Source: Eledone cirrhosa (taxonomy: Eukaryota). From it: a stretch of 64,000 bases of DNA. The stretch lies in assembly GCA_964016885.1 (NCBI GenBank), contig OZ024741.1:81530001-81594000 (forward strand). Reading direction: 5' to 3'. Under the pieces are notes generated by a model. That model was not told the DNA's origin and did no database searches. It worked only from the letters and a program-made list of their open reading frames with translations. Made by a program: the position numbers and the translations under genes. Every line of letters starts with the position of its first letter. Position 1 is the stretch's first letter. Below are positions 1-64,000 of this stretch, piece after piece.

Positions 1-697
1 TGCAGCCGAAAAAGAACGACCAGGAAGATTCGGGTCACTCAAATAAAATATCAATAATTTAATAAAATAAATGAATGTAAAAAACTCACCCGGACCCGCT
101 AGAACGATGTTAAATCTAGCTTCTTGGGTTTCTGCAATTCCTTAATCCAATCACTATCAGCCCACATAAAAGATATATAAGACTTCTAGAGAAGAGAGGA
201 ACGAGGAAAGGCTTCTTCAACGAGTATTTCGTTCCATAATACAGAGGGGCCCCGAAGCCAAACAACGCACATGGTATTCAGCAAGGGAGGGAACCCTTAT
301 ATTAGCGAAAGAATTCGGTGATGTGTAAATTATGTAAGAATACAAATTATTACATATCGAATCAGAGTGCTCAACAGACATATTAAAATAAACAAGAGCT
401 ATTCATCAGTCAATAAGATCAACAAAAAAATCATCAATAAAATTAACTGGTCAATAGCTAGGGTCTAGAGCTAAATATAGTAGAATAATCGAGAATCGGA
501 ATATCAGCCCACGAAATCACGATAAACAATATCCGATATATGTGGCAGAGGGCTCAATAATTTGGAAAAATCAAAGCTATAACTATCGTTAAAATACCAA
601 CACATAGAGGTCATGCCTAAAATCACCCATGCAGCCGAAAAAGAACGACCAGGAAGATTCGGGTCACTCAAATAAAATATCAATAATTTAATAAAAA
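1..697. repeat. Non-coding repeat with ~629-bp period (bases 1-67 recur at 630-697), running off the window start and ending in (TA)n
   Basis: tgcagccgaaaaagaacgaccaggaagattcgggtcactcaaataaaatatcaataatttaataaaa occurs at 1 and at 630; no credible ORF. Confidence 0.75.
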
Positions 698-719
698 AAA
701 AAATATATATATATATATA

Positions 720-877
720 TAACGAAGGAGGTGTGGTAAGGAACCAGATGGACCATAACGCACCAGAGTACTCAATGCTTAGGGTAGTAGAGTGGGTAAT
801 AGGAAAATGTTCAACCCCATCCAGAAATAGCCGTCGAAACGGCTTGAGCTCTGCCGTCGGGGCTGAACATTTTCCTA
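720..877. mobile_element. Internally inverted fragment of the element family at 21355-21753, between (TA)n tracts
   Basis: 720-805 is near reverse complement of 21669-21753; 829-861 (agccgtcgaaacggcttgagctc...) matches 21626-21658 in direct orientation; 19-bp inverted repeat taggaaaatgttcaacccc / ggggctgaacattttccta. Confidence 0.75.
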
Positions 878-976
878 TATATGTATATATATACGCACAC
901 ACATATATACATATACATACACACATATATATATATATACATATACATACACATATATATATATATACATATACAT

Positions 977-1009
<33 letters not shown>

Positions 1010-1201
1010 GTTAAAAGAATAGAGGTGTAACACACAAGTTATTATATATTGGTAAACGGAATAGAAAATGCTGACAAATTGTTCACAGTTGAAAAATGGT
1101 TTAATTAGGAATAAAAGAGTATTAGTGATTGTATGGGTTAGTATTCAGTTGTGGTTTTAAGTTTTTATATATATATATTTAAGTTTTTATATATATATAT
1201 T

Positions 1202-1290
1202 TTTGGCAGCGATAATGAGGGACAGAGACCGCTGGAGAGAACTCGTTCATGGATCTCGGGAATTTTACCCGCCCTAGAAAAAAAAAACAA

Positions 1291-1343
<53 letters not shown>

Positions 1344-1429
1344 TATATTTTTTTCTAGGGCGGGTAAAATTCCCGAGATCCATGGACGAGTTCTCTCCAG
1401 CGGTCTCTGTCCCTCATTATCGCTGCCAA

Positions 1430-1517
<88 letters not shown>

Positions 1518-2016
1518 TTTCTAGGGCGGGTAAAATTCCCGAGATCCATGGACGAGTTCTCTCCAGCGGTCTCTGTCCCTCATTATCGCTGCCAAAAAGA
1601 TATCGGATGTTGAATTTGCCGACGACATAGATTTGGTGACAAATACAGGGAAGGAGGCAGAGGATTTGATGCAGGAGGTTGAGACTGTGTCGATGAGTGT
1701 GGGGCTGAGAATGAATGAGACTAAAACAAAATATCTGGTAGAGAATGTTGAGAAGCCAGAGGGGATCACTAATGTAGGCGGGAAGCCGCTGGTATTGGTT
1801 GAGGACTTCCTGTATTTGGGAGCAAAGATTGGGAATACGGAAGATGATGTGGTTGAGAGGAAGAGCAAGGCCTGGGCGGTGTGCCACAGCTTGAGATCGG
1901 TGTGGAAGTCGGACCTTCGTAAAGACCTGAAAATCCGCCTCTTCATTGCTGTAGTGGAATCTGTGCTGCTGTACGGGTCTGAGACTTGGACACTGACCAA
2001 GAAACTCACTCATGGT

Positions 2017-2018
<2 letters not shown>
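1202..2018 (+). mobile_element. RTE-clade LINE RT fragment (1596-2018), preceded by three copies of a ~75-bp segment (1202-1277 inverted; 1335-1431 and 1521-1596 direct) separated by (TA)n
   Basis: Reads EFADDIDLV...KTKYL...FLYLGAKI...[25 protein letters not shown] (RT domains 5-7); the repeated 75-mer reads [12 protein letters not shown] on the other strand, typical of an RTE ORF C-terminus. Confidence 0.8.
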
Positions 2019-2051
<33 letters not shown>

Positions 2052-2071
2052 CACACACACACACATATATT

Positions 2072-2161
<90 letters not shown>

Positions 2162-2224
2162 AATATATATATGTATGTGTGTGCATATATATATTTACAC
2201 ACAAATATATATATATGTATATGA

Positions 2225-2284
<60 letters not shown>

Positions 2285-2432
2285 ATGTTTTGGGAGGATC
2301 ATGTTGCCAATAAAAAACACACGCACCAGTGACTTTCACTCCAATTTATAATAAATTAAATTCATAAATTTAAGAATTTATAAATTTCCGGTTGGTCGGT
2401 TGGTTCCACAACCGGACGGTTGTTCATATATT

Positions 2433-2475
2433 GTCAAAGTTCTTTCGTCACACATTCTGTGACCTCTTCAGTGAC
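2433..2475 (-). ncRNA. Type I hammerhead ribozyme in PLE pseudo-LTR
   Basis: Minus strand GUCA-CUGAAGA-G-GUCACAgaaugUGUGAC-GAAA-GaaC-UU-UGAC: stem I GUCA/UGAC, 6-bp stem II, minimal stem III. Confidence 0.75.
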
Positions 2476-2663
2476 TGGGGATTCTTTTCATTGTTTTTGT
2501 GCCTCTCCTTTGTTCTGACCTACGCCATCTTGTTTTTGTGTGTGTTGTGTGCTTAGTTTGCGCATGTGTTACATCCGGGTGTCTGTGTGTGTTTATATTT
2601 GTTTATTTATTTGTTTATTTACATGTTACTGGTTGATTGTTTGTGTGTGTTTTCATTTTGTCC

Positions 2664-3326
2664 TTAATTGTAAGTTGTGATGTTGCTATTCCATTCATGC
2701 TTTCTATTTAATTTTGGTTGGAGTTCATTTATGTTTATTGCGTCTGTGATTTGTCTAAACATTGCGTCTTTTCTGTGTGTAGATTCTATTTTTATTTCTA
2801 TGTTCTCTAATTTGCCCTTATGTTCTATTTTAGCATGTTGGTGGAGTACAAATGATTCTTTTCTATCTTGAAGTTCTCGCCAATATTCATTTAACCGTTC
2901 TCCTATACTACGAGCTGTCTCACCTATGTACACTATATTCTTATCTCTACATTGTCCTTCAGTACATCTTATGCTATATACTACATTTCTAGTTTTACAG
3001 TTAATATGGGGGCTTAATTTACAGATTATACATTTCTTATCTATACAGGGAGGTCTTTGGAAAGGGTATGTATTGCTAATAAGTGTTTTTATGGAGGTAC
3101 CTGGTCTTTCTACTATCTTAATATTAAGTTTATGTTTATCTAGGGCCCTTCTAAATTTGTAAGCTAATTCAGCTCTAGGGGTTGTATTGATGAACATTAC
3201 ACTCTGGTATTTATTGCTATCATACCATGAGTTTATTCTATTAAACTTATTCCTAGTTCTTTCTATTCTATTCCAAAATTTGCTCCTATACAAGGGGCAG
3301 GTCCCATTTGTATCATTATTTCCCAT
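2664..3326 (-). pseudogene. PLE GIY-YIG endonuclease domain
   Basis: Cys-rich linker, VVY...YIGETARSIGERL, LHQH and PKLNRKHEW C-terminus. Confidence 0.88.
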
Positions 3327-3349
3327 TTTTTTCCCATTTGGTTCTGGCT

Positions 3350-4335
3350 TTATATTCTGATTTTATCCCTCTGATTGTAACCAGAGAACTGCATACGGTG
3401 GATGAAGTGTTGTATGTGTCTCATCACACGTACCAAATCCGCAAACAATATGTTGATTTTGGTGTGATCCGAAACAGCTGAGTTTCGGTGGATCAGATAT
3501 TTGGAAGTCATGGGTTTGGCATAATGGGAATGGAGGATGTGTTTTTTGTTATTAATAGTTTCTAACCAGAGCTCTGTGTCTAGTACAGGTAATCGATGGT
3601 TGGGGTGTTTGCTTGGGTAGTCTATAGTAACTCTAATACTCTGCTGGATGGAGTTAGCTATTTGCTGGATGCTTTCCATGGTTTTTTTCTCTAATTCCAG
3701 ACTGTTCTCTAGTGGGGGTGTTTTTACTACGATGTTTATATCATCAACGTAGCGGGTGTACATTATCAGGGTTAAGAGGTTGCTGTCTTCTAATTGTTCT
3801 TTAAGTTTAAGTTTAAGTCTATTGTCCCACCATACCATGAATAGGTTAACTATGTCACCTGCAATGCTAAAACCAATGGCTGCTCCCTCCTCTTGGGCAT
3901 ATGTCTTTCCATGAAATTTGAACATATGTTCCTTAAGGGTTAATTTTATACTGGCCCCCACCGCATGTGCAATCATTTTCTTTAGTTCATCGTGGTTTTC
4001 GGTGGTCCGTATGGCTATGGTCGTCCCGTTCCATCTTTCTGTGTGGGTTTTCTTGGCCATTGAGGTAATGGTAGGTGGTCTGCCTCTTGCTGGTCTTGTA
4101 GGGCACAGGTTTCTAAGGTCATATGTATCTAGATAACCATTACTATAGGTAAGTTTAAGTAGGAGTCCCAGCTCACTGGTATCAATCCCACGGAATTCAA
4201 CATTGCTCTCACTGATCATTTCTACGCATTTCTCCACAGCAAAATCCACGCCAATGGATGGATATAGGGACACAACATCCATACTACCTATTATACAGTT
4301 TGTTAGGTCCCTAGATCGGTTACTTTTGCTGATTC
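3350..4335 (-). pseudogene. PLE reverse transcriptase fragment
   Basis: DVVSLYPS, GAAIG, YTRYVDD, LPVLD and HYAKP motifs of PLE RT. Confidence 0.88.
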
Positions 4336-4858
4336 TGTATGGGCTTCGAAAAGAGCATAAAACGAGCAGTGACCCTGTCACAGGACCACCAACACGGCCA
4401 GTCTGTGGAGCTAACATTGCTAGTAACTACAGACTTTCCTACTTCCTCTCCCTGATCATACGCCCCATCATTGAAATGTCCCCAGATATATGTGACAGCA
4501 CGGAGGACCTCCCCAGCAGAATAACCGATCTAGGGACCTAACAAACTCTATAATAGGTAGTATGGATGTTGTGTCCCTATATCCATCCATTGACGTGGAT
4601 TTTGCTGTGGAGAAATGCGTAGAAATGATCAGTGAGAGTAATGTTGAATTCCGTGGGATTGATACCAGTGAGCTGGGACTCCTACTTAAGTTGGAGTGAA
4701 AGCAGCTGGTGCGTGTGTTTCTTATTGGCAACATGACACTCCCAAAGCATAACAATATCGGTTTCAACACACATTTTCAGATAAAGAATCTTGCTAAACA
4801 AATTCAGTAAGGAAATATATATATATACACATTGTGTTGTTATTTCTGTTTACCTTTT

Positions 4859-4913
<55 letters not shown>

Positions 4914-4956
4914 TAAACAAATAAATGTATGCCTAGAGACTTTTATATACAGACAC

Positions 4957-5194
<238 letters not shown>

Positions 5195-5849
5195 TTCTTT
5201 GTGTTTGTGCATGTATGTCTGTATTTAAAACAGAAAGAGAAAATGGATGAGATGTGATATAAAACTGAAGCAATTACATATAACATTACATTATGTTACA
5301 CATTACATATAAGGATTCTACTGCAATGTTTGATTGAATATTTTATGTTTCATTCTAAACTATATTTTCTTTTCATTTACCCTCTACTTTATATAGGATT
5401 TTAGCTACCTTTTTCAATAATCTCAAAAGAAGAAAATTAAATATCCCTAAAAAATTGTTAAATAATATTATAAACTCCTTATCCAAAATGGCGACAGCGA
5501 TTTATATCGATGCTTGAGCTTAACTGAATGTTTCTGTGTGATTTCACATGAAATGAAAGAAAGGAACAATACAGGCTTTCATAGCAAACTTGACGGCATC
5601 AGCATCATTGTGGTTCTGGTGAGAGGAGAAACCAAAGAAATTTATATATAATAGAATGAAATTTGAATCTGATTCCAGTTTCCTGAATAAGGTTTTTGTG
5701 TGAACAAGTGAATTTTATGTATGTATGTTTCTATCTATGTGCGTATGTATCTATATGTGTATGTTTGTATGAATAAGCACACATGCACACATATATTATA
5801 TCATATTATATGTACACGTATATGTAGGTATGTATAGAGCATATATATC

Positions 5850-5854
5850 CCTAT

Positions 5855-5893
<39 letters not shown>

Positions 5894-5898
5894 TATAA

Positions 5899-5969
<71 letters not shown>

Positions 5970-6011
5970 TATATATATATGTATACTTATATATAAATAT
6001 ATATATATATG

Positions 6012-6110
<99 letters not shown>

Positions 6111-6160
6111 GCATATATATATATGTATGTATATACATGTATACATACATATCCATATAT
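5850..6160. repeat. Compound (TA)n/(CA)n microsatellite, representative of dozens across the window
   Basis: Direct reading. Confidence 0.95.
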
Positions 6161-7560
6161 ATTAATAAAAGGATAGAAAGCAAAGAACTAACAAACAAAA
6201 CCAAAAAATAAAAGGCCATCTATCATTAAAGAAAAGAAATAAAATAGTAGAAAGAAAAAGATCATAAATAATGAATAAAAAAACCTAAGTACAAGAAGCT
6301 GTATTTTTCCCCAGTTTAATATGAAAACGAGGCTTTTCAACAAGTTATTCTCTCATATGCTGAACTTAACTGATTTAATATTTCGAAAGGGCTTAATGAT
6401 ATAAATTATTAAAGTTGTAAAGATTCTGTAATACTGTACTTACATAGAGTATTACTGTGCAATAACTATTACACACACACTCACACCTATGATGATGGTA
6501 CGTGTATGCGTGTGCGCATGCATATACACACACACGCATATATATATATATTTATATATATATGTATATACATGTATATATATGCATGTGTATATATATA
6601 TGTATATATATATGTATATATATGTATATATATGTATATATATATATGCACACATATACACACACATATGCACAAACACGCGCGCACACACACACATATA
6701 TATATATGTTTTACGTATACATTTATATATATATATATATATATATATGCATAAATGTTTACATATATACATGAATAGATAAGTATATATTTACACTGTA
6801 AACCGCATACATATATGTGTATGTAATAATAGTAATAGTAATAATATATATACATTCTTAAAGTGTATATATATATATATTTCATGACAATATTTGATAA
6901 ATGAACGCGAAAACAAATATTTTAAAATAAATAAAATACAATAAATAAACAAAAATTCCCTGATGTTGCCGTTGTTCTATAGAAACTGAAATGACACCAC
7001 ATTTCAAGATTTCTATCGTGAAATCTTTATAAAACAGATTCCAATATTTTTAGAGTCAAGCCAAGCATTTTCATTCATATCGGAATGACATGCCAATCTG
7101 TTCAATATCTTTGCAGAAAGTCATGTCATAATTTGTTCTGACATCTTTAACGGAAGTAACGTTGTTGTACTTTTACGGCTGGCAGGTGACTTGATTTAAG
7201 AGACCGTGTGCTGAAACTAAAGCACTTAGATTGTGGAATCGTCTTTTAAGTCATTCACAAAGCCTAGGTAAGTTAAAAGGCCGTTAATTCCTGATGGAGT
7301 GGCGGGGGCGCCAACATGACACACGGCGTGTATGGGCATCTTAAACCTAGAGGAGCTGATCCTTCTCCCGGTCGGATCACTGTCGATTTCTTCCAAGGAA
7401 AGAATCAGTACTTTACACGGACTTTATTTATCGATTACTCAAGGCTGAACGGCAAAGTTAACTCTGACAGGATCTGGACTCAAAGTGCAGTAAGCCGAAA
7501 CAAATACCTATGTATTTTTAATCAACCGCCCTAACAAGTCTGTCAATTCGTTAATCTTAA

Positions 7561-7749
7561 TAATTGTTTCTACTTTTGGCACAAGGCCAGCAATTATCCC
7601 AGTGCATTACTGGTACTTTATTTTATCGACCCCGTAAGGATGAAAAGCAAAGTTAACCTCGACGGGATTTGAACTCAAACCGTAAAGTGCCGTAACTCTA
7701 TACTGCATAGCATGGCGTCCAACTCTCTACCGATACTGCCAACCCAACC
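7561..7749 (-). mobile_element. tRNA-derived SINE, family A
   Basis: Reverse complement of ...ggcagtatcggtagag...gagttcaaatcccg...tttcatccttacggggtcgataaaataaagtaccagt...ggccttgtgcc; A-box and B-box (GTTCAAATCC) like. Confidence 0.85.
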
Positions 7750-8869
7750 TTAATAATACCTAGGAAATCTGTTCAATTGCTTGTTTGACCCCAATAGTCA
7801 AGGCCTGTGATGCCGTCTATCTTTCTTTTTATTGGCCTTTGAGGTGCTTCAATTTTTATAATACTTTCTTTCCTGTGGGGAGACTACAGTGGACAAAAGT
7901 ATTCAAGGTGGGGTCAAGCAAAAGTAGAGAAGAGAAGGTTATGTTTTACAAGAAAGTTTCTCAATACGAAATACTAAAATCCTTCTGGGAATTGCTCCGT
8001 CATGGCAACAGTGCAATGACTGAAACAATTAAAAGAATCGTGTATTTAGTCTATTAAATTGTCTGTTTCGATTAACTATTAATTATATTTGAGCTGTTTA
8101 TTATATATTTCTGAATTGTGGTTTTACGTATTTCATAATCCAAAAGCTGTGATCACTGTTCGGTTGGTGTTCTTTTAATTATTCAGTTAATGGCATATTT
8201 AAGGTTACAGGTGGTTGGTTGGGTTATGATTTGAATTTGGTTTTGTTCGGATTTACCTGTTCATTATGTGAATTATTGATTTCTGGAAGGGTTTGTATTT
8301 TAGGTAATAGATAATTGCGACGTTTGATTTTAGTGTGTTCAGGTTTTAATCGTCTAGTGAGTAGTTTATTTATTGTGCTAGTTAATTGCTAGGTTAGTGG
8401 TATTTTATTATGAATAGATCGATTGGGAATAATGTTTGTTTTTGGTTTGTTTTTTATTGATGGTACATGGCTGGAGTTTGGTGGAATACGTGATCCTGTG
8501 TTGGTGCAATATTGATTGCATAGCTGAGTAGTGGTTGCTGCAGACATACAGAAACCACATGACGGCTGCAGCTTGATGATATTCATCGCGTCCATATCAG
8601 TAATTACTATAGGTTTGTTTGATGATTATAGTTCAGAATGGCGTGATTAGTTTTTGCTTTATGTATACTGTGGTATAACATCAGCTACAATATAGACACT
8701 ACAACTTATCTCCCACCAGGAGAAACCATAGAATCCCCCACACTTACAACCCCCCTAACATCCCCACACAACAAACCCACAACCATCATTACTTTCAACA
8801 TAGAACCCAAAATACACAACTACCACACATGCCAACTATAAGGAGACCCTAATCTACTCTCCTCCACTA

Positions 8870-9275
8870 ACCACATCCTACTACAACAACACCAGCAGGG
8901 AACAATACAACCACACGAGACACCCTAACCACTACAACCACCATAACTACACACCATTCAACAACAACAGCAGGACACAATATATCCACACAAGACAACC
9001 CTACTACAACTACCACCAAGTCTACACACCCTACAACAGCAGGGCTCAAGACAATCATACGATACAACCTAACTTCAACCACCACCACAACTACACACCC
9101 TATAACAACGTCTATCAAATCTACACACCCTACAACAACAACAGCAGGGCTCAATACAAGCCCACGATACAACCTAACTTCAACAACCACCACAGCTACA
9201 CACCCTCTAACAACAACAGCAGGGGCCAATACAACCATAAGAGACATCCAAACTTCAACAACCACCACAACTTCC
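8870..9275 (+). repeat. Degenerate ~60-80-bp tandem repeat in the PLE N-terminal region
   Basis: Recurring acaccctacaacaacagcagggctcaa...acgatacaacctaacttcaacaaccaccacaac. Confidence 0.7.
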
Positions 9276-12052
9276 GTAGTCCTTTTTTAGACACAGCACA
9301 CAGACACAGAGTAACAAGATAAAACAAACACACAGGAGACACAAAATGTAATAAAAATCGTTAATTTAACCTCTAAAGAATTAACAACAGACCAAATCAA
9401 CATACTCTCCAAAGGTCTGAAATTTACACCAACTCCCCAACGAAAAACTACCCCGAAATGAAGGAAGATATTGCAGAATTCTGTAGAAAACTAAGACTCA
9501 GTAAGCAAGTATACGACAAATACAATGAGGATGACTCAATAGCCAGAAATAGAAGCAACTACACCCCACCAAAAGGCAAGAACAAATTCCTCTATCAATT
9601 CTGCGAACACATTACTAATTACCCATACCACCACCTACACAGACATAAACAAAAACCAAACCTAAAAAAAAGAATGGAATGGTCTTAACAGTCTAAAGAA
9701 CGACAAAACCCTAACAATCAAAGAGGCGGATAAAGGGAGTGCAGTAATCCTTATGGGGACAGATTACTACACGACTCTAGTACTCTCAACTCTAGAAAAA
9801 TCAAACATATTACGAAAAGGCCCAACACTACACACAACAGAAAATAATGAGAAACCTAAAATCCCTAACAACCCTTTACAAAGAAGGCCTTACCGACAAG
9901 GAATACAACTACATCACCAATTTCAAAAGCAGAACCAGTCTCTTCTACGGTATCCCAAAGACACACAAAAGTGAAGTAATAGCCAGGGCCTGCAAGCAAG
10001 CCACAGACATTTACATCAATATACCCCCTGCTGATGACCTTAAATTGAGACCCATAATAGCAGGTACCGCATGTGAAACCCACCACCTAAGCAACTTCCT
10101 AGATATTCTGCTTAAACCTTTCCTAAAACACATAAAAAGCTTCATAAGGGACGACCTTGACATGCTCAACCACCTCTCAACAACACTTAATAATAAACAT
10201 ACCCTATTAGTAACCTTTGATGTCATCAATCTATATTCCAATATCCCACACAACCTAGGTATAGAGGCAATACAATTCTGGCTTGAAAATTTCCCTAGTG
10301 AACTTCCACAGCGCATCCCTAAAGAATTTGTGTTGGAGGGACTCAAATTCATCTTGGAAAACAACTTCTTCGAATTCGATGCCAAATACTACAGACAGAA
10401 ATCTGGGACTGCCATGGGCACGCTAACCTTGTCATGGGATATTTGGAAACCACTCTCTACCGCAAAGTTCTACACAAATACGGTAACCTCTTCTACCTAC
10501 ACATACAAAAAAACTGGAAGAGATATCTGGACGACTGCTTCATCCTCTGGCATGAAAGTATAGAAAGACTGATTGAGTTTAAAACCCTTCTAAATGGACT
10601 CAACACAAACTTACAATTTACAATGGATTACAGCCATGAACAACTCCCTTTCCTCGACATCCTCACCAAGAAAACAAACAACAAAATAGAAACAGACATA
10701 TACTACGAACCCACAGACTCCAAACAGTATCTTCCATTCAACTCGTGCCACCCTCGCCATACCAAAATGGCAATTCCTTGTAACCTAGCCAGAAGGATCT
10801 GCACAATAGTTTCAGATAAATACACATGCTACACACGACTAGAAGAATTAAAGAACACACTTATCAGCAGAAACTACCCACCATCCCTAATCAACAATGG
10901 ATTCCAACGTGCCCTAAGACTCAACATCCAGGAACTCAGAGACCCCAAACCCAGGAATGAACTGCAACAGAAAACTCTACCATACATCTCCACACACAAC
11001 CCCCTCAACAATGAGGCATTCGACACCATCCTCCAGAACATTCCTTTAATAAAAAGAGACCCAAGAATGAACAAAATCCTCCAAACACACAACATCATAA
11101 AGAGCAAAAGACAACCTAAATCCATAAAAAACATCCTCACACAAGCCAAAATCCAACCAACCCTCACAATGAACCCTACAGTAAAAAAAATGCGGAAGGC
11201 CCAACTGTGGCATATGCATAAATCTAATAGTAGGTTCAACATTCCATTTTAAACAAGGTCAACATTTCACAGTTAAACACAACTTTACATGTGCATCTGA
11301 AAACCTAATCTATGTTTTGACCGGCTCAGGTTGTCAAGAGCACTACATAGGACAGACAAAAAACAGCCTCCGACAACGTATGACCGCCCACAGATCACAA
11401 ATCAAAATACAGGAATACAGAAAGATTGCTTTTAGTGAACATATCGCCAATTGTACACCTAACCAACATCCAAACTTTGAAATTTTCCTCATTTACAAAT
11501 TCATAGACAACGCTTCTTTCATCCCTCGTACCAATAAGGAAACGTACTTCATTAACAAATTCCAACCTCTACTTAATGGACTAAACTACGGACTAAACTA
11601 AAACTAGAACGAACAATGAACCAAAACCAAACCCGTATGTTCTCTAAAGAGTTACCACCCTCACACCCTACCTAATCCTTTTTCTTATATAAATGAATTA
11701 CCCCCTCTCATTTCTATCTCCGCTACCTGACCACCCTGAATTACCTCCCCCTGCATATTAACTCGCTAAAAAGGGAAATCATATCAAACCCCAGACTACC
11801 ATTTGCCTCCATTATGGATCAACTAAGCACTCTTGCCATAACACATTTTGAACTGCTTATCTTCAAGAACTATGCCTGTAAATAATATTATTTTTTCTTT
11901 CCCATTACCTTATCATGTTCCACATTACCCCTTTTTTTTCTTTTTTCTTTTCACTTCAAAAACCGTGTTTGTAAATAACATTATTCTTTCTTCACCATTT
12001 CCTTAACATGTTCAACATCACCAACATTTTACACCAATACAAATTCCCCCCT

Positions 12053-12086
12053 TTGATAATGCATAAAATGCTGAAACCGGTAATAG
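12053..12086 (+). ncRNA. Variant hammerhead (U3-A8 core) in PLE pseudo-LTR; stem I degenerate in this copy
   Basis: UUGAUAA-U-GCAUaaaAUGC-U-GAAA-CCGG-UA; palindromic stem III ACCGGU. Confidence 0.6.
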
Positions 12087-12212
12087 ACAATTATTAAATA
12101 ACTAATACCTTAACACTTCACACAGTAAAATATTTTGTTTTAAACATTTTCTAACCCAGATAAAAGAGAAAAAATAAATTTTTTTTCATAATAATCGTCT
12201 TTTCCTCCCTAT

Positions 12213-12291
<79 letters not shown>

Positions 12292-12298
<7 letters not shown>

Positions 12299-12508
12299 AA
12301 GTTAAATAAAAAGTCAAATGTTTAAAATTTAGCTTCGTTTATTGCTGCTATATATATTTCAGTGACAGCCATCTTTGGCTGTGACCTCTTCAGGCAGTCC
12401 GAATTAGTGTAGTATAGACAAGTACATATGTTGTTGAGGTGTATAATATTGTCAATACTCTGATATGCCCAGTTCCTGGTTGGGTTGTTATTTCACTGAG
12501 GAACTGGA

Positions 12509-12512
<4 letters not shown>
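12292..12512 (-). mobile_element. (TA)n-flanked non-coding HHR-bearing repeat (family H3; other copies 44840-45075 and 60632-60970)
   Basis: Shared aagtcaaat...gcttcgtttatt...ctgctatatatatttcagtgacagcc...ggctgtgacctcttcaggcagt block in three places. Confidence 0.8.
12345..12398 (-). ncRNA. Type I hammerhead ribozyme
   Basis: CUGC-CUGAAGA-GGUCACAGCCAaagaUGGCUGUCACU-GAAA-UAUAUA-UA-GCAG. Confidence 0.78.
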
Positions 12513-12599
<87 letters not shown>

Positions 12600-12627
12600 G
12601 TATATATATATATATATATATATATAA

Positions 12628-12704
<77 letters not shown>

Positions 12705-12731
12705 TAACTCACTTTCAGATACTTATCCTCC

Positions 12732-12766
<35 letters not shown>

Positions 12767-14016
12767 AACTTAACTCACTTTCAGATACTTATCCTCCATA
12801 AACTCTTATTCTTCACTTTCCTTAAATTATCCTCTTTACAGACTTCTCTTTCTGATTTACTTTCATTTTAAACTTTATCTTTAATTTAATTTTTATTTTT
12901 ACTTCACATCCACCAGTAACCCCCCCCCCCCGCATACTTTTTGATTCACTTACCTAATATCTTCACATTCCACATTTTACTTCCCCATTTTCTTTCACTA
13001 CCTAATATCACTTGTCACTTGCGTTTTTCACTCCAGATGTATTCTGTTGTTTCGCAGCCGATTTTATATTTGTACTCATTTATTCATACGGCTGGTTTAT
13101 AATCTGTATCTATGTGTGTGAGTGTGCTTATGTGTGTATATATTCTGTATATGTATACGAACGCCTCCGTATGTGTGCGCGCGTATATATATGTGAGTGT
13201 ATGTGTGTTTTTATATCTATGTTTTTTACATACTTATTTATACGTGTGTGTGTATGCGGGTGAATGTATGTGTATGTGTATGTATATGTGTGTATATGTA
13301 TATGTATGTATGGGTGTGTATGTATATATGTATATATATAGTCGCGTACGTACGTGTGATTAGATATACATATGGCGATATATATATATATACGTGCCTC
13401 GTGTGTATGTATGTACGCATGCATGCGCTTTTGTTAGTACGTATTTGTGTGTATAAATATTTGTTTATATATATATGTGTATGTACGTGCGTACCTATGT
13501 TTGTTTTCTTTTCTCTAGTGTTAATTGATTACTTTCTCTTTGATTTAAAATTTTTTTTTCATTCTCATATATTGTTTCATTTTTATACATATATCGAGAA
13601 TGACACTTCTTTTTACTATTACACTCCCTTCCCTCTTTATCTTCCGCATATAAGTGATCGTGCGTGTGTGTGTGTTTATACGCGTGCTTTCATACTCGTA
13701 TGTGTATTTAATACCTGTATCTGGATGCGTGTCAACTATATTATCATACAATTTCTTTTTCAACTCATATTATATACATATTTGTGGTCACATATACACA
13801 AATATACTTGCCCTCATATATGTACTTACGCACACATTTTCACCATACACATGCATTTGTACATACAAACATATGTACATTTGTGAGTGTATATACATAC
13901 ATATACACATACCCTAACTATATTTCCTTATTTTTTTATATATCTCTTGCATTACTTTTATTTATATATTTTTTGCATTTCTTGAGGAGACTTTTCAAAT
14001 ATTTCACTATGTTTTA

Positions 14017-14094
14017 AATTGCCTTGTCCGACGAACGAATGAGGACGTTTTTCGTATTCGTCTTATTCGGGAAACCTCTGGTAATCAGGTAATT
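14017..14094 (+). ncRNA. Type I hammerhead ribozyme with U4C core variant, at the 3' end of a long low-complexity element
   Basis: AAUUGCCUUGU-CCGACGA-A-CGAAUGAGGACG...CGUCUUAUUCG-G-GAAA-CCucuGG-UA-AUCAGGUAAUU; stem I pairs 10 of 11. Confidence 0.72.
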
Positions 14095-14188
14095 ATATTG
14101 TATTGTTTATTATACATTAAATTGTTCTCTGGTACTTACATAGAGCATTCTTCACTCCTATGACTTTTTCAGTTTTTAACGGAAACTT

Positions 14189-14190
<2 letters not shown>

Positions 14191-14284
<94 letters not shown>

Positions 14285-14319
14285 ATATGTATATATACGG
14301 ATATAGAAGGAGAGAGAGA

Positions 14320-14410
<91 letters not shown>
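14191..14410. repeat. (TA)n then (GA)n microsatellites
   Basis: Direct reading. Confidence 0.95.
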
Positions 14411-14415
<5 letters not shown>

Positions 14416-15111
14416 GTACAGACAGATAAATGGGTTGCGAGACAGATAGACAACTGGACAGAAGAAGGTAGAAAGAGAACTCAGATAAGTAGATAGATGA
14501 TAGATGATAAATATAGATATAGGAGGCCTAATTCTCCATCTCCAAAAACTCATCAAAAATAAAAAAAAGAACTTGTGATTTCTTAGTTTCCCATCAGAAA
14601 GGAGGAATACTTGGATTGAATTGAGTTATTATTATGCATCAGTAAAATAGCTTAAAAAGTTTTCAGACTAAACAGAAAAAGAAAGAGAAGAATATAGGAG
14701 GTTAAGGGATAATGAACCTTAGGGGAAAACCATTTTTAAAAAGCGCATTTATTAAGAAAATAGATTATTATTTGTTTGCTTTTCATACATTTTTTTTTAT
14801 TTTATTGTTTTTGTTGTATTTTCTTTTATTTCCTTCATTTTGTTCGTTTATTGGTGTTTCTCAATGATTCAATAGTCTATGACTGACGTGAGCAGTGAGG
14901 TTTTATTGTTTCAGGCTCTAAGTTATAGTAAAACTGTAATAAATATAATATATAAATAGATTGACTTTTAAACTTTTCATCCTTGTGTGTTGTTCTGTTG
15001 ATGAAATGCATGTAGATGATTATGCGGTATACGTATACGTATGGGTCTGTATATGTAAATATATAACTATATATATACACACAGATTCACACAAATATGT
15101 GTATGTATATA

Positions 15112-15193
<82 letters not shown>

Positions 15194-15304
15194 CAGTCGA
15201 TCGTCAAGATCCCAGATCTCACGAGTAGGGAGGAGCTCGTCAAATCGGACCGAGGAAACAATGTTTCCGTTGGTCTTTCCAATTGTTAATACTATCTGTC
15301 AGTG

Positions 15305-15410
15305 GCAATTCCAGAAGAAGCAATGTGAAATAAAGTGTCTTGCTCAAGGATATAACGCAACCTCCCGATTGCGAATCCAATTCTCTAATTACTCAGCCAC
15401 GTGCCTTCAC
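15305..15410 (-). mobile_element. tRNA-derived SINE family B, 5' part (CORE-like)
   Basis: gtgaaataaagtgtcttgctcaagga...actcagccacgtgccttcac is reverse complement of the head of 26120-26370. Confidence 0.7.
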
Positions 15411-15471
15411 ACACGCACGCACACCCGCGCGCGCGCGCGCGCTCACGCACACACACACGCACACACACACG

Positions 15472-15581
<110 letters not shown>

Positions 15582-15889
15582 CATACAGAGAGAGAGAGGG
15601 GGGGAGGTCGAATGTGTGTGTGACTTAAGACTCCCTAGAAATTGATTTACGTCGTTATATGCAACTGTCCAACTAGAGGCCTGGCCCTAATGTTTGTATC
15701 AAATTGAAATATGTTAAAGTCCATCAAGGACCATGTGTTGGCTTTAAACTGGACTGCAGATTATGACTAATTACTTCCATGTTCTCGTTATGGCGCACCG
15801 TGGCCAATAAATGGTTTTATACTGGGCCACAAATTAAGACTAATTATTTAGCTCCTCGTTTTTCTTATGTAACATCGAAGTCATTAAAG

Positions 15890-16100
15890 ACAAGATGGTT
15901 GTTTTAAACTGGATAACAGATTATGTCTAACATCGTGCAATGAGAGATCACCAACCAGTACTTTTGAACTTCCTTCCAGATCAGGCTCATATTTTCCAGG
16001 TCCTTTGCCACGGTCCTCGACCAGGTTTGAATAGTCTGCCTCGTTTTCTACCAGCAACAAGAGGAGAAGTAGTTCAGTCAAACCTGGAAGAGCCATAGAT
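15890..16100 (-). mobile_element. Decayed RTE LINE ORF C-terminus
   Basis: Minus-strand frames read GRKRGR.. then TWSRTVAKDLENMSLIWKEVQK, similar to RTE ends. Confidence 0.5.
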
Positions 16101-17224
16101 TAAGTCGAGCTTCCAAAATATAAGAATGTTAAAAGCTGGAGAAAATACCCATAAGCATCTTATTCGACATTTTAAGAATTCCGACAGTCCAACACTCTGG
16201 AAAAGTATAATATTTTAACGGCCACGAAAGGATAAAAAGCAAAGTTGACACCGCCAGGATCTAAAATGCCAACGCAAAGAACAATAACGAAATAACGAAC
16301 ATCGCGAATAATATCACCTGACGCTTTAACGACTAAACCAATTCAATGTCTTGCATTAATTTTATTTACTCCGAAAAATGAAAGGCAAAGCTAACATTGA
16401 CAGGATTTTAAACCAGAGTGCAGAGAACCGAAATAAATATCGCAAGTCATATTATCCCCATGATCACACGACAATTTGTTACTGTTTCATATATCTAGAA
16501 TCATGTCACTCATAAGCGCCCTGAACCTTTTACAATATATTGGATTAGATATGCAATATTGTATTAAAATAAAACCCCAATTTTTGACGCGTACATTGAA
16601 GCAATTCCAAATTAATAGTTTGGGTGTTGAACTCACGATCATAATGACGTGGGTTCCATTCCTGGACGGGGCATTGTTTTCTTTAGAAAAATACTACATT
16701 CCACGCTGGTCTTTGTGCTAGGAGTTCCAACCGGCAGATGGTATCAGCAATGGAAGTACCAATGGAAATACATTGTTTCTTTGGTTAGTTTTGTCTGACA
16801 AAAAAAATCACATTAAGTAATAAAAATGTTATCTCAATTTATGTTTTTTCGTGTGTATTTTTGTTCATAATAAATTACGTGGCTCCAATAGTCACAATTA
16901 TTATTTTAAAGCTAAAAATGGCTCTTCAGTTTGAAAAGGTTTCCCACCCTTGATCTAAGGTGAATGAAAGCTGTAAAGGAATTTTTACAATGGACAAAAA
17001 TATTTAAAGAATTTGTTCTAAGATGGCTTAATTTTTTTTATGTCAATAAATATTGGAGATATAAATAACTATGTACTGTTAAATGCTGTTTGATTCTATT
17101 GTTATGTTTCTGTTTAGTTGTTGGTGTAGTGTTTATTGAGAATTATGTCTTGTAGTTAGATATTTCGAGTCTTTGAAGGTCATGGTATTTTCATTTTTAA
17201 GTTTCGTTGAACCCGTACAGTTCA

Positions 17225-17479
17225 GATATAGGTTATCACAGGTCGGATACAGAATAGAATTGTAGATCCACACACACACACGTACACGCACACACACACA
17301 CACAGATATATATATATATACATAGATACATACCCATATATACATATATACATATATACATGTGTGCGTGTATGTGTTTATATAATGTATGTGATGTAGC
17401 ACATATATAGGCACACACACACGCACATACACAAATACGCACATGCACACACACACGCACACACACAGATACGCACATG

Positions 17480-17511
<32 letters not shown>

Positions 17512-17568
17512 CTCACAGTTATAAATACTATGAAACGCAACCCAAACCCTAGCATACATATGCACACG

Positions 17569-17608
<40 letters not shown>

Positions 17609-17752
17609 CACACGCACGCACACACACACACACACACACATGTGTGTGTGTGTGTATATATATATTCATGTGTGTGTGTGTGTGTATGCGTGTACGCGTG
17701 TGTGTGTGTGGATCTACAATTATATTCTGTATCCGACTTGTGATAACCTATA
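17225..17752. repeat. ~70-bp inverted repeat pair (17225-17295 and 17685-17752) around CA/TG microsatellite
   Basis: tataggttatcacaggtcggatacagaatagaattgtagatccacac vs gtgtggatctacaattatattctgtatccgacttgtgataacctata. Confidence 0.85.
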
Positions 17753-18069
17753 TATATATGTGTGTGTGTGTGTGAGGATGTGTGTATACATATATATGTG
17801 TGTGTGTATGTTTGTGTGTGTGTGTGTGTGTTCACAAGTAAACATGAATGTACGCATATACGCATACATTCCCGGAAATCCATACTACCACATCTGCGAC
17901 ATTATATTATTTAATACCCATAGACCGAATGGCAACATTCTGCATTATATATTTGAAGCTTATGTGTTTCCCTATAAAGGTATTTTCTCTAAATTCTAAG
18001 TACTAAGCCTGGTTTTATATTCTATATTTCATGTTCCCTATATGTATGCTCATGAGTACACATATGTGC

Positions 18070-18186
<117 letters not shown>

Positions 18187-18196
18187 TGTATATATA

Positions 18197-18269
18197 AGCC
18201 GGTAAAGGAAATAAATAAATATTCTTAAAAAAACTTCAGTTGCATTTTCGATTTCTTTTCCTTATTTCA

Positions 18270-18347
<78 letters not shown>

Positions 18348-18383
18348 CATGTATATATATATATATATATATATGTATATGTA

Positions 18384-18468
<85 letters not shown>

Positions 18469-18474
18469 ATATAT

Positions 18475-18557
<83 letters not shown>

Positions 18558-18621
18558 AAAAGAAATCGAAAATGCAACTGGAGTCTTTTTAAGAATATTT
18601 ATTTATTTCCTTTACCGGCTT
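18197..18621. repeat. ~70-bp inverted repeat pair (18197-18265 and 18552-18621) around (TA)n
   Basis: agccggtaaaggaaataaataaatattctt...tgcattttcgatttcttttcctta and its reverse complement. Confidence 0.88.
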
Positions 18622-18827
18622 CACAGTTCTTATGCTTTTCAAAGGCAAAATTAAACTCTCTCTCTCTCCCTTTGTAAAGATGCGCGCGCAAATACACACA
18701 TACACACACATACACACACATATGTATGGCTGTGTGTGTGTGGGGTTGCGTGTGTGTTAGAGTGTTTGCCGTGCGAAAGCGGAATTATCACAAACCATAG
18801 TGATATACAAAGTGGGTTATATAATAC

Positions 18828-18858
<31 letters not shown>

Positions 18859-18927
18859 TGTATGTATGTATGTATGTATGTATGTATGTATGTATGCATG
18901 CATGTATGTATGCATATATATATATGT

Positions 18928-19070
18928 GTAAAAGGTAAACAGAAATAACACAATCGGTACAGTATATAGAAGGAATATATTAGGTTAATGCTTGAAATAG
19001 CAGGAAGAGGGTCTTAACGTTTCGGACGGTAGACCTTCATCAGGAGAAAGAATTAGAAATAAGATAGATT
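18928..19070 (-). mobile_element. PLE pseudo-LTR-like end with minimal HHR (19012-19047); relatives at 35652-35815 and about 31990-32130
   Basis: Shared gtaaaaggta.acagaaata...aaatagcaggaagag.gtctta.cgtttcggac...cttcatcag; minus strand CUGAUGA..GG..CC-GAAACGU. Confidence 0.65.
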
Positions 19071-19192
19071 GAAGGGACGGGTAGGTTGGAATTGGAAAAA
19101 TGTGTTTAGATAAAAATAACAGGTCCATTCATCTTGACACATCTTGGAAAAACTGTTGATGCTGGCGTTTTGTGTTATGATTTGTTCTTTTA

Positions 19193-19275
<83 letters not shown>

Positions 19276-19397
19276 GGAGGTGAGTTTTACTGTAGTACAA
19301 TAAAGCAATGCAGATATCGGATAAGAAGCACTCTACAGTTTGTAGGACTGGAGTATACATAATATATAAGATCAAAAGATGGTTAAAGGAGTTCCAT

Positions 19398-19467
19398 GTA
19401 TTTTATTATGCGCATTTCAAAAACAAACATCATCATGCAAATATTTGTGTTTTCATCAGATAAAACA
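19398..19467 (-). ncRNA. Type I hammerhead ribozyme in 3' pseudo-LTR
   Basis: GUUUUAU-CUGAUGA-AAACACAAAUAU...AUGUUUGUUUUU-GAAA-UGCGCA-UA-AUAAAAU. Confidence 0.82.
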
Positions 19468-21033
19468 GGAGGACATGATATGAAGGCTAAAAAACACTTG
19501 TGGATAGTGCAGTTTTAAATCAACATATGAAAAGTAATTTTAGATTGATGTGTGATATTGGGAAAAATATTTTATTTAGAGAGGGGGGTGGGGTGGAAAG
19601 GATGAAAAAAAGGGGAGGAGATGAGAGTGAAGGTGGAGAGGGAGAGATGGGTGATAGAGAGAAAGAGATAGTTTTTATAACTGAGAAAAGATATATTGTT
19701 TTACATAGAGAGGTTGAAAACCGTTGGAAGATAATGTATAAATTAAAAGAATTTGAAAATTAACGAAGGGAAAAATATGTACGAAGAAGGAGAGGGAGTT
19801 AATATGTACTGAGATTAAAAAGTTTGATGATAGAGAGAAAAGAATAATGGATTGCGGATGAATATTCTAACGTCAAAAAAAAATGTGTGTATGTTTACAA
19901 GTATTATGGAAATTTGAAAATTAACGAAGAGAAAAATTATTAAGGTTTGTGTATTGAAGGATTTGAGAAAAATAATGTGAAGTTAAGGTTTGTATATTGA
20001 AGGAATTGATAATATGTGCGAACAAAGAGTTAATATGTATTAAGAATGAGTTAGATGATGGGGAGAAAAAAATAATAAATTAAGGATGAATAATCTGGCG
20101 TCAAAACAAATGTATATGTTACGAAGGATTTTACAAGGCGAAGATAGAGTGAGGGTAATGAGTAAACAAGTATTATAGAGTGTATAATACCCTTTGAAGT
20201 AAGGTAGGAAGATGGGTATATTTTAAAATAGGTGTATGTATATGTGCCTTTGAGAAAAGATTCTAAATTGATAAAGAATTGAATATTAGCTGTATACTTT
20301 GTGAAATGTCTTATGGAATTTATGCAAGCAGATAGAAAACAAATCTGTACGTCTATTTATTATAGAATCTAGATTAGAGATAATGGTAAATTTTTCATTT
20401 AGGCAGAGATTACAGATTTTAGATAGAGAGCTGTTCAAGGTTGAAGACGCAGAAGAAACCGTCTTCCAAAAGATGGTATATTTAATGTTTTTGTCTTTCA
20501 AGGACCATATGAGTTCTGAGAGAGCCATGTTGGTTCTTTTAAGTTTGTATTTAAAAGATGAATGATGATTATAGAGACGAGCTTTAAAAGAGGTGGAAGT
20601 GGAGCCAAAATAGGTGAAGGAATTGGTGCTAGTTATAACTTTCCATTCATAAATTAAGTTTTTATCAAGACAATGGTTGTTGAGAGAACATTTATTTTTA
20701 ATAGGGCAGTTGCAATTAGAGAGATTATTAATGAGTGACCTAGTGTTATCTATAGAAGGAATTGGATTGGAGAAGTTGTTTGCGATAGGAATAATAGTTT
20801 CTTGATTTAGAGTTGGATTATGAACATTTAGCGAAGTTGTGTTTGACATTGTATTTGGGTTTACAGAAATTAGCCTAGGGTTTACAATGACGTCGGGAGT
20901 ACTATTACTGTTATTATGAAATAAATAAAAATATTTTTCCCAATATCACACATCAATCTAAAATTACTTTTCATATGTTGATTTAAAACTGCACTATCCA
21001 CAAGTGTTTTTTAGCCTTCATATCATGTCCTCC

Positions 21034-21105
21034 TGTTTTATCTGATGAAAACACAAATATTATTGCATGATGATGTTTGTTTTTGAAATGCGCATAATAA
21101 AATAC
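21034..21105 (+). ncRNA. Type I hammerhead ribozyme in inverted 5' pseudo-LTR
   Basis: gttttat-ctgatga-aaacacaaatattat tgc atgatgatgtttgttttt-gaaa-tgcgca-ta-ataaaat; palindromic stem III. Confidence 0.82.
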
Positions 21106-21228
21106 ATGGAACTCCTTTAACCATCTTTTGATCTTATATTATGTATACACCAGTCCTACAAACTGTAGAGTGCTTCTTATCCGATATCTGCATTGCTTTA
21201 TTGTACTACAATAAAACTCACCTCCTAC

Positions 21229-21351
<123 letters not shown>

Positions 21352-21354
21352 TAA

Positions 21355-21753
21355 ATATACACGGGTGTGTATGATTGTGTATAGAAGATTATATTAATAA
21401 AAGGAATTCCAACTTTGTTTGATTTACTCGTTTTATTTACACTCCTTTAAAATTTATAATGGTATTAGAATGAAATAGTATGGTAGAATATTAAATGTTA
21501 AGTGTTAATTGAACAAGTACTTTCATGCTTTCGCAATCTTCAGGTTCATAATGTGTGGTGACAGTCAATTTTGCAATTAAATTGCAAACTTCACTGTCAC
21601 CACAGAATATGGTGGGTCCTGAATTAGCCGTCGAAACGGCTTGAGCTCAGCCGTCGGGGTCTTACTGGTTCCTATTACCCACTCTATTACCCTAAGTATT
21701 GAGTACTTTGGTGCGTTATGGTCCACCTGGTTCCTTACCACATTTCCTTCGTT
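21355..21753 (-). mobile_element. ~400-bp non-coding, hairpin-rich HHR element (retrozyme-like), microsatellite flanked
   Basis: Contains an HHR, a 50-nt palindrome at 21554-21604 and an AGCCGT-cgaa-ACGGCT hairpin; relative at 720-877; no ORF. Confidence 0.65.
21510..21548 (-). ncRNA. Minimal type I hammerhead ribozyme
   Basis: UGAAC-CUGAAGA-U-UGCgaaaGCA-U-GAAA-GUAC-UU-GUUCA; stem I 5 of 5, GAAA tetraloop stem II, palindromic stem III. Confidence 0.82.
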
Positions 21754-21789
21754 ATATATATATATATATATATGCGCACCACCTCACAG

Positions 21790-23530
21790 TCTGTGGCCTA
21801 CTCCAATGCCACGGAACACCCGCCACCCTCCTCAGGGTCGAACAACGCATCATCTTCACCCTACAGACCCACACTCCACCCGGCCTGAACTCCCCACCCC
21901 TATTCCTTTAGGCTTCGACCGCCCTGTTCCCCCCTCCCCCATACGCATATCCCCCACTAACAACACTAACACACACCTCCTTTTCACCGCCCACCCCACA
22001 ACTAACAATACCCCCCCCGGACCACCCTCCCCCAACTAACAATACTAACATCCTTCCCCTCCTCCTCCCCTATCACGCACACACTAACCGGTATATATAT
22101 ACACGCACTCACACTATCCACACAAACCTACTACCACCACTAACCCTCACCCACACATCCACTCCCACCACCCCACAAGTAATACCACTAACATCCCCCC
22201 GACCCCCCGACCCCACGCACACGAACACACACACCCACGCACACCCACTTACACCACCCACTCTACATACCCTACCACCACTGACCCCCACTAACACACC
22301 CGCATTCAACCCTTTCCCCACCACCAGTATACTAACACCCACTCATCCAAACACGCACACACACACCAGTACACTATACTCCCTCCACCGCCCCCACACC
22401 TTTCTCTCCATCTCTCCGGTCCACCCAACCCCTTCCCATACACACTCACACACATCCCACTAACACCTCTACTAATACCTCTACTTCCCCGCACGAGTCC
22501 CTCCCCACTCCACCTTTCACACCTACCCATCCTCTCCCCTGTCCACCGCACCTCCGCAAACACTGACACACCGACTTTCTCCACTTTCTCCACCTGCCAT
22601 TCTCCCCTACTGCTGCTATGCCCTGACCCTCTGACCACTTCTCCGCACACACAGACACACAGCCCTCTCCACCTGTCCTTCTCCTCTACCCTCCTCCCGC
22701 CTTGACTCTCTGACCACTTCCTGTTGCGCGCGCAACCCACAACTCCCCTCTTCCGACCAACCCAACCACGGATTACACACATTGGACATTGCTCCCACCA
22801 ATCAACTCCATCACAAGGAAAATATCCGGCATCCCACCACACCCTCTACGGAAATACCTTAGGAACTTACCCACGGACATACACTCACAAACATTTTTTT
22901 TCCCACACGCTACCTACATCCACAATACGTATAAACACCACACATACGTGCGTACCCCCACATGTTTACACACTCAGCCTCCGGAATCCTCTCCCCTCTT
23001 CCCCACCCCTCTGACCCCCTCCCCATCCACACGCGCACACACACACACCGACCTACACCCCACCCCATAACACCTTTTCCTGAACATGGAACCTCGTTCT
23101 TCCCCCAACTTTCATATTCACATACACACACACACACACACACACACGTACACCTACGCACACACACCACCTTCAGCCCTCCCCGCTCGGACACTCCGCC
23201 TACCTCTCCCCATTCCACCCGCCACCAGCCCTACACTCCCCACACCCTTCCACCACTTGTTTATCTTCATGTTTATTTTTATTTTTATTATTTTTTTATA
23301 TTTATTTTCATTTGTACCCCTTTCACCGTTTCCTCACCCCCTTTTTCTAAATGTCTATCTCCCACTCCCCTACACACCCTTGGAACTCTCTTCCCACACA
23401 CTTTTCGCCTGAAGAAGGGCTTATGCCCGAAACGTCGCCCCCCCCCCCCCACACACACTTTCAAGAGCGTGAAACTAATAAACCTTTGTTCGTACAGCCT
23501 CTCTGTTTTGTTCCCGTTCCATTTTTCACT
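21790..23530 (+). mobile_element. Strongly C/A-skewed decayed retroelement 3' part ending in an HHR motif
   Basis: G-poor strand; weak LINE-like C-terminus (…HSQTFFFPHATYIHN); HHR at 23406-23438; ends in (TA)n. Confidence 0.4.
23406..23438 (+). ncRNA. Minimal hammerhead motif with short stem I
   Basis: CGC-CUGAAGA-A-GGGCuuauGCCC-GAAA-CG-UC-GC. Confidence 0.65.
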
Positions 23531-23610
23531 ATATATATATAGATAGATAGAGAGAGAGAGTGATATGTAAAATCCCAACCGCGGCGCCAAGGTTTATTAT
23601 TGTTATTATT

Positions 23611-23800
23611 GGTGGTTTGGTTGTATCGGTACAGGGTCGGACGGCATGCTTTCCAGCATTGAGTTGCGTCCCTTTATGATCTGAGTTCATATCCCGCCGA
23701 GGTTAGCTTTGCCTTTCATCCTTACGGGGTCAATAAAATAAAGTACCAGTAATGCACTGCGATAATTGCTGGCCTTGTGCCAAAAGTAGAAACAATTATT
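23611..23800 (+). mobile_element. tRNA-derived SINE family A
   Basis: gtatcggtacagggtcggacggcatgc...ctgagttcatatcccgccgagg...gtaccagt...ggccttgtgcc. Confidence 0.85.
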
Positions 23801-23922
23801 ATTAAATCCGATACTACAACGAAGACATAACACGGAAAAACGCAGGAGCACGTTTTCTTTTAGCGAAATCAACTTATTCAAACTGAATGCTCTACACCTT
23901 GAATATCGTTAGCAAACCAGTT

Positions 23923-23965
23923 CTACTACTACTACTAGTACTACTAGTACTACTACTACTACTAT

Positions 23966-24038
<73 letters not shown>
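23923..24038. repeat. (CTA)n microsatellite
   Basis: Direct reading. Confidence 0.95.
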
Positions 24039-24041
<3 letters not shown>

Positions 24042-24107
24042 CTCTCTCTCTCAATATATATATATATATATATATGCACACACACACACACACCCATATA
24101 TATATAT

Positions 24108-24733
24108 ATGGTGGCTGCCAATTCGTTTTCGAGTACGGCCACTACTTTATATCCATGTAGGAGAACCCCTACCGATGCACCGAACGAGTGCGACTTCTTA
24201 GTCCAGCCAACGACTTGAAAACTCTGGCACAAACACTGCACCTGTGACAATTATTGACACATAGTGCTGGGCCCATGGCACCATGTGACGACAAATGCAG
24301 AGAGATCTCCAGATATAAAGCAATGCCTGTGCCGTGAAGCTTTTATAGTGAGCAAAGGCACTGCACAAAGCCAGTCCCACTCTCTTAACCAAGATGATAT
24401 TTACCAAAAAGAAGAACAAGTCAACATCATTGGATACCATCAGGGTTGTAGGTGTTATATCAGAGTTTGTATGTAAGGTCACCAGTTGGTGCTACTGGTA
24501 ACATGTATCCCAGTACAACCTGTCTCATGGTCGGGTCGTTGGCGACTAAACTGGCAACCCCACCAAGGTGTCTTGGTGAGGAGGGTGACTTTGGACATCC
24601 TGCAGGACTAAAAACAAAACCTGTCAAAGGGCAAAGGAGCTCTTAAGAGTCAATGGCCATCCAAAATCACCGGGAGAGATGACCCCTTAGCCTTTGTCAA
24701 GGCAGAATTCTAGGAGAAGGAAAACTCTGATAT
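24108..24733 (-). mobile_element. Non-autonomous RTE-dependent element (same family as 37501-38149) with its 5' ~255 bp inverted
   Basis: 24108-24468 is reverse complement of about 37748-38108; 24476-24733 is direct copy of about 37502-37759. Confidence 0.9.
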
Positions 24734-24745
24734 ATATATATATAT

Positions 24746-24837
<92 letters not shown>

Positions 24838-25059
24838 GGTGTGTGTGTATGTATGACTCCGCCAGGAGTGCGTACTTACCTTCTTCAGTTCATATGTTTG
24901 ATATATTTATTTGCAGTTCCAGCTTTTGATTATAACTTCAATGTGTTGAACTGGAATATCAGGTAAATAAAGAGAATTTACACAAACGTTCGTAAGTTGC
25001 TGACATGTAATAAGACGCACCACGTAAAGGCAGATGTTCTTTTTTATCTTCCCAGAACT

Positions 25060-26010
25060 TAAGGAGGCAGAGGCTTGACCCTTACAAAGCCACCACAAGT
25101 GTACTGGCCCAAATATCTTGAAGCATTAAATGACCGGATGCTGAAACCCGTTGAAAATCACGAGAGGAGGCTCTGTAACTCATAGCTAAAGGCAGTGAGT
25201 CAAGTCAAATATGATGAGAAATGGAGTAGATCTGCAATGATAAGATTGAAACAGTGAACCACTTAATCTCTGGATGTAAAGTTTTAGCACTAGTAGAGTA
25301 TAAATTAGGTCATGCCAGAGTTGACCAATATCTACACTGGTTAATATGTCGGCATTATAAAATCAAAACTGCAGAAAAATGGTACAAACGTTACCCGGAA
25401 ACCGAACCATCAAAGCTAACAGACCTTATATTATTGTAAAAGACCAAAATAACAAAGTATGTATATTGATTAATATGAGTATCCCATGTGATCCTAATAT
25501 TGCAGCAAAAGAATTTGACACTCAGAAAATATAAAGACTTGCGGATTGACATTGATAAAATGTGGCATCTCAAGGTGATTACAATACCAGTGATTATAGG
25601 GTAAAAAAAGGAATAGGAAATTATATTAGAATGTTCCCTGTCTTACTATTACTGCAATAAGTGCAAAAGATTGTTTTAACTGGTGCGGCACCCGTATAGA
25701 GAAGGGCACTATCGCTTTGAGAAAGATAATTATCAATGTAATTTTTTTACATACTTTATTTGATTATATTCAATAAACGTGCAAGTTGTAAATAATCGAG
25801 CATTCTTATATGATTGATTATCATCCTGTTGTAAATATGAATTTAAAAAGATAATGTGCACGCGTATGAATTAAATGATGTACTTGTAACTGTGTAAAGT
25901 ACGTGACATTTATTTTGTGGTTTATCAATGTATGCACAGAACTTCTCTGCCCTAGGTGTCGGGAAGAAATGGAAACAAAACTGAAGGAAGGGGAAGAACA
26001 GAAACAACAA
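25060..26010 (+). mobile_element. Decayed 3' part of an R4/Dong-like non-LTR element, ending in a TAA-like tail
   Basis: CR.C...ETVNHLISGC...YKLGHARV..YLHWLIC, followed by DLIL...ILINMSIPCD (restriction-like endonuclease). Confidence 0.7.
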
Positions 26011-26119
26011 TAATGATAATAATAGTGGTTTCTTTATTAGCCACTCAGGGCTGACATTAAGCCGAAGAAGTGTGTCTATGAGTATATGTATGTATTGTGT
26101 ACTTATGTACTTATGGACG

Positions 26120-26370
26120 TGTGAAGGTATGTTGCCTAGTGATTAGGGTGTTCGGATCCCGATCGTGAGCTGGAATCCCAGCGGCGCGTTGTGTTCTTGA
26201 TCAAGACACTTCATTTCACGTTGCTCCAGTCCATTCAGCTGGAAAAATGAGTTGTAATTGTGATTCAAAAGGCAAGCCTTATCATACACTGTATTTCACT
26301 GAATTTCCTTGAAAATTACATTGGTGGGTACTTCTGGTCAGTGAAGTGTCAATTAACCACTAAGTACGTT
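26120..26370 (+). mobile_element. tRNA-derived SINE family B (CORE-like)
   Basis: tRNA-like head followed by ttgtgttcttgatcaagacacttcatttcacgttgctccagtccattcagctgg. Confidence 0.7.
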
Positions 26371-26394
26371 CCGTTAAGTACGATACATTTACTG

Positions 26395-26528
26395 AGGTAG
26401 TAGTAGTTGTTGTAGTAATAGTAAGTGTAGTTGTAGTAGTGATAGTAGTAGTGATGTTTGTGATAGAACTTGTAATAGCAATTGTTGTAGTGGAGATGAC
26501 AGCAATAGTAATACTAGTGGCGGTAGTT

Positions 26529-26585
<57 letters not shown>

Positions 26586-26613
26586 ATGGTAGAATCGTAG
26601 TTGTGGTGGTGAT
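26395..26613. repeat. (TAG)n microsatellite, degenerate then perfect
   Basis: Direct reading. Confidence 0.9.
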
Positions 26614-26813
26614 NNNNNNNNNNNNNNNNNNNNNNNNNNNNNNNNNNNNNNNNNNNNNNNNNNNNNNNNNNNNNNNNNNNNNNNNNNNNNNNNNNNNNNN
26701 NNNNNNNNNNNNNNNNNNNNNNNNNNNNNNNNNNNNNNNNNNNNNNNNNNNNNNNNNNNNNNNNNNNNNNNNNNNNNNNNNNNNNNNNNNNNNNNNNNNN
26801 NNNNNNNNNNNNN
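26614..26813. other. Assembly gap (200 N)
   Basis: Run of n. Confidence 0.99.
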
Positions 26814-28490
26814 CTTATGTCTAGTCCTATCTAAGCTATTCCATGATTTGCTCCTGTATAATGGGCAAATTCCTTTCATGTCCAGTTCTATGAGGGTCTT
26901 ATACTTCTCCGTGGCTCCTTCGTATGCTCTGATTCTGTCTCTTTGGTTGTAGCCAGAGAACTGCATGCGGTTGATGAAGTGTTGGATGTGTCTTTCCATT
27001 TCTGTTGGGTCGCACATGCGGCACACGTTCTTCATCACCCGTACCAAGTCTGCGATCAGAATATTAAACTTAGCCCTACTGGACATTGCTGAGTTTTTGA
27101 GTATCAGGTATTTGGAGGCCATGGCTTTAGCATAGTGTGTGTGGAGAATTTGGGCTCTCTCGTCTATAGCGTTAATCCAGAATTCCGTGTCTAATACAGG
27201 TAGTCTATTGTTAGGGTGTTTGGAAGGGTAGTCGATAGTTACAGTTATACTCTGGTGTATGGAATTAGCTATCTGCTGGATGCTTTCCATTGTGCTACGT
27301 TCTAAATTAAAATTGTTGGTACTCTCTTGTGGGGATGTCCTTATTATTATACTGATGTCGTCTATGTAACGAGAGTACATGATGAGGTCTATGGAGCTCT
27401 CATCAAGGAGATCTTTGAGTCTCCTTTCCCACCATACCATAAAAAGCTTGGCAACGTCACCAGCTATGCTGACGCCAATGGCTGCTGCCTCATTTTGGGT
27501 GTTGAACTTGAATATGTGGCCCTTTAGGGTAGTTTTGATACTGGCCCCTATTGCATGTGCGACCATTTTTCTTACCTGATCTTTGTTTTGGGGGGTCCGT
27601 ATAGCTTTGGTCCACCCAATCCACCTTCCCATGGGAGTCTTTTTTGCCATTGAGGTTATGGTGGGGGGTCTACCTCTTATGGGTCTACTGGGGCAGAAAC
27701 GTCTAAGGTCATGGCTGTCTAGGTAGTCAGTGTCGTAGGTAAGTCTAAGTAGGAGGCCCAGTTCGTCTGTGTCGACGTCGCAGAACTCCACCTCACTCTC
27801 AATGATCATCTGCACACATTTTTCCACAGCAAAATCAATGTTAATGGATGGGTACAGTGATACCAGATCCATTCTGCCTATTATGCAGTTGGATAGGTTC
27901 CTGTTTTTGTTGCACTCACTGATTCTGCTGAGGAGGTCCTCTGTACTGTCACATACATCTGGGGACATCTTGATTATGAGGCGTATAACCATTGAGAGGA
28001 AGTAGGAGATCCTGTAGTTGCTAGCTATATTTGCTCTGCATACATGTCTTGTTGGTGGTCCTGTTGTCGGGTCGTCGACTGTCTTGTGGTCTTTGCGGAG
28101 CCCATACAAGGGTGGTATGCCATTGTTAGACGCCTGGAAGTTGTTGGCAGTGCGTCTGCTTGGCCTTAGGATGTCGGTCCACATCATCATGTGAGCGTTG
28201 AGGATTTTCTCTCTCCCATCATGTATTTGCTGTGCAATTTCGCTCGTGTTGGTGATGTGGGGTTGCATAGCCTTGATCTAGTTCGGCATGCTGTCTATTG
28301 ACATCCTACCAGACTTATCCGTGGGTAGACATACTACCTCACCATCCCTTGTGCGCTGCTTGAGGCTAACCAAGCCTTCTACAGGTTTCCTCCCAAGTTG
28401 TTGGACCTCTGGTCTGCTCTGTTTACTATTTGTCTAATCTTATTTCTAGCTATGGTGAACTGTACCTCTGTCTCGTCATCTATTTGTTGT
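26814..28490 (-). mobile_element. PLE RT region related to 2279-4758, cut by the gap
   Basis: PTDKSGR, PPLYGLRKDHK, GPPTR, MDLVSLYPS, AIGVSIAG, RYIDD, LPVLD and MQFSGY; ~480 open codons. Confidence 0.92.
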
Positions 28491-28494
28491 GGTA

Positions 28495-28562
<68 letters not shown>

Positions 28563-28629
28563 GTATATAGCGCTAATAATATTTAAATTAGTACGTCTCT
28601 TACAAGATACTAATATAATTGACATGTAC

Positions 28630-28960
28630 ACCTGGTCCAAACACAGAGGAACCAGCCGCCCACTGACACCGCCTGCGTCTCTCGCGCTCTCCCCATCTCT
28701 CATTATTACGAGAAAATGGGGGCCCACGCGCTGGCCGCGCCGCTGCCCCGGTGGACAGAATAGAGAAGGCATTACCCTGGAAGATGGTGAGGAAGATGCG
28801 CTGGAAGAGCCATTCCAGCTTGCGAGGCTCACTCCTGCGGGTAGCCAACTCTACGCCGGTGGTGGTGAGTAGGGAGGCAGCCCTAGGGCCAAGGACACCA
28901 GAAGTCTCCACTGTTATGGACTCGACAGCAAACCTGTCGGATATTAAAATGTGATGTTTA
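28630..28960 (-). mobile_element. 3' end of a CRE-clade non-LTR retrotransposon (restriction-like endonuclease C-terminus)
   Basis: VETSGVLGPRAASLL...G..LA...EPRKLEWLFQRIFLTIFQGNAFSIL matches the recalled CRE pattern VET.G..GP.A...WL.QR.S.A.QRGNA. Confidence 0.75.
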
Positions 28961-29150
28961 TACAGAAAAATCACTGTCGATCTGAAGAGAAGAGAACATG
29001 ATGAGAAGAAAGCAGTTCACTTTTTTGCAGGAAAATTATATGTATTTTTTGGAAATATTTTATGCAAAAACAAAAGTGAAATAGTGTCACTTTACATGAG
29101 CCCTTTAATAACCTAATTTCTTTTGGTTGCTTCGATGGTATACGTACATA

Positions 29151-29192
29151 TCATTTGACGAGAGCCCAACTAGGCATGAAAACCGGTTAAAG
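29151..29192 (+). ncRNA. Degenerate hammerhead motif
   Basis: UUGACGA-GA-GCCcaacuaGGC-AU-GAAA-ACCGGU-UA; palindromic stem III, poor stem I. Confidence 0.45.
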
Positions 29193-29511
29193 CTGTTTCT
29201 GACTTTTCAATTTAGAGGGTAATACTTATATTTGTTATGTTTACAAGTCTATATACTAAAAATCTCTGAATTTATAAACATCTACGCTGTCTCGATTTCT
29301 TTAAATCTGTATAAATCAATGATAAACTTCGATTGCTAGATAAATTAACTATGGAGATATAAAATATACAGAAGCGAAAACCAACCCCAACCAAACAGTG
29401 AGTGTGTTCTGGTATTATTTCTGGCAATATTATAACAATATGCCCCTCCCCAAATATAACAATATGTATATTTACTGATATAACTTTATCATACACTTCG
29501 GTATCTTAGCG

Positions 29512-29591
<80 letters not shown>

Positions 29592-29961
29592 ACGCGTGTG
29601 TGTGTGATATGTATATGTGTGTGTATGTGTGTGTGCGTACGTATGTTTGTGTGTGATGGAAATCTCAAAATGCGGACGAAACCATGGTAGAGGTTAATAA
29701 ATGTATTCTCTTTTCTCCTAGTTTATTTTACACCTAATTCTGTTTAATTAACTGTATATCTGGGCGATTACGCTGTCGAAATATTCGATAAATATTCCGT
29801 CGTAGCCGACGCGAAGGGCTAGTTTCGGTTATTTGTTGGGGATTTCTTCATACAAGCCTTATTCTTATAGCCTGGTCTATTCGATTTTTATATAGTTGAT
29901 TATGCTAATTGGGAGAGGAAATGGTATATATTTTATCTGGTGATTCTATAGACATGTTTTA

Positions 29962-29995
<34 letters not shown>

Positions 29996-30661
29996 TCCTT
30001 ATCTAGTCGTATGCAAGATGCACTGATAGATAAGTCGAACTCACATTTAAGTTTCAGCCTTTAACATTTACATGTTTTTCTTACATGTTTTTCTTACATG
30101 TTGTTTTTCTAAAACGCAGTCTGCAATTTTGCATGCTGTTGTGTTTAAATCAATTAAATAGAAAGAAATATATAATTGAAATCATCCCAATCATTACCAA
30201 TTCAGCCTGGTAAAGTTCTGGAACCCTAGAAACCAACACATTAACGGGTCATTGAATTTGCCACTATTAAATCGCTGGCAATATATTTAGCATCTAATGC
30301 AGTGATTCTCGAATGGGAAGCAATTGGATGTCCTAAGTGGAGAAATGTTTAATCCTAGTGAATGGATTTAGCCAAGGGAAGAACTGGGAATAATTATGCT
30401 CAGGGGAAGAATCCAAACTGGGAATGAATGGATCACATTGTGAATATATCAAAGGAAATTCCAATATATCTAACTATAGCGTACATTGTGTATATATATC
30501 AAATGAAATAGAAATATATTCAACTATTAAGAGTGATTACGAATTAAGAGTTAACAAGAAACTGGTGCTTCAGACGAACACATTTGAAACAAAATTCTTC
30601 TTAGGTTAACCGTTTTGTATATATATATAACTGTTGTGTATATATATATATATACATGCAT

Positions 30662-30728
<67 letters not shown>

Positions 30729-30802
30729 TATATATATGTGTATGTGTCTGTGTGTGTGTAGACATACATACAGACACACAGACACACACATACACACATA
30801 TA

Positions 30803-30854
<52 letters not shown>

Positions 30855-31875
30855 CATATATATATGTGTGTGTGTGTGTCTGTGGGTCTGTGTATGTGTG
30901 TGTAGACATATATATATACATATCGTGCATATATAAGTATATGTATTTGTAACACACACACGCACGCACACACACGCCCCCCCCCCCCCCACCACACACA
31001 CACACACACACATTTATATATGTACCAACACAAATGATATGCGTGCCGAATTGGAAGGCCCTCCTGCTAATACTGAAGATAAAGAATGAAGTTGATGACA
31101 ATATTCCATCACTCTTCATTGTTCTCTCGATTGTGTAGTTAAGTATGTATGTAGGTATGTTCTGTATGTATGTATGTATGTATGTACGCACGTATGTATG
31201 TATGTATGTACGCACGTATGTATGTATGTATGTATGTATGTATGTATGTGTGTATATTACTGTGTTAGTGTATGGGTAAGAGAGGATGAGTAGGAAAACA
31301 AACGAAGTGGTGATGCTTCCCGTGTGTATGGAAGAGATTTATGCTGGAGACGAGAGATACACACACAAACACATACACAACCATACACATACATAAGCAC
31401 GTACACACACGCGTACGCGCAATTAAAGATTAAAGATTCATAAAGTTGCCGTGAATTCCCGAGATTTACATTAGAAAAGGGGGAATTTGAATAATATGCA
31501 TATATTTATACTTCTTTGAGAAATCAATTGTTAAGAGAGAGAATAGATGCCGAGTAGTCGGGAAGCAGGGGAGAGAAGAGTGGGAGGATGTGGGAGATTA
31601 AGAGGAGGAAGAGTGTGAAGATGGGTGAGAAGGAGTGAGAAAAAGGGGAGGATAAGTAAGATGTGAGGGACAATGAGTGGGAAGGGGCAGAGAAAAGAAT
31701 TGGATACAGAGAGGAATGGACAGAATGTAATTATAATTACGGAATAATCTCTTACATTTATTATTCAAAGTTCCCCTTTCCTTCATCAATATCAAACGTT
31801 TTCGCCAGAGCATCCAAACATACCTGCATACAGACACAGACACACACACACACATAAATATATATATATATGTGT

Positions 31876-31962
<87 letters not shown>

Positions 31963-32083
31963 TGCATGTCTGTCTGCATGTATATATTTCTATGGTGAAA
32001 AGTCAACAAAGAAAAGCAACGCATGAGAACAATGTGGAGGAATGATATATATAAGTTTCACGCTTGATTTAGTAGAACAATAT

Positions 32084-32119
32084 TCTTGGCGTTTCGGACA
32101 TTAGTCTATCATCAGAAGA
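32084..32119 (-). ncRNA. Minimal hammerhead motif with mutated U16.1
   Basis: UCUU-CUGAUGA-UA-GACuaauGUC-C-GAAA-CG-CC-AAGA. Confidence 0.55.
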
Positions 32120-32459
32120 TAAAATGAAAGAGGGAAGAAGAAATCGAAACATAGACGAGACTAAAGAAAATAAAGAAGACGGAAAAAAATAACATTTTTA
32201 GGAAGAAAAAGTGTTGATGGCACTATTTATGAGTTTTAGGCGTCTTAATCTATTAATTGACTATCTTAATTAATTTTCTTGTCGGAACGAAACCGCGCTA
32301 TAAGCACAAATTTGTAGGTGAAATCCTATTTTTATTTTAAGATATATTTTTTGATTGCAAGGTGATATATTCGGGTGCCTTAAAACCTGTTACTGCGGGA
32401 GACAGAACTCATCAGCTTCGAGCGTCAGTCGTAGGACCCATTTCTATATTAAACTTGAT

Positions 32460-32504
<45 letters not shown>

Positions 32505-32645
32505 AGGGAGTGTAACTTGGTTCACCCGGGTGAGCACTCGATGTTTAGGTTCACTTCTGTGTCGAGGTGTAGAGCTATACAGAGTGTATTATATTGAAAA
32601 GATATCAAGGACGATTGGTTACTCCTTCATTACATTTATTGGTTG

Positions 32646-32712
32646 GTGACGCGCATTTCGCCACTGATCAGCCCAAGGTTCGATCTTACCCGACTCTGTA
32701 ATCTTCAGCTCG
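32646..32712 (-). ncRNA. Candidate hammerhead; stem I not evident
   Basis: CUGAAGA-UUAC...GUGGC-GAAA-UGCGCG-UC. Confidence 0.4.
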
Positions 32713-33493
32713 ACGGACCCATTAAAATGCTAGTAGAAAATGAATACATGCTATATGATAAAGTCAGAAGTTCATATGTTGGTCAATAAAGATCGTTTTG
32801 ATTGGTGGAATAGATCATAGGGATGTTTTCGCCTGTAGTGCTTGTGGGGGTGGATGTGATGATAAGATGGTGGTGACGGTCGCAGGGTGAGGAGGACGAT
32901 GGTGTGGGGGTGGTGGATTGTCGGTAGACAGATTGGCGTATATTTGCGGCTGGTTTTTGTGTGTGTGGCGTGGGTGTGGTGTTGTTGTTTGTGGTAATGG
33001 TGTTTATGGTGGTGTGATGGATGTGTAGGTGGTGTCAAATACAATAAGGAGATACATACATAGACACACTTAGTCTGACAAAAACGTTGTATACATACAC
33101 ATTCGTATATATATATATGTATATATATGTTGTATAATTTAGAAGTATGATCTAACAGAATCAATGCTATTTCAATACATAAACATATATAATCAAAGGT
33201 CAAAGTTTTTAACCTTTGATTAAATAATTATATATGATTTTGTATTACCCATTGACACAGCAGCCTTTCTTTTAAGACCTACTTTCTAAATAACTGAATA
33301 TATGTTATGTGTGCAAGTATGTACATATACGTGTATATACTTATTTTGTATACAATAATAGAACGATTTCAGTAATGAAAGTTTTAGTCGTCACCGCTAT
33401 ATGAAATAAATATCTACTTTCTATACTAATGTATTGAGTATCTTAGCTGTTGTTTTCTTCCTTTTTTCTTTAGAAAACCATTCTTAGTTAAGT

Positions 33494-33674
<181 letters not shown>

Positions 33675-34429
33675 TTTTCGGTTCAATGATACGTGTTGGT
33701 TGATATAAGCAATCAACTAACTCACGTGTAATCCACATAAGCACTCCACCTCTTGGGTATCCATAAAGGTATATGGTATCAGACGGAATATTAAGTAAGG
33801 AGACGGTTTTAAATATTACACTTCAATCTATTGTCTTACATCATACTCATTATGTATATTTCAAAATCATTAAAATGTCATTATGTAATAGTTAGTTATT
33901 AAATGTATTGTCGTCAGTTATGTGCTTTTGATATTCCTGCTGCAGAAATCTAGTAAACTGACCATGCAGATCAGATGCCCGCGGAAAAAGATTACATAAG
34001 AGTGCAGGATTACCTCTTGCAACATAATGTATATGTACATAGGATCAACAATAACTAGTTTCAAGAACAGTTGGTAAAATCATTGCTACTCATTCAATAC
34101 CTATTACCCTTCCTCCTTACAGGTTAGAACCATGAATAACCATTCCCTTAGCTTCTAATGCTTTATCTCCGCCGTTATTTATGGTATGAATACATTCTTT
34201 CCCCATCTATTTTTATGTGTACATCATTATATATATGTCGTTTGGGTTGTGTGTCTGTCTGGGTCTGTGAGCGTATGGGTGGTCGAACGTTAACGAGTAT
34301 ATGCATGTATATTTATATACTGGCGTTCTATGAACATGTACATGTATGCGCGTGTACGGTGACGGACGCGAACCCACTATATTAATATTTACATCTCAGG
34401 CATAATCGCACACGTGCAATAAAGCACAC

Positions 34430-34472
<43 letters not shown>

Positions 34473-34521
34473 CTTTCCAATTGCTAATACTATCTATCGG
34501 TCGCAAATCTAGGTAGGAGGA

Positions 34522-34638
34522 GCAGCGTGAAATAAAGTGTCTTGCTCAAGGACATAATGCATCGGGGTCCGGAAATGGAACTCACAACCTCACGATATTG
34601 CGAATCCAATTCTTAACCACTCAGCCACACGCCTTCAC
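34522..34638 (-). mobile_element. SINE family B, 5' part
   Basis: gtgaaataaagtgtcttgctcaaggac...gaactcacaacctcacgat...taaccactcagccacacgccttcac. Confidence 0.75.
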
Positions 34639-34904
34639 AGTATATATATATATGATGGACTCTCCCGTCGATATCCGACGTATGAGTGTCCAACAAAAGT
34701 TGATGTGAGAAAGTGAACTAATGTTGACCTACCCACACAAAGTTTTGTTTTAAGTGGTGAACGCTTGTGTAGGACCAATCACACTTTTTGGAACTGACGA
34801 CACATATCTTCTGTGCAAATGTTTTCCACAGAAAATACAACGACAGCCCTCAGCATTTTATGCCTCGGGATTTAACCTATCCGTATAAAAAAAAAGAAAT
34901 ACTA

Positions 34905-35097
34905 TCTGGATGGCCGTTGACTCTGCTGAGTTCCTTCGCCCTTTGCCGGGTCTTGTATTTCATCCTGCAGAGTGCCCAAATATCACCCTCCTCAACAAGC
35001 AAGCTTGGTGGGGTTACCAGTTTAGTCGCCGACGACCCGACCATGAGACAGGTTGTACTGGGTTACATGTTACCAGTAGCACTCGAGAGTGACCTGA
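34905..35097 (-). mobile_element. 5' fragment of the RTE-related non-autonomous family (another at 36136-36285, +)
   Basis: Diverged reverse complement of about 37501-37690. Confidence 0.8.
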
Positions 35098-35746
35098 CAA
35101 TCTATTTGTGTGTGTGTGTGTATCCCGGGTTCAATCAGGGGTAACCACAGTAAGGTACTCAATACATAGTATAAATATTTAATATAGAAATGGCTTCTAC
35201 AGGACTAGATCTGTTTCATTCGAAGGAAATCATTTCTATATTATATATATATATAGAGAGAGAGAGAGAGAAAGAGAAAGAGAGGAATACGCACTCCTTA
35301 ATATATGTCATGAGTTTATTTACTGGCTCTGTGTTGTGAGCTTAATTAACCCACTTTATCTCACATTGGTCAGATCCCGTGGCACACTGAATCACTCTGG
35401 CAACTACATTGAGGGTACTTGTGTCTATAAAATGTTCACCCAGTTGAATGCTAATTCCACGAGCAATCAGTTTCATTGATCGAATCAATTGTAACACTCG
35501 TCGTCGATTTTGACTGAGTTTCAACACATACACACACACACATATATATAGTGTATATTCTTTTATTTAAGAAGCATGGCATAGCAAGATCACTGTTGTG
35601 TCAACACATATATATATATATGTGTGTGTGTGTGTGTTTGTGTGTGTATGCGTAAAAGGTAGACAGAAATACCAAAAATAACAAAATAACCGTCACGATA
35701 CATGGAGGAAATATATTAGTTTAAAGCTTTAAATAGCAGGAAGAGA

Positions 35747-35783
35747 GTCTTATCGTTTCGGACACTAGTACTTCATCAGAGGA
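35747..35783 (-). ncRNA. Degenerate minimal hammerhead
   Basis: CUGAUGA-AGUACuaguGUCC-GAAA-CGA-UA; homologous to 19012-19047. Confidence 0.5.
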
Positions 35784-35819
35784 TAGAGTTAGAAATAGAA
35801 GATAAATAGAAAGTAAAGA

Positions 35820-37495
35820 GTGATGTTCGTGATAAAATCCTTGCTAAAATTCTTAATCGTCTGCTGACGCAGAATCTCAGTGCGATTTCCGTCCATATCG
35901 GGGAACTGTAGATATAATCTTCATTGTGCAGACGATGCAGGAGAAGTGTAAGGAGTAACAGCTTGATCCATACAATAGCTTTATTGAACTCATGAGGCCG
36001 CTGACATACTTAATAGACAAGCTCATTGGGGTATACTCTTGAAACTGGGATGCATTGAGAAGTTTACAGAGCTTATACGATCATTGCCTGGTGACATGGG
36101 AGCGTAGGTGTGCGTCAATGGTGAGTTTCTAGAACCAGTACAACCTGTCGTATGGTCGGGTCGTCGGCGACTAAACCAGCAACCCCACCAAGTTTACTTA
36201 GTGAGGAGAGTGATTTGGGACACCCTGTAGGACAAAAAACAAAACCTGACAAAGGGCGGAAGAACTCATAAGAGTTAACGGCCTTCTAAAAAAAGAAAAA
36301 AAAATCCTGCCAAATTAGCTGCACGCATCGAAAGACTGGTGTAGTGGTTCTGAGAACAATGCGGCTTTGCAGATGATCAATGCAAATTGACAATCGAAAG
36401 GCGCTCCCGCTCGAGTTAGAAGAAACCTTCAGAAGAAGCAGCAACCCCTGATTGTATTCATCAACCGAAACAAATATGAAGTACACCAAATACAATGCTT
36501 CTAGAGGCGGCCCTGGTTCTTCTTATTTGCGAGTGTAAACTCGGCCAGATTAGATTAAATAGAACCTTTCTCAGTTGAGACAAGCGTGAAACAATGTAAC
36601 CTGCTCGCTCCGACCTTTTTGCCAGCTTCTTTGTGGTTGTTTTGTTAAAAGCATTCACCAACACCAATGTTAGCATTATGAAATACTGGCAGGCTCTTTA
36701 ACATCTGAAGATTCCTTGTTTCATCAAAAATATATATTGCACTCATACGTGATCCTTTGTATGCAGTTGGCTGTGATCTTGTTAGCCATACAAAAGAAGA
36801 CCTTCAACTTCTGAAGGATTGCTTCTCGGCAGCGTGTGATGTGTTTGGATTAATAATTAGCTTGAAAAGACGGTGGGGATGTATCAGCACACACATAGAA
36901 AGCCATATATACTACCATCCATATCAACACGGAAACATCGAAAAATCTGGTGAAATCTGATTGCTACCAATGTGAAATTGAAAAGAAGCAGTAGGCCTAT
37001 GCTGAAATGAAGGGAGCAGCGTTCCCAGAACAAGGTTAGAAAGAGAGATTTGTTTATGAGGGTTGCGGAGGTGTATGTATGTCAAAGGCTGGGATTCTGA
37101 TCCATAGCAAACGTCATACTCAGAGAAATATCACCTTTGAATACCCCATAGAAATTTTGCATGCGACATTTGCACGAAAGCGTGTCACTCTGCGGGTAGG
37201 CTAACATGGCATCACAAAGCATGCCATACCAAACAGACTCAAGCAGGCGAGAAACTTACTTGCACATTGAGTGGTATGATATGTAAGTCACTTCTTCGTT
37301 TGAAGGGGCATTTAAGGCGGCATCAACGACTGTAACATCAATAACACGCTTTTGCCAATATCTGTTTTGTTTTTGTTCTAAGTGGTCGTGCTCGGACAAG
37401 AGGTGGCTTCCACTATGTATGTATGTATGTATGTATGTATGTATGTATGTATGTATGTATGTATGTATGTATGTATGTATGTATGTATGTATGTA
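35820..37495 (+). mobile_element. Old, deleted and interrupted RTE LINE with C-terminal zinc-finger remnants and (TATG)n tail
   Basis: KILAKILNRLL, FRP.RGTVDIIF, QEKCKE, LYAVGCDL (for LYADDCDL), C..VCMSKAG...H and CDICTKACHSAG...H; degenerate 3' stem-loop at about 37382-37415. Confidence 0.7.
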
Positions 37496-37500
37496 CATGT

Positions 37501-38149
37501 CAGGTCACCAGTTGGTGCTACTGGTAACATGTATCCCAGTACAACCTGTCTCATGGTCGGGTCGTTGGCGACTAAACTGGCAACCCCACCAAGGTTTCTT
37601 GGTGAGGAGGGTGACTTTGGACATCCTGCAGGACTAAAAACAAAACCTGTCAAAGGGCAAATGAGCTCTTAAGAGTCAATGGCCATCCAAAATCACCGGA
37701 AGAGATGACCCCTTAGCCTTTGTCAAGGCAGAATTCTAGGAGAAGGAAAACTCTGATATAACACCTGCAACCCTGATGGTATCCAATGATGTTGATTTGT
37801 TCTTCTTTTTGGTAAATATCATCTTGGTTAAGAGAGTGGGACTGGCTTTGTGCAATGCCTTTGCTCACTATAAAAGCTTCCCGGCACAGGCATTGCTTTA
37901 TATCTGGAGATCTCTCTGCACTTGTCATCACATGGTACCATGGGCCCAGCACTGTGTGTCAATAATTGTCACAGGTGTAGTGTTTGTACCAGAGTTTTCA
38001 AGTCGCTGGCTGGACTAAAAAGTCACACTCGTTCAGCGCATCGGTAGGGGTTCTCCTACATGGATATAAAGTAGTGGCCGTACTCGAAAACGAGTTGGCA
38101 GCCACCATGTATGTATGTATGTATGTATGTATGTATGTATGTATGTATG
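37501..38149 (+). mobile_element. ~610-bp non-autonomous RTE-dependent retroposon: RTE-type 5' UTR plus RTE-type 3' stem-loop and (TATG)n tail
   Basis: ctaggagaaggaaaactctga (recalled RTE 5' UTR motif); 3' end tggccgtactcgaaaacgagttggcagccaccatg matches LINE end tggccatactcgataacgagggggcagccatcat at 44451. Confidence 0.8.
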
Positions 38150-38381
38150 CGGCTCAGTAGTTACCGATGATGTTGATAGTTTCTTCTTTTCGGGTTATAG
38201 CTACTGTCGCTCAGAGAGTGGGATTGGCTCAGTGCACAGTCTTTCCTCACTTTAAAAAATATCTTCACGCACAGGCATTGTACGATAGAATTAATTAATA
38301 ATTATTAATAATGGTATATCGTGCAATGGCCATACTCGATAACGAGGGGGCAGCCATCATGTATGTATGTATGTATGTATG
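38150..38381 (+). mobile_element. Short 3' fragment of a related RTE-dependent element with (TATG)n tail
   Basis: gtgcaatggccatactcgataacgagggggcagccatcat is identical to 44446-44484. Confidence 0.75.
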
Positions 38382-41300
38382 TTCTTCTGGTTTTATAATT
38401 TCACAAACTTTTACCAATAGAGAGAGAGTCGGTTTCTAACATAGATACAAGACTCTCTCATTGGATTTTACACAACATCAACTAGGTAGATTATGTATAC
38501 ATGCATGCATGCATGTGTAGATATGGCTGTTATTGTATGTGTGTATGTGTATGTTTTGAGTTGTATGTGTGCATGTGTATATGCTTTGTATCTATACATG
38601 TGTATATGCAGTTATTAGATGCAAAATTTTGGGAATGTTTTACATATTTTTACTGTTCCATTAATGGATTGTACTTGTAATTTCCTAACTAGTTGTGTTC
38701 TTTCTGTTCCTGTGAAGCCTAGCTTCTCAAGATTTGTATTTTGGCAGTTACTATCATACCCCAGTGCCCCAATAATCACAGGCATAAATCAGAAGGTGTA
38801 ATCAGGGTGGAGTATTTGCATATTTCTCATCAGTTCTGCATAAATATTTTCCTTTTCGCTAATCTTTGATATTATATTGGCATCTGCTGGGCAGCTAATT
38901 TCCACTACTGTTCATGCTTTCTTCTCCCTGTCCCATATAATATCTGGTCTGTTATGCATGCATTTTATTGGGGTTTTTACTGGAACATTCCACCAATACT
39001 CTTTCATATTATGTACATGGATGTCTTCCACATTGCTGTAGCTTGTAATGTGTTTATTGTCGCGGCTACCCCTTTTACGGATTGCATTGTACACTGTTGT
39101 GGCCACTACATCATGCCTCATAGGGAGATAGTACCGCGACGACATCTTTGGACAGCTGCTGATGACATGGGTGATATCCTCGATGTTAGTTCTGCAGAGT
39201 CTGCACTTGTTATCATATCTAGGTGTTTTGCCTGCATCCCTATCTCTTTTGTGAATCAGGTATTTCGTGTTAATTTCCTGTTCTTGGATTACAAAAGCGT
39301 ATCTTTCAAAGTGGGAGCCAATATAGCGGTTCTTGGTCCAAGATAGACTACTTTCCTTATCTACATTACTCTCACTCTGGAGCTTGCTGGCAACATATCC
39401 ATGTATGATATTTTGCTGAAAAGCATGCAGTTTTTCATCCATGGATTCACTGCGATACTGTTGAGCTACATCCCTATGTGTGAGTTTTTGATTATCGTAC
39501 AGAGAATAATTCTCGAGGAGTTCTTTCCCAACTCTCATGATCTTATCTCTTTCATGCAGATAGACTTGCTCGGGAGACGGGCTCCTACGCTTCGAGGTTC
39601 GTAGATGTTGTCAGAGGGATATGATGCGACATTCAAATGCTGTCTGGACTGATGTTAGGCCTCTGCCTCCCTGCTTACGTTTCAAGTAAAGGTGGTCTAT
39701 GTCACTGTTGATGTGGAAGATTCCGGTGTTGTTTAGTATTTTTCGAGTTCCAACATCAACTGCTCAGATTTCGTCTATCATCCAATTGAGTATTCCAAAC
39801 GTTGGTGTTAGGACAGGCACAGCAAACACATTGTGAGCCACTGTTTTGTTTTGCGCAGAGAGTTCCGATGACCAAATCTTTCTTAATCGGGTGTAGTATT
39901 CCCTGGTTACGCGTTCCTTATTACAGATACCATTATAGGATATATGTTCTCATCTATCCCCAGGTATCTGTAACAGTCCTCATCAGATATCGGTGAAACA
40001 GTTAGGCCATTGATGACAATGTTGCTAGATTTTCCCCGCTTTACAGTCATATATGAACATTTATCTTGGCGAAACTCCATTCCTATAACCTTTGAGAACG
40101 TTGTAACCAGGTCAAGATTTTTCTTCATCCTATCCATGTTCTTGGCATAGAGTTTCAGATCATCCACAAAGAAATTATGGGTTAGGTTCGTATTTCTGTC
40201 CTCCTGTCAGTCAATGATTTATCCTTCACATTTCTTGAGCAGAAAGGCCAATGGGTTTAATGACAGGATGAATAATATCACAGAGAGACTGTCTCCCTGA
40301 AATATACCACTGCGATATTTTATTTTATCATTGAAAATAGAGTCCTCCCTCTCTGTCTTTAACCTTAGGATAGTAACCCAAGAAGAAGACAGCTTCTCTA
40401 TGGCTCTGATAATAATGTCTGGGACTTTAGCAAGTTGGAGGGCCCCTATCATCCAAGAGTGGGGAACAGAATCGAAAGCTTTCCTGTAGTCCAGCCAGAC
40501 TGTAGCCATGTTCCTCCTACGTTGTCGCACCTCCGACATCGCAGTTTTGTTGATTAGTAGTTGTTCAGCACATCCCCACACCTCTTTCTTTCCAGGTGCT
40601 TGTTCATCTGTGATGATGTTATTATTTTCACAGTGATCTTGGAGGAATAGGTTCAGGAAGGCTGTATACATCTTATACATCAGCTTCTGGCATGCAATGC
40701 GTCGGCAGCTTTTTGCCAAGTGGGTGTCTTTGTTCTTGGGGACCAGTAATGTTTGTGTTAATGTCAACCATTCTGGTATAAATGTATCTCCCTTAAGAAC
40801 TTGTTGGTAGAGGTCAGTAAGATACCTCCGATAGAATATCAGTTTTTTTGTTATTTTTGGTGGTGTTTTGTTCTTGTTAATATCTCTGCTATCACCAAGA
40901 TAATGCTTCACTGTCGTTGCTAAGGCATATAAACAGGCGTTGATTTGCCAAAATGTTGGGGTTTTTATCCGTCGTAAATATTAATCCCCTATTTCGTCAA
41001 TAACACTTTTTTTTATTAAATATTGTCGTTTTAATACGTTCATCAAGAGAGATTTTTATACATGAATTAATTTCTCTTAAGAAATATTCAATTGTTTACA
41101 CTTTTGGTTATTATCATTATTGATAGTATTTTCCACAACAGTCGAGGTAGACTCGGATGGTACACGTGGTGTCAAATTTCTTCGATTATTATTATTATCG
41201 ATAGTGTTTTCCCCAGCATTCGAGGTAGACTTAGATGGTACACGTGGTGTCAAGTTTCTTACAGGCATAGTTGTTTCAAGGCAATGTTCGACATGGCTGC

Positions 41301-41893
41301 TAGGAAGTCTAGTAGCATGGCGACCTATAGCACATGTTGTTGATCTCATGTTTGTTGTGGGGGACTTACAATTAATAATATTTATCTTATTTTTACGTTC
41401 AACAAACGTCGCTTGTTGGCGTAATTGTTTCGCTGTGAAATAATTTAGCTCTGGGTGCATTTCGTCCCAGTGTAGCTTCATTCTGTTCATATAGCCAATG
41501 GAATGATTGTTTTTTGCCATTTTATAACAATTAAATAAATCATCATTAAGTTCGCAACTCCAAGAGAAATGTGATTTATAATTTCGGTTTCTTCTGTAGC
41601 TACAACTGAATAAAGTTTGTTTACCTCTCTCGTTGTTTGTCTTCGATACTTCCTTAATTTTGTTGTTGATGTTGTGTTCAACTATGCCGTTTGTAGCAAA
41701 TCATTGTAAAATGAATTATGTATTTAGTCGGATATCTCTACGAATTCGAATAAAAGGTGTCTTCAGAAGATATAGTTAGAATAACCAGTTATTCAACATG
41801 ACTGTAGTTGTAGCATTACTGTCGGAGATAGTATTCATCTTAAATTTAATAAATAGTCTCCCACGCCAAAATATGCGACTGATCGCGTTGACT
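38382..41893 (-). mobile_element. R4/Dong-like non-LTR retrotransposon, apparently with both ends, internally deleted and frameshifted
   Basis: GYMNRMKLHWD...KQLRQQA; WLDYRKAFDSVPHSW; GIFQGDSLS; FFVDDLKLY; YRYLGI; CRLC...EDITHVISSC...RHD; HNRPDII. Confidence 0.9.
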
Positions 41894-41923
41894 GTATGTA
41901 TGTATGTATGTAAAAAAAAAAAA

Positions 41924-44349
41924 AGTCTCTTGCGTGAGGTTTATGGACCGTCTTCTTCTCTGGTGACACCGCTTCGCAGCAAGGATGGCAAAGAACTTCT
42001 TCGTGACTCACAAGGAATTCTACGAAGGTGGCGAGAGCACTTTGATGATCTTTTGAATCAGCCGTCTGTCGTCAGTGAAGATTTTCTCAATCTCATTCCG
42101 GAAAGTCCTGTGAAAGTAGCTCTCGCAGAACCTCCGACGCTTGTGGAGGTTGCAGTGGCTATTTCGAAGCTGAACAGTGGAAAATCTCCAGGTATGGATG
42201 GCATACATGCTGAGCTCCTACAATATGGTGGTGAGAGACTCCTGCAACATCTTCACTCTTTGTTTGGCAGGATATGGGCTAATGAATCCGTACCTGAGGA
42301 CTGGAGAGATGCAGTAATGGTGGTCTTGTACAAGGGAAAGGGTAACAGGAACGATTGTGGGAACTACAGAGGTATATCATTGCTTTCTGTCGTAGGGAAA
42401 GTTTTATGTAGGGTGCTTCTGGACCGTCTGCTGACACACATTGCAGATTGTGTTCTTCCTGAAAGTCAATCTGGTTTTCGTGCTGGACGCGGCACTACTG
42501 ATATGATCTTCTCAGCTAGACAGCTCCAGGAGAAGTGCATGGAACAAGGCTTGGATCTGTATCAGGTTTTTGTCGATCTGACAAAAGCTTTCGATACTGT
42601 TAACAGAGATGTATTATGGAAGGTTCTCCAGAAACTTGGTTGCCCTGATAAGTTCCTTGCTTTAGTTAGGTCTTTCCATGACAACATGAGGGTTTGGGTT
42701 AATGTCGGGGGTAACATGTCGGAGCCTATCTCAGTCAAAACTGGAGTGAAACAGAGGGATATTCCAGCACCGACCCTGTTTGCCATATACTTTGCAATGG
42801 ATTTCTGTATTGCATTCAGGAATTGCGAGCATGGTGTTTACATCCGATATCGAACCTCAGGCAGCATATTTAACATCAGGCGCTTTGCTGCGAAGACAAA
42901 AGTATTTACATCAATCATAAGAGACCTCTTGTATGCAGATGATTGCGATCTTGTAGCGCGCACAGAGAGTGATATGCAGCACATTTTGAATGCATTTTCT
43001 GACGCTTGCACTGCCCTAGGTTTGACTGTCAGTCTCAAGAAAACCGTCGTCATGTACCAACCTGCCCCTGGTAAGCAGTATACTGAACCAAACATCTATG
43101 TGTATGGCAAACGACTTGGAGTGGTTGATCAGTTTGTCTACCTGGGAAGCACTGTCAATCGATACAGCAACCTTGACAGTGAAATCTCACTCAGGATTAG
43201 GAAAGCAAGTGATGCTTTCGGAAAGCTAGAAAGGCGACTCTGGGGTCGGCGAGACATATGCAGGAGGACAAAGGTAAAGGTGTACAGAGCATGTGTGCTC
43301 TCTTGTCTTCTTTATGCCTGCGAGACCTGGGTCACATATCGACACCACCTTAAGCAATTGGAGCGTTTCCATCAGATGTGTCTCAGACGGATCCATGGCG
43401 TTCATTGGAGGGACCACATCAGTGATGTCGAGATTTTGGAAAGCTCTATGTGTGACAGTATAGAAGCTCTTGTGCTTAAGTAACGACTCCGTTGGAGTGG
43501 TCACCTTGCCAGGATGAAGGATTCTAGAATACCAAAACAACTCTTTTATGGAGAGTTGGTTAAAGGAAAACGACCGCCACATAAACCAAAAAAGAGGTAT
43601 AAGGATTCCTTGAAAGCCTCTCTGAAAGACGCTAACATCTCTGCTGATACATGGGAGAATATTGCTGCTGATCGTAATAAATGGAGAAAGACTGTATATG
43701 AGGGAAAAGTTGCCTTTGAGGCATCTCGAATCGCATACGAGAAAGTGATGTGAGGAAGGGCATTGCTGTTGCACTTCCAGACGGCGAGGGTCCTCCTCAT
43801 ATGGTGCTGACATGCAGCGTATGTGCGAAACTCTGCCTAAGCAAAGCTGGACTCGAAAGTCATCTTCGCAGTCATAAAGTAAGACCAGTGGTTGACTACC
43901 AGGCTGCTGTTGGAGATGCTACTCATCATGCTTGCCAAGCATGTGGTAGAGAGTGTAAATCAGCAGGAGGGCTCAAACGACATGCAAAAGTACATGAACT
44001 CCAACCACAGCCGGCTATTCCCAGTGAATGTTTTGGTTGCCGACTCTGTGCAAGACATTTTAGATCATTGGCTGGGCTAAAAAGCCACATTCGATCGCAG
44101 CGCTGTTAGTTGCTATCGTGTGTGTGTGTGTGTGTAGATATGCTTATGTGTGTGCGTGTGTGTGTATATATATATGTATATGTATATTATTATTGTTGTT
44201 GTCGTTATTATTATTGTTGTTATTATTATTATTATTATTGTTGTTATTAATGTATGTGTGTGTGTATATGTGTGTGTGAGTGTGTGTGTGTGTATATGTG
44301 TATGTATATGCATATATATATATATATTTCTCTTTTTTTATTTTATTTT

Positions 44350-44427
<78 letters not shown>

Positions 44428-44563
44428 TTTTTTTCTTTCTCCTCGTGCAATGGCCATACTCGATAACGAGGGGGCAGCCATCATCATGTATGTATGTATG
44501 TATGTATGTATGTATGTATGTATGTATGTATGTATGTATGTATGTATGTATGTATGTATGTAT
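41924..44563 (+). mobile_element. RTE-clade LINE, 5'-truncated (no APE domain seen): RT ORF with one stop (43481) and a frameshift (about 43750), three C-terminal C2H2-type fingers, microsatellite-expanded 3' UTR, stem-loop and (TATG)n tail
   Basis: KSPGMDGI, NYRGISLLS, QSGFR, VDLTKAFD, GVKQ, LYADD, FVYLGS, LRWSGHL, RIPKQL; CSVC..H..H, CQAC..H..H, CRLC..H..Q. Confidence 0.95.
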
Positions 44564-44725
44564 GGATGGATGGATGGATGTATGTATGGATGGAACGATG
44601 GATGGATGGATGCATATGGACGTATATTTGTATATATAATATATATATATGTCTATATGTTAGAAATATATAAATTTATAGACTCCAAGTGCGTTTTCCC
44701 TTCATTGTTCACTCTCTCGTTCTCT

Positions 44726-44844
<119 letters not shown>

Positions 44845-44985
44845 AGTTTATGTTGGTTGTATACCAACACCTCAGTATGCAGGCTGGAGCACTCGACGAA
44901 GTGCGCAGGTTGGTTTGGTTACTCCGGAGTAGTGTAAAATAAAGTTAAATAAAAGTCAAATGATTAAAATTTAGCTTCGTTTATT

Positions 44986-45040
44986 ACTGCTATATATATT
45001 TCAGTGACAGCCATCTTTGGCTGTGACCTCTTCAGGCAGT
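44986..45040 (-). ncRNA. Type I hammerhead ribozyme (family H3 copy)
   Basis: ACUGC-CUGAAGA-GGUCACAGCCAaagaUGGCUGUCACU-GAAA-UAUAUA-UA-GCAGU. Confidence 0.8.
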
Positions 45041-45398
45041 TTGAATTAGTATGGTATAGACAAGTACATATGTACTTTGCTCACATTTCAACCACGTTTG
45101 ATGGTCGTTATTCTCTCTTGTTCACGATTTCACCGAACTTATATTCATGGAAATTTGGAACTTGACTTGACTCGTTCTTCCTCACTTTTCGTTGCTTTAC
45201 CATCTTTGTTTGTTTACACTCTCGCTGTTCCCTTTATTTACGTGTCCCAACAACTTTCTTTAGCCGTTGCTCGCACCAACCGGAGGTATATGGTCTTTAA
45301 AGCGAAGAAATACCGATGATGGTTGGAAGATCACTGATGAAGGACCAACTTTATTCATATGTAACCCATTTGTAACCACGCAGCACGTTTATTCTCAT

Positions 45399-45480
<82 letters not shown>

Positions 45481-45632
45481 CGGCGATGAATTAGTTTGAA
45501 TTGATGAATTAGATGAATTGAGTTTGAATTATTTTCCCCACATCTTACGTTAACTATTTTCCCGTTTTGACGCTATAGTCACTTATATATTATGGAATAC
45601 TGTTGGCTTCTTGCTACAATACTTTCTATACC

Positions 45633-45698
<66 letters not shown>

Positions 45699-46148
45699 TC
45701 TTTGTTGAACAAACAGGTGACGATCGGTTTGCAGAAAGAAATTTTTTTTTCAGAGATACCGTTGTGCAGTTTTGCCTGCTTGCTTGTCTATCTGTTTGTT
45801 TTGCTATAGTACTAGGTTTAAAAATATTCTACAGGTCTCAGTATTGTTTGAGACAAACCTTTCGCCAGACTTTAATTGTGTAAACAAATTTGGTGTCGGG
45901 AATTTAAGAAGATATTTAAAGACAAATAGATAGGAGTTCACTAGTTGAATTAGATGAATCTACAGAGTTGGCTGCTTTCGATACTATGGAAACAGTGAAT
46001 AACGGTGGCTCTACAATTCCATTGTGCTGGTCTCCTAGAAGTTCCAATTCTACTGTACATTGCATTGGGACTGAACTTGCTGTCTTGTCCTGCTTCACTT
46101 ATAGATGCGTTGATATATCTGTATTTAATTAGTTTCGTGATCCTTAGT

Positions 46149-46540
46149 AATTGTTTCTACTTTTGGCACAAGGTCAGCAATTATCCCAGTGCATTACTGG
46201 TCCTTTATTTTATCGATCACGTAAGGATGAAAGGCAATGTTAACCTCGGCGGGATTTGAACTCAGAATGGCAAGGGCCGTAACTCTATGCGTCAAAGCAT
46301 GGCGTCCGTCCCTCTACCGATACTGGCAATCCACCGCCTCTGATCCTTAATAATTGTTTATACTTTTGGCACAAGGCCTGCAATTATCCCAGTGTATTAC
46401 TGGTACTTTATTTTATCGACCCCATAGGACGAAAGGCAAATTTAACCACGGCGGGATTTGAACTCAGATCATAAAGGGACGTAACTCTATGCTACAAAGC
46501 ATGTCGTCCGACCCTCTACCGATAGTGCCAATCCACCGCC
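46149..46540 (-). mobile_element. Two tandem SINE family A copies
   Basis: Two ~200-bp units, each ending ...atccaccgcc.ctgatccttaataat. Confidence 0.88.
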
Positions 46541-46779
46541 CCTGATCCTTAATAATGATGTAAAGTCTGTGCATGGCGAATCGATTAACGCGGTCTTCTA
46601 TTTCTAGCTGGGAACATTGTCCTTTCGCTGTTATCTTTATTATTTATTTATTCATTTATTCAATTCAAACGTCCGTATAGAGCTAGTAAACAATGACAGA
46701 CTTGGGGAAGTATCGAGTACTCCTTACAGTTGGTAATCAAAAAGAGCTAGTGAGACAAATACAAAAAAGAAAAGAAAAA

Positions 46780-47820
46780 CTAAAAACTAAAATAAAATAA
46801 AATATAGAAAAGGGGAAAAATGAAATAACAAAAATAACAATTCAAATATTGAAAGCCAATGGGAGGCAGATTATGTATAAGGAAAAAAAAGGAAACAAAA
46901 GAAGCTGTAAAACAGAAGTTTCTCTTGTTGAATCTTTCCGTAGCTTCCAAGTGTTCAAAGACTTTGATTATATTTGGTAGACTTGTAATCATATATTGAA
47001 CTTCAACTGTTTTGGTAGTCTTTTAAAGATTTGTTTCGATATGGCTCTGCTCTCTCGGACAGAGATTTTCTAGATTGGAGCAAATAGTGCCGAAAAGTTT
47101 CACCACAAGAACATAGAAGTGAATCTCTATGACCTGTTCTTGATAGAATGTAGTTAAAAAGTATATGTCCAGTTCGAAGCCATCATAGTATATTCTTATT
47201 TGCATTACTCAATGATCAATAAGTTTTGAATGTTGTTAAATCTGGTTGAGAAAGTGGGGGATTGAAATTTGAGATCTTATCTCTGGATTCTTCCCAAAAT
47301 GTTTCCCACATTTGACTAATTATTTGTTTGCTAAATGATTTTACCTGCGAAAGATTTGGGATGTAGTCTATATCTATTATTTCCCTTTGTGCGCCCTCTT
47401 TTGCTAATTCGTCTGCTTTCCTATTTCCTCTAATATGGCCGGTATCTAAATCACTGTTATTTCTTTATTATTTCCCGAGTGGTAGTTATCTATTTTTAGC
47501 AGAGAGTTCTCAATATCTCTAACCCAACCCCCTTTTCTTGACTGAAGCAGTTTTAGGTTCGATGGACTATCAGAGGTTTTAGAAATCTCCCTTTGTATGT
47601 TTTGATAATATCATTTTCCATGAGTTTATTGTGTGCAGTGTCATTTAATTCATATTTTTCTGTAAATTGTACGGACGTTGGAGAATTGTTAGAAAATGTT
47701 TCAAGTAGATATTCAGGTGAATTTAGAAGAATTGGTTTCTTACTTTGGGTGAAAGGTTTTCCTATTTCTTATCTACTTTTCTGCAAGTGTTTCGGTATCT
47801 CTTTTCATGTAGAATAAAGC
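46780..47820 (-). mobile_element. Highly decayed RNase H-bearing LINE 3' region (I/LOA-like group)
   Basis: Minus strand GHIRGNRKADELAKEG (RNase H C-terminal motif) near 47395-47445 and WLRTGH near 47165-47185. Confidence 0.55.
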
Positions 47821-49452
47821 TTTCTAGCGCATGTGTTTCATTGTACTTTCTATGTTTTTTTTTATATAAGACGAATACACCAAAGCACTATTACATAGTA
47901 CGGATTATCGAAAAACACAATGTGATTAAGCGGATGCGATGGAAAAACACCTTCTATGAACACTTGGAGGGAAGAATGGATTAATAATGATAACATGGCC
48001 CCTCTTAAATATTTGAACTTAAAACTTTCGAATCTAGTATATAACGTTATCATTTTATTGTCTACTAGAAAAGTATTGGATCAATATTAGAATCGTTAGC
48101 ATGTTCTGATTTCAAATACTGCCAGAGCCACCTATACTTTTAAGTATTAGGGTCGATATAATTGACTTACAAAATATCATTAAAGCGTCATACAAATTAT
48201 TTTGCCGTATTTAGTGTTTACCCATTACGTTCTGTGCTGAAATCCTGGTGGAAACAGCTACGACTGTCTTACAACTCTACCCAATATTTCAGACCGTGTG
48301 CCTAATACATAAATCAATACTATCAATAATTGATAACAAATATTTTCTTTTAATCAACTGCTGCTATCATGCAGAAATGCTAGTTTAGAAATGAAAGAAA
48401 GATACTGTGCCTTTCCCCCGATATTTTCACCTTCCTATCTCCGTAAAATAACAGTATTTTTTTATATTTTGCAAAAAAATGTTTGCGTGGACTTCATCAT
48501 AGTCACATCCCCTTTGACCTTTCTTTGTTCTTAAAAAAAAAACAATATAAACAACACCAATAACTGCTTCCACCTCAGCCCGACCCCCAGCTTTATCCAA
48601 TACTTTATTATCATGAACAAATTTTTTTCGGTCTTTATTTATTTTCAATTTTTCTTCTCCCTCCACTCTTTGTCACTTTCCCATAATTCACTGTTGTCTT
48701 ATATGAACTTTGAACCGACCCCGCTTTCTCAACCAATGATCTAAAGATTGAACTACTTCAATTAAATACATCTCCATACAAATGAGACGCACACAGAAAC
48801 TTTACTCACGCAAACACACACACATACACCTATATACATAAAAACCCCCACCTATACTCACTTGGGCGTTCATACACGCATACACACACACATACACACA
48901 CACGTATGATAATACAAACATATGATCACACGCATACTCTCACATGTATACCACAGTCATGCGCACAGTATCTTCACACAAATGCACGCATAAATACACA
49001 CTCAAACACACATGTACATACTTATGCTTATACAAACACACGCTCTCTCACACTTATACCCCCTTTCACACATACACTCACACATAGTTCTATCTACATC
49101 TCTATCTTTATGCCCTCCCCTCTCTCATTGTATCTAACCTTCCTTCTTTCCCTCCCACTTTCTCCTCTCTTTTTTACTTCTTTCTATCTCTTTCATTCTC
49201 TCCTCTTTCTTTTCCCCTCCTTTCTCACACTTACTACTTACTCTTCTCCCCCATTCACTCCCACCTTACTATTCTTTCTCCTTCCTTCTATCTTTAGCTA
49301 CTGTCGCTTTCTCTCTACACAAATATACACCTGATGACGCACACATGTACACGTCATTGAAAAAAAAAAGATTATTCTTTCCTACTGTTATTTCGTCATA
49401 AATATATACTTTCTTTCTATATTTCCTTCTTTGTTATTTTCTTTCTTCATTT

Positions 49453-49530
<78 letters not shown>

Positions 49531-50187
49531 CCACAAACGTATTCCAGAAATGGCTGTCTTGCGCATTGCTCGTTATCCTTCTGTCCATTATATATATAAT
49601 ATATTTATATATATATGCTAAATCGAAAAAAGAAACTACACCAGTTAATTTTCGATGCTCCATCTCTTGAGAAAATACAGAATAACACCAACAAAAACAA
49701 GAATAAAAAATACAACAGAAAAACAAAACAAAACAAAAACAACAACAAACAAACAAGTTTCAAGTTTTAACATCAAACCATATTAGCAAGACATTCTTGA
49801 AGAGTACAAAACAGCATACTGCTAATTTTCTGGAATATATCAAAGATACTATAAACATTTGAATTAACAAATCCATTTTGATATATTTTCTGTTAAATGA
49901 ATACAGGACATTACATCAAAAGTAATGTCAGTCTCATCATCGTGAAACACTCTTGAATTATTTAAAAAAAAGACGGCAGATTTTTTTTTAAATTTAACGC
50001 TGGCACATAAGAAATGATATTTAGTAACGAAAACATCGGTGTCTACGTCTTTTCCTTCTTTGTGTTTCTTATGTTTTTATATTTTATAAAAAATATTTTG
50101 ATGTTGATGTTGACAACGGTTGTAATTGTTGGCATTTTGATAATCTATTCAATAAGTTAGTTTTATATTCATTATTATTGATTGAGT

Positions 50188-51580
50188 AGGGCGCTGGATT
50201 GACAGTATCTGTAGTGTCGGACAAAACGCTTTACTGCATTTAGTTACAACTTTCTACATTCTGAGTTCAAATCTCGCCGAGGTCAATTTTTCCTCTCATC
50301 TTTTAGGGATCGATAAAATAAAGTACCAGTCACGCACTGGGGTCGGTTTAATCTACATTCCCCTCCCCCAAAATTGATGGCCTTGTGCCTATATAAGAAA
50401 CAATTATTATTAATTAAGTAGTTAACTTTGCCTTTCATCCTTACGGGGTCGATAAAATAAAGTACCAGTAATGTACTGGTTATTGCTGGCCTTGTGCCTA
50501 AAGTAGAAACAATTATTGATTAAGTAGGGCAGTGGATTGGCAGTATCTGTAGTGTCGGACAAAATGTTTTACTGCATTTAGTTACGACTTTCTACATTCT
50601 GAGTTGAAATCGCCCCGAGGTCAACTTTGCCTTTCATCTTTTCGGGTTCGATAAAATTATGTACCAGTTAAATACTGGGTCGATATAATAAAATTTCCCC
50701 TCCTCCAAATTAGAATTAAATTAGAAGTATTATAGATTAAGTGAGGAATCATTAGAGCCTCGGGCAAAATGCCATCTGTATTTTTTCCAGTTCTTTAGGT
50801 TCTCAGTTCAAATGTCCCCCGAGATTACCGCTGCCTTCCATTCTTTCAGGAGTCGATAAAATATAATCCCAGTCAAATTGCTTGCCTTGTACCTGAATTC
50901 GAAATCATTATTATGAATTAACAAAAGGGTGGTTGATTGGCAGTATCGGTAGAGGTTTGGACGTCATGCTTTCTAGCATAGAGTTACGTCCCTTTATGAT
51001 CTGAGTTCAAATCCCGCCGAGGTTAACTTTGCCTTTCATCCTTACGGGGTCGATAACATAACGTACCAGTAATGTGCTGGGTAATTGCTGGCCTTGTGCC
51101 TAAAGTAGAAACAATTATTATGAATTAACTAATGGGCACCCATCCCTTTGTGGGTGGGTAACCCTAAAGGTTTTTTCAAGCTTTATACTATATCTTGTGT
51201 TAATTATCGAGTATTTTGTAATAATTTTATAATTATTTCATATTTCATGAAATTTTATGGCTATTGTATTACACCATTTCCCCTTCATTTCTATACGTAT
51301 TGTAACCACTTTTGGCTAATAAAGAAATCCTTATTATTATCGATATATATCAACGAGGGGGGTTGACTAGCAGATTTATTAGAGCGTCGGACAAAATATT
51401 TTGCAGTATATATTTCCGGCCCTTTACGTTCTAAGTTCAAATTTTCTTGAGGAATTCAACTATGATTTTTATCCTTCTGGGATCGATACAATAAAGCACC
51501 TGTAATATTCTGGTATCAATTTAATCAACCTTTCTCCTAACCCCAAAATGCTGTCTTCGTACCTAAAATACAACCCATTG
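50188..51580 (+). mobile_element. Tandem cluster of about six SINE family A-related copies of mixed subfamilies
   Basis: Units start near 50188, 50420 (partial), 50527, 50740, 50928 and 51357, sharing gagttcaaat...tttcatc...gtcgataaaa...gtaccagt. Confidence 0.85.
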
Positions 51581-52322
51581 CGATTATTATTTTTGTCATA
51601 TTCGACTTTTGTATTTAGATATTTTGGGGATTATAATTATTGTCTAACAATTCGACTATACAAGTATTTATATGTATCATTGTTTTTATCATGATTACAT
51701 TTTTAGTATTTTTGTTCGTTTATTCATTTCTTGGTTTGAGAAATTTTGGAAAATATTTAAAACTTTGAAAGATTTTGAAACTTTTGAAAATTTACAAATA
51801 TTAACATTTTTCGTAACTTTTGAGAGTTTTGGAACTTTTGAAACTTGATGATTTTTTAAATTTAGGAAACACTGAGTCATTGTTTTCATAAACTTGAAAA
51901 ATTATACAGGCGAAACATTTTAAGATATCTTACAAATGTGCCCCACTATGACTGAAAACCAGTAAAAGAATATAAAAAAATATAAAAAATGATTGAGTCT
52001 TTTAAAACAAGAATTGAAATTCGGACTTCAATCAAAATTTTACGGAATAAATATCACCGTCAAAAGCTATCTAACAATCAAACAAAAGAAGCAAAGTATA
52101 ACAAGCAAAACATAACAAAACATAAAGACAGCGAAATATAATAAACAATTGCATCTCAATCAATAATCGATTTGATTTTTATTTTGTTGAATGATAATTC
52201 ATAACTCACCATCTTCTCATCTCTTTGGTGTTAAGAGGAAATTTTATACTGATAATGAATAAATAAACAAAGCTGCATCAGGACATCCCGGCCGTAGCTA
52301 GATAAAGTGTTCGTTAGTGGCG

Positions 52323-52745
52323 AATGGTAGTGCTCGTGCTGGGATAAAATGCATCCAGTGTACTCTGTAAAGTGGTAGTGCTGGTGTCACCATATAACGT
52401 GCCCACTACTGTCTGTAAAGTGGTAGTGCTGGTACCACAATATAATGTGCTTACTGCAGTCTGTAAAATGGTAGGGATAGTGCTGATGCCAGGATAACAT
52501 CTAGCCGCTACACACTATAAAGTGGTAATGCTGGTGCCAGCGTAAAATGCATCCAGTATACACTGTAAAGTGGTAGTGTTGGTGTCACCATATAACGTGC
52601 CCACTACTGTCTGTAAAGTTGTAGTGCTGGTGCCAGGATAAATGCATCCAGTACATTCTGTAAAGTGGTAATGCTGGTGCCATAATTGAATGTGCTCAGC
52701 ACATTCAGGAAAGTGGTAGTGCTGGTGCCACGTTAAAATACATCG
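52323..52745. repeat. ~48-bp minisatellite, about 9 units, with a conserved half (ctgtaaagtggtagtgctggtg) and a variable half
   Basis: Units delimited by tgtaaagtggtagtgctggtg; variable halves of units 2 and 6 are identical. Confidence 0.9.
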
Positions 52746-52789
52746 ATACCAACGAACTTTCAGCGTCACTTGGCCTTACTATTCAAGAC

Positions 52790-53240
52790 AAGCGACAGGC
52801 ATCATCGAAGGGTGGACTTCAGTGCCTACATCGACTGCCTGTCGCGACTCTCATTAACGGAGATGCAGTGCTGTGAAAGATCAATAACAATCTATGAAAT
52901 ACTGGGGTCGTTAGCTAGCTGCACGTGGAGAAAATTGCCGGGTTAGGATGATCTGTTCTATGAGATATACGTTTACATGCCACACTTGTTCAGTGACTTC
53001 TTAGTGGTTGTCTACACTAATTGGCTGCAAAACGGGAGAATTCCCAGTTCTGTGAGTCAAAGGTGGGTGGCGCTGTTGAGAAAAGACCCGAACCTGAGGG
53101 ATCATAATTTCAAGTCTATAACTCTGCTAAATGTAAAGTTCAATATTTTGGCCATGGTTTTAGCATAGAGGTTTTGGCTAGTCGTCAAATGTCTGGTTGG
53201 AGAGGTGCAAGCGCGCACCATACCAAATAGGTCTATCCTG
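52790..53240 (+). mobile_element. Decayed L1/Tx1-like RT N-terminal fragment
   Basis: KLPGLDDLFYEIY, WLQNGRIPSSV, LLRKDP, FKSITLLNVKFNILAMVLA. Confidence 0.7.
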
Positions 53241-53367
53241 ACAGAGAAGCTCACTGCATACATTGATAAGCTACAAAAATAAACACACCAGATTGTTCAT
53301 GTCACGCACTTTACACAGTTACAAGTATATTATTTACTTCATACAAGTGCACATTATCTGTTTAAAA

Positions 53368-53554
53368 GGCGGTGGATTGGCAGTATCGGTAGAGGGTCGG
53401 ACGCCATGCTTTCCAGCATAGTTACGTCCCTTTACGATCTGAGTTCAAATCCCGCCGAGGTTGACTTTGCCTTTCATCCTTGCGGGGTCGATAAAATAAA
53501 GTACCAGTAATGTACTGGGTAATTGCTGGCCTTGTGCCAAAGGTAGAAACAATT
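53368..53554 (+). mobile_element. SINE family A, well preserved, with flanking direct repeat attatctgtttaaaa (probable target-site duplication)
   Basis: attatctgtttaaaa at about 53353-53367 and again at about 53552-53566. Confidence 0.9.
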
Positions 53555-53589
53555 ATCTGTTTAAAATCATATTTACAACATGATGATAA

Positions 53590-54700
53590 TCAATCATATA
53601 AGAATGCTCGATTATTTACGACTTGCACGTTTATGGAATATAATCAAATAAAGTATGTAAAAAAATTACATTGATGATTATCTTTCTCAAAGCGATAGTG
53701 CCCTTCTCTATACGTGTGCCCTATCAGTTAAAACAATTTTTTGCACTTGTAGCAGTGATGGCAAACCAGGGATCATTCTTAAATAATTTTCTGTTCCTCT
53801 TCTGATCATTCCTAGTGCTCCTAAAATCACTGGTATTGTAACCCCATTGATATGCCACATTGTTTAAATTTCTATGAGTAAATCTTTATATTTTCTGAGC
53901 TTCTCAAATTCTTTTGCCGCAATATTATGATCATATTGGATGCTCATATCAATAAGTAAACAGACTGCTATTTTTTATCTTTTACAATAATATCTGGTCT
54001 TTTAGCTTCCATGGTTCTATCTCCATATACAGTAAAGTCCCTTAGAGTGATGTTAATACCATTTGTCAGCAGTTTGTCAGCAGTTTGTCAGCAGTTTTGA
54101 TTTTATAATGCCGACATATGTGGATATTGGCCAACTCTGTCATACCTTGATTTATACTCTACTGGTGCTAACATTTTACATTCAGAGATTAAGTGGTTTG
54201 CTATTTCAGTATCATCATTGCAGAATCGGCATTTTGGACCAACTCCATTTCTCATCACATTGGCTTGATATTTCCGAGTTAATAAGCTTTGATCTTGAGC
54301 AGCTAAGATAAAGCATTCACACTCAGCCTTTAGCCCTGGGCTAAGTTGTCACTGATGGGTGTGCCTTTGGTAAACATCAGCTACGAGCCACATATTTGCC
54401 ATGCAGAGGTTTCTCCTCCCATCTCGATGTTAATTTTTCATTCGCTTTTTTATTAGCCATTAAGTTTACTTGGTTTGCAACAACAGTTGCCACAGTTTCC
54501 TCTGTTTGTCCAGCCTGGATATCAGTCATGAGACCAATAGCAAATTCTTTGCTCTCTTTCAAGATAGAATGAAGCTTCACACGCCTCTCATGTTTTTCAA
54601 CGACTTTCAACATCCTGTCGTTTACTGTTTCAATATATTTAACCAATCAAGTTATGGCTATTTTGTAAGACAGTTTAAACTAGGTCAAGTCTCGGCCTCC
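53590..54700 (-). mobile_element. Decayed R4/Dong-like 3' part, same family as 25060-26010
   Basis: WEEKPLHGKY; 53590-53740 is near reverse complement of 25665-25820. Confidence 0.75.
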
Positions 54701-54709
54701 TTGAGTATT

Positions 54710-55610
54710 ATTAACTGGAATGTCTACAAGCGTTCGCAACTCTCAGTTAATCGGGCGGTGCGGTCGGTGGAAACTCCACCCTGGCATTCAATACAGCTTT
54801 AGTGGCAGGAAAAGCGACGACGTTTTGGGGGAAACTCTGACGAAAATCAACTAGTTACTCTTTTCCAGAGGACTTTCATATAGAGTCCGGAAATGCCAGA
54901 CGTGGCAGTGCTACCGATGAGAGTTTCCAGTTCGAAATAAAGTCTTGAGGCAAAGAAGTGCCGCCAGCCGGGCCTGTCCGTGATGCGCGCAGGGTGACGA
55001 AACCGTCCTGCCCTCACTTGTCGAGTGTCCGAGTATTGCTGACTTGTGGATTTATATCGAACACCTGCTGACCCCTGTGGGGTGGACGAGACTATCAACT
55101 GAGTCGTTAGTGAAGATCATCCCACCGTCTTCCTTTAAGGGGAAGGACAGGCAGTTTTCATTTGTCAGGTGGCCATGGTGAAATATGTCGTGTGATGGAC
55201 GCGTTTAAAAGGGTTGAATATTAGCGATTTCCTCATCGGTGAGGCTCAGATTCCCCTTTTCAGGTTTCCCTTGAAGAGATAAATCAGAGTGGAGAGGAAA
55301 GCGCTGCCTTCGAACCAGTTGGTTTAAAGGTGGGTGAGAGAGTTTCCCTCTAATTATGCGCCTGTAAATTGAAAGAGGACAACTGAGAAAAGGCACTTAC
55401 CCTAGAGGTCAAGGTTACCGAGGCTTTTCGTGGGCTTTCTTCACGAGAAACTCTCCGAGGTATCCCCATTTTTGGAAAAGTTTAATTTTTCAATTGCTTA
55501 TTGTTTTTTTAGTATTTGTTAAAAACAGATTTTTACACGAAAACCAACACTGTACTTTCCTGTGTCGTCTTTATTGTCCCCGTAATGTAAGCTCAGTGTG
55601 GCTAATAAAG
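54710..55610 (+). mobile_element. Probable 3' continuation of the Tx1/L1-like relic
   Basis: GC-richer decayed coding sequence ending ...ctcagtgtggctaataaag, similar to tgtggccaataaagaaa at 56561. Confidence 0.4.
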
Positions 55611-56222
55611 GGCGGTGGATTGGCAGTATCGGTAGAGGGTCGGACGCCTTGCTTTGCCGCATAGAGTTACGGCACTTTATGATCTGAGTTCAAATCCCGC
55701 CGAGATTAACTTTGCTTTTCATCCTTACGGGGTCGATAAAATAAAGTACCAGTCACGCACTTTGGTCAATTTCATCGACCCCCCCCCAATTGCTGGCCTT
55801 GTGCCTAAATAAGAAACCATTATTATTGTTATTATTATTTGGCAGTATCGGTAGAGGGTCGGACGCCATGCTTTGACGCATAGAGTTACGGTCCTTGCCA
55901 TTCTGAGTTCCATTCCCGCCGAGGTTAACTTTGCCTTTCATCCTTACGGGTCGATAAAATAAAGTACCAGTAATGAACTGGTAATTGCTGGCCTTGTGCC
56001 AAATGTAGAAACAACAATTATTATTATTATTATTACAAGGGCGGCGAATCGGCAGTATCGGTAGAGGGCTGGACGCCATTCTAGCATAGTTACGTCCCTT
56101 CACGGTCTGAGTTCAAATCCCGTCGAGGTTAACTTTGCCTTTTATCCTTACGGGGTCGATAAAATAAAGTACCAGTAATGTACTGGCTAATTGCTGGCCT
56201 TGTGCCAAAAGTAGAAACAATT
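55611..56222 (+). mobile_element. Three tandem SINE family A copies joined by (TTA)n tails
   Basis: Units at 55611, 55840 and 56040. Confidence 0.9.
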
Positions 56223-56805
56223 ATTACATGTCTTCACGGTTTAGTCGCTAATAATAATAGTAATAATTTCATTTATTGGCCTTGCCCTGGTGGCCAATAA
56301 ATAAAATCATTATTATTATTATTAGCGACTAAAGTGTGAAGGCATGTAATTTAAAGAGGAGAGGGGGTACCCTTTCCTGGTGTCCTCGAAGCGTCGGGTG
56401 GTTCAGGATTGTTGGGGTATCTGTTCGCCCCTTGTATGGGGTATCTGTTGTATTTCTTTTGTTTATTGTTATTGTTTATATATATATTTTTTACCCGATT
56501 TTTATTTTGTAAAAGCACCACTGTCCCTGTCTATTGTATGGTCCTCTATATGTAGACCCTTGTGGCCAATAAAGAAAGAATTCTTCTTCTTATTATTGTT
56601 ACTATTATTACTGATTATGCTGAGATTTCTCATCATTGCTTTTTCATATTTACTAAGTGCACAGATGAATCATATTATATGCAGAGATAATTTGACTTTA
56701 TAACTTAATGAAACTCAGACTCTCTCTCACATATACACAAAAACACATGCACCCGTGCACTAACACACACACTCACACGCATATATATATGTGTGTTGGT
56801 GTGTG

Positions 56806-56875
<70 letters not shown>

Positions 56876-56876
56876 A

Positions 56877-56932
<56 letters not shown>

Positions 56933-57573
56933 GTATATATATATATATGTATATATATATATCTATATATATATATACATATAAATACATCCATCCATTC
57001 GCACATAATACATACGTACTTACACACACACATATATACGCAAATGCACAAGTACATCTAATAAACTACTCCCATAACAGAGTCGTGCGCGTACCCCCCC
57101 CCCCCCTACACACACACTACAAACAACATATACACATTGAAAAAGTAGCAATACGTTAATGGGAAGAAAGAACTGCAAGTTTTCAATATTAAATTAAAGA
57201 AATGCAGCAGATATATGATCGGAAATGTTCAATATATCTACTTTATCGAAGTACAAAAATAACAACAAAAATACCAACAAACCACACACCAAAGAAGAAG
57301 AACAACAAAGAAGCTGGGAGAGAAACATAAAACAACACAGCAAAACAATACCTAACCCCATTACATTTCATATAACATTGTAGTCTACTAAAAGAAGTAT
57401 TTTCTATATGTGTATGTATATATGTACTATGTGTATGTATGTATGTATGAATGTATGTTAGGTCGCTTTCGAGAATATATATATATATACATACATACAC
57501 ACACACACACATATATATATATATACATACATGCATACACACACGCATATATACACACACATACATATATGTG

Positions 57574-57616
<43 letters not shown>

Positions 57617-58119
57617 CTGTGGCTGCTTTCTTTTGTTCTTTGCCTAACATCAATTTCTATAAAGATTATTATTATTAATAATAATATTGGATAGAAGTGT
57701 GTATGATAGATAGGAAACAGCGAAAACCTATACCATCTAGTCGTAATGTTCAACCCTTCCTTTATCCCACACATTCTTCCTTAGTTTTCTTTCTTTCTTT
57801 TTTTTTCTTTCATTTTTTTCTTTCTTTCTTTCATTTTTTCTTTCTTTTTTTCTTTCCCTCCATCATTCTTCCGGTCCTTCCATCATTTCGTATCGAATTA
57901 TCTGCTTTCTTATAGAATATTAACACTTGTTTCACTTCTGCCACCACTACTACAACCACCACCGTGCAACGTGAAATAAAGCGGCGTGTTCAACGCATCA
58001 CGGGTCCAGAAGTTCAACTCAAGACCTTACGACCGTGAGATGAACATTCTAACTAACTAACTGGAAGGTAATATCCGTAGTGGTAGAGCACTCAGTCCAC
58101 GGGACGAGTTTGGTAGAAG

Positions 58120-59190
58120 TATTAACACAACAGTTAGTTCCCCATACCGAGAACAATTGTTTCACCTTGTGCGGATCTTCAGCTCGGACTGGTAATAGTT
58201 TTACGGAACATTTCTAAAATATTATTTACGAAGTTTCTAAATACAGTAGGAGGGTGGCATGCCACTCTCCTACTGATTTTAGAAACTTCGTAAATAATAT
58301 CAGTACTAGAATCTCTAACCTCTTCTCTAATAATGCAATCTTTGACAGAGCGGCCTCCTACTACAACACGGTGTTAGCTAACAGCGGCTTCTCGCAACCA
58401 ATTACTTACTCCCCCATTAACACCAACAGCAATAAGAAAACAAATCGTAACAATAGACAAAGTATCTGGTTCTCTCTTCCCTTCTCACTCAACGTTAAAA
58501 CTAATGTAGGAAAAAGGTTTTTAGCCCTCTTAGATAGACACTTTACCATAGGTCACAAATACCGCTCCAACTTTAACAGACACAGAGTAAAACTAGGGTA
58601 CTCCTGCGCTAAGAATATGAAGGCCCACATCACCAACAGTCCTAAGAGCAGCACCCCACCAGGATGCTGCTGCAGAAAGTCTGAGGCTTGTCCCCTTCAA
58701 CAGCAATGCAACACACCCGCTGTAGTTTATGAAGCTGTGGTCACTTCCAACCGACCAAATCAACCACAGGAGGTCAAATCCTATGTGGGTATGGCGGAGG
58801 GCCGTTATAAGGAGCGCTTCCTGAACCATCAGTCGACCATTAGGTACCTGGACAAACGATCATCCACGAAGAGCGCGAACCACGTTTGGTCCCTCAAAGA
58901 CTCAGGTATAGACTACTCCATTTAATAGAAAGCTATCACTAAGTCCAAGCTATATGCAAGGGGTAATCCGTCTTGTGGACTGTGTATTGAAGAAAGGATA
59001 AATATTCTAAGGACATTACGCAATATTCCAAGGAGATTAAGTGGTTTTGTGTCGGTGGGTGAAATGACCGTTTCTGCGCATGCGTTTTCATACGGTCGTA
59101 TTTCCTGTTCCGTATAACCATTACCGAGCTGGAGATCCGCACGAAGTGAAACAATTGTTCTTGGTATGGTGAACTAACTGTTGTATTAAT
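58120..59190 (+). mobile_element. 5'-truncated PLE with GIY-YIG region (58254-59040), 3' pseudo-LTR and inverted 5' pseudo-LTR piece
   Basis: IWFSLPFSLNVKTNVGKRF, CCCRKSEACPLQQQC, VVYEA...SYVG...YKERFLNH; 58120-58215 is inverted relative to 59100-59190. Confidence 0.88.
58146..58187 (-). ncRNA. Type I hammerhead ribozyme in inverted pseudo-LTR; the + copy at 59124-59164 has an A6G core change
   Basis: CCGAG-CUGAAGA-U-CCgcacaaGG-U-GAAA-CAAUUG-UU-CUCGG. Confidence 0.78.
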
Positions 59191-59321
59191 ACTTATATAT
59201 ATATATATATCAAGATAAGCAGAACAAGTAAAATTCAACCAATTTTTCAAAATAAATCAAAATTAATTTACAATTAAAATTAATCAAAATTAAAAAATAT
59301 AATATAAATATTTACCTATTC

Positions 59322-59411
59322 AAATGGCCCTTACTGTACAGTTTCACTTTGCAAAACATTAGATATCACATGGATATTAATGGAATAACAAAGATCATCA
59401 GAGAAGCATTT
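59322..59411 (-). ncRNA. Type I hammerhead ribozyme of the 519-bp unit
   Basis: AAAUGCUUCU-CUGAUGA-U-CUUUGU...GCAAAG-U-GAAA-CUGUACAG-UA-AGGGCCAUUU. Confidence 0.82.
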
Positions 59412-60289
59412 TCCTTTCCTAGGGTTAAAAACCTCAGGAACGATAAAATATATGGCCTCGTCTCCAACTGACACAGATCTGAAAGGTCGTAAAAGTGACC
59501 CGTATGTACGCTGGGGTGCAGTGAAGGCGGGAAATAGTAGACTTGTTGTCTATAGTCGCCACTAAAAAAAATAGCAGCTAGATAGAACGACAAATTTGTT
59601 CTCTACATAACGGAGAATAATGGATAAAGTTAATATATCTGAGGGTACAAGGTACCCCCAGAAATACATAGGTTGTCTATGATTCAAGGTGGTTCTATGG
59701 TAATAATTTGATATACCAGAACTTAATATCAAGATAAGCAGAACAAGTAAAATTCAACCAATTTTTCAAAATAAATCAAAATTAATTTACAATTAAAATT
59801 AATCAAAATTAAAAAATATAATATAAATATTTACCTATTCAAATGGCCCTTACTGTACAGTTTCACTTTGAAAAACATTAGATATTTTTTAATTTTGATT
59901 AATTTTAATTGTAAATTAATTTTGATTTATTTTGGAAAATTGGTTGAATTTTACTTGTTCTGCTTATCTTGATATTAAGTTCTGGTATATCAAATTATTA
60001 CCATAGAACCACCTTGAATCATAGACAACCTATGTATTTCTGGGGGTACCTTGTACCCTCAGATATATTAACTTTATCCATTATTCTCCGTTATGTAGAG
60101 AACAAATCTGTCGTTCTATCTAGCTGCTATTTTTTTTAGTGGCGACTATAGACAACAAGTCTACTATTTCCCGCCTTCACTGCACCCCAGCGTACATACG
60201 GGTCACTTTTACGACCTTTCAGATCTGTGTCAGTTGGAGACGGGGCCATATATTTTATCGTTCCTGAGGTTTTTAACCCTAGGAAAGGA

Positions 60290-60379
60290 AAATGCTTCTC
60301 TGATGATCTTTGCTTTTCCATTAATATCCATGTGATATCTAATGTTTTGCAAATTGAAACTGTACAGTAAGGGCCATTT
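60290..60379 (+). ncRNA. Type I hammerhead ribozyme, inverted-arm copy
   Basis: aaatgcttct-ctgatga-tctttgc...gcaaatt-gaaa-ctgtacag-ta-agggccattt. Confidence 0.8.
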
Positions 60380-60596
60380 GAATAGGTAAATATTTATATT
60401 ATATTTTTTAATTTTGATTAATTTTAATTGTAAATTAATTTTGATTTATTTTGAAAAATTGGTTGAATTTTACTTGTTCTGCTTATCTTGATATTAATTT
60501 CTGGTATATCAAATTATTACCATAGAACCACCTTGAATCATAGACAACCTATGTATTTCTGGCGGTACCTTGTACCCTCAGATATATTAACTTTAT

Positions 60597-60633
<37 letters not shown>

Positions 60634-60793
60634 AATTTTGAGTATATGTTGGTTGTCTACCGACAGCTCAGTATGCAGATTGGAGCACTCGACGAAGTAT
60701 GCAGGTTGGTTTGTTTACTCGGGATTAATGTAAAATAAAATAAGTAAGTCAAATATATAAAATTTGGCTTCGTTTATTACAAGTTATAAATTT

Positions 60794-60848
60794 ACTGCTA
60801 TATATATTTCGGTGACAGCTATTATAGGCTGTGACTTCTTCAGGCAGT
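60794..60848 (-). ncRNA. Type I hammerhead ribozyme (family H3 copy)
   Basis: ACUGC-CUGAAGA-AGUCACAGCCUauaaUAGCUGUCACC-GAAA-UAUAUA-UA-GCAGU. Confidence 0.75.
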
Positions 60849-61538
60849 CCGAATTAGTGTGGAAAAGACAGGTAGACATTTTGTTGAAGTGTGTTCCACT
60901 CTGTCAATTCATTGATATGTCCAGCTCCTGGGTGTGATGTTAGTCCTCCGAGGATCTGGAATCATATAGGCTAGAACAAACGAATTTAAGCGTCATAGGA
61001 CCCGCTCGTATCCCATTGGTCAGTTGTAAGACAACTCCTCAGTCAAAAGTCTATAGAAATTCTTCTGAGGCAGGTCAGCCTGTTATAGTTGTTTTTGTCA
61101 GAATATTTAAGTACAGCTGACCTTCACTGTGTTGGTAGTGGTAGTAGTGTTAAGAGGTCAGCTAGCAGGTCAACTTTAGTATGCTGCTGCTATGGTCTAA
61201 AGAATTTATGTGTGTAGACTGTAGACTGGTATCTATCCTGCCATCATTTCAGGTGAGGGGGGGGGGGGCACACAAATAAAGAATGCGTGTGTGTTACAAC
61301 CAATATAAAACATTTTGAAAAATATAAACTGATATAAAAAAAGCTGTGTGTCAGAATCGAGATGTGTAAATAATTCTTATTCTAGCATAGAGGTTGATTA
61401 GGCTGCTCCCACCACTGAGTATCTCGAGTTTGCACAATGTCAATTAGATCCTTAGGGATTTTTGTACAAGTTGAAAAGATATATATAATTCTTTCTATAC
61501 ATACACACACATGTACATGCACACATAAACACGCACTC

Positions 61539-61656
<118 letters not shown>

Positions 61657-61699
61657 TAAATGTGGAGAGGAAGCACACGAGTTAGGAGGATATATATAT

Positions 61700-63617
61700 A
61701 TATGAAAACAGGGAGAAAGAGACGATTATTAGGAAGAAAAATATTTTTTTTTCCTTTTTTGTTTCTCTCTCTCTTTTTTCTGGATTAGAAAATGATTAAA
61801 ACGAAATGTTTTACTTTGTGTGAAGTGTTAAGGTATTAGTTGATTCATTTATTATTTAACAATGGCATTTATTTATCTATTTATATAATTAATTATTGTC
61901 TATTACCGGTTTCAGCATTTTTATGCATTATCAAATAATAGTAAAATGTATTAGTGTGGTGTCGCACATGTTAAACAGAAGGTGCAGAAAGAATAATGTT
62001 ATTTACAAACAAAGTTTATGAAGTGAAAAGAAAAAAGAAAAATGAAAAAAAAACGTGCATAATGCGGAACGTAAAAAGTCAATGTGGAAGAAAAAATAAT
62101 GTTATTTACAAGCACAGTCATTGAAGTTAAAACGTGTTAATATAGCAAGAGTGCTTAGTTGATCCATGATTCCGTGATGGAGGCAAATGGTGGACTGAGG
62201 TTTGATATGATTTCCCTTTTTAGAGAGTTAATATACAGGGGAAGCAATTCTTGCTGGGTGATATTTAATTTATTTAAGAAAAAGGATTAGGTAGGGTGTG
62301 ATGGAGGTAACTCTTGTAAATGTTTGATTGTTTGTTGCAGTTTTAGATTGGTCCGATTTTTAGAGCATTAAGTAGGGGTTGAAATTTATTAATGAAATGT
62401 GTTTCCTTATTGGTACGTTGGATGAAAGTAGCGTTGTCTATGAATTTATAAATGGGGAAAATTTTAAAGTTTGGATGTTGGTTGAGAGCACAATTGGCGA
62501 TATGTTCACTAAATGCAATCTTTCTTATTCCTGTATTTTAATTTGTGATTTATGGACGGTCATACGTTGACGGAGGTTGTTTTTTGTCTATCCTATGTAG
62601 TGCTCTTGACAACATGAGCAGGCAAAACATAGATAAGGTTTTCAGATGCACATGTAAAGTTGTGTTTAACTGTGAAACGTTGTCCTTGTTTAAAATGGAA
62701 TGTTGAACCTTCTATTAGATTTATGCATATGCCACAGTTGGGCCTTCCGCATTTTGTTACTGTAGGGTTCATTGTGAGGGTTTGTTGGATTTTGGCTTGT
62801 GTGGGGATGTTTTTTATGGATTTGGGTTATCTTTTGCTCTTTATGTTGTTGTGTGTTTGGAGGATATTGTTCATTCTTGGATCTCTTTTTAGTAAAGGAA
62901 TGTTCTGGAGGATGGTGTCGAATGCCCCATTGTTGAGGGGGTTGTGTGTCGAGATGTATGGTAGAGTTTTTTGTTGCGATTCATTCCTGGGTTTGGGGTG
63001 TCTGAGTTCCTGGATGTCTAGTTTTAGGGCACGTTGGAATCCATTGATGATTAGGGATGGTGGGTAGTTTCTGCTGATAAGTGTGTTTTTTAATTCTTCT
63101 AGTCGTGTGTAGCATGTGTATTTATCTGAAACTATTGTGCAGATCCTTCTGGCTAGGTTACAAGGAATTGCCATTTTGGTGTGTCTAGGGTGGCACGAGT
63201 TGAATGGAATGTATTGTTTTGAGTCTGTGGGTTTGTAGTATATGTCTGTTTCTATTTTGTTGCTTGTTTTCTTGATGGGGATGTGGAGGAAAGGGAGTTG
63301 TTTATGGCTATAATCCATTGTGAATTGTAAGTTAATGTTGAGTCCATTCAGAAGGGTTTTGAACTCAAACAGTCTATCTATACTTTCATGCCAGAGGATG
63401 AAGCAGTCGTCCAGATATCTCTTCCAGTTCTTTTCTGTATGTTGGTAGAAGTGGTTGCCGTATTTGTCTAGAACTTTGCGGTAGAGAATGGTTTCCAAAT
63501 ATCCCATGACAAGGTTGGCGTATGAGGGGGCCACTTTCGTGCCCATGACAGTCCCAGATTTCTGTCTGTAGTATTTGCCATTGAATTCGAAGAAATTGTT
63601 TTCCAAGATGAAATATA
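61700..63617 (-). mobile_element. Second, 5'-truncated copy of the PLE family at 8690-12215
   Basis: ORF 62827-63672 is nearly identical (FILENNFFEF...RYLDD...KPTDSKQY) to 10350-11110; GIY-YIG remnant and pseudo-LTR follow. Confidence 0.93.
61900..61940 (-). ncRNA. Variant hammerhead (U3-A8 core)
   Basis: UUAU-UUGAUAA-U-GCAUaaaaAUGC-U-GAAA-CCGG-UA-AUAG. Confidence 0.65.
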
Positions 63618-64000
63618 CGTACGATGTAATATATACAGTATTTCTTCTCCCAATCAGCATAATCAACCACACAAAAAATCAATTAAACAAGGCTATAAGA
63701 TTAAAAGGCACCTATGAAGACACAATAGATAAATAAACGATAGCTATCTATCCGCGATCAACAGCCACAGAATATTTACCCAGTATTTCTAATAGCCCGT
63801 GGAAATCGATTAGATATATCGCCAACCATACACAATTAGGTACAAAATCAAAGTTAGAAGAAAAAATGTATATAAGCAAACACCAAAATTATGTCTCTAC
63901 CCCATGAGATTTCATTCGCTTTTTGGAAATATCCGATCAAGGATAAATTCACGAGTTTCGAAATCATCAGGAAACAAACTCAATTGGACAAAGATTTTTC

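Follow-up and report, generated by a model that had tools for sequence, protein, structure and literature searches.

What is a 519-bp non-coding repeat that bears a hammerhead ribozyme (HHR), forms two inverted, incomplete tandem arms and lies between TA tracts beside Penelope-like retrotransposons (PLEs), and how did it reach this position? The repeat was found in the window, i.e., the whole 64,000-nucleotide stretch of Eledone cirrhosa DNA analysed here, which belongs to G000:C2 of a 3.0-Gb assembly. Based on the structure of the element, its relatives in the same genome and their ends, we regard it as one insertion of a dispersed non-coding HHR repeat family, a non-LTR retrozyme, that was probably copied into place by a PLE enzyme.

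Structure of the element

The element consists of two head-to-head arms of 1.31 and 1.39 units, with unit positions (phases) numbered such that window position 59882 is 1:

59196..59210, no strand: TA tract at the left end (shared target), from the sequence
59207..59885, minus strand: left arm, phases 454-519, 1-519 and 1-94; 679 bp, 1.31 units
59332..59850, minus strand: cut-to-cut 519-nt monomer, a predicted linear or circular RNA, from fold prediction
59882..59885, no strand: head-to-head junction, a 4-bp ATAT overlap of two 5'-truncated ends
59882..60600, plus strand: right arm, phases 1-519 and 1-200; 719 bp, 1.39 units
60599..60630, no strand: TA tract at the right end (shared target), from the sequence

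Direct repeats in the element are spaced by 519 bp and the arms are 99% complementary. Both arms point outwards, towards the TA tracts on either side. The 3' end of the left arm corresponds to the short one of two fixed sites described below (phase 94), where its ATAT merges with the TA tract, while the right arm ends at the long fixed site (phase 196-203) and carries a tail of ~105 nt past the short site. The longest ATG open reading frames of the circularised unit comprise 35 codons in sense and 37 codons on the other strand. This agrees with the first-pass annotation, which had described a unit without an ORF that repeats head-to-tail for about 1.3 units, then flips for about 1.4, and runs into (TA)n at both ends.

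The annotation had also suggested folding the monomer. The cut-to-cut monomer is more stable than expected, with a z-score of -3.54 and none of 100 shuffles equally stable, and the circular monomer folds with -119.9 kcal/mol. The four hairpins that had been named from the sequence are all present in the minimum-energy fold of the cut-to-cut monomer.

A dispersed family with two fixed ends

Exact matches to a 19-mer ending at phase 94 occur 685 times in the assembly (reversed control 0), those to the HHR core 213 times (reversed control 1), and those to an HHR motif common to the sister families described below 1241 times (reversed control 0). As the first 100 of the 685 19-mer matches represent 65 loci, several hundred loci are a fair extrapolation. 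We mapped 143 loci; after four segmental duplicates were dropped and matches under 40 nt ignored, 139 loci remained, with 196 arms not cut by the retrieval edge. This sample combines best-match and position-ordered searches, and the strict subset used below contains the position-ordered ones. One search pattern ends at phase 94 and thus favours the short-site class; the loci obtained with the HHR-core pattern show the same two ends as those obtained with the phase-94 pattern.

The outer ends of the arms fall at two sites, 129 of the 196 at phase 88-98 (118 of these exactly at 94) and 56 at phase 187-203, with 11 elsewhere. These fixed ends, located about 125 and 230 nt past the predicted ribozyme cut, together account for 185/196 arms, and 173 of the 185 meet (TA)3 within 12 nt. 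The inner 5' ends of the 196 arms, in contrast, are variable, which corresponds to 5' truncation. Hence, the tabulation of end phases that the annotation had called for modifies its view of permuted arms: the variation holds for the inner ends, whereas the outer ends are fixed.

Single arms occupy most of the 139 loci, with 73 short-site, 8 long-site and 1 unclassified arm; TA is found on their 5' side in 61 of 82. The head-to-head loci comprise 44 mixed, 2 short+short and 1 long+long pairs and 5 with an unclassified end, and the remaining loci are complex (3) or lie at the retrieval edge (2). Thus 44 of the 47 classifiable head-to-head loci have one arm per site (p = 1e-10 versus 50%). The junction shows an overlap of 0-8 bp in 36 of the 52 head-to-head loci. 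The element in the window is the standard two-arm type of its family. Because copies nearly always end at one of two fixed points, the 519-bp unit was likely spread by the borrowed enzyme of a PLE.

The hammerhead ribozyme

Two complete and one partial HHR are located in the element:

59322..59411, minus strand: complete type I HHR in the left arm, with cleavage predicted between 59332 and 59331
59841..59885, minus strand: 3' half of a second HHR in the left arm, with cleavage predicted between 59851 and 59850
60290..60379, plus strand: complete type I HHR in the right arm, with cleavage predicted between 60369 and 60370

The core motif CTGATGA, at 60300 (+) and 59401 (-), is followed by GAAA, the palindrome ACTGTACAGT and the GUA site, and the cut is predicted directly after phase 488. 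According to the sequence and the phase map, the half HHR in the left arm holds GAAA, the palindrome, the GUA site and the 3' strand of stem I. Stem I, read from the sequence, has 9 of 10 pairs, two of them G-U. The motif thus is as the annotation had given it, a type I HHR with canonical core, GUA site, palindromic stem III and 9/10 pairs in stem I, except that stem II closes with a U-U mismatch throughout the 519-bp family and the usual closing G-C pair is absent. In the right arm a private G-to-T change at 60354 breaks the next pair and weakens the base of stem II. Since one further pair is lost in addition to the U-U closure, activity of the right-arm HHR appears doubtful.

Isolated HHR segments fold no better than shuffles and their minimum-energy structure is not the hammerhead fold. 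A search against Rfam gave no match at gathering threshold anywhere in the window and no hammerhead match up to E = 5 around the element. We therefore base the HHR call on its motif and on covariation. An intact core is present in 153 of 171 family copies, and the cut triplet is GUA or GUU with no other variation. In an alignment of ten sequences, the two HHRs of the window and eight chosen for diversity, 93.5% of the stem cells are paired and 7 of 28 pairs are changed on both sides, with 36-44% paired in slid controls; these sequences are related and the structure was drawn from them, so that shuffle counts are not probabilities. The stems covary across the sister families, and the stem III palindrome is maintained through double changes (ACTGTACAGT, ACTGATCAGT, ACCGATCGGT). 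Judged by these patterns, the HHR is under selection. Palindromic short stems III make dimeric hammerheads possible, as stated in the available text of PMC4209133. In vitro, one of nine predicted frog retrozymes cleaved, according to the available text of a recent preprint (Li, Clavereau and Pollet 2026, bioRxiv 10.64898/2026.07.22.740005), and PLE insertion went ahead without need of HHR cleavage in the accessible part of PMC11167929.

Neighbouring and autonomous Penelope-like elements

The TA tracts are bordered by a PLE-type element on either side:

58114..59195, plus strand: left neighbour, a 5'-truncated Hydra-type PLE and separate insertion, with CxCX5C linker and its own HHR
60631..61460, minus strand: right neighbour, 3' end of another HHR-bearing, TA-targeted PLE-type family; right boundary approximate

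The ORF of the left neighbour (58218-58925) contains the CxCX5C linker and an endonuclease-like C-terminus; a Pfam search with this ORF gave no match. This PLE carries its own short, different HHR and an inverted pseudo-LTR. An 82-bp palindrome (window 58219-58300) lies at its inversion junction and is the source of an Rfam match to 'mir-5728', which we discarded as a spurious microRNA match. The family of the right neighbour has two end classes, too. The annotation had noted that the element directly abuts a PLE end, which is correct but holds on both sides and not on one. A link to the left PLE was rejected, as it has no sequence similarity to the unit (z below 1) and a different HHR. The three adjoining elements simply share one TA tract, and the flanking PLEs are separate insertions.

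A parent PLE of the unit was searched for in several ways. The likeness of the unit to four PLE ends was no better than that of shuffles (z of -1.6 to 0.7), and a pseudo-LTR relative, as used for classification in the available text of the 2026 preprint, was found neither among these four ends nor in the unmasked locus sequence. No parent was detected by sensitive BLAST of the unit against masked loci, by a survey of HHRs in the flanks, by PLE proteins upstream of HHRs, in two autonomous families, or in 40 further loci chosen by the conserved HHR motif. In the mapped loci, 15 regions of a sister family and the 40 further HHR-motif loci, no copy of the unit is joined to an ORF. The 5' side of each copy is instead more unit, an inverted arm or flank, and in the two loci with a PLE protein match upstream a TA tract lies between the match and the unit. 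As no sampled copy is joined to an ORF with RT and GIY-YIG domains, the unit is not an ordinary pseudo-LTR, the alternative that the annotation had set apart from its own view.

The same genome contains a young Hydra-type PLE with many open frames of 821 aa, which apparently is an active autonomous element. In all 30 loci sampled, its end lies at one of two sites, about +45 or +132 nt from the cut of its own HHR, which leaves a tail of about 85-90 nt. Both adjacent head-to-head pairs in the 30-locus sample are mixed, but the head-to-head copy at window 19273-21230 is long+long, so that mixed pairing is not strict in this family. With its TA targets, this PLE (window 19273-21230; L330-L359) is a candidate partner without sequence likeness to the unit. 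An abundant older RT-endonuclease family occurs at window 9796-11601 and 62633-63678 and in L300-L329. From its motifs we take it to be Neptune-like; a pattern search gave no palindromic HHR close downstream of its ORF. PLE-type RT remnants with a long insertion in the fingers region, presumably Naiad-like by their motifs, are located at window 2664-4426 and 26514-28277 on the minus strand.

Sister families and other repeats

A young sister family has a unit of 481 bp. Its best copies are 99-100% identical and its arms extend up to 7.4 laps. It shows the same two ends, with 9 of 9 mixed pairs among 15 regions, and its HHR has a G-C closing pair in stem II. Copies are found at L196:1-2042, at L226:9545-10000 (G000:C1:115575545-115577640) and in L230-L259. 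The same two ends are found in additional sister units (L260-L299), which measure about 485 bp and are 80-90% like the 481-bp one.

More distant HHR-bearing repeats with a long stem II and a palindromic stem III lie beside TA tracts (L100:2748-3901; L187:500-1080; L172, minus strand, near the end); no long ORF was seen in the stretches read, and two of them share short motifs with the 519-bp unit downstream of the cut. The genome thus seems to contain several retrozyme-like families. In the window, an HHR-like core on the minus strand (63627-64000, CTGATGA at 63970) resembles the L172 repeat by eye. Tandem repeats with a period of 202-219 bp, SINE-like by eye, are present at 55620-56220 and 46138-46556, and a similar sequence follows a PLE-type HHR in L213.

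Templates of the copies

Arrays reach 2.3 laps in the 519-bp family. Each arm in the window contains one complete HHR, while two are found in 26 of the 196 family arms. Within an arm, 46 of 1588 polymorphic positions (2.9%) differ between laps, compared with 43% between loci; for the two arms of one locus the number is 49 of 1072 (4.6%), compared with 39%. Variants that occur in 5 or more loci are present in both laps in 491 of 540 cases, but this holds for only 9 of 105 singleton variants, a proportion that later mutations would be expected to give. In a tree of 89 near-full laps, which forms a ladder of nested lineages, the laps and arms of a locus mostly group together, and the two arms of the window are sisters (support 100/97). 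The homogeneity of laps and arms, the shared variants and the ladder-like tree indicate that each insertion was copied from one variant, and that re-amplification of variants, from a single unit to several laps, took place repeatedly. A circle explains this re-amplification simply. The cut site inside the arrays was passed cleanly, with 1 indel in 199 passages, and template-jump scars were not found at this site. Recurrent lap-specific variants, as expected from a few linear masters, were likewise dismissed: of 296 lap-specific variants, 248 occur once, and one deletion in a 17-bp internal repeat accounts for most of the commonest recurring ones.

The positions at which arms stop provide additional information on the template. 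Of all short-site arms, 15/47 stop at or just downstream of the second cut site, but 7/126 at the first. In the strict census the respective numbers are 5/17 and 3/50 (Fisher p = 0.021), and in a second set of loci 4 of 13 arms stop at the second site (p = 0.018), all with a stop window chosen after the data had been seen and with small counts. Because the sequence is identical at both passages, microhomology alone does not explain the difference. The excess suggests that part of the insertions used linear RNA templates with the upstream ribozyme cut as their 5' end; a plain circle would not predict stops to be commoner at the second than at the first passage. If the long arm ran into the short primer on one and the same RNA, long arms should stop near phase 84-106; such stops amount to 6/54 and 4/16 (p = 0.058 and 0.008), with a hairpin base and AT microhomology also present at this position. 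The same features lie where arms stop at exact whole laps (3/51).

Some of the homogeneity could arise in DNA. In one sister array of 7.4 laps a variant is present in laps 1 and 4 only, i.e., DNA-level duplication occurs or is mimicked in at least one array. One sister locus has a site that is uniform over the three laps of one arm but distinguishes the two arms. The similarity of laps and of arms could stem from such DNA-level events, and conversion between inverted arms can occur. Rolling-circle copying of a circular RNA, as assumed in the annotation, is plausible, given sister arms of up to 7.4 laps and variants common to laps, and we infer a circular RNA of the unit. Taken together, we settle on a mixed template pool in which circles occur alongside cut linear multimers.

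Comparison with Penelope-like elements

The available text on the anole Poseidon element PAc describes two internal RT starts that define the tail, shown in vitro, and an enzyme that cuts and extends both strands of AT-rich DNA, has unprocessed RNA as its main substrate in vitro and reportedly primes without homology to the target (PMC11167929). The accessible parts of PMC8557442 and PMC3846280 give as PLE traits incomplete tandem copies, a neighbouring inverted copy with 5' truncation, a tail at one end and (TA)n as target. The 519-bp family has two fixed internal 3' ends, 5' truncation, an inverted copy with one tail, and (TA)n targets, within which a target-site duplication would be hidden. 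By analogy, the combination of two RT starts, a tail, an inverted 5'-truncated copy and TA targets is the known PLE signature. Like the endonuclease-bearing PLEs (Poseidon PAc; the Hydra and Naiad clades; Adineta Penelope), the unit shows tandems, an inverted copy, two starts and the same kind of target, with both RT starts downstream of the HHR. In contrast to these, it has no ORF, its tail is ~105 nt long instead of 30-40 nt, although long tails also occur in other PLEs of this genome, such as the Hydra-type family above, and its ends show AT microhomology, whereas PAc reportedly primes without homology to the target. The Chlamys elements that are non-autonomous, e.g., MRC1, likewise are PLEs with multicopy head-to-tail insertions; according to the available text, however, most Chlamys elements lack a canonical HHR, and the 3' end of a non-autonomous element is similar to that of its autonomous partner, a likeness not found for the 519-bp unit (PMC8557442).

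The annotation had assigned the inverted arm to a PLE-style inverted second strand. The PLE-style inversion is retained, but instead of a copied-back strand, a second cDNA primed at the second internal site is the better reading of this arm. LINE-1 twin priming is comparable in that a cDNA is primed from each of the two target ends and microhomology joins both cDNAs head-to-head. The 519-bp unit differs in that both starts are fixed internal sites and the arms copy overlapping sequence.

Comparison with published retrozymes

Metazoan non-LTR retrozymes consist of tandem units with type I HHRs and give RNAs of 170-400 nt in linear and circular form, with PLEs as proposed mobilisers, in the accessible text of Cervera and de la Pena 2020 (PMC7229834). 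The available part of the 2026 preprint reports units of 51-972 bp and argues that retrozymes are non-autonomous PLE derivatives. The 519-bp family corresponds to these elements in its non-coding, AT-rich tandem units with one type I HHR each, in the absence of an LTR-type structure, in its structured monomer and in the coexistence with PLEs. With no ORF-joined copy in the sample, the retrozyme-type, non-autonomous nature proposed in the annotation is supported. The unit is longer than the RNAs of PMC7229834 but within the 51-972 bp given in the available text of the preprint, so that the view of an unusually long unit is abandoned. With its tandem type I HHR units, non-coding sequence, lack of LTR structure and structured monomer, the 519-bp repeat is, by its sequence features, a new non-LTR retrozyme family of an already published element type.

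The family also shows dispersed, 5'-truncated, TA-targeted copies with two fixed 3' ends and inverted arms, for which the available retrozyme texts give no description; the words 'inverted' and 'microsatellite' are absent from the main text of PMC7229834. For published retrozymes, expression and circles were demonstrated in the accessible text of this paper, while the 519-bp family is known here from its sequence. Both retrozyme papers, in their available parts, base the case for mobilisation by PLEs on ribozymes in common, joint occurrence and likeness to pseudo-LTRs, without settling the mechanism (PMC7229834; bioRxiv 10.64898/2026.07.22.740005), and the role of the HHR in PLE transposition is held open in the available texts of PMC11167929 and PMC8557442. 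Retrozyme end statistics of this kind were not found in the literature searched, which covered few subscription papers.

Proposed mechanism and alternatives

In the proposed mechanism, tandem copies would be transcribed, and cleavage by the HHR would take place at GUA or GUU, perhaps in a double hammerhead formed via the palindromic stem III. The endonuclease-RT of a PLE would cut both strands of a TA tract, and each cut end would start a cDNA at either of two AU-rich sites inside the RNA. Extension of both ends would yield two cDNAs, joined head-to-head by a few bases of microhomology, which is the structure found in the window. The templates would exceed one unit, and some would be linear RNAs with the upstream ribozyme cut as 5' end. 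Ligated monomer circles would likely supply the multi-lap copies and in this way regenerate tandem sources. Only tentatively do we extend this to a record of the whole retrozyme cycle in the arrays, with a dimeric PLE enzyme, priming from both ends of a cut TA tract at two different positions on one ribozyme-processed RNA, several laps around a circle and a stop at the ribozyme-made end.

The same non-autonomous PLE family could also do without circles if all templates were linear read-through transcripts of tandem sources, with DNA-level duplication, gene conversion or precise template jumps restoring the tandems or making them uniform. The enrichment of 5' ends at the second cut site, the variant confined to laps 1 and 4 of the 7.4-lap array and the use of unprocessed RNA as main PLE substrate in vitro (available text of PMC11167929) are in line with this idea. 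However, as only 26/196 arms have two complete HHRs and arms are 5'-truncated, purely linear copying should erode the arrays. Moreover, many nested lineages have their variants in both laps, and a single indel in 199 cut-site passages speaks against sloppy jumps, so that we consider this alternative rather unlikely. A derivation from DNA alone, in which a satellite or DNA-transposon-like repeat spreads through recombination or DNA rolling circles with the HHR as passenger or chance motif, would account for the tandem arrays, for the Rfam searches without an HHR match and for the isolated HHR segment folding no better than shuffles. It has very little probability, because fixed 3' ends with ragged 5' ends, mixed pairing, TA targets, covarying HHR stems and stops tied to the cut site fit reverse transcription.

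The end anatomy of the family is that of PLE pseudo-LTRs and the sample covered part of the family only, which would allow the copies to be truncated solo ends of the pseudo-LTR of an autonomous PLE. What lies upstream of each copy, nevertheless, is further unit sequence, an inverted arm or flank, arrays reach 2.3 laps and 7.4 in the sister family, and a TA tract separates the unit from the PLE protein match in two loci, all of which make such an origin highly improbable. An assembly artefact as the cause of the inversion is scarcely credible. Among the public contigs shown (short ones only, from three runs of one sample), which have loose TA ends at phase 94, none bridges the junction; yet several bases distinguish the two arms, and the head-to-head form recurs in 52 loci whose junctions are not the same.

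Implications

The 519-bp family adds evidence at the level of individual insertions, namely the two-start signature of PLEs, the use of one site per arm and the enrichment of 5' ends at the ribozyme cut. The insertion process of such elements is likely recorded in these fixed ends. The 481-bp sister family is the best material for experiments, and its 99-100% identical copies, together with an apparently active autonomous PLE, make the question testable. If the arrays do record the whole cycle, HHR cleavage would shape PLE-type insertions in vivo, and the young sister family and the intact Hydra-type PLE would allow the cycle to be rebuilt in vitro.
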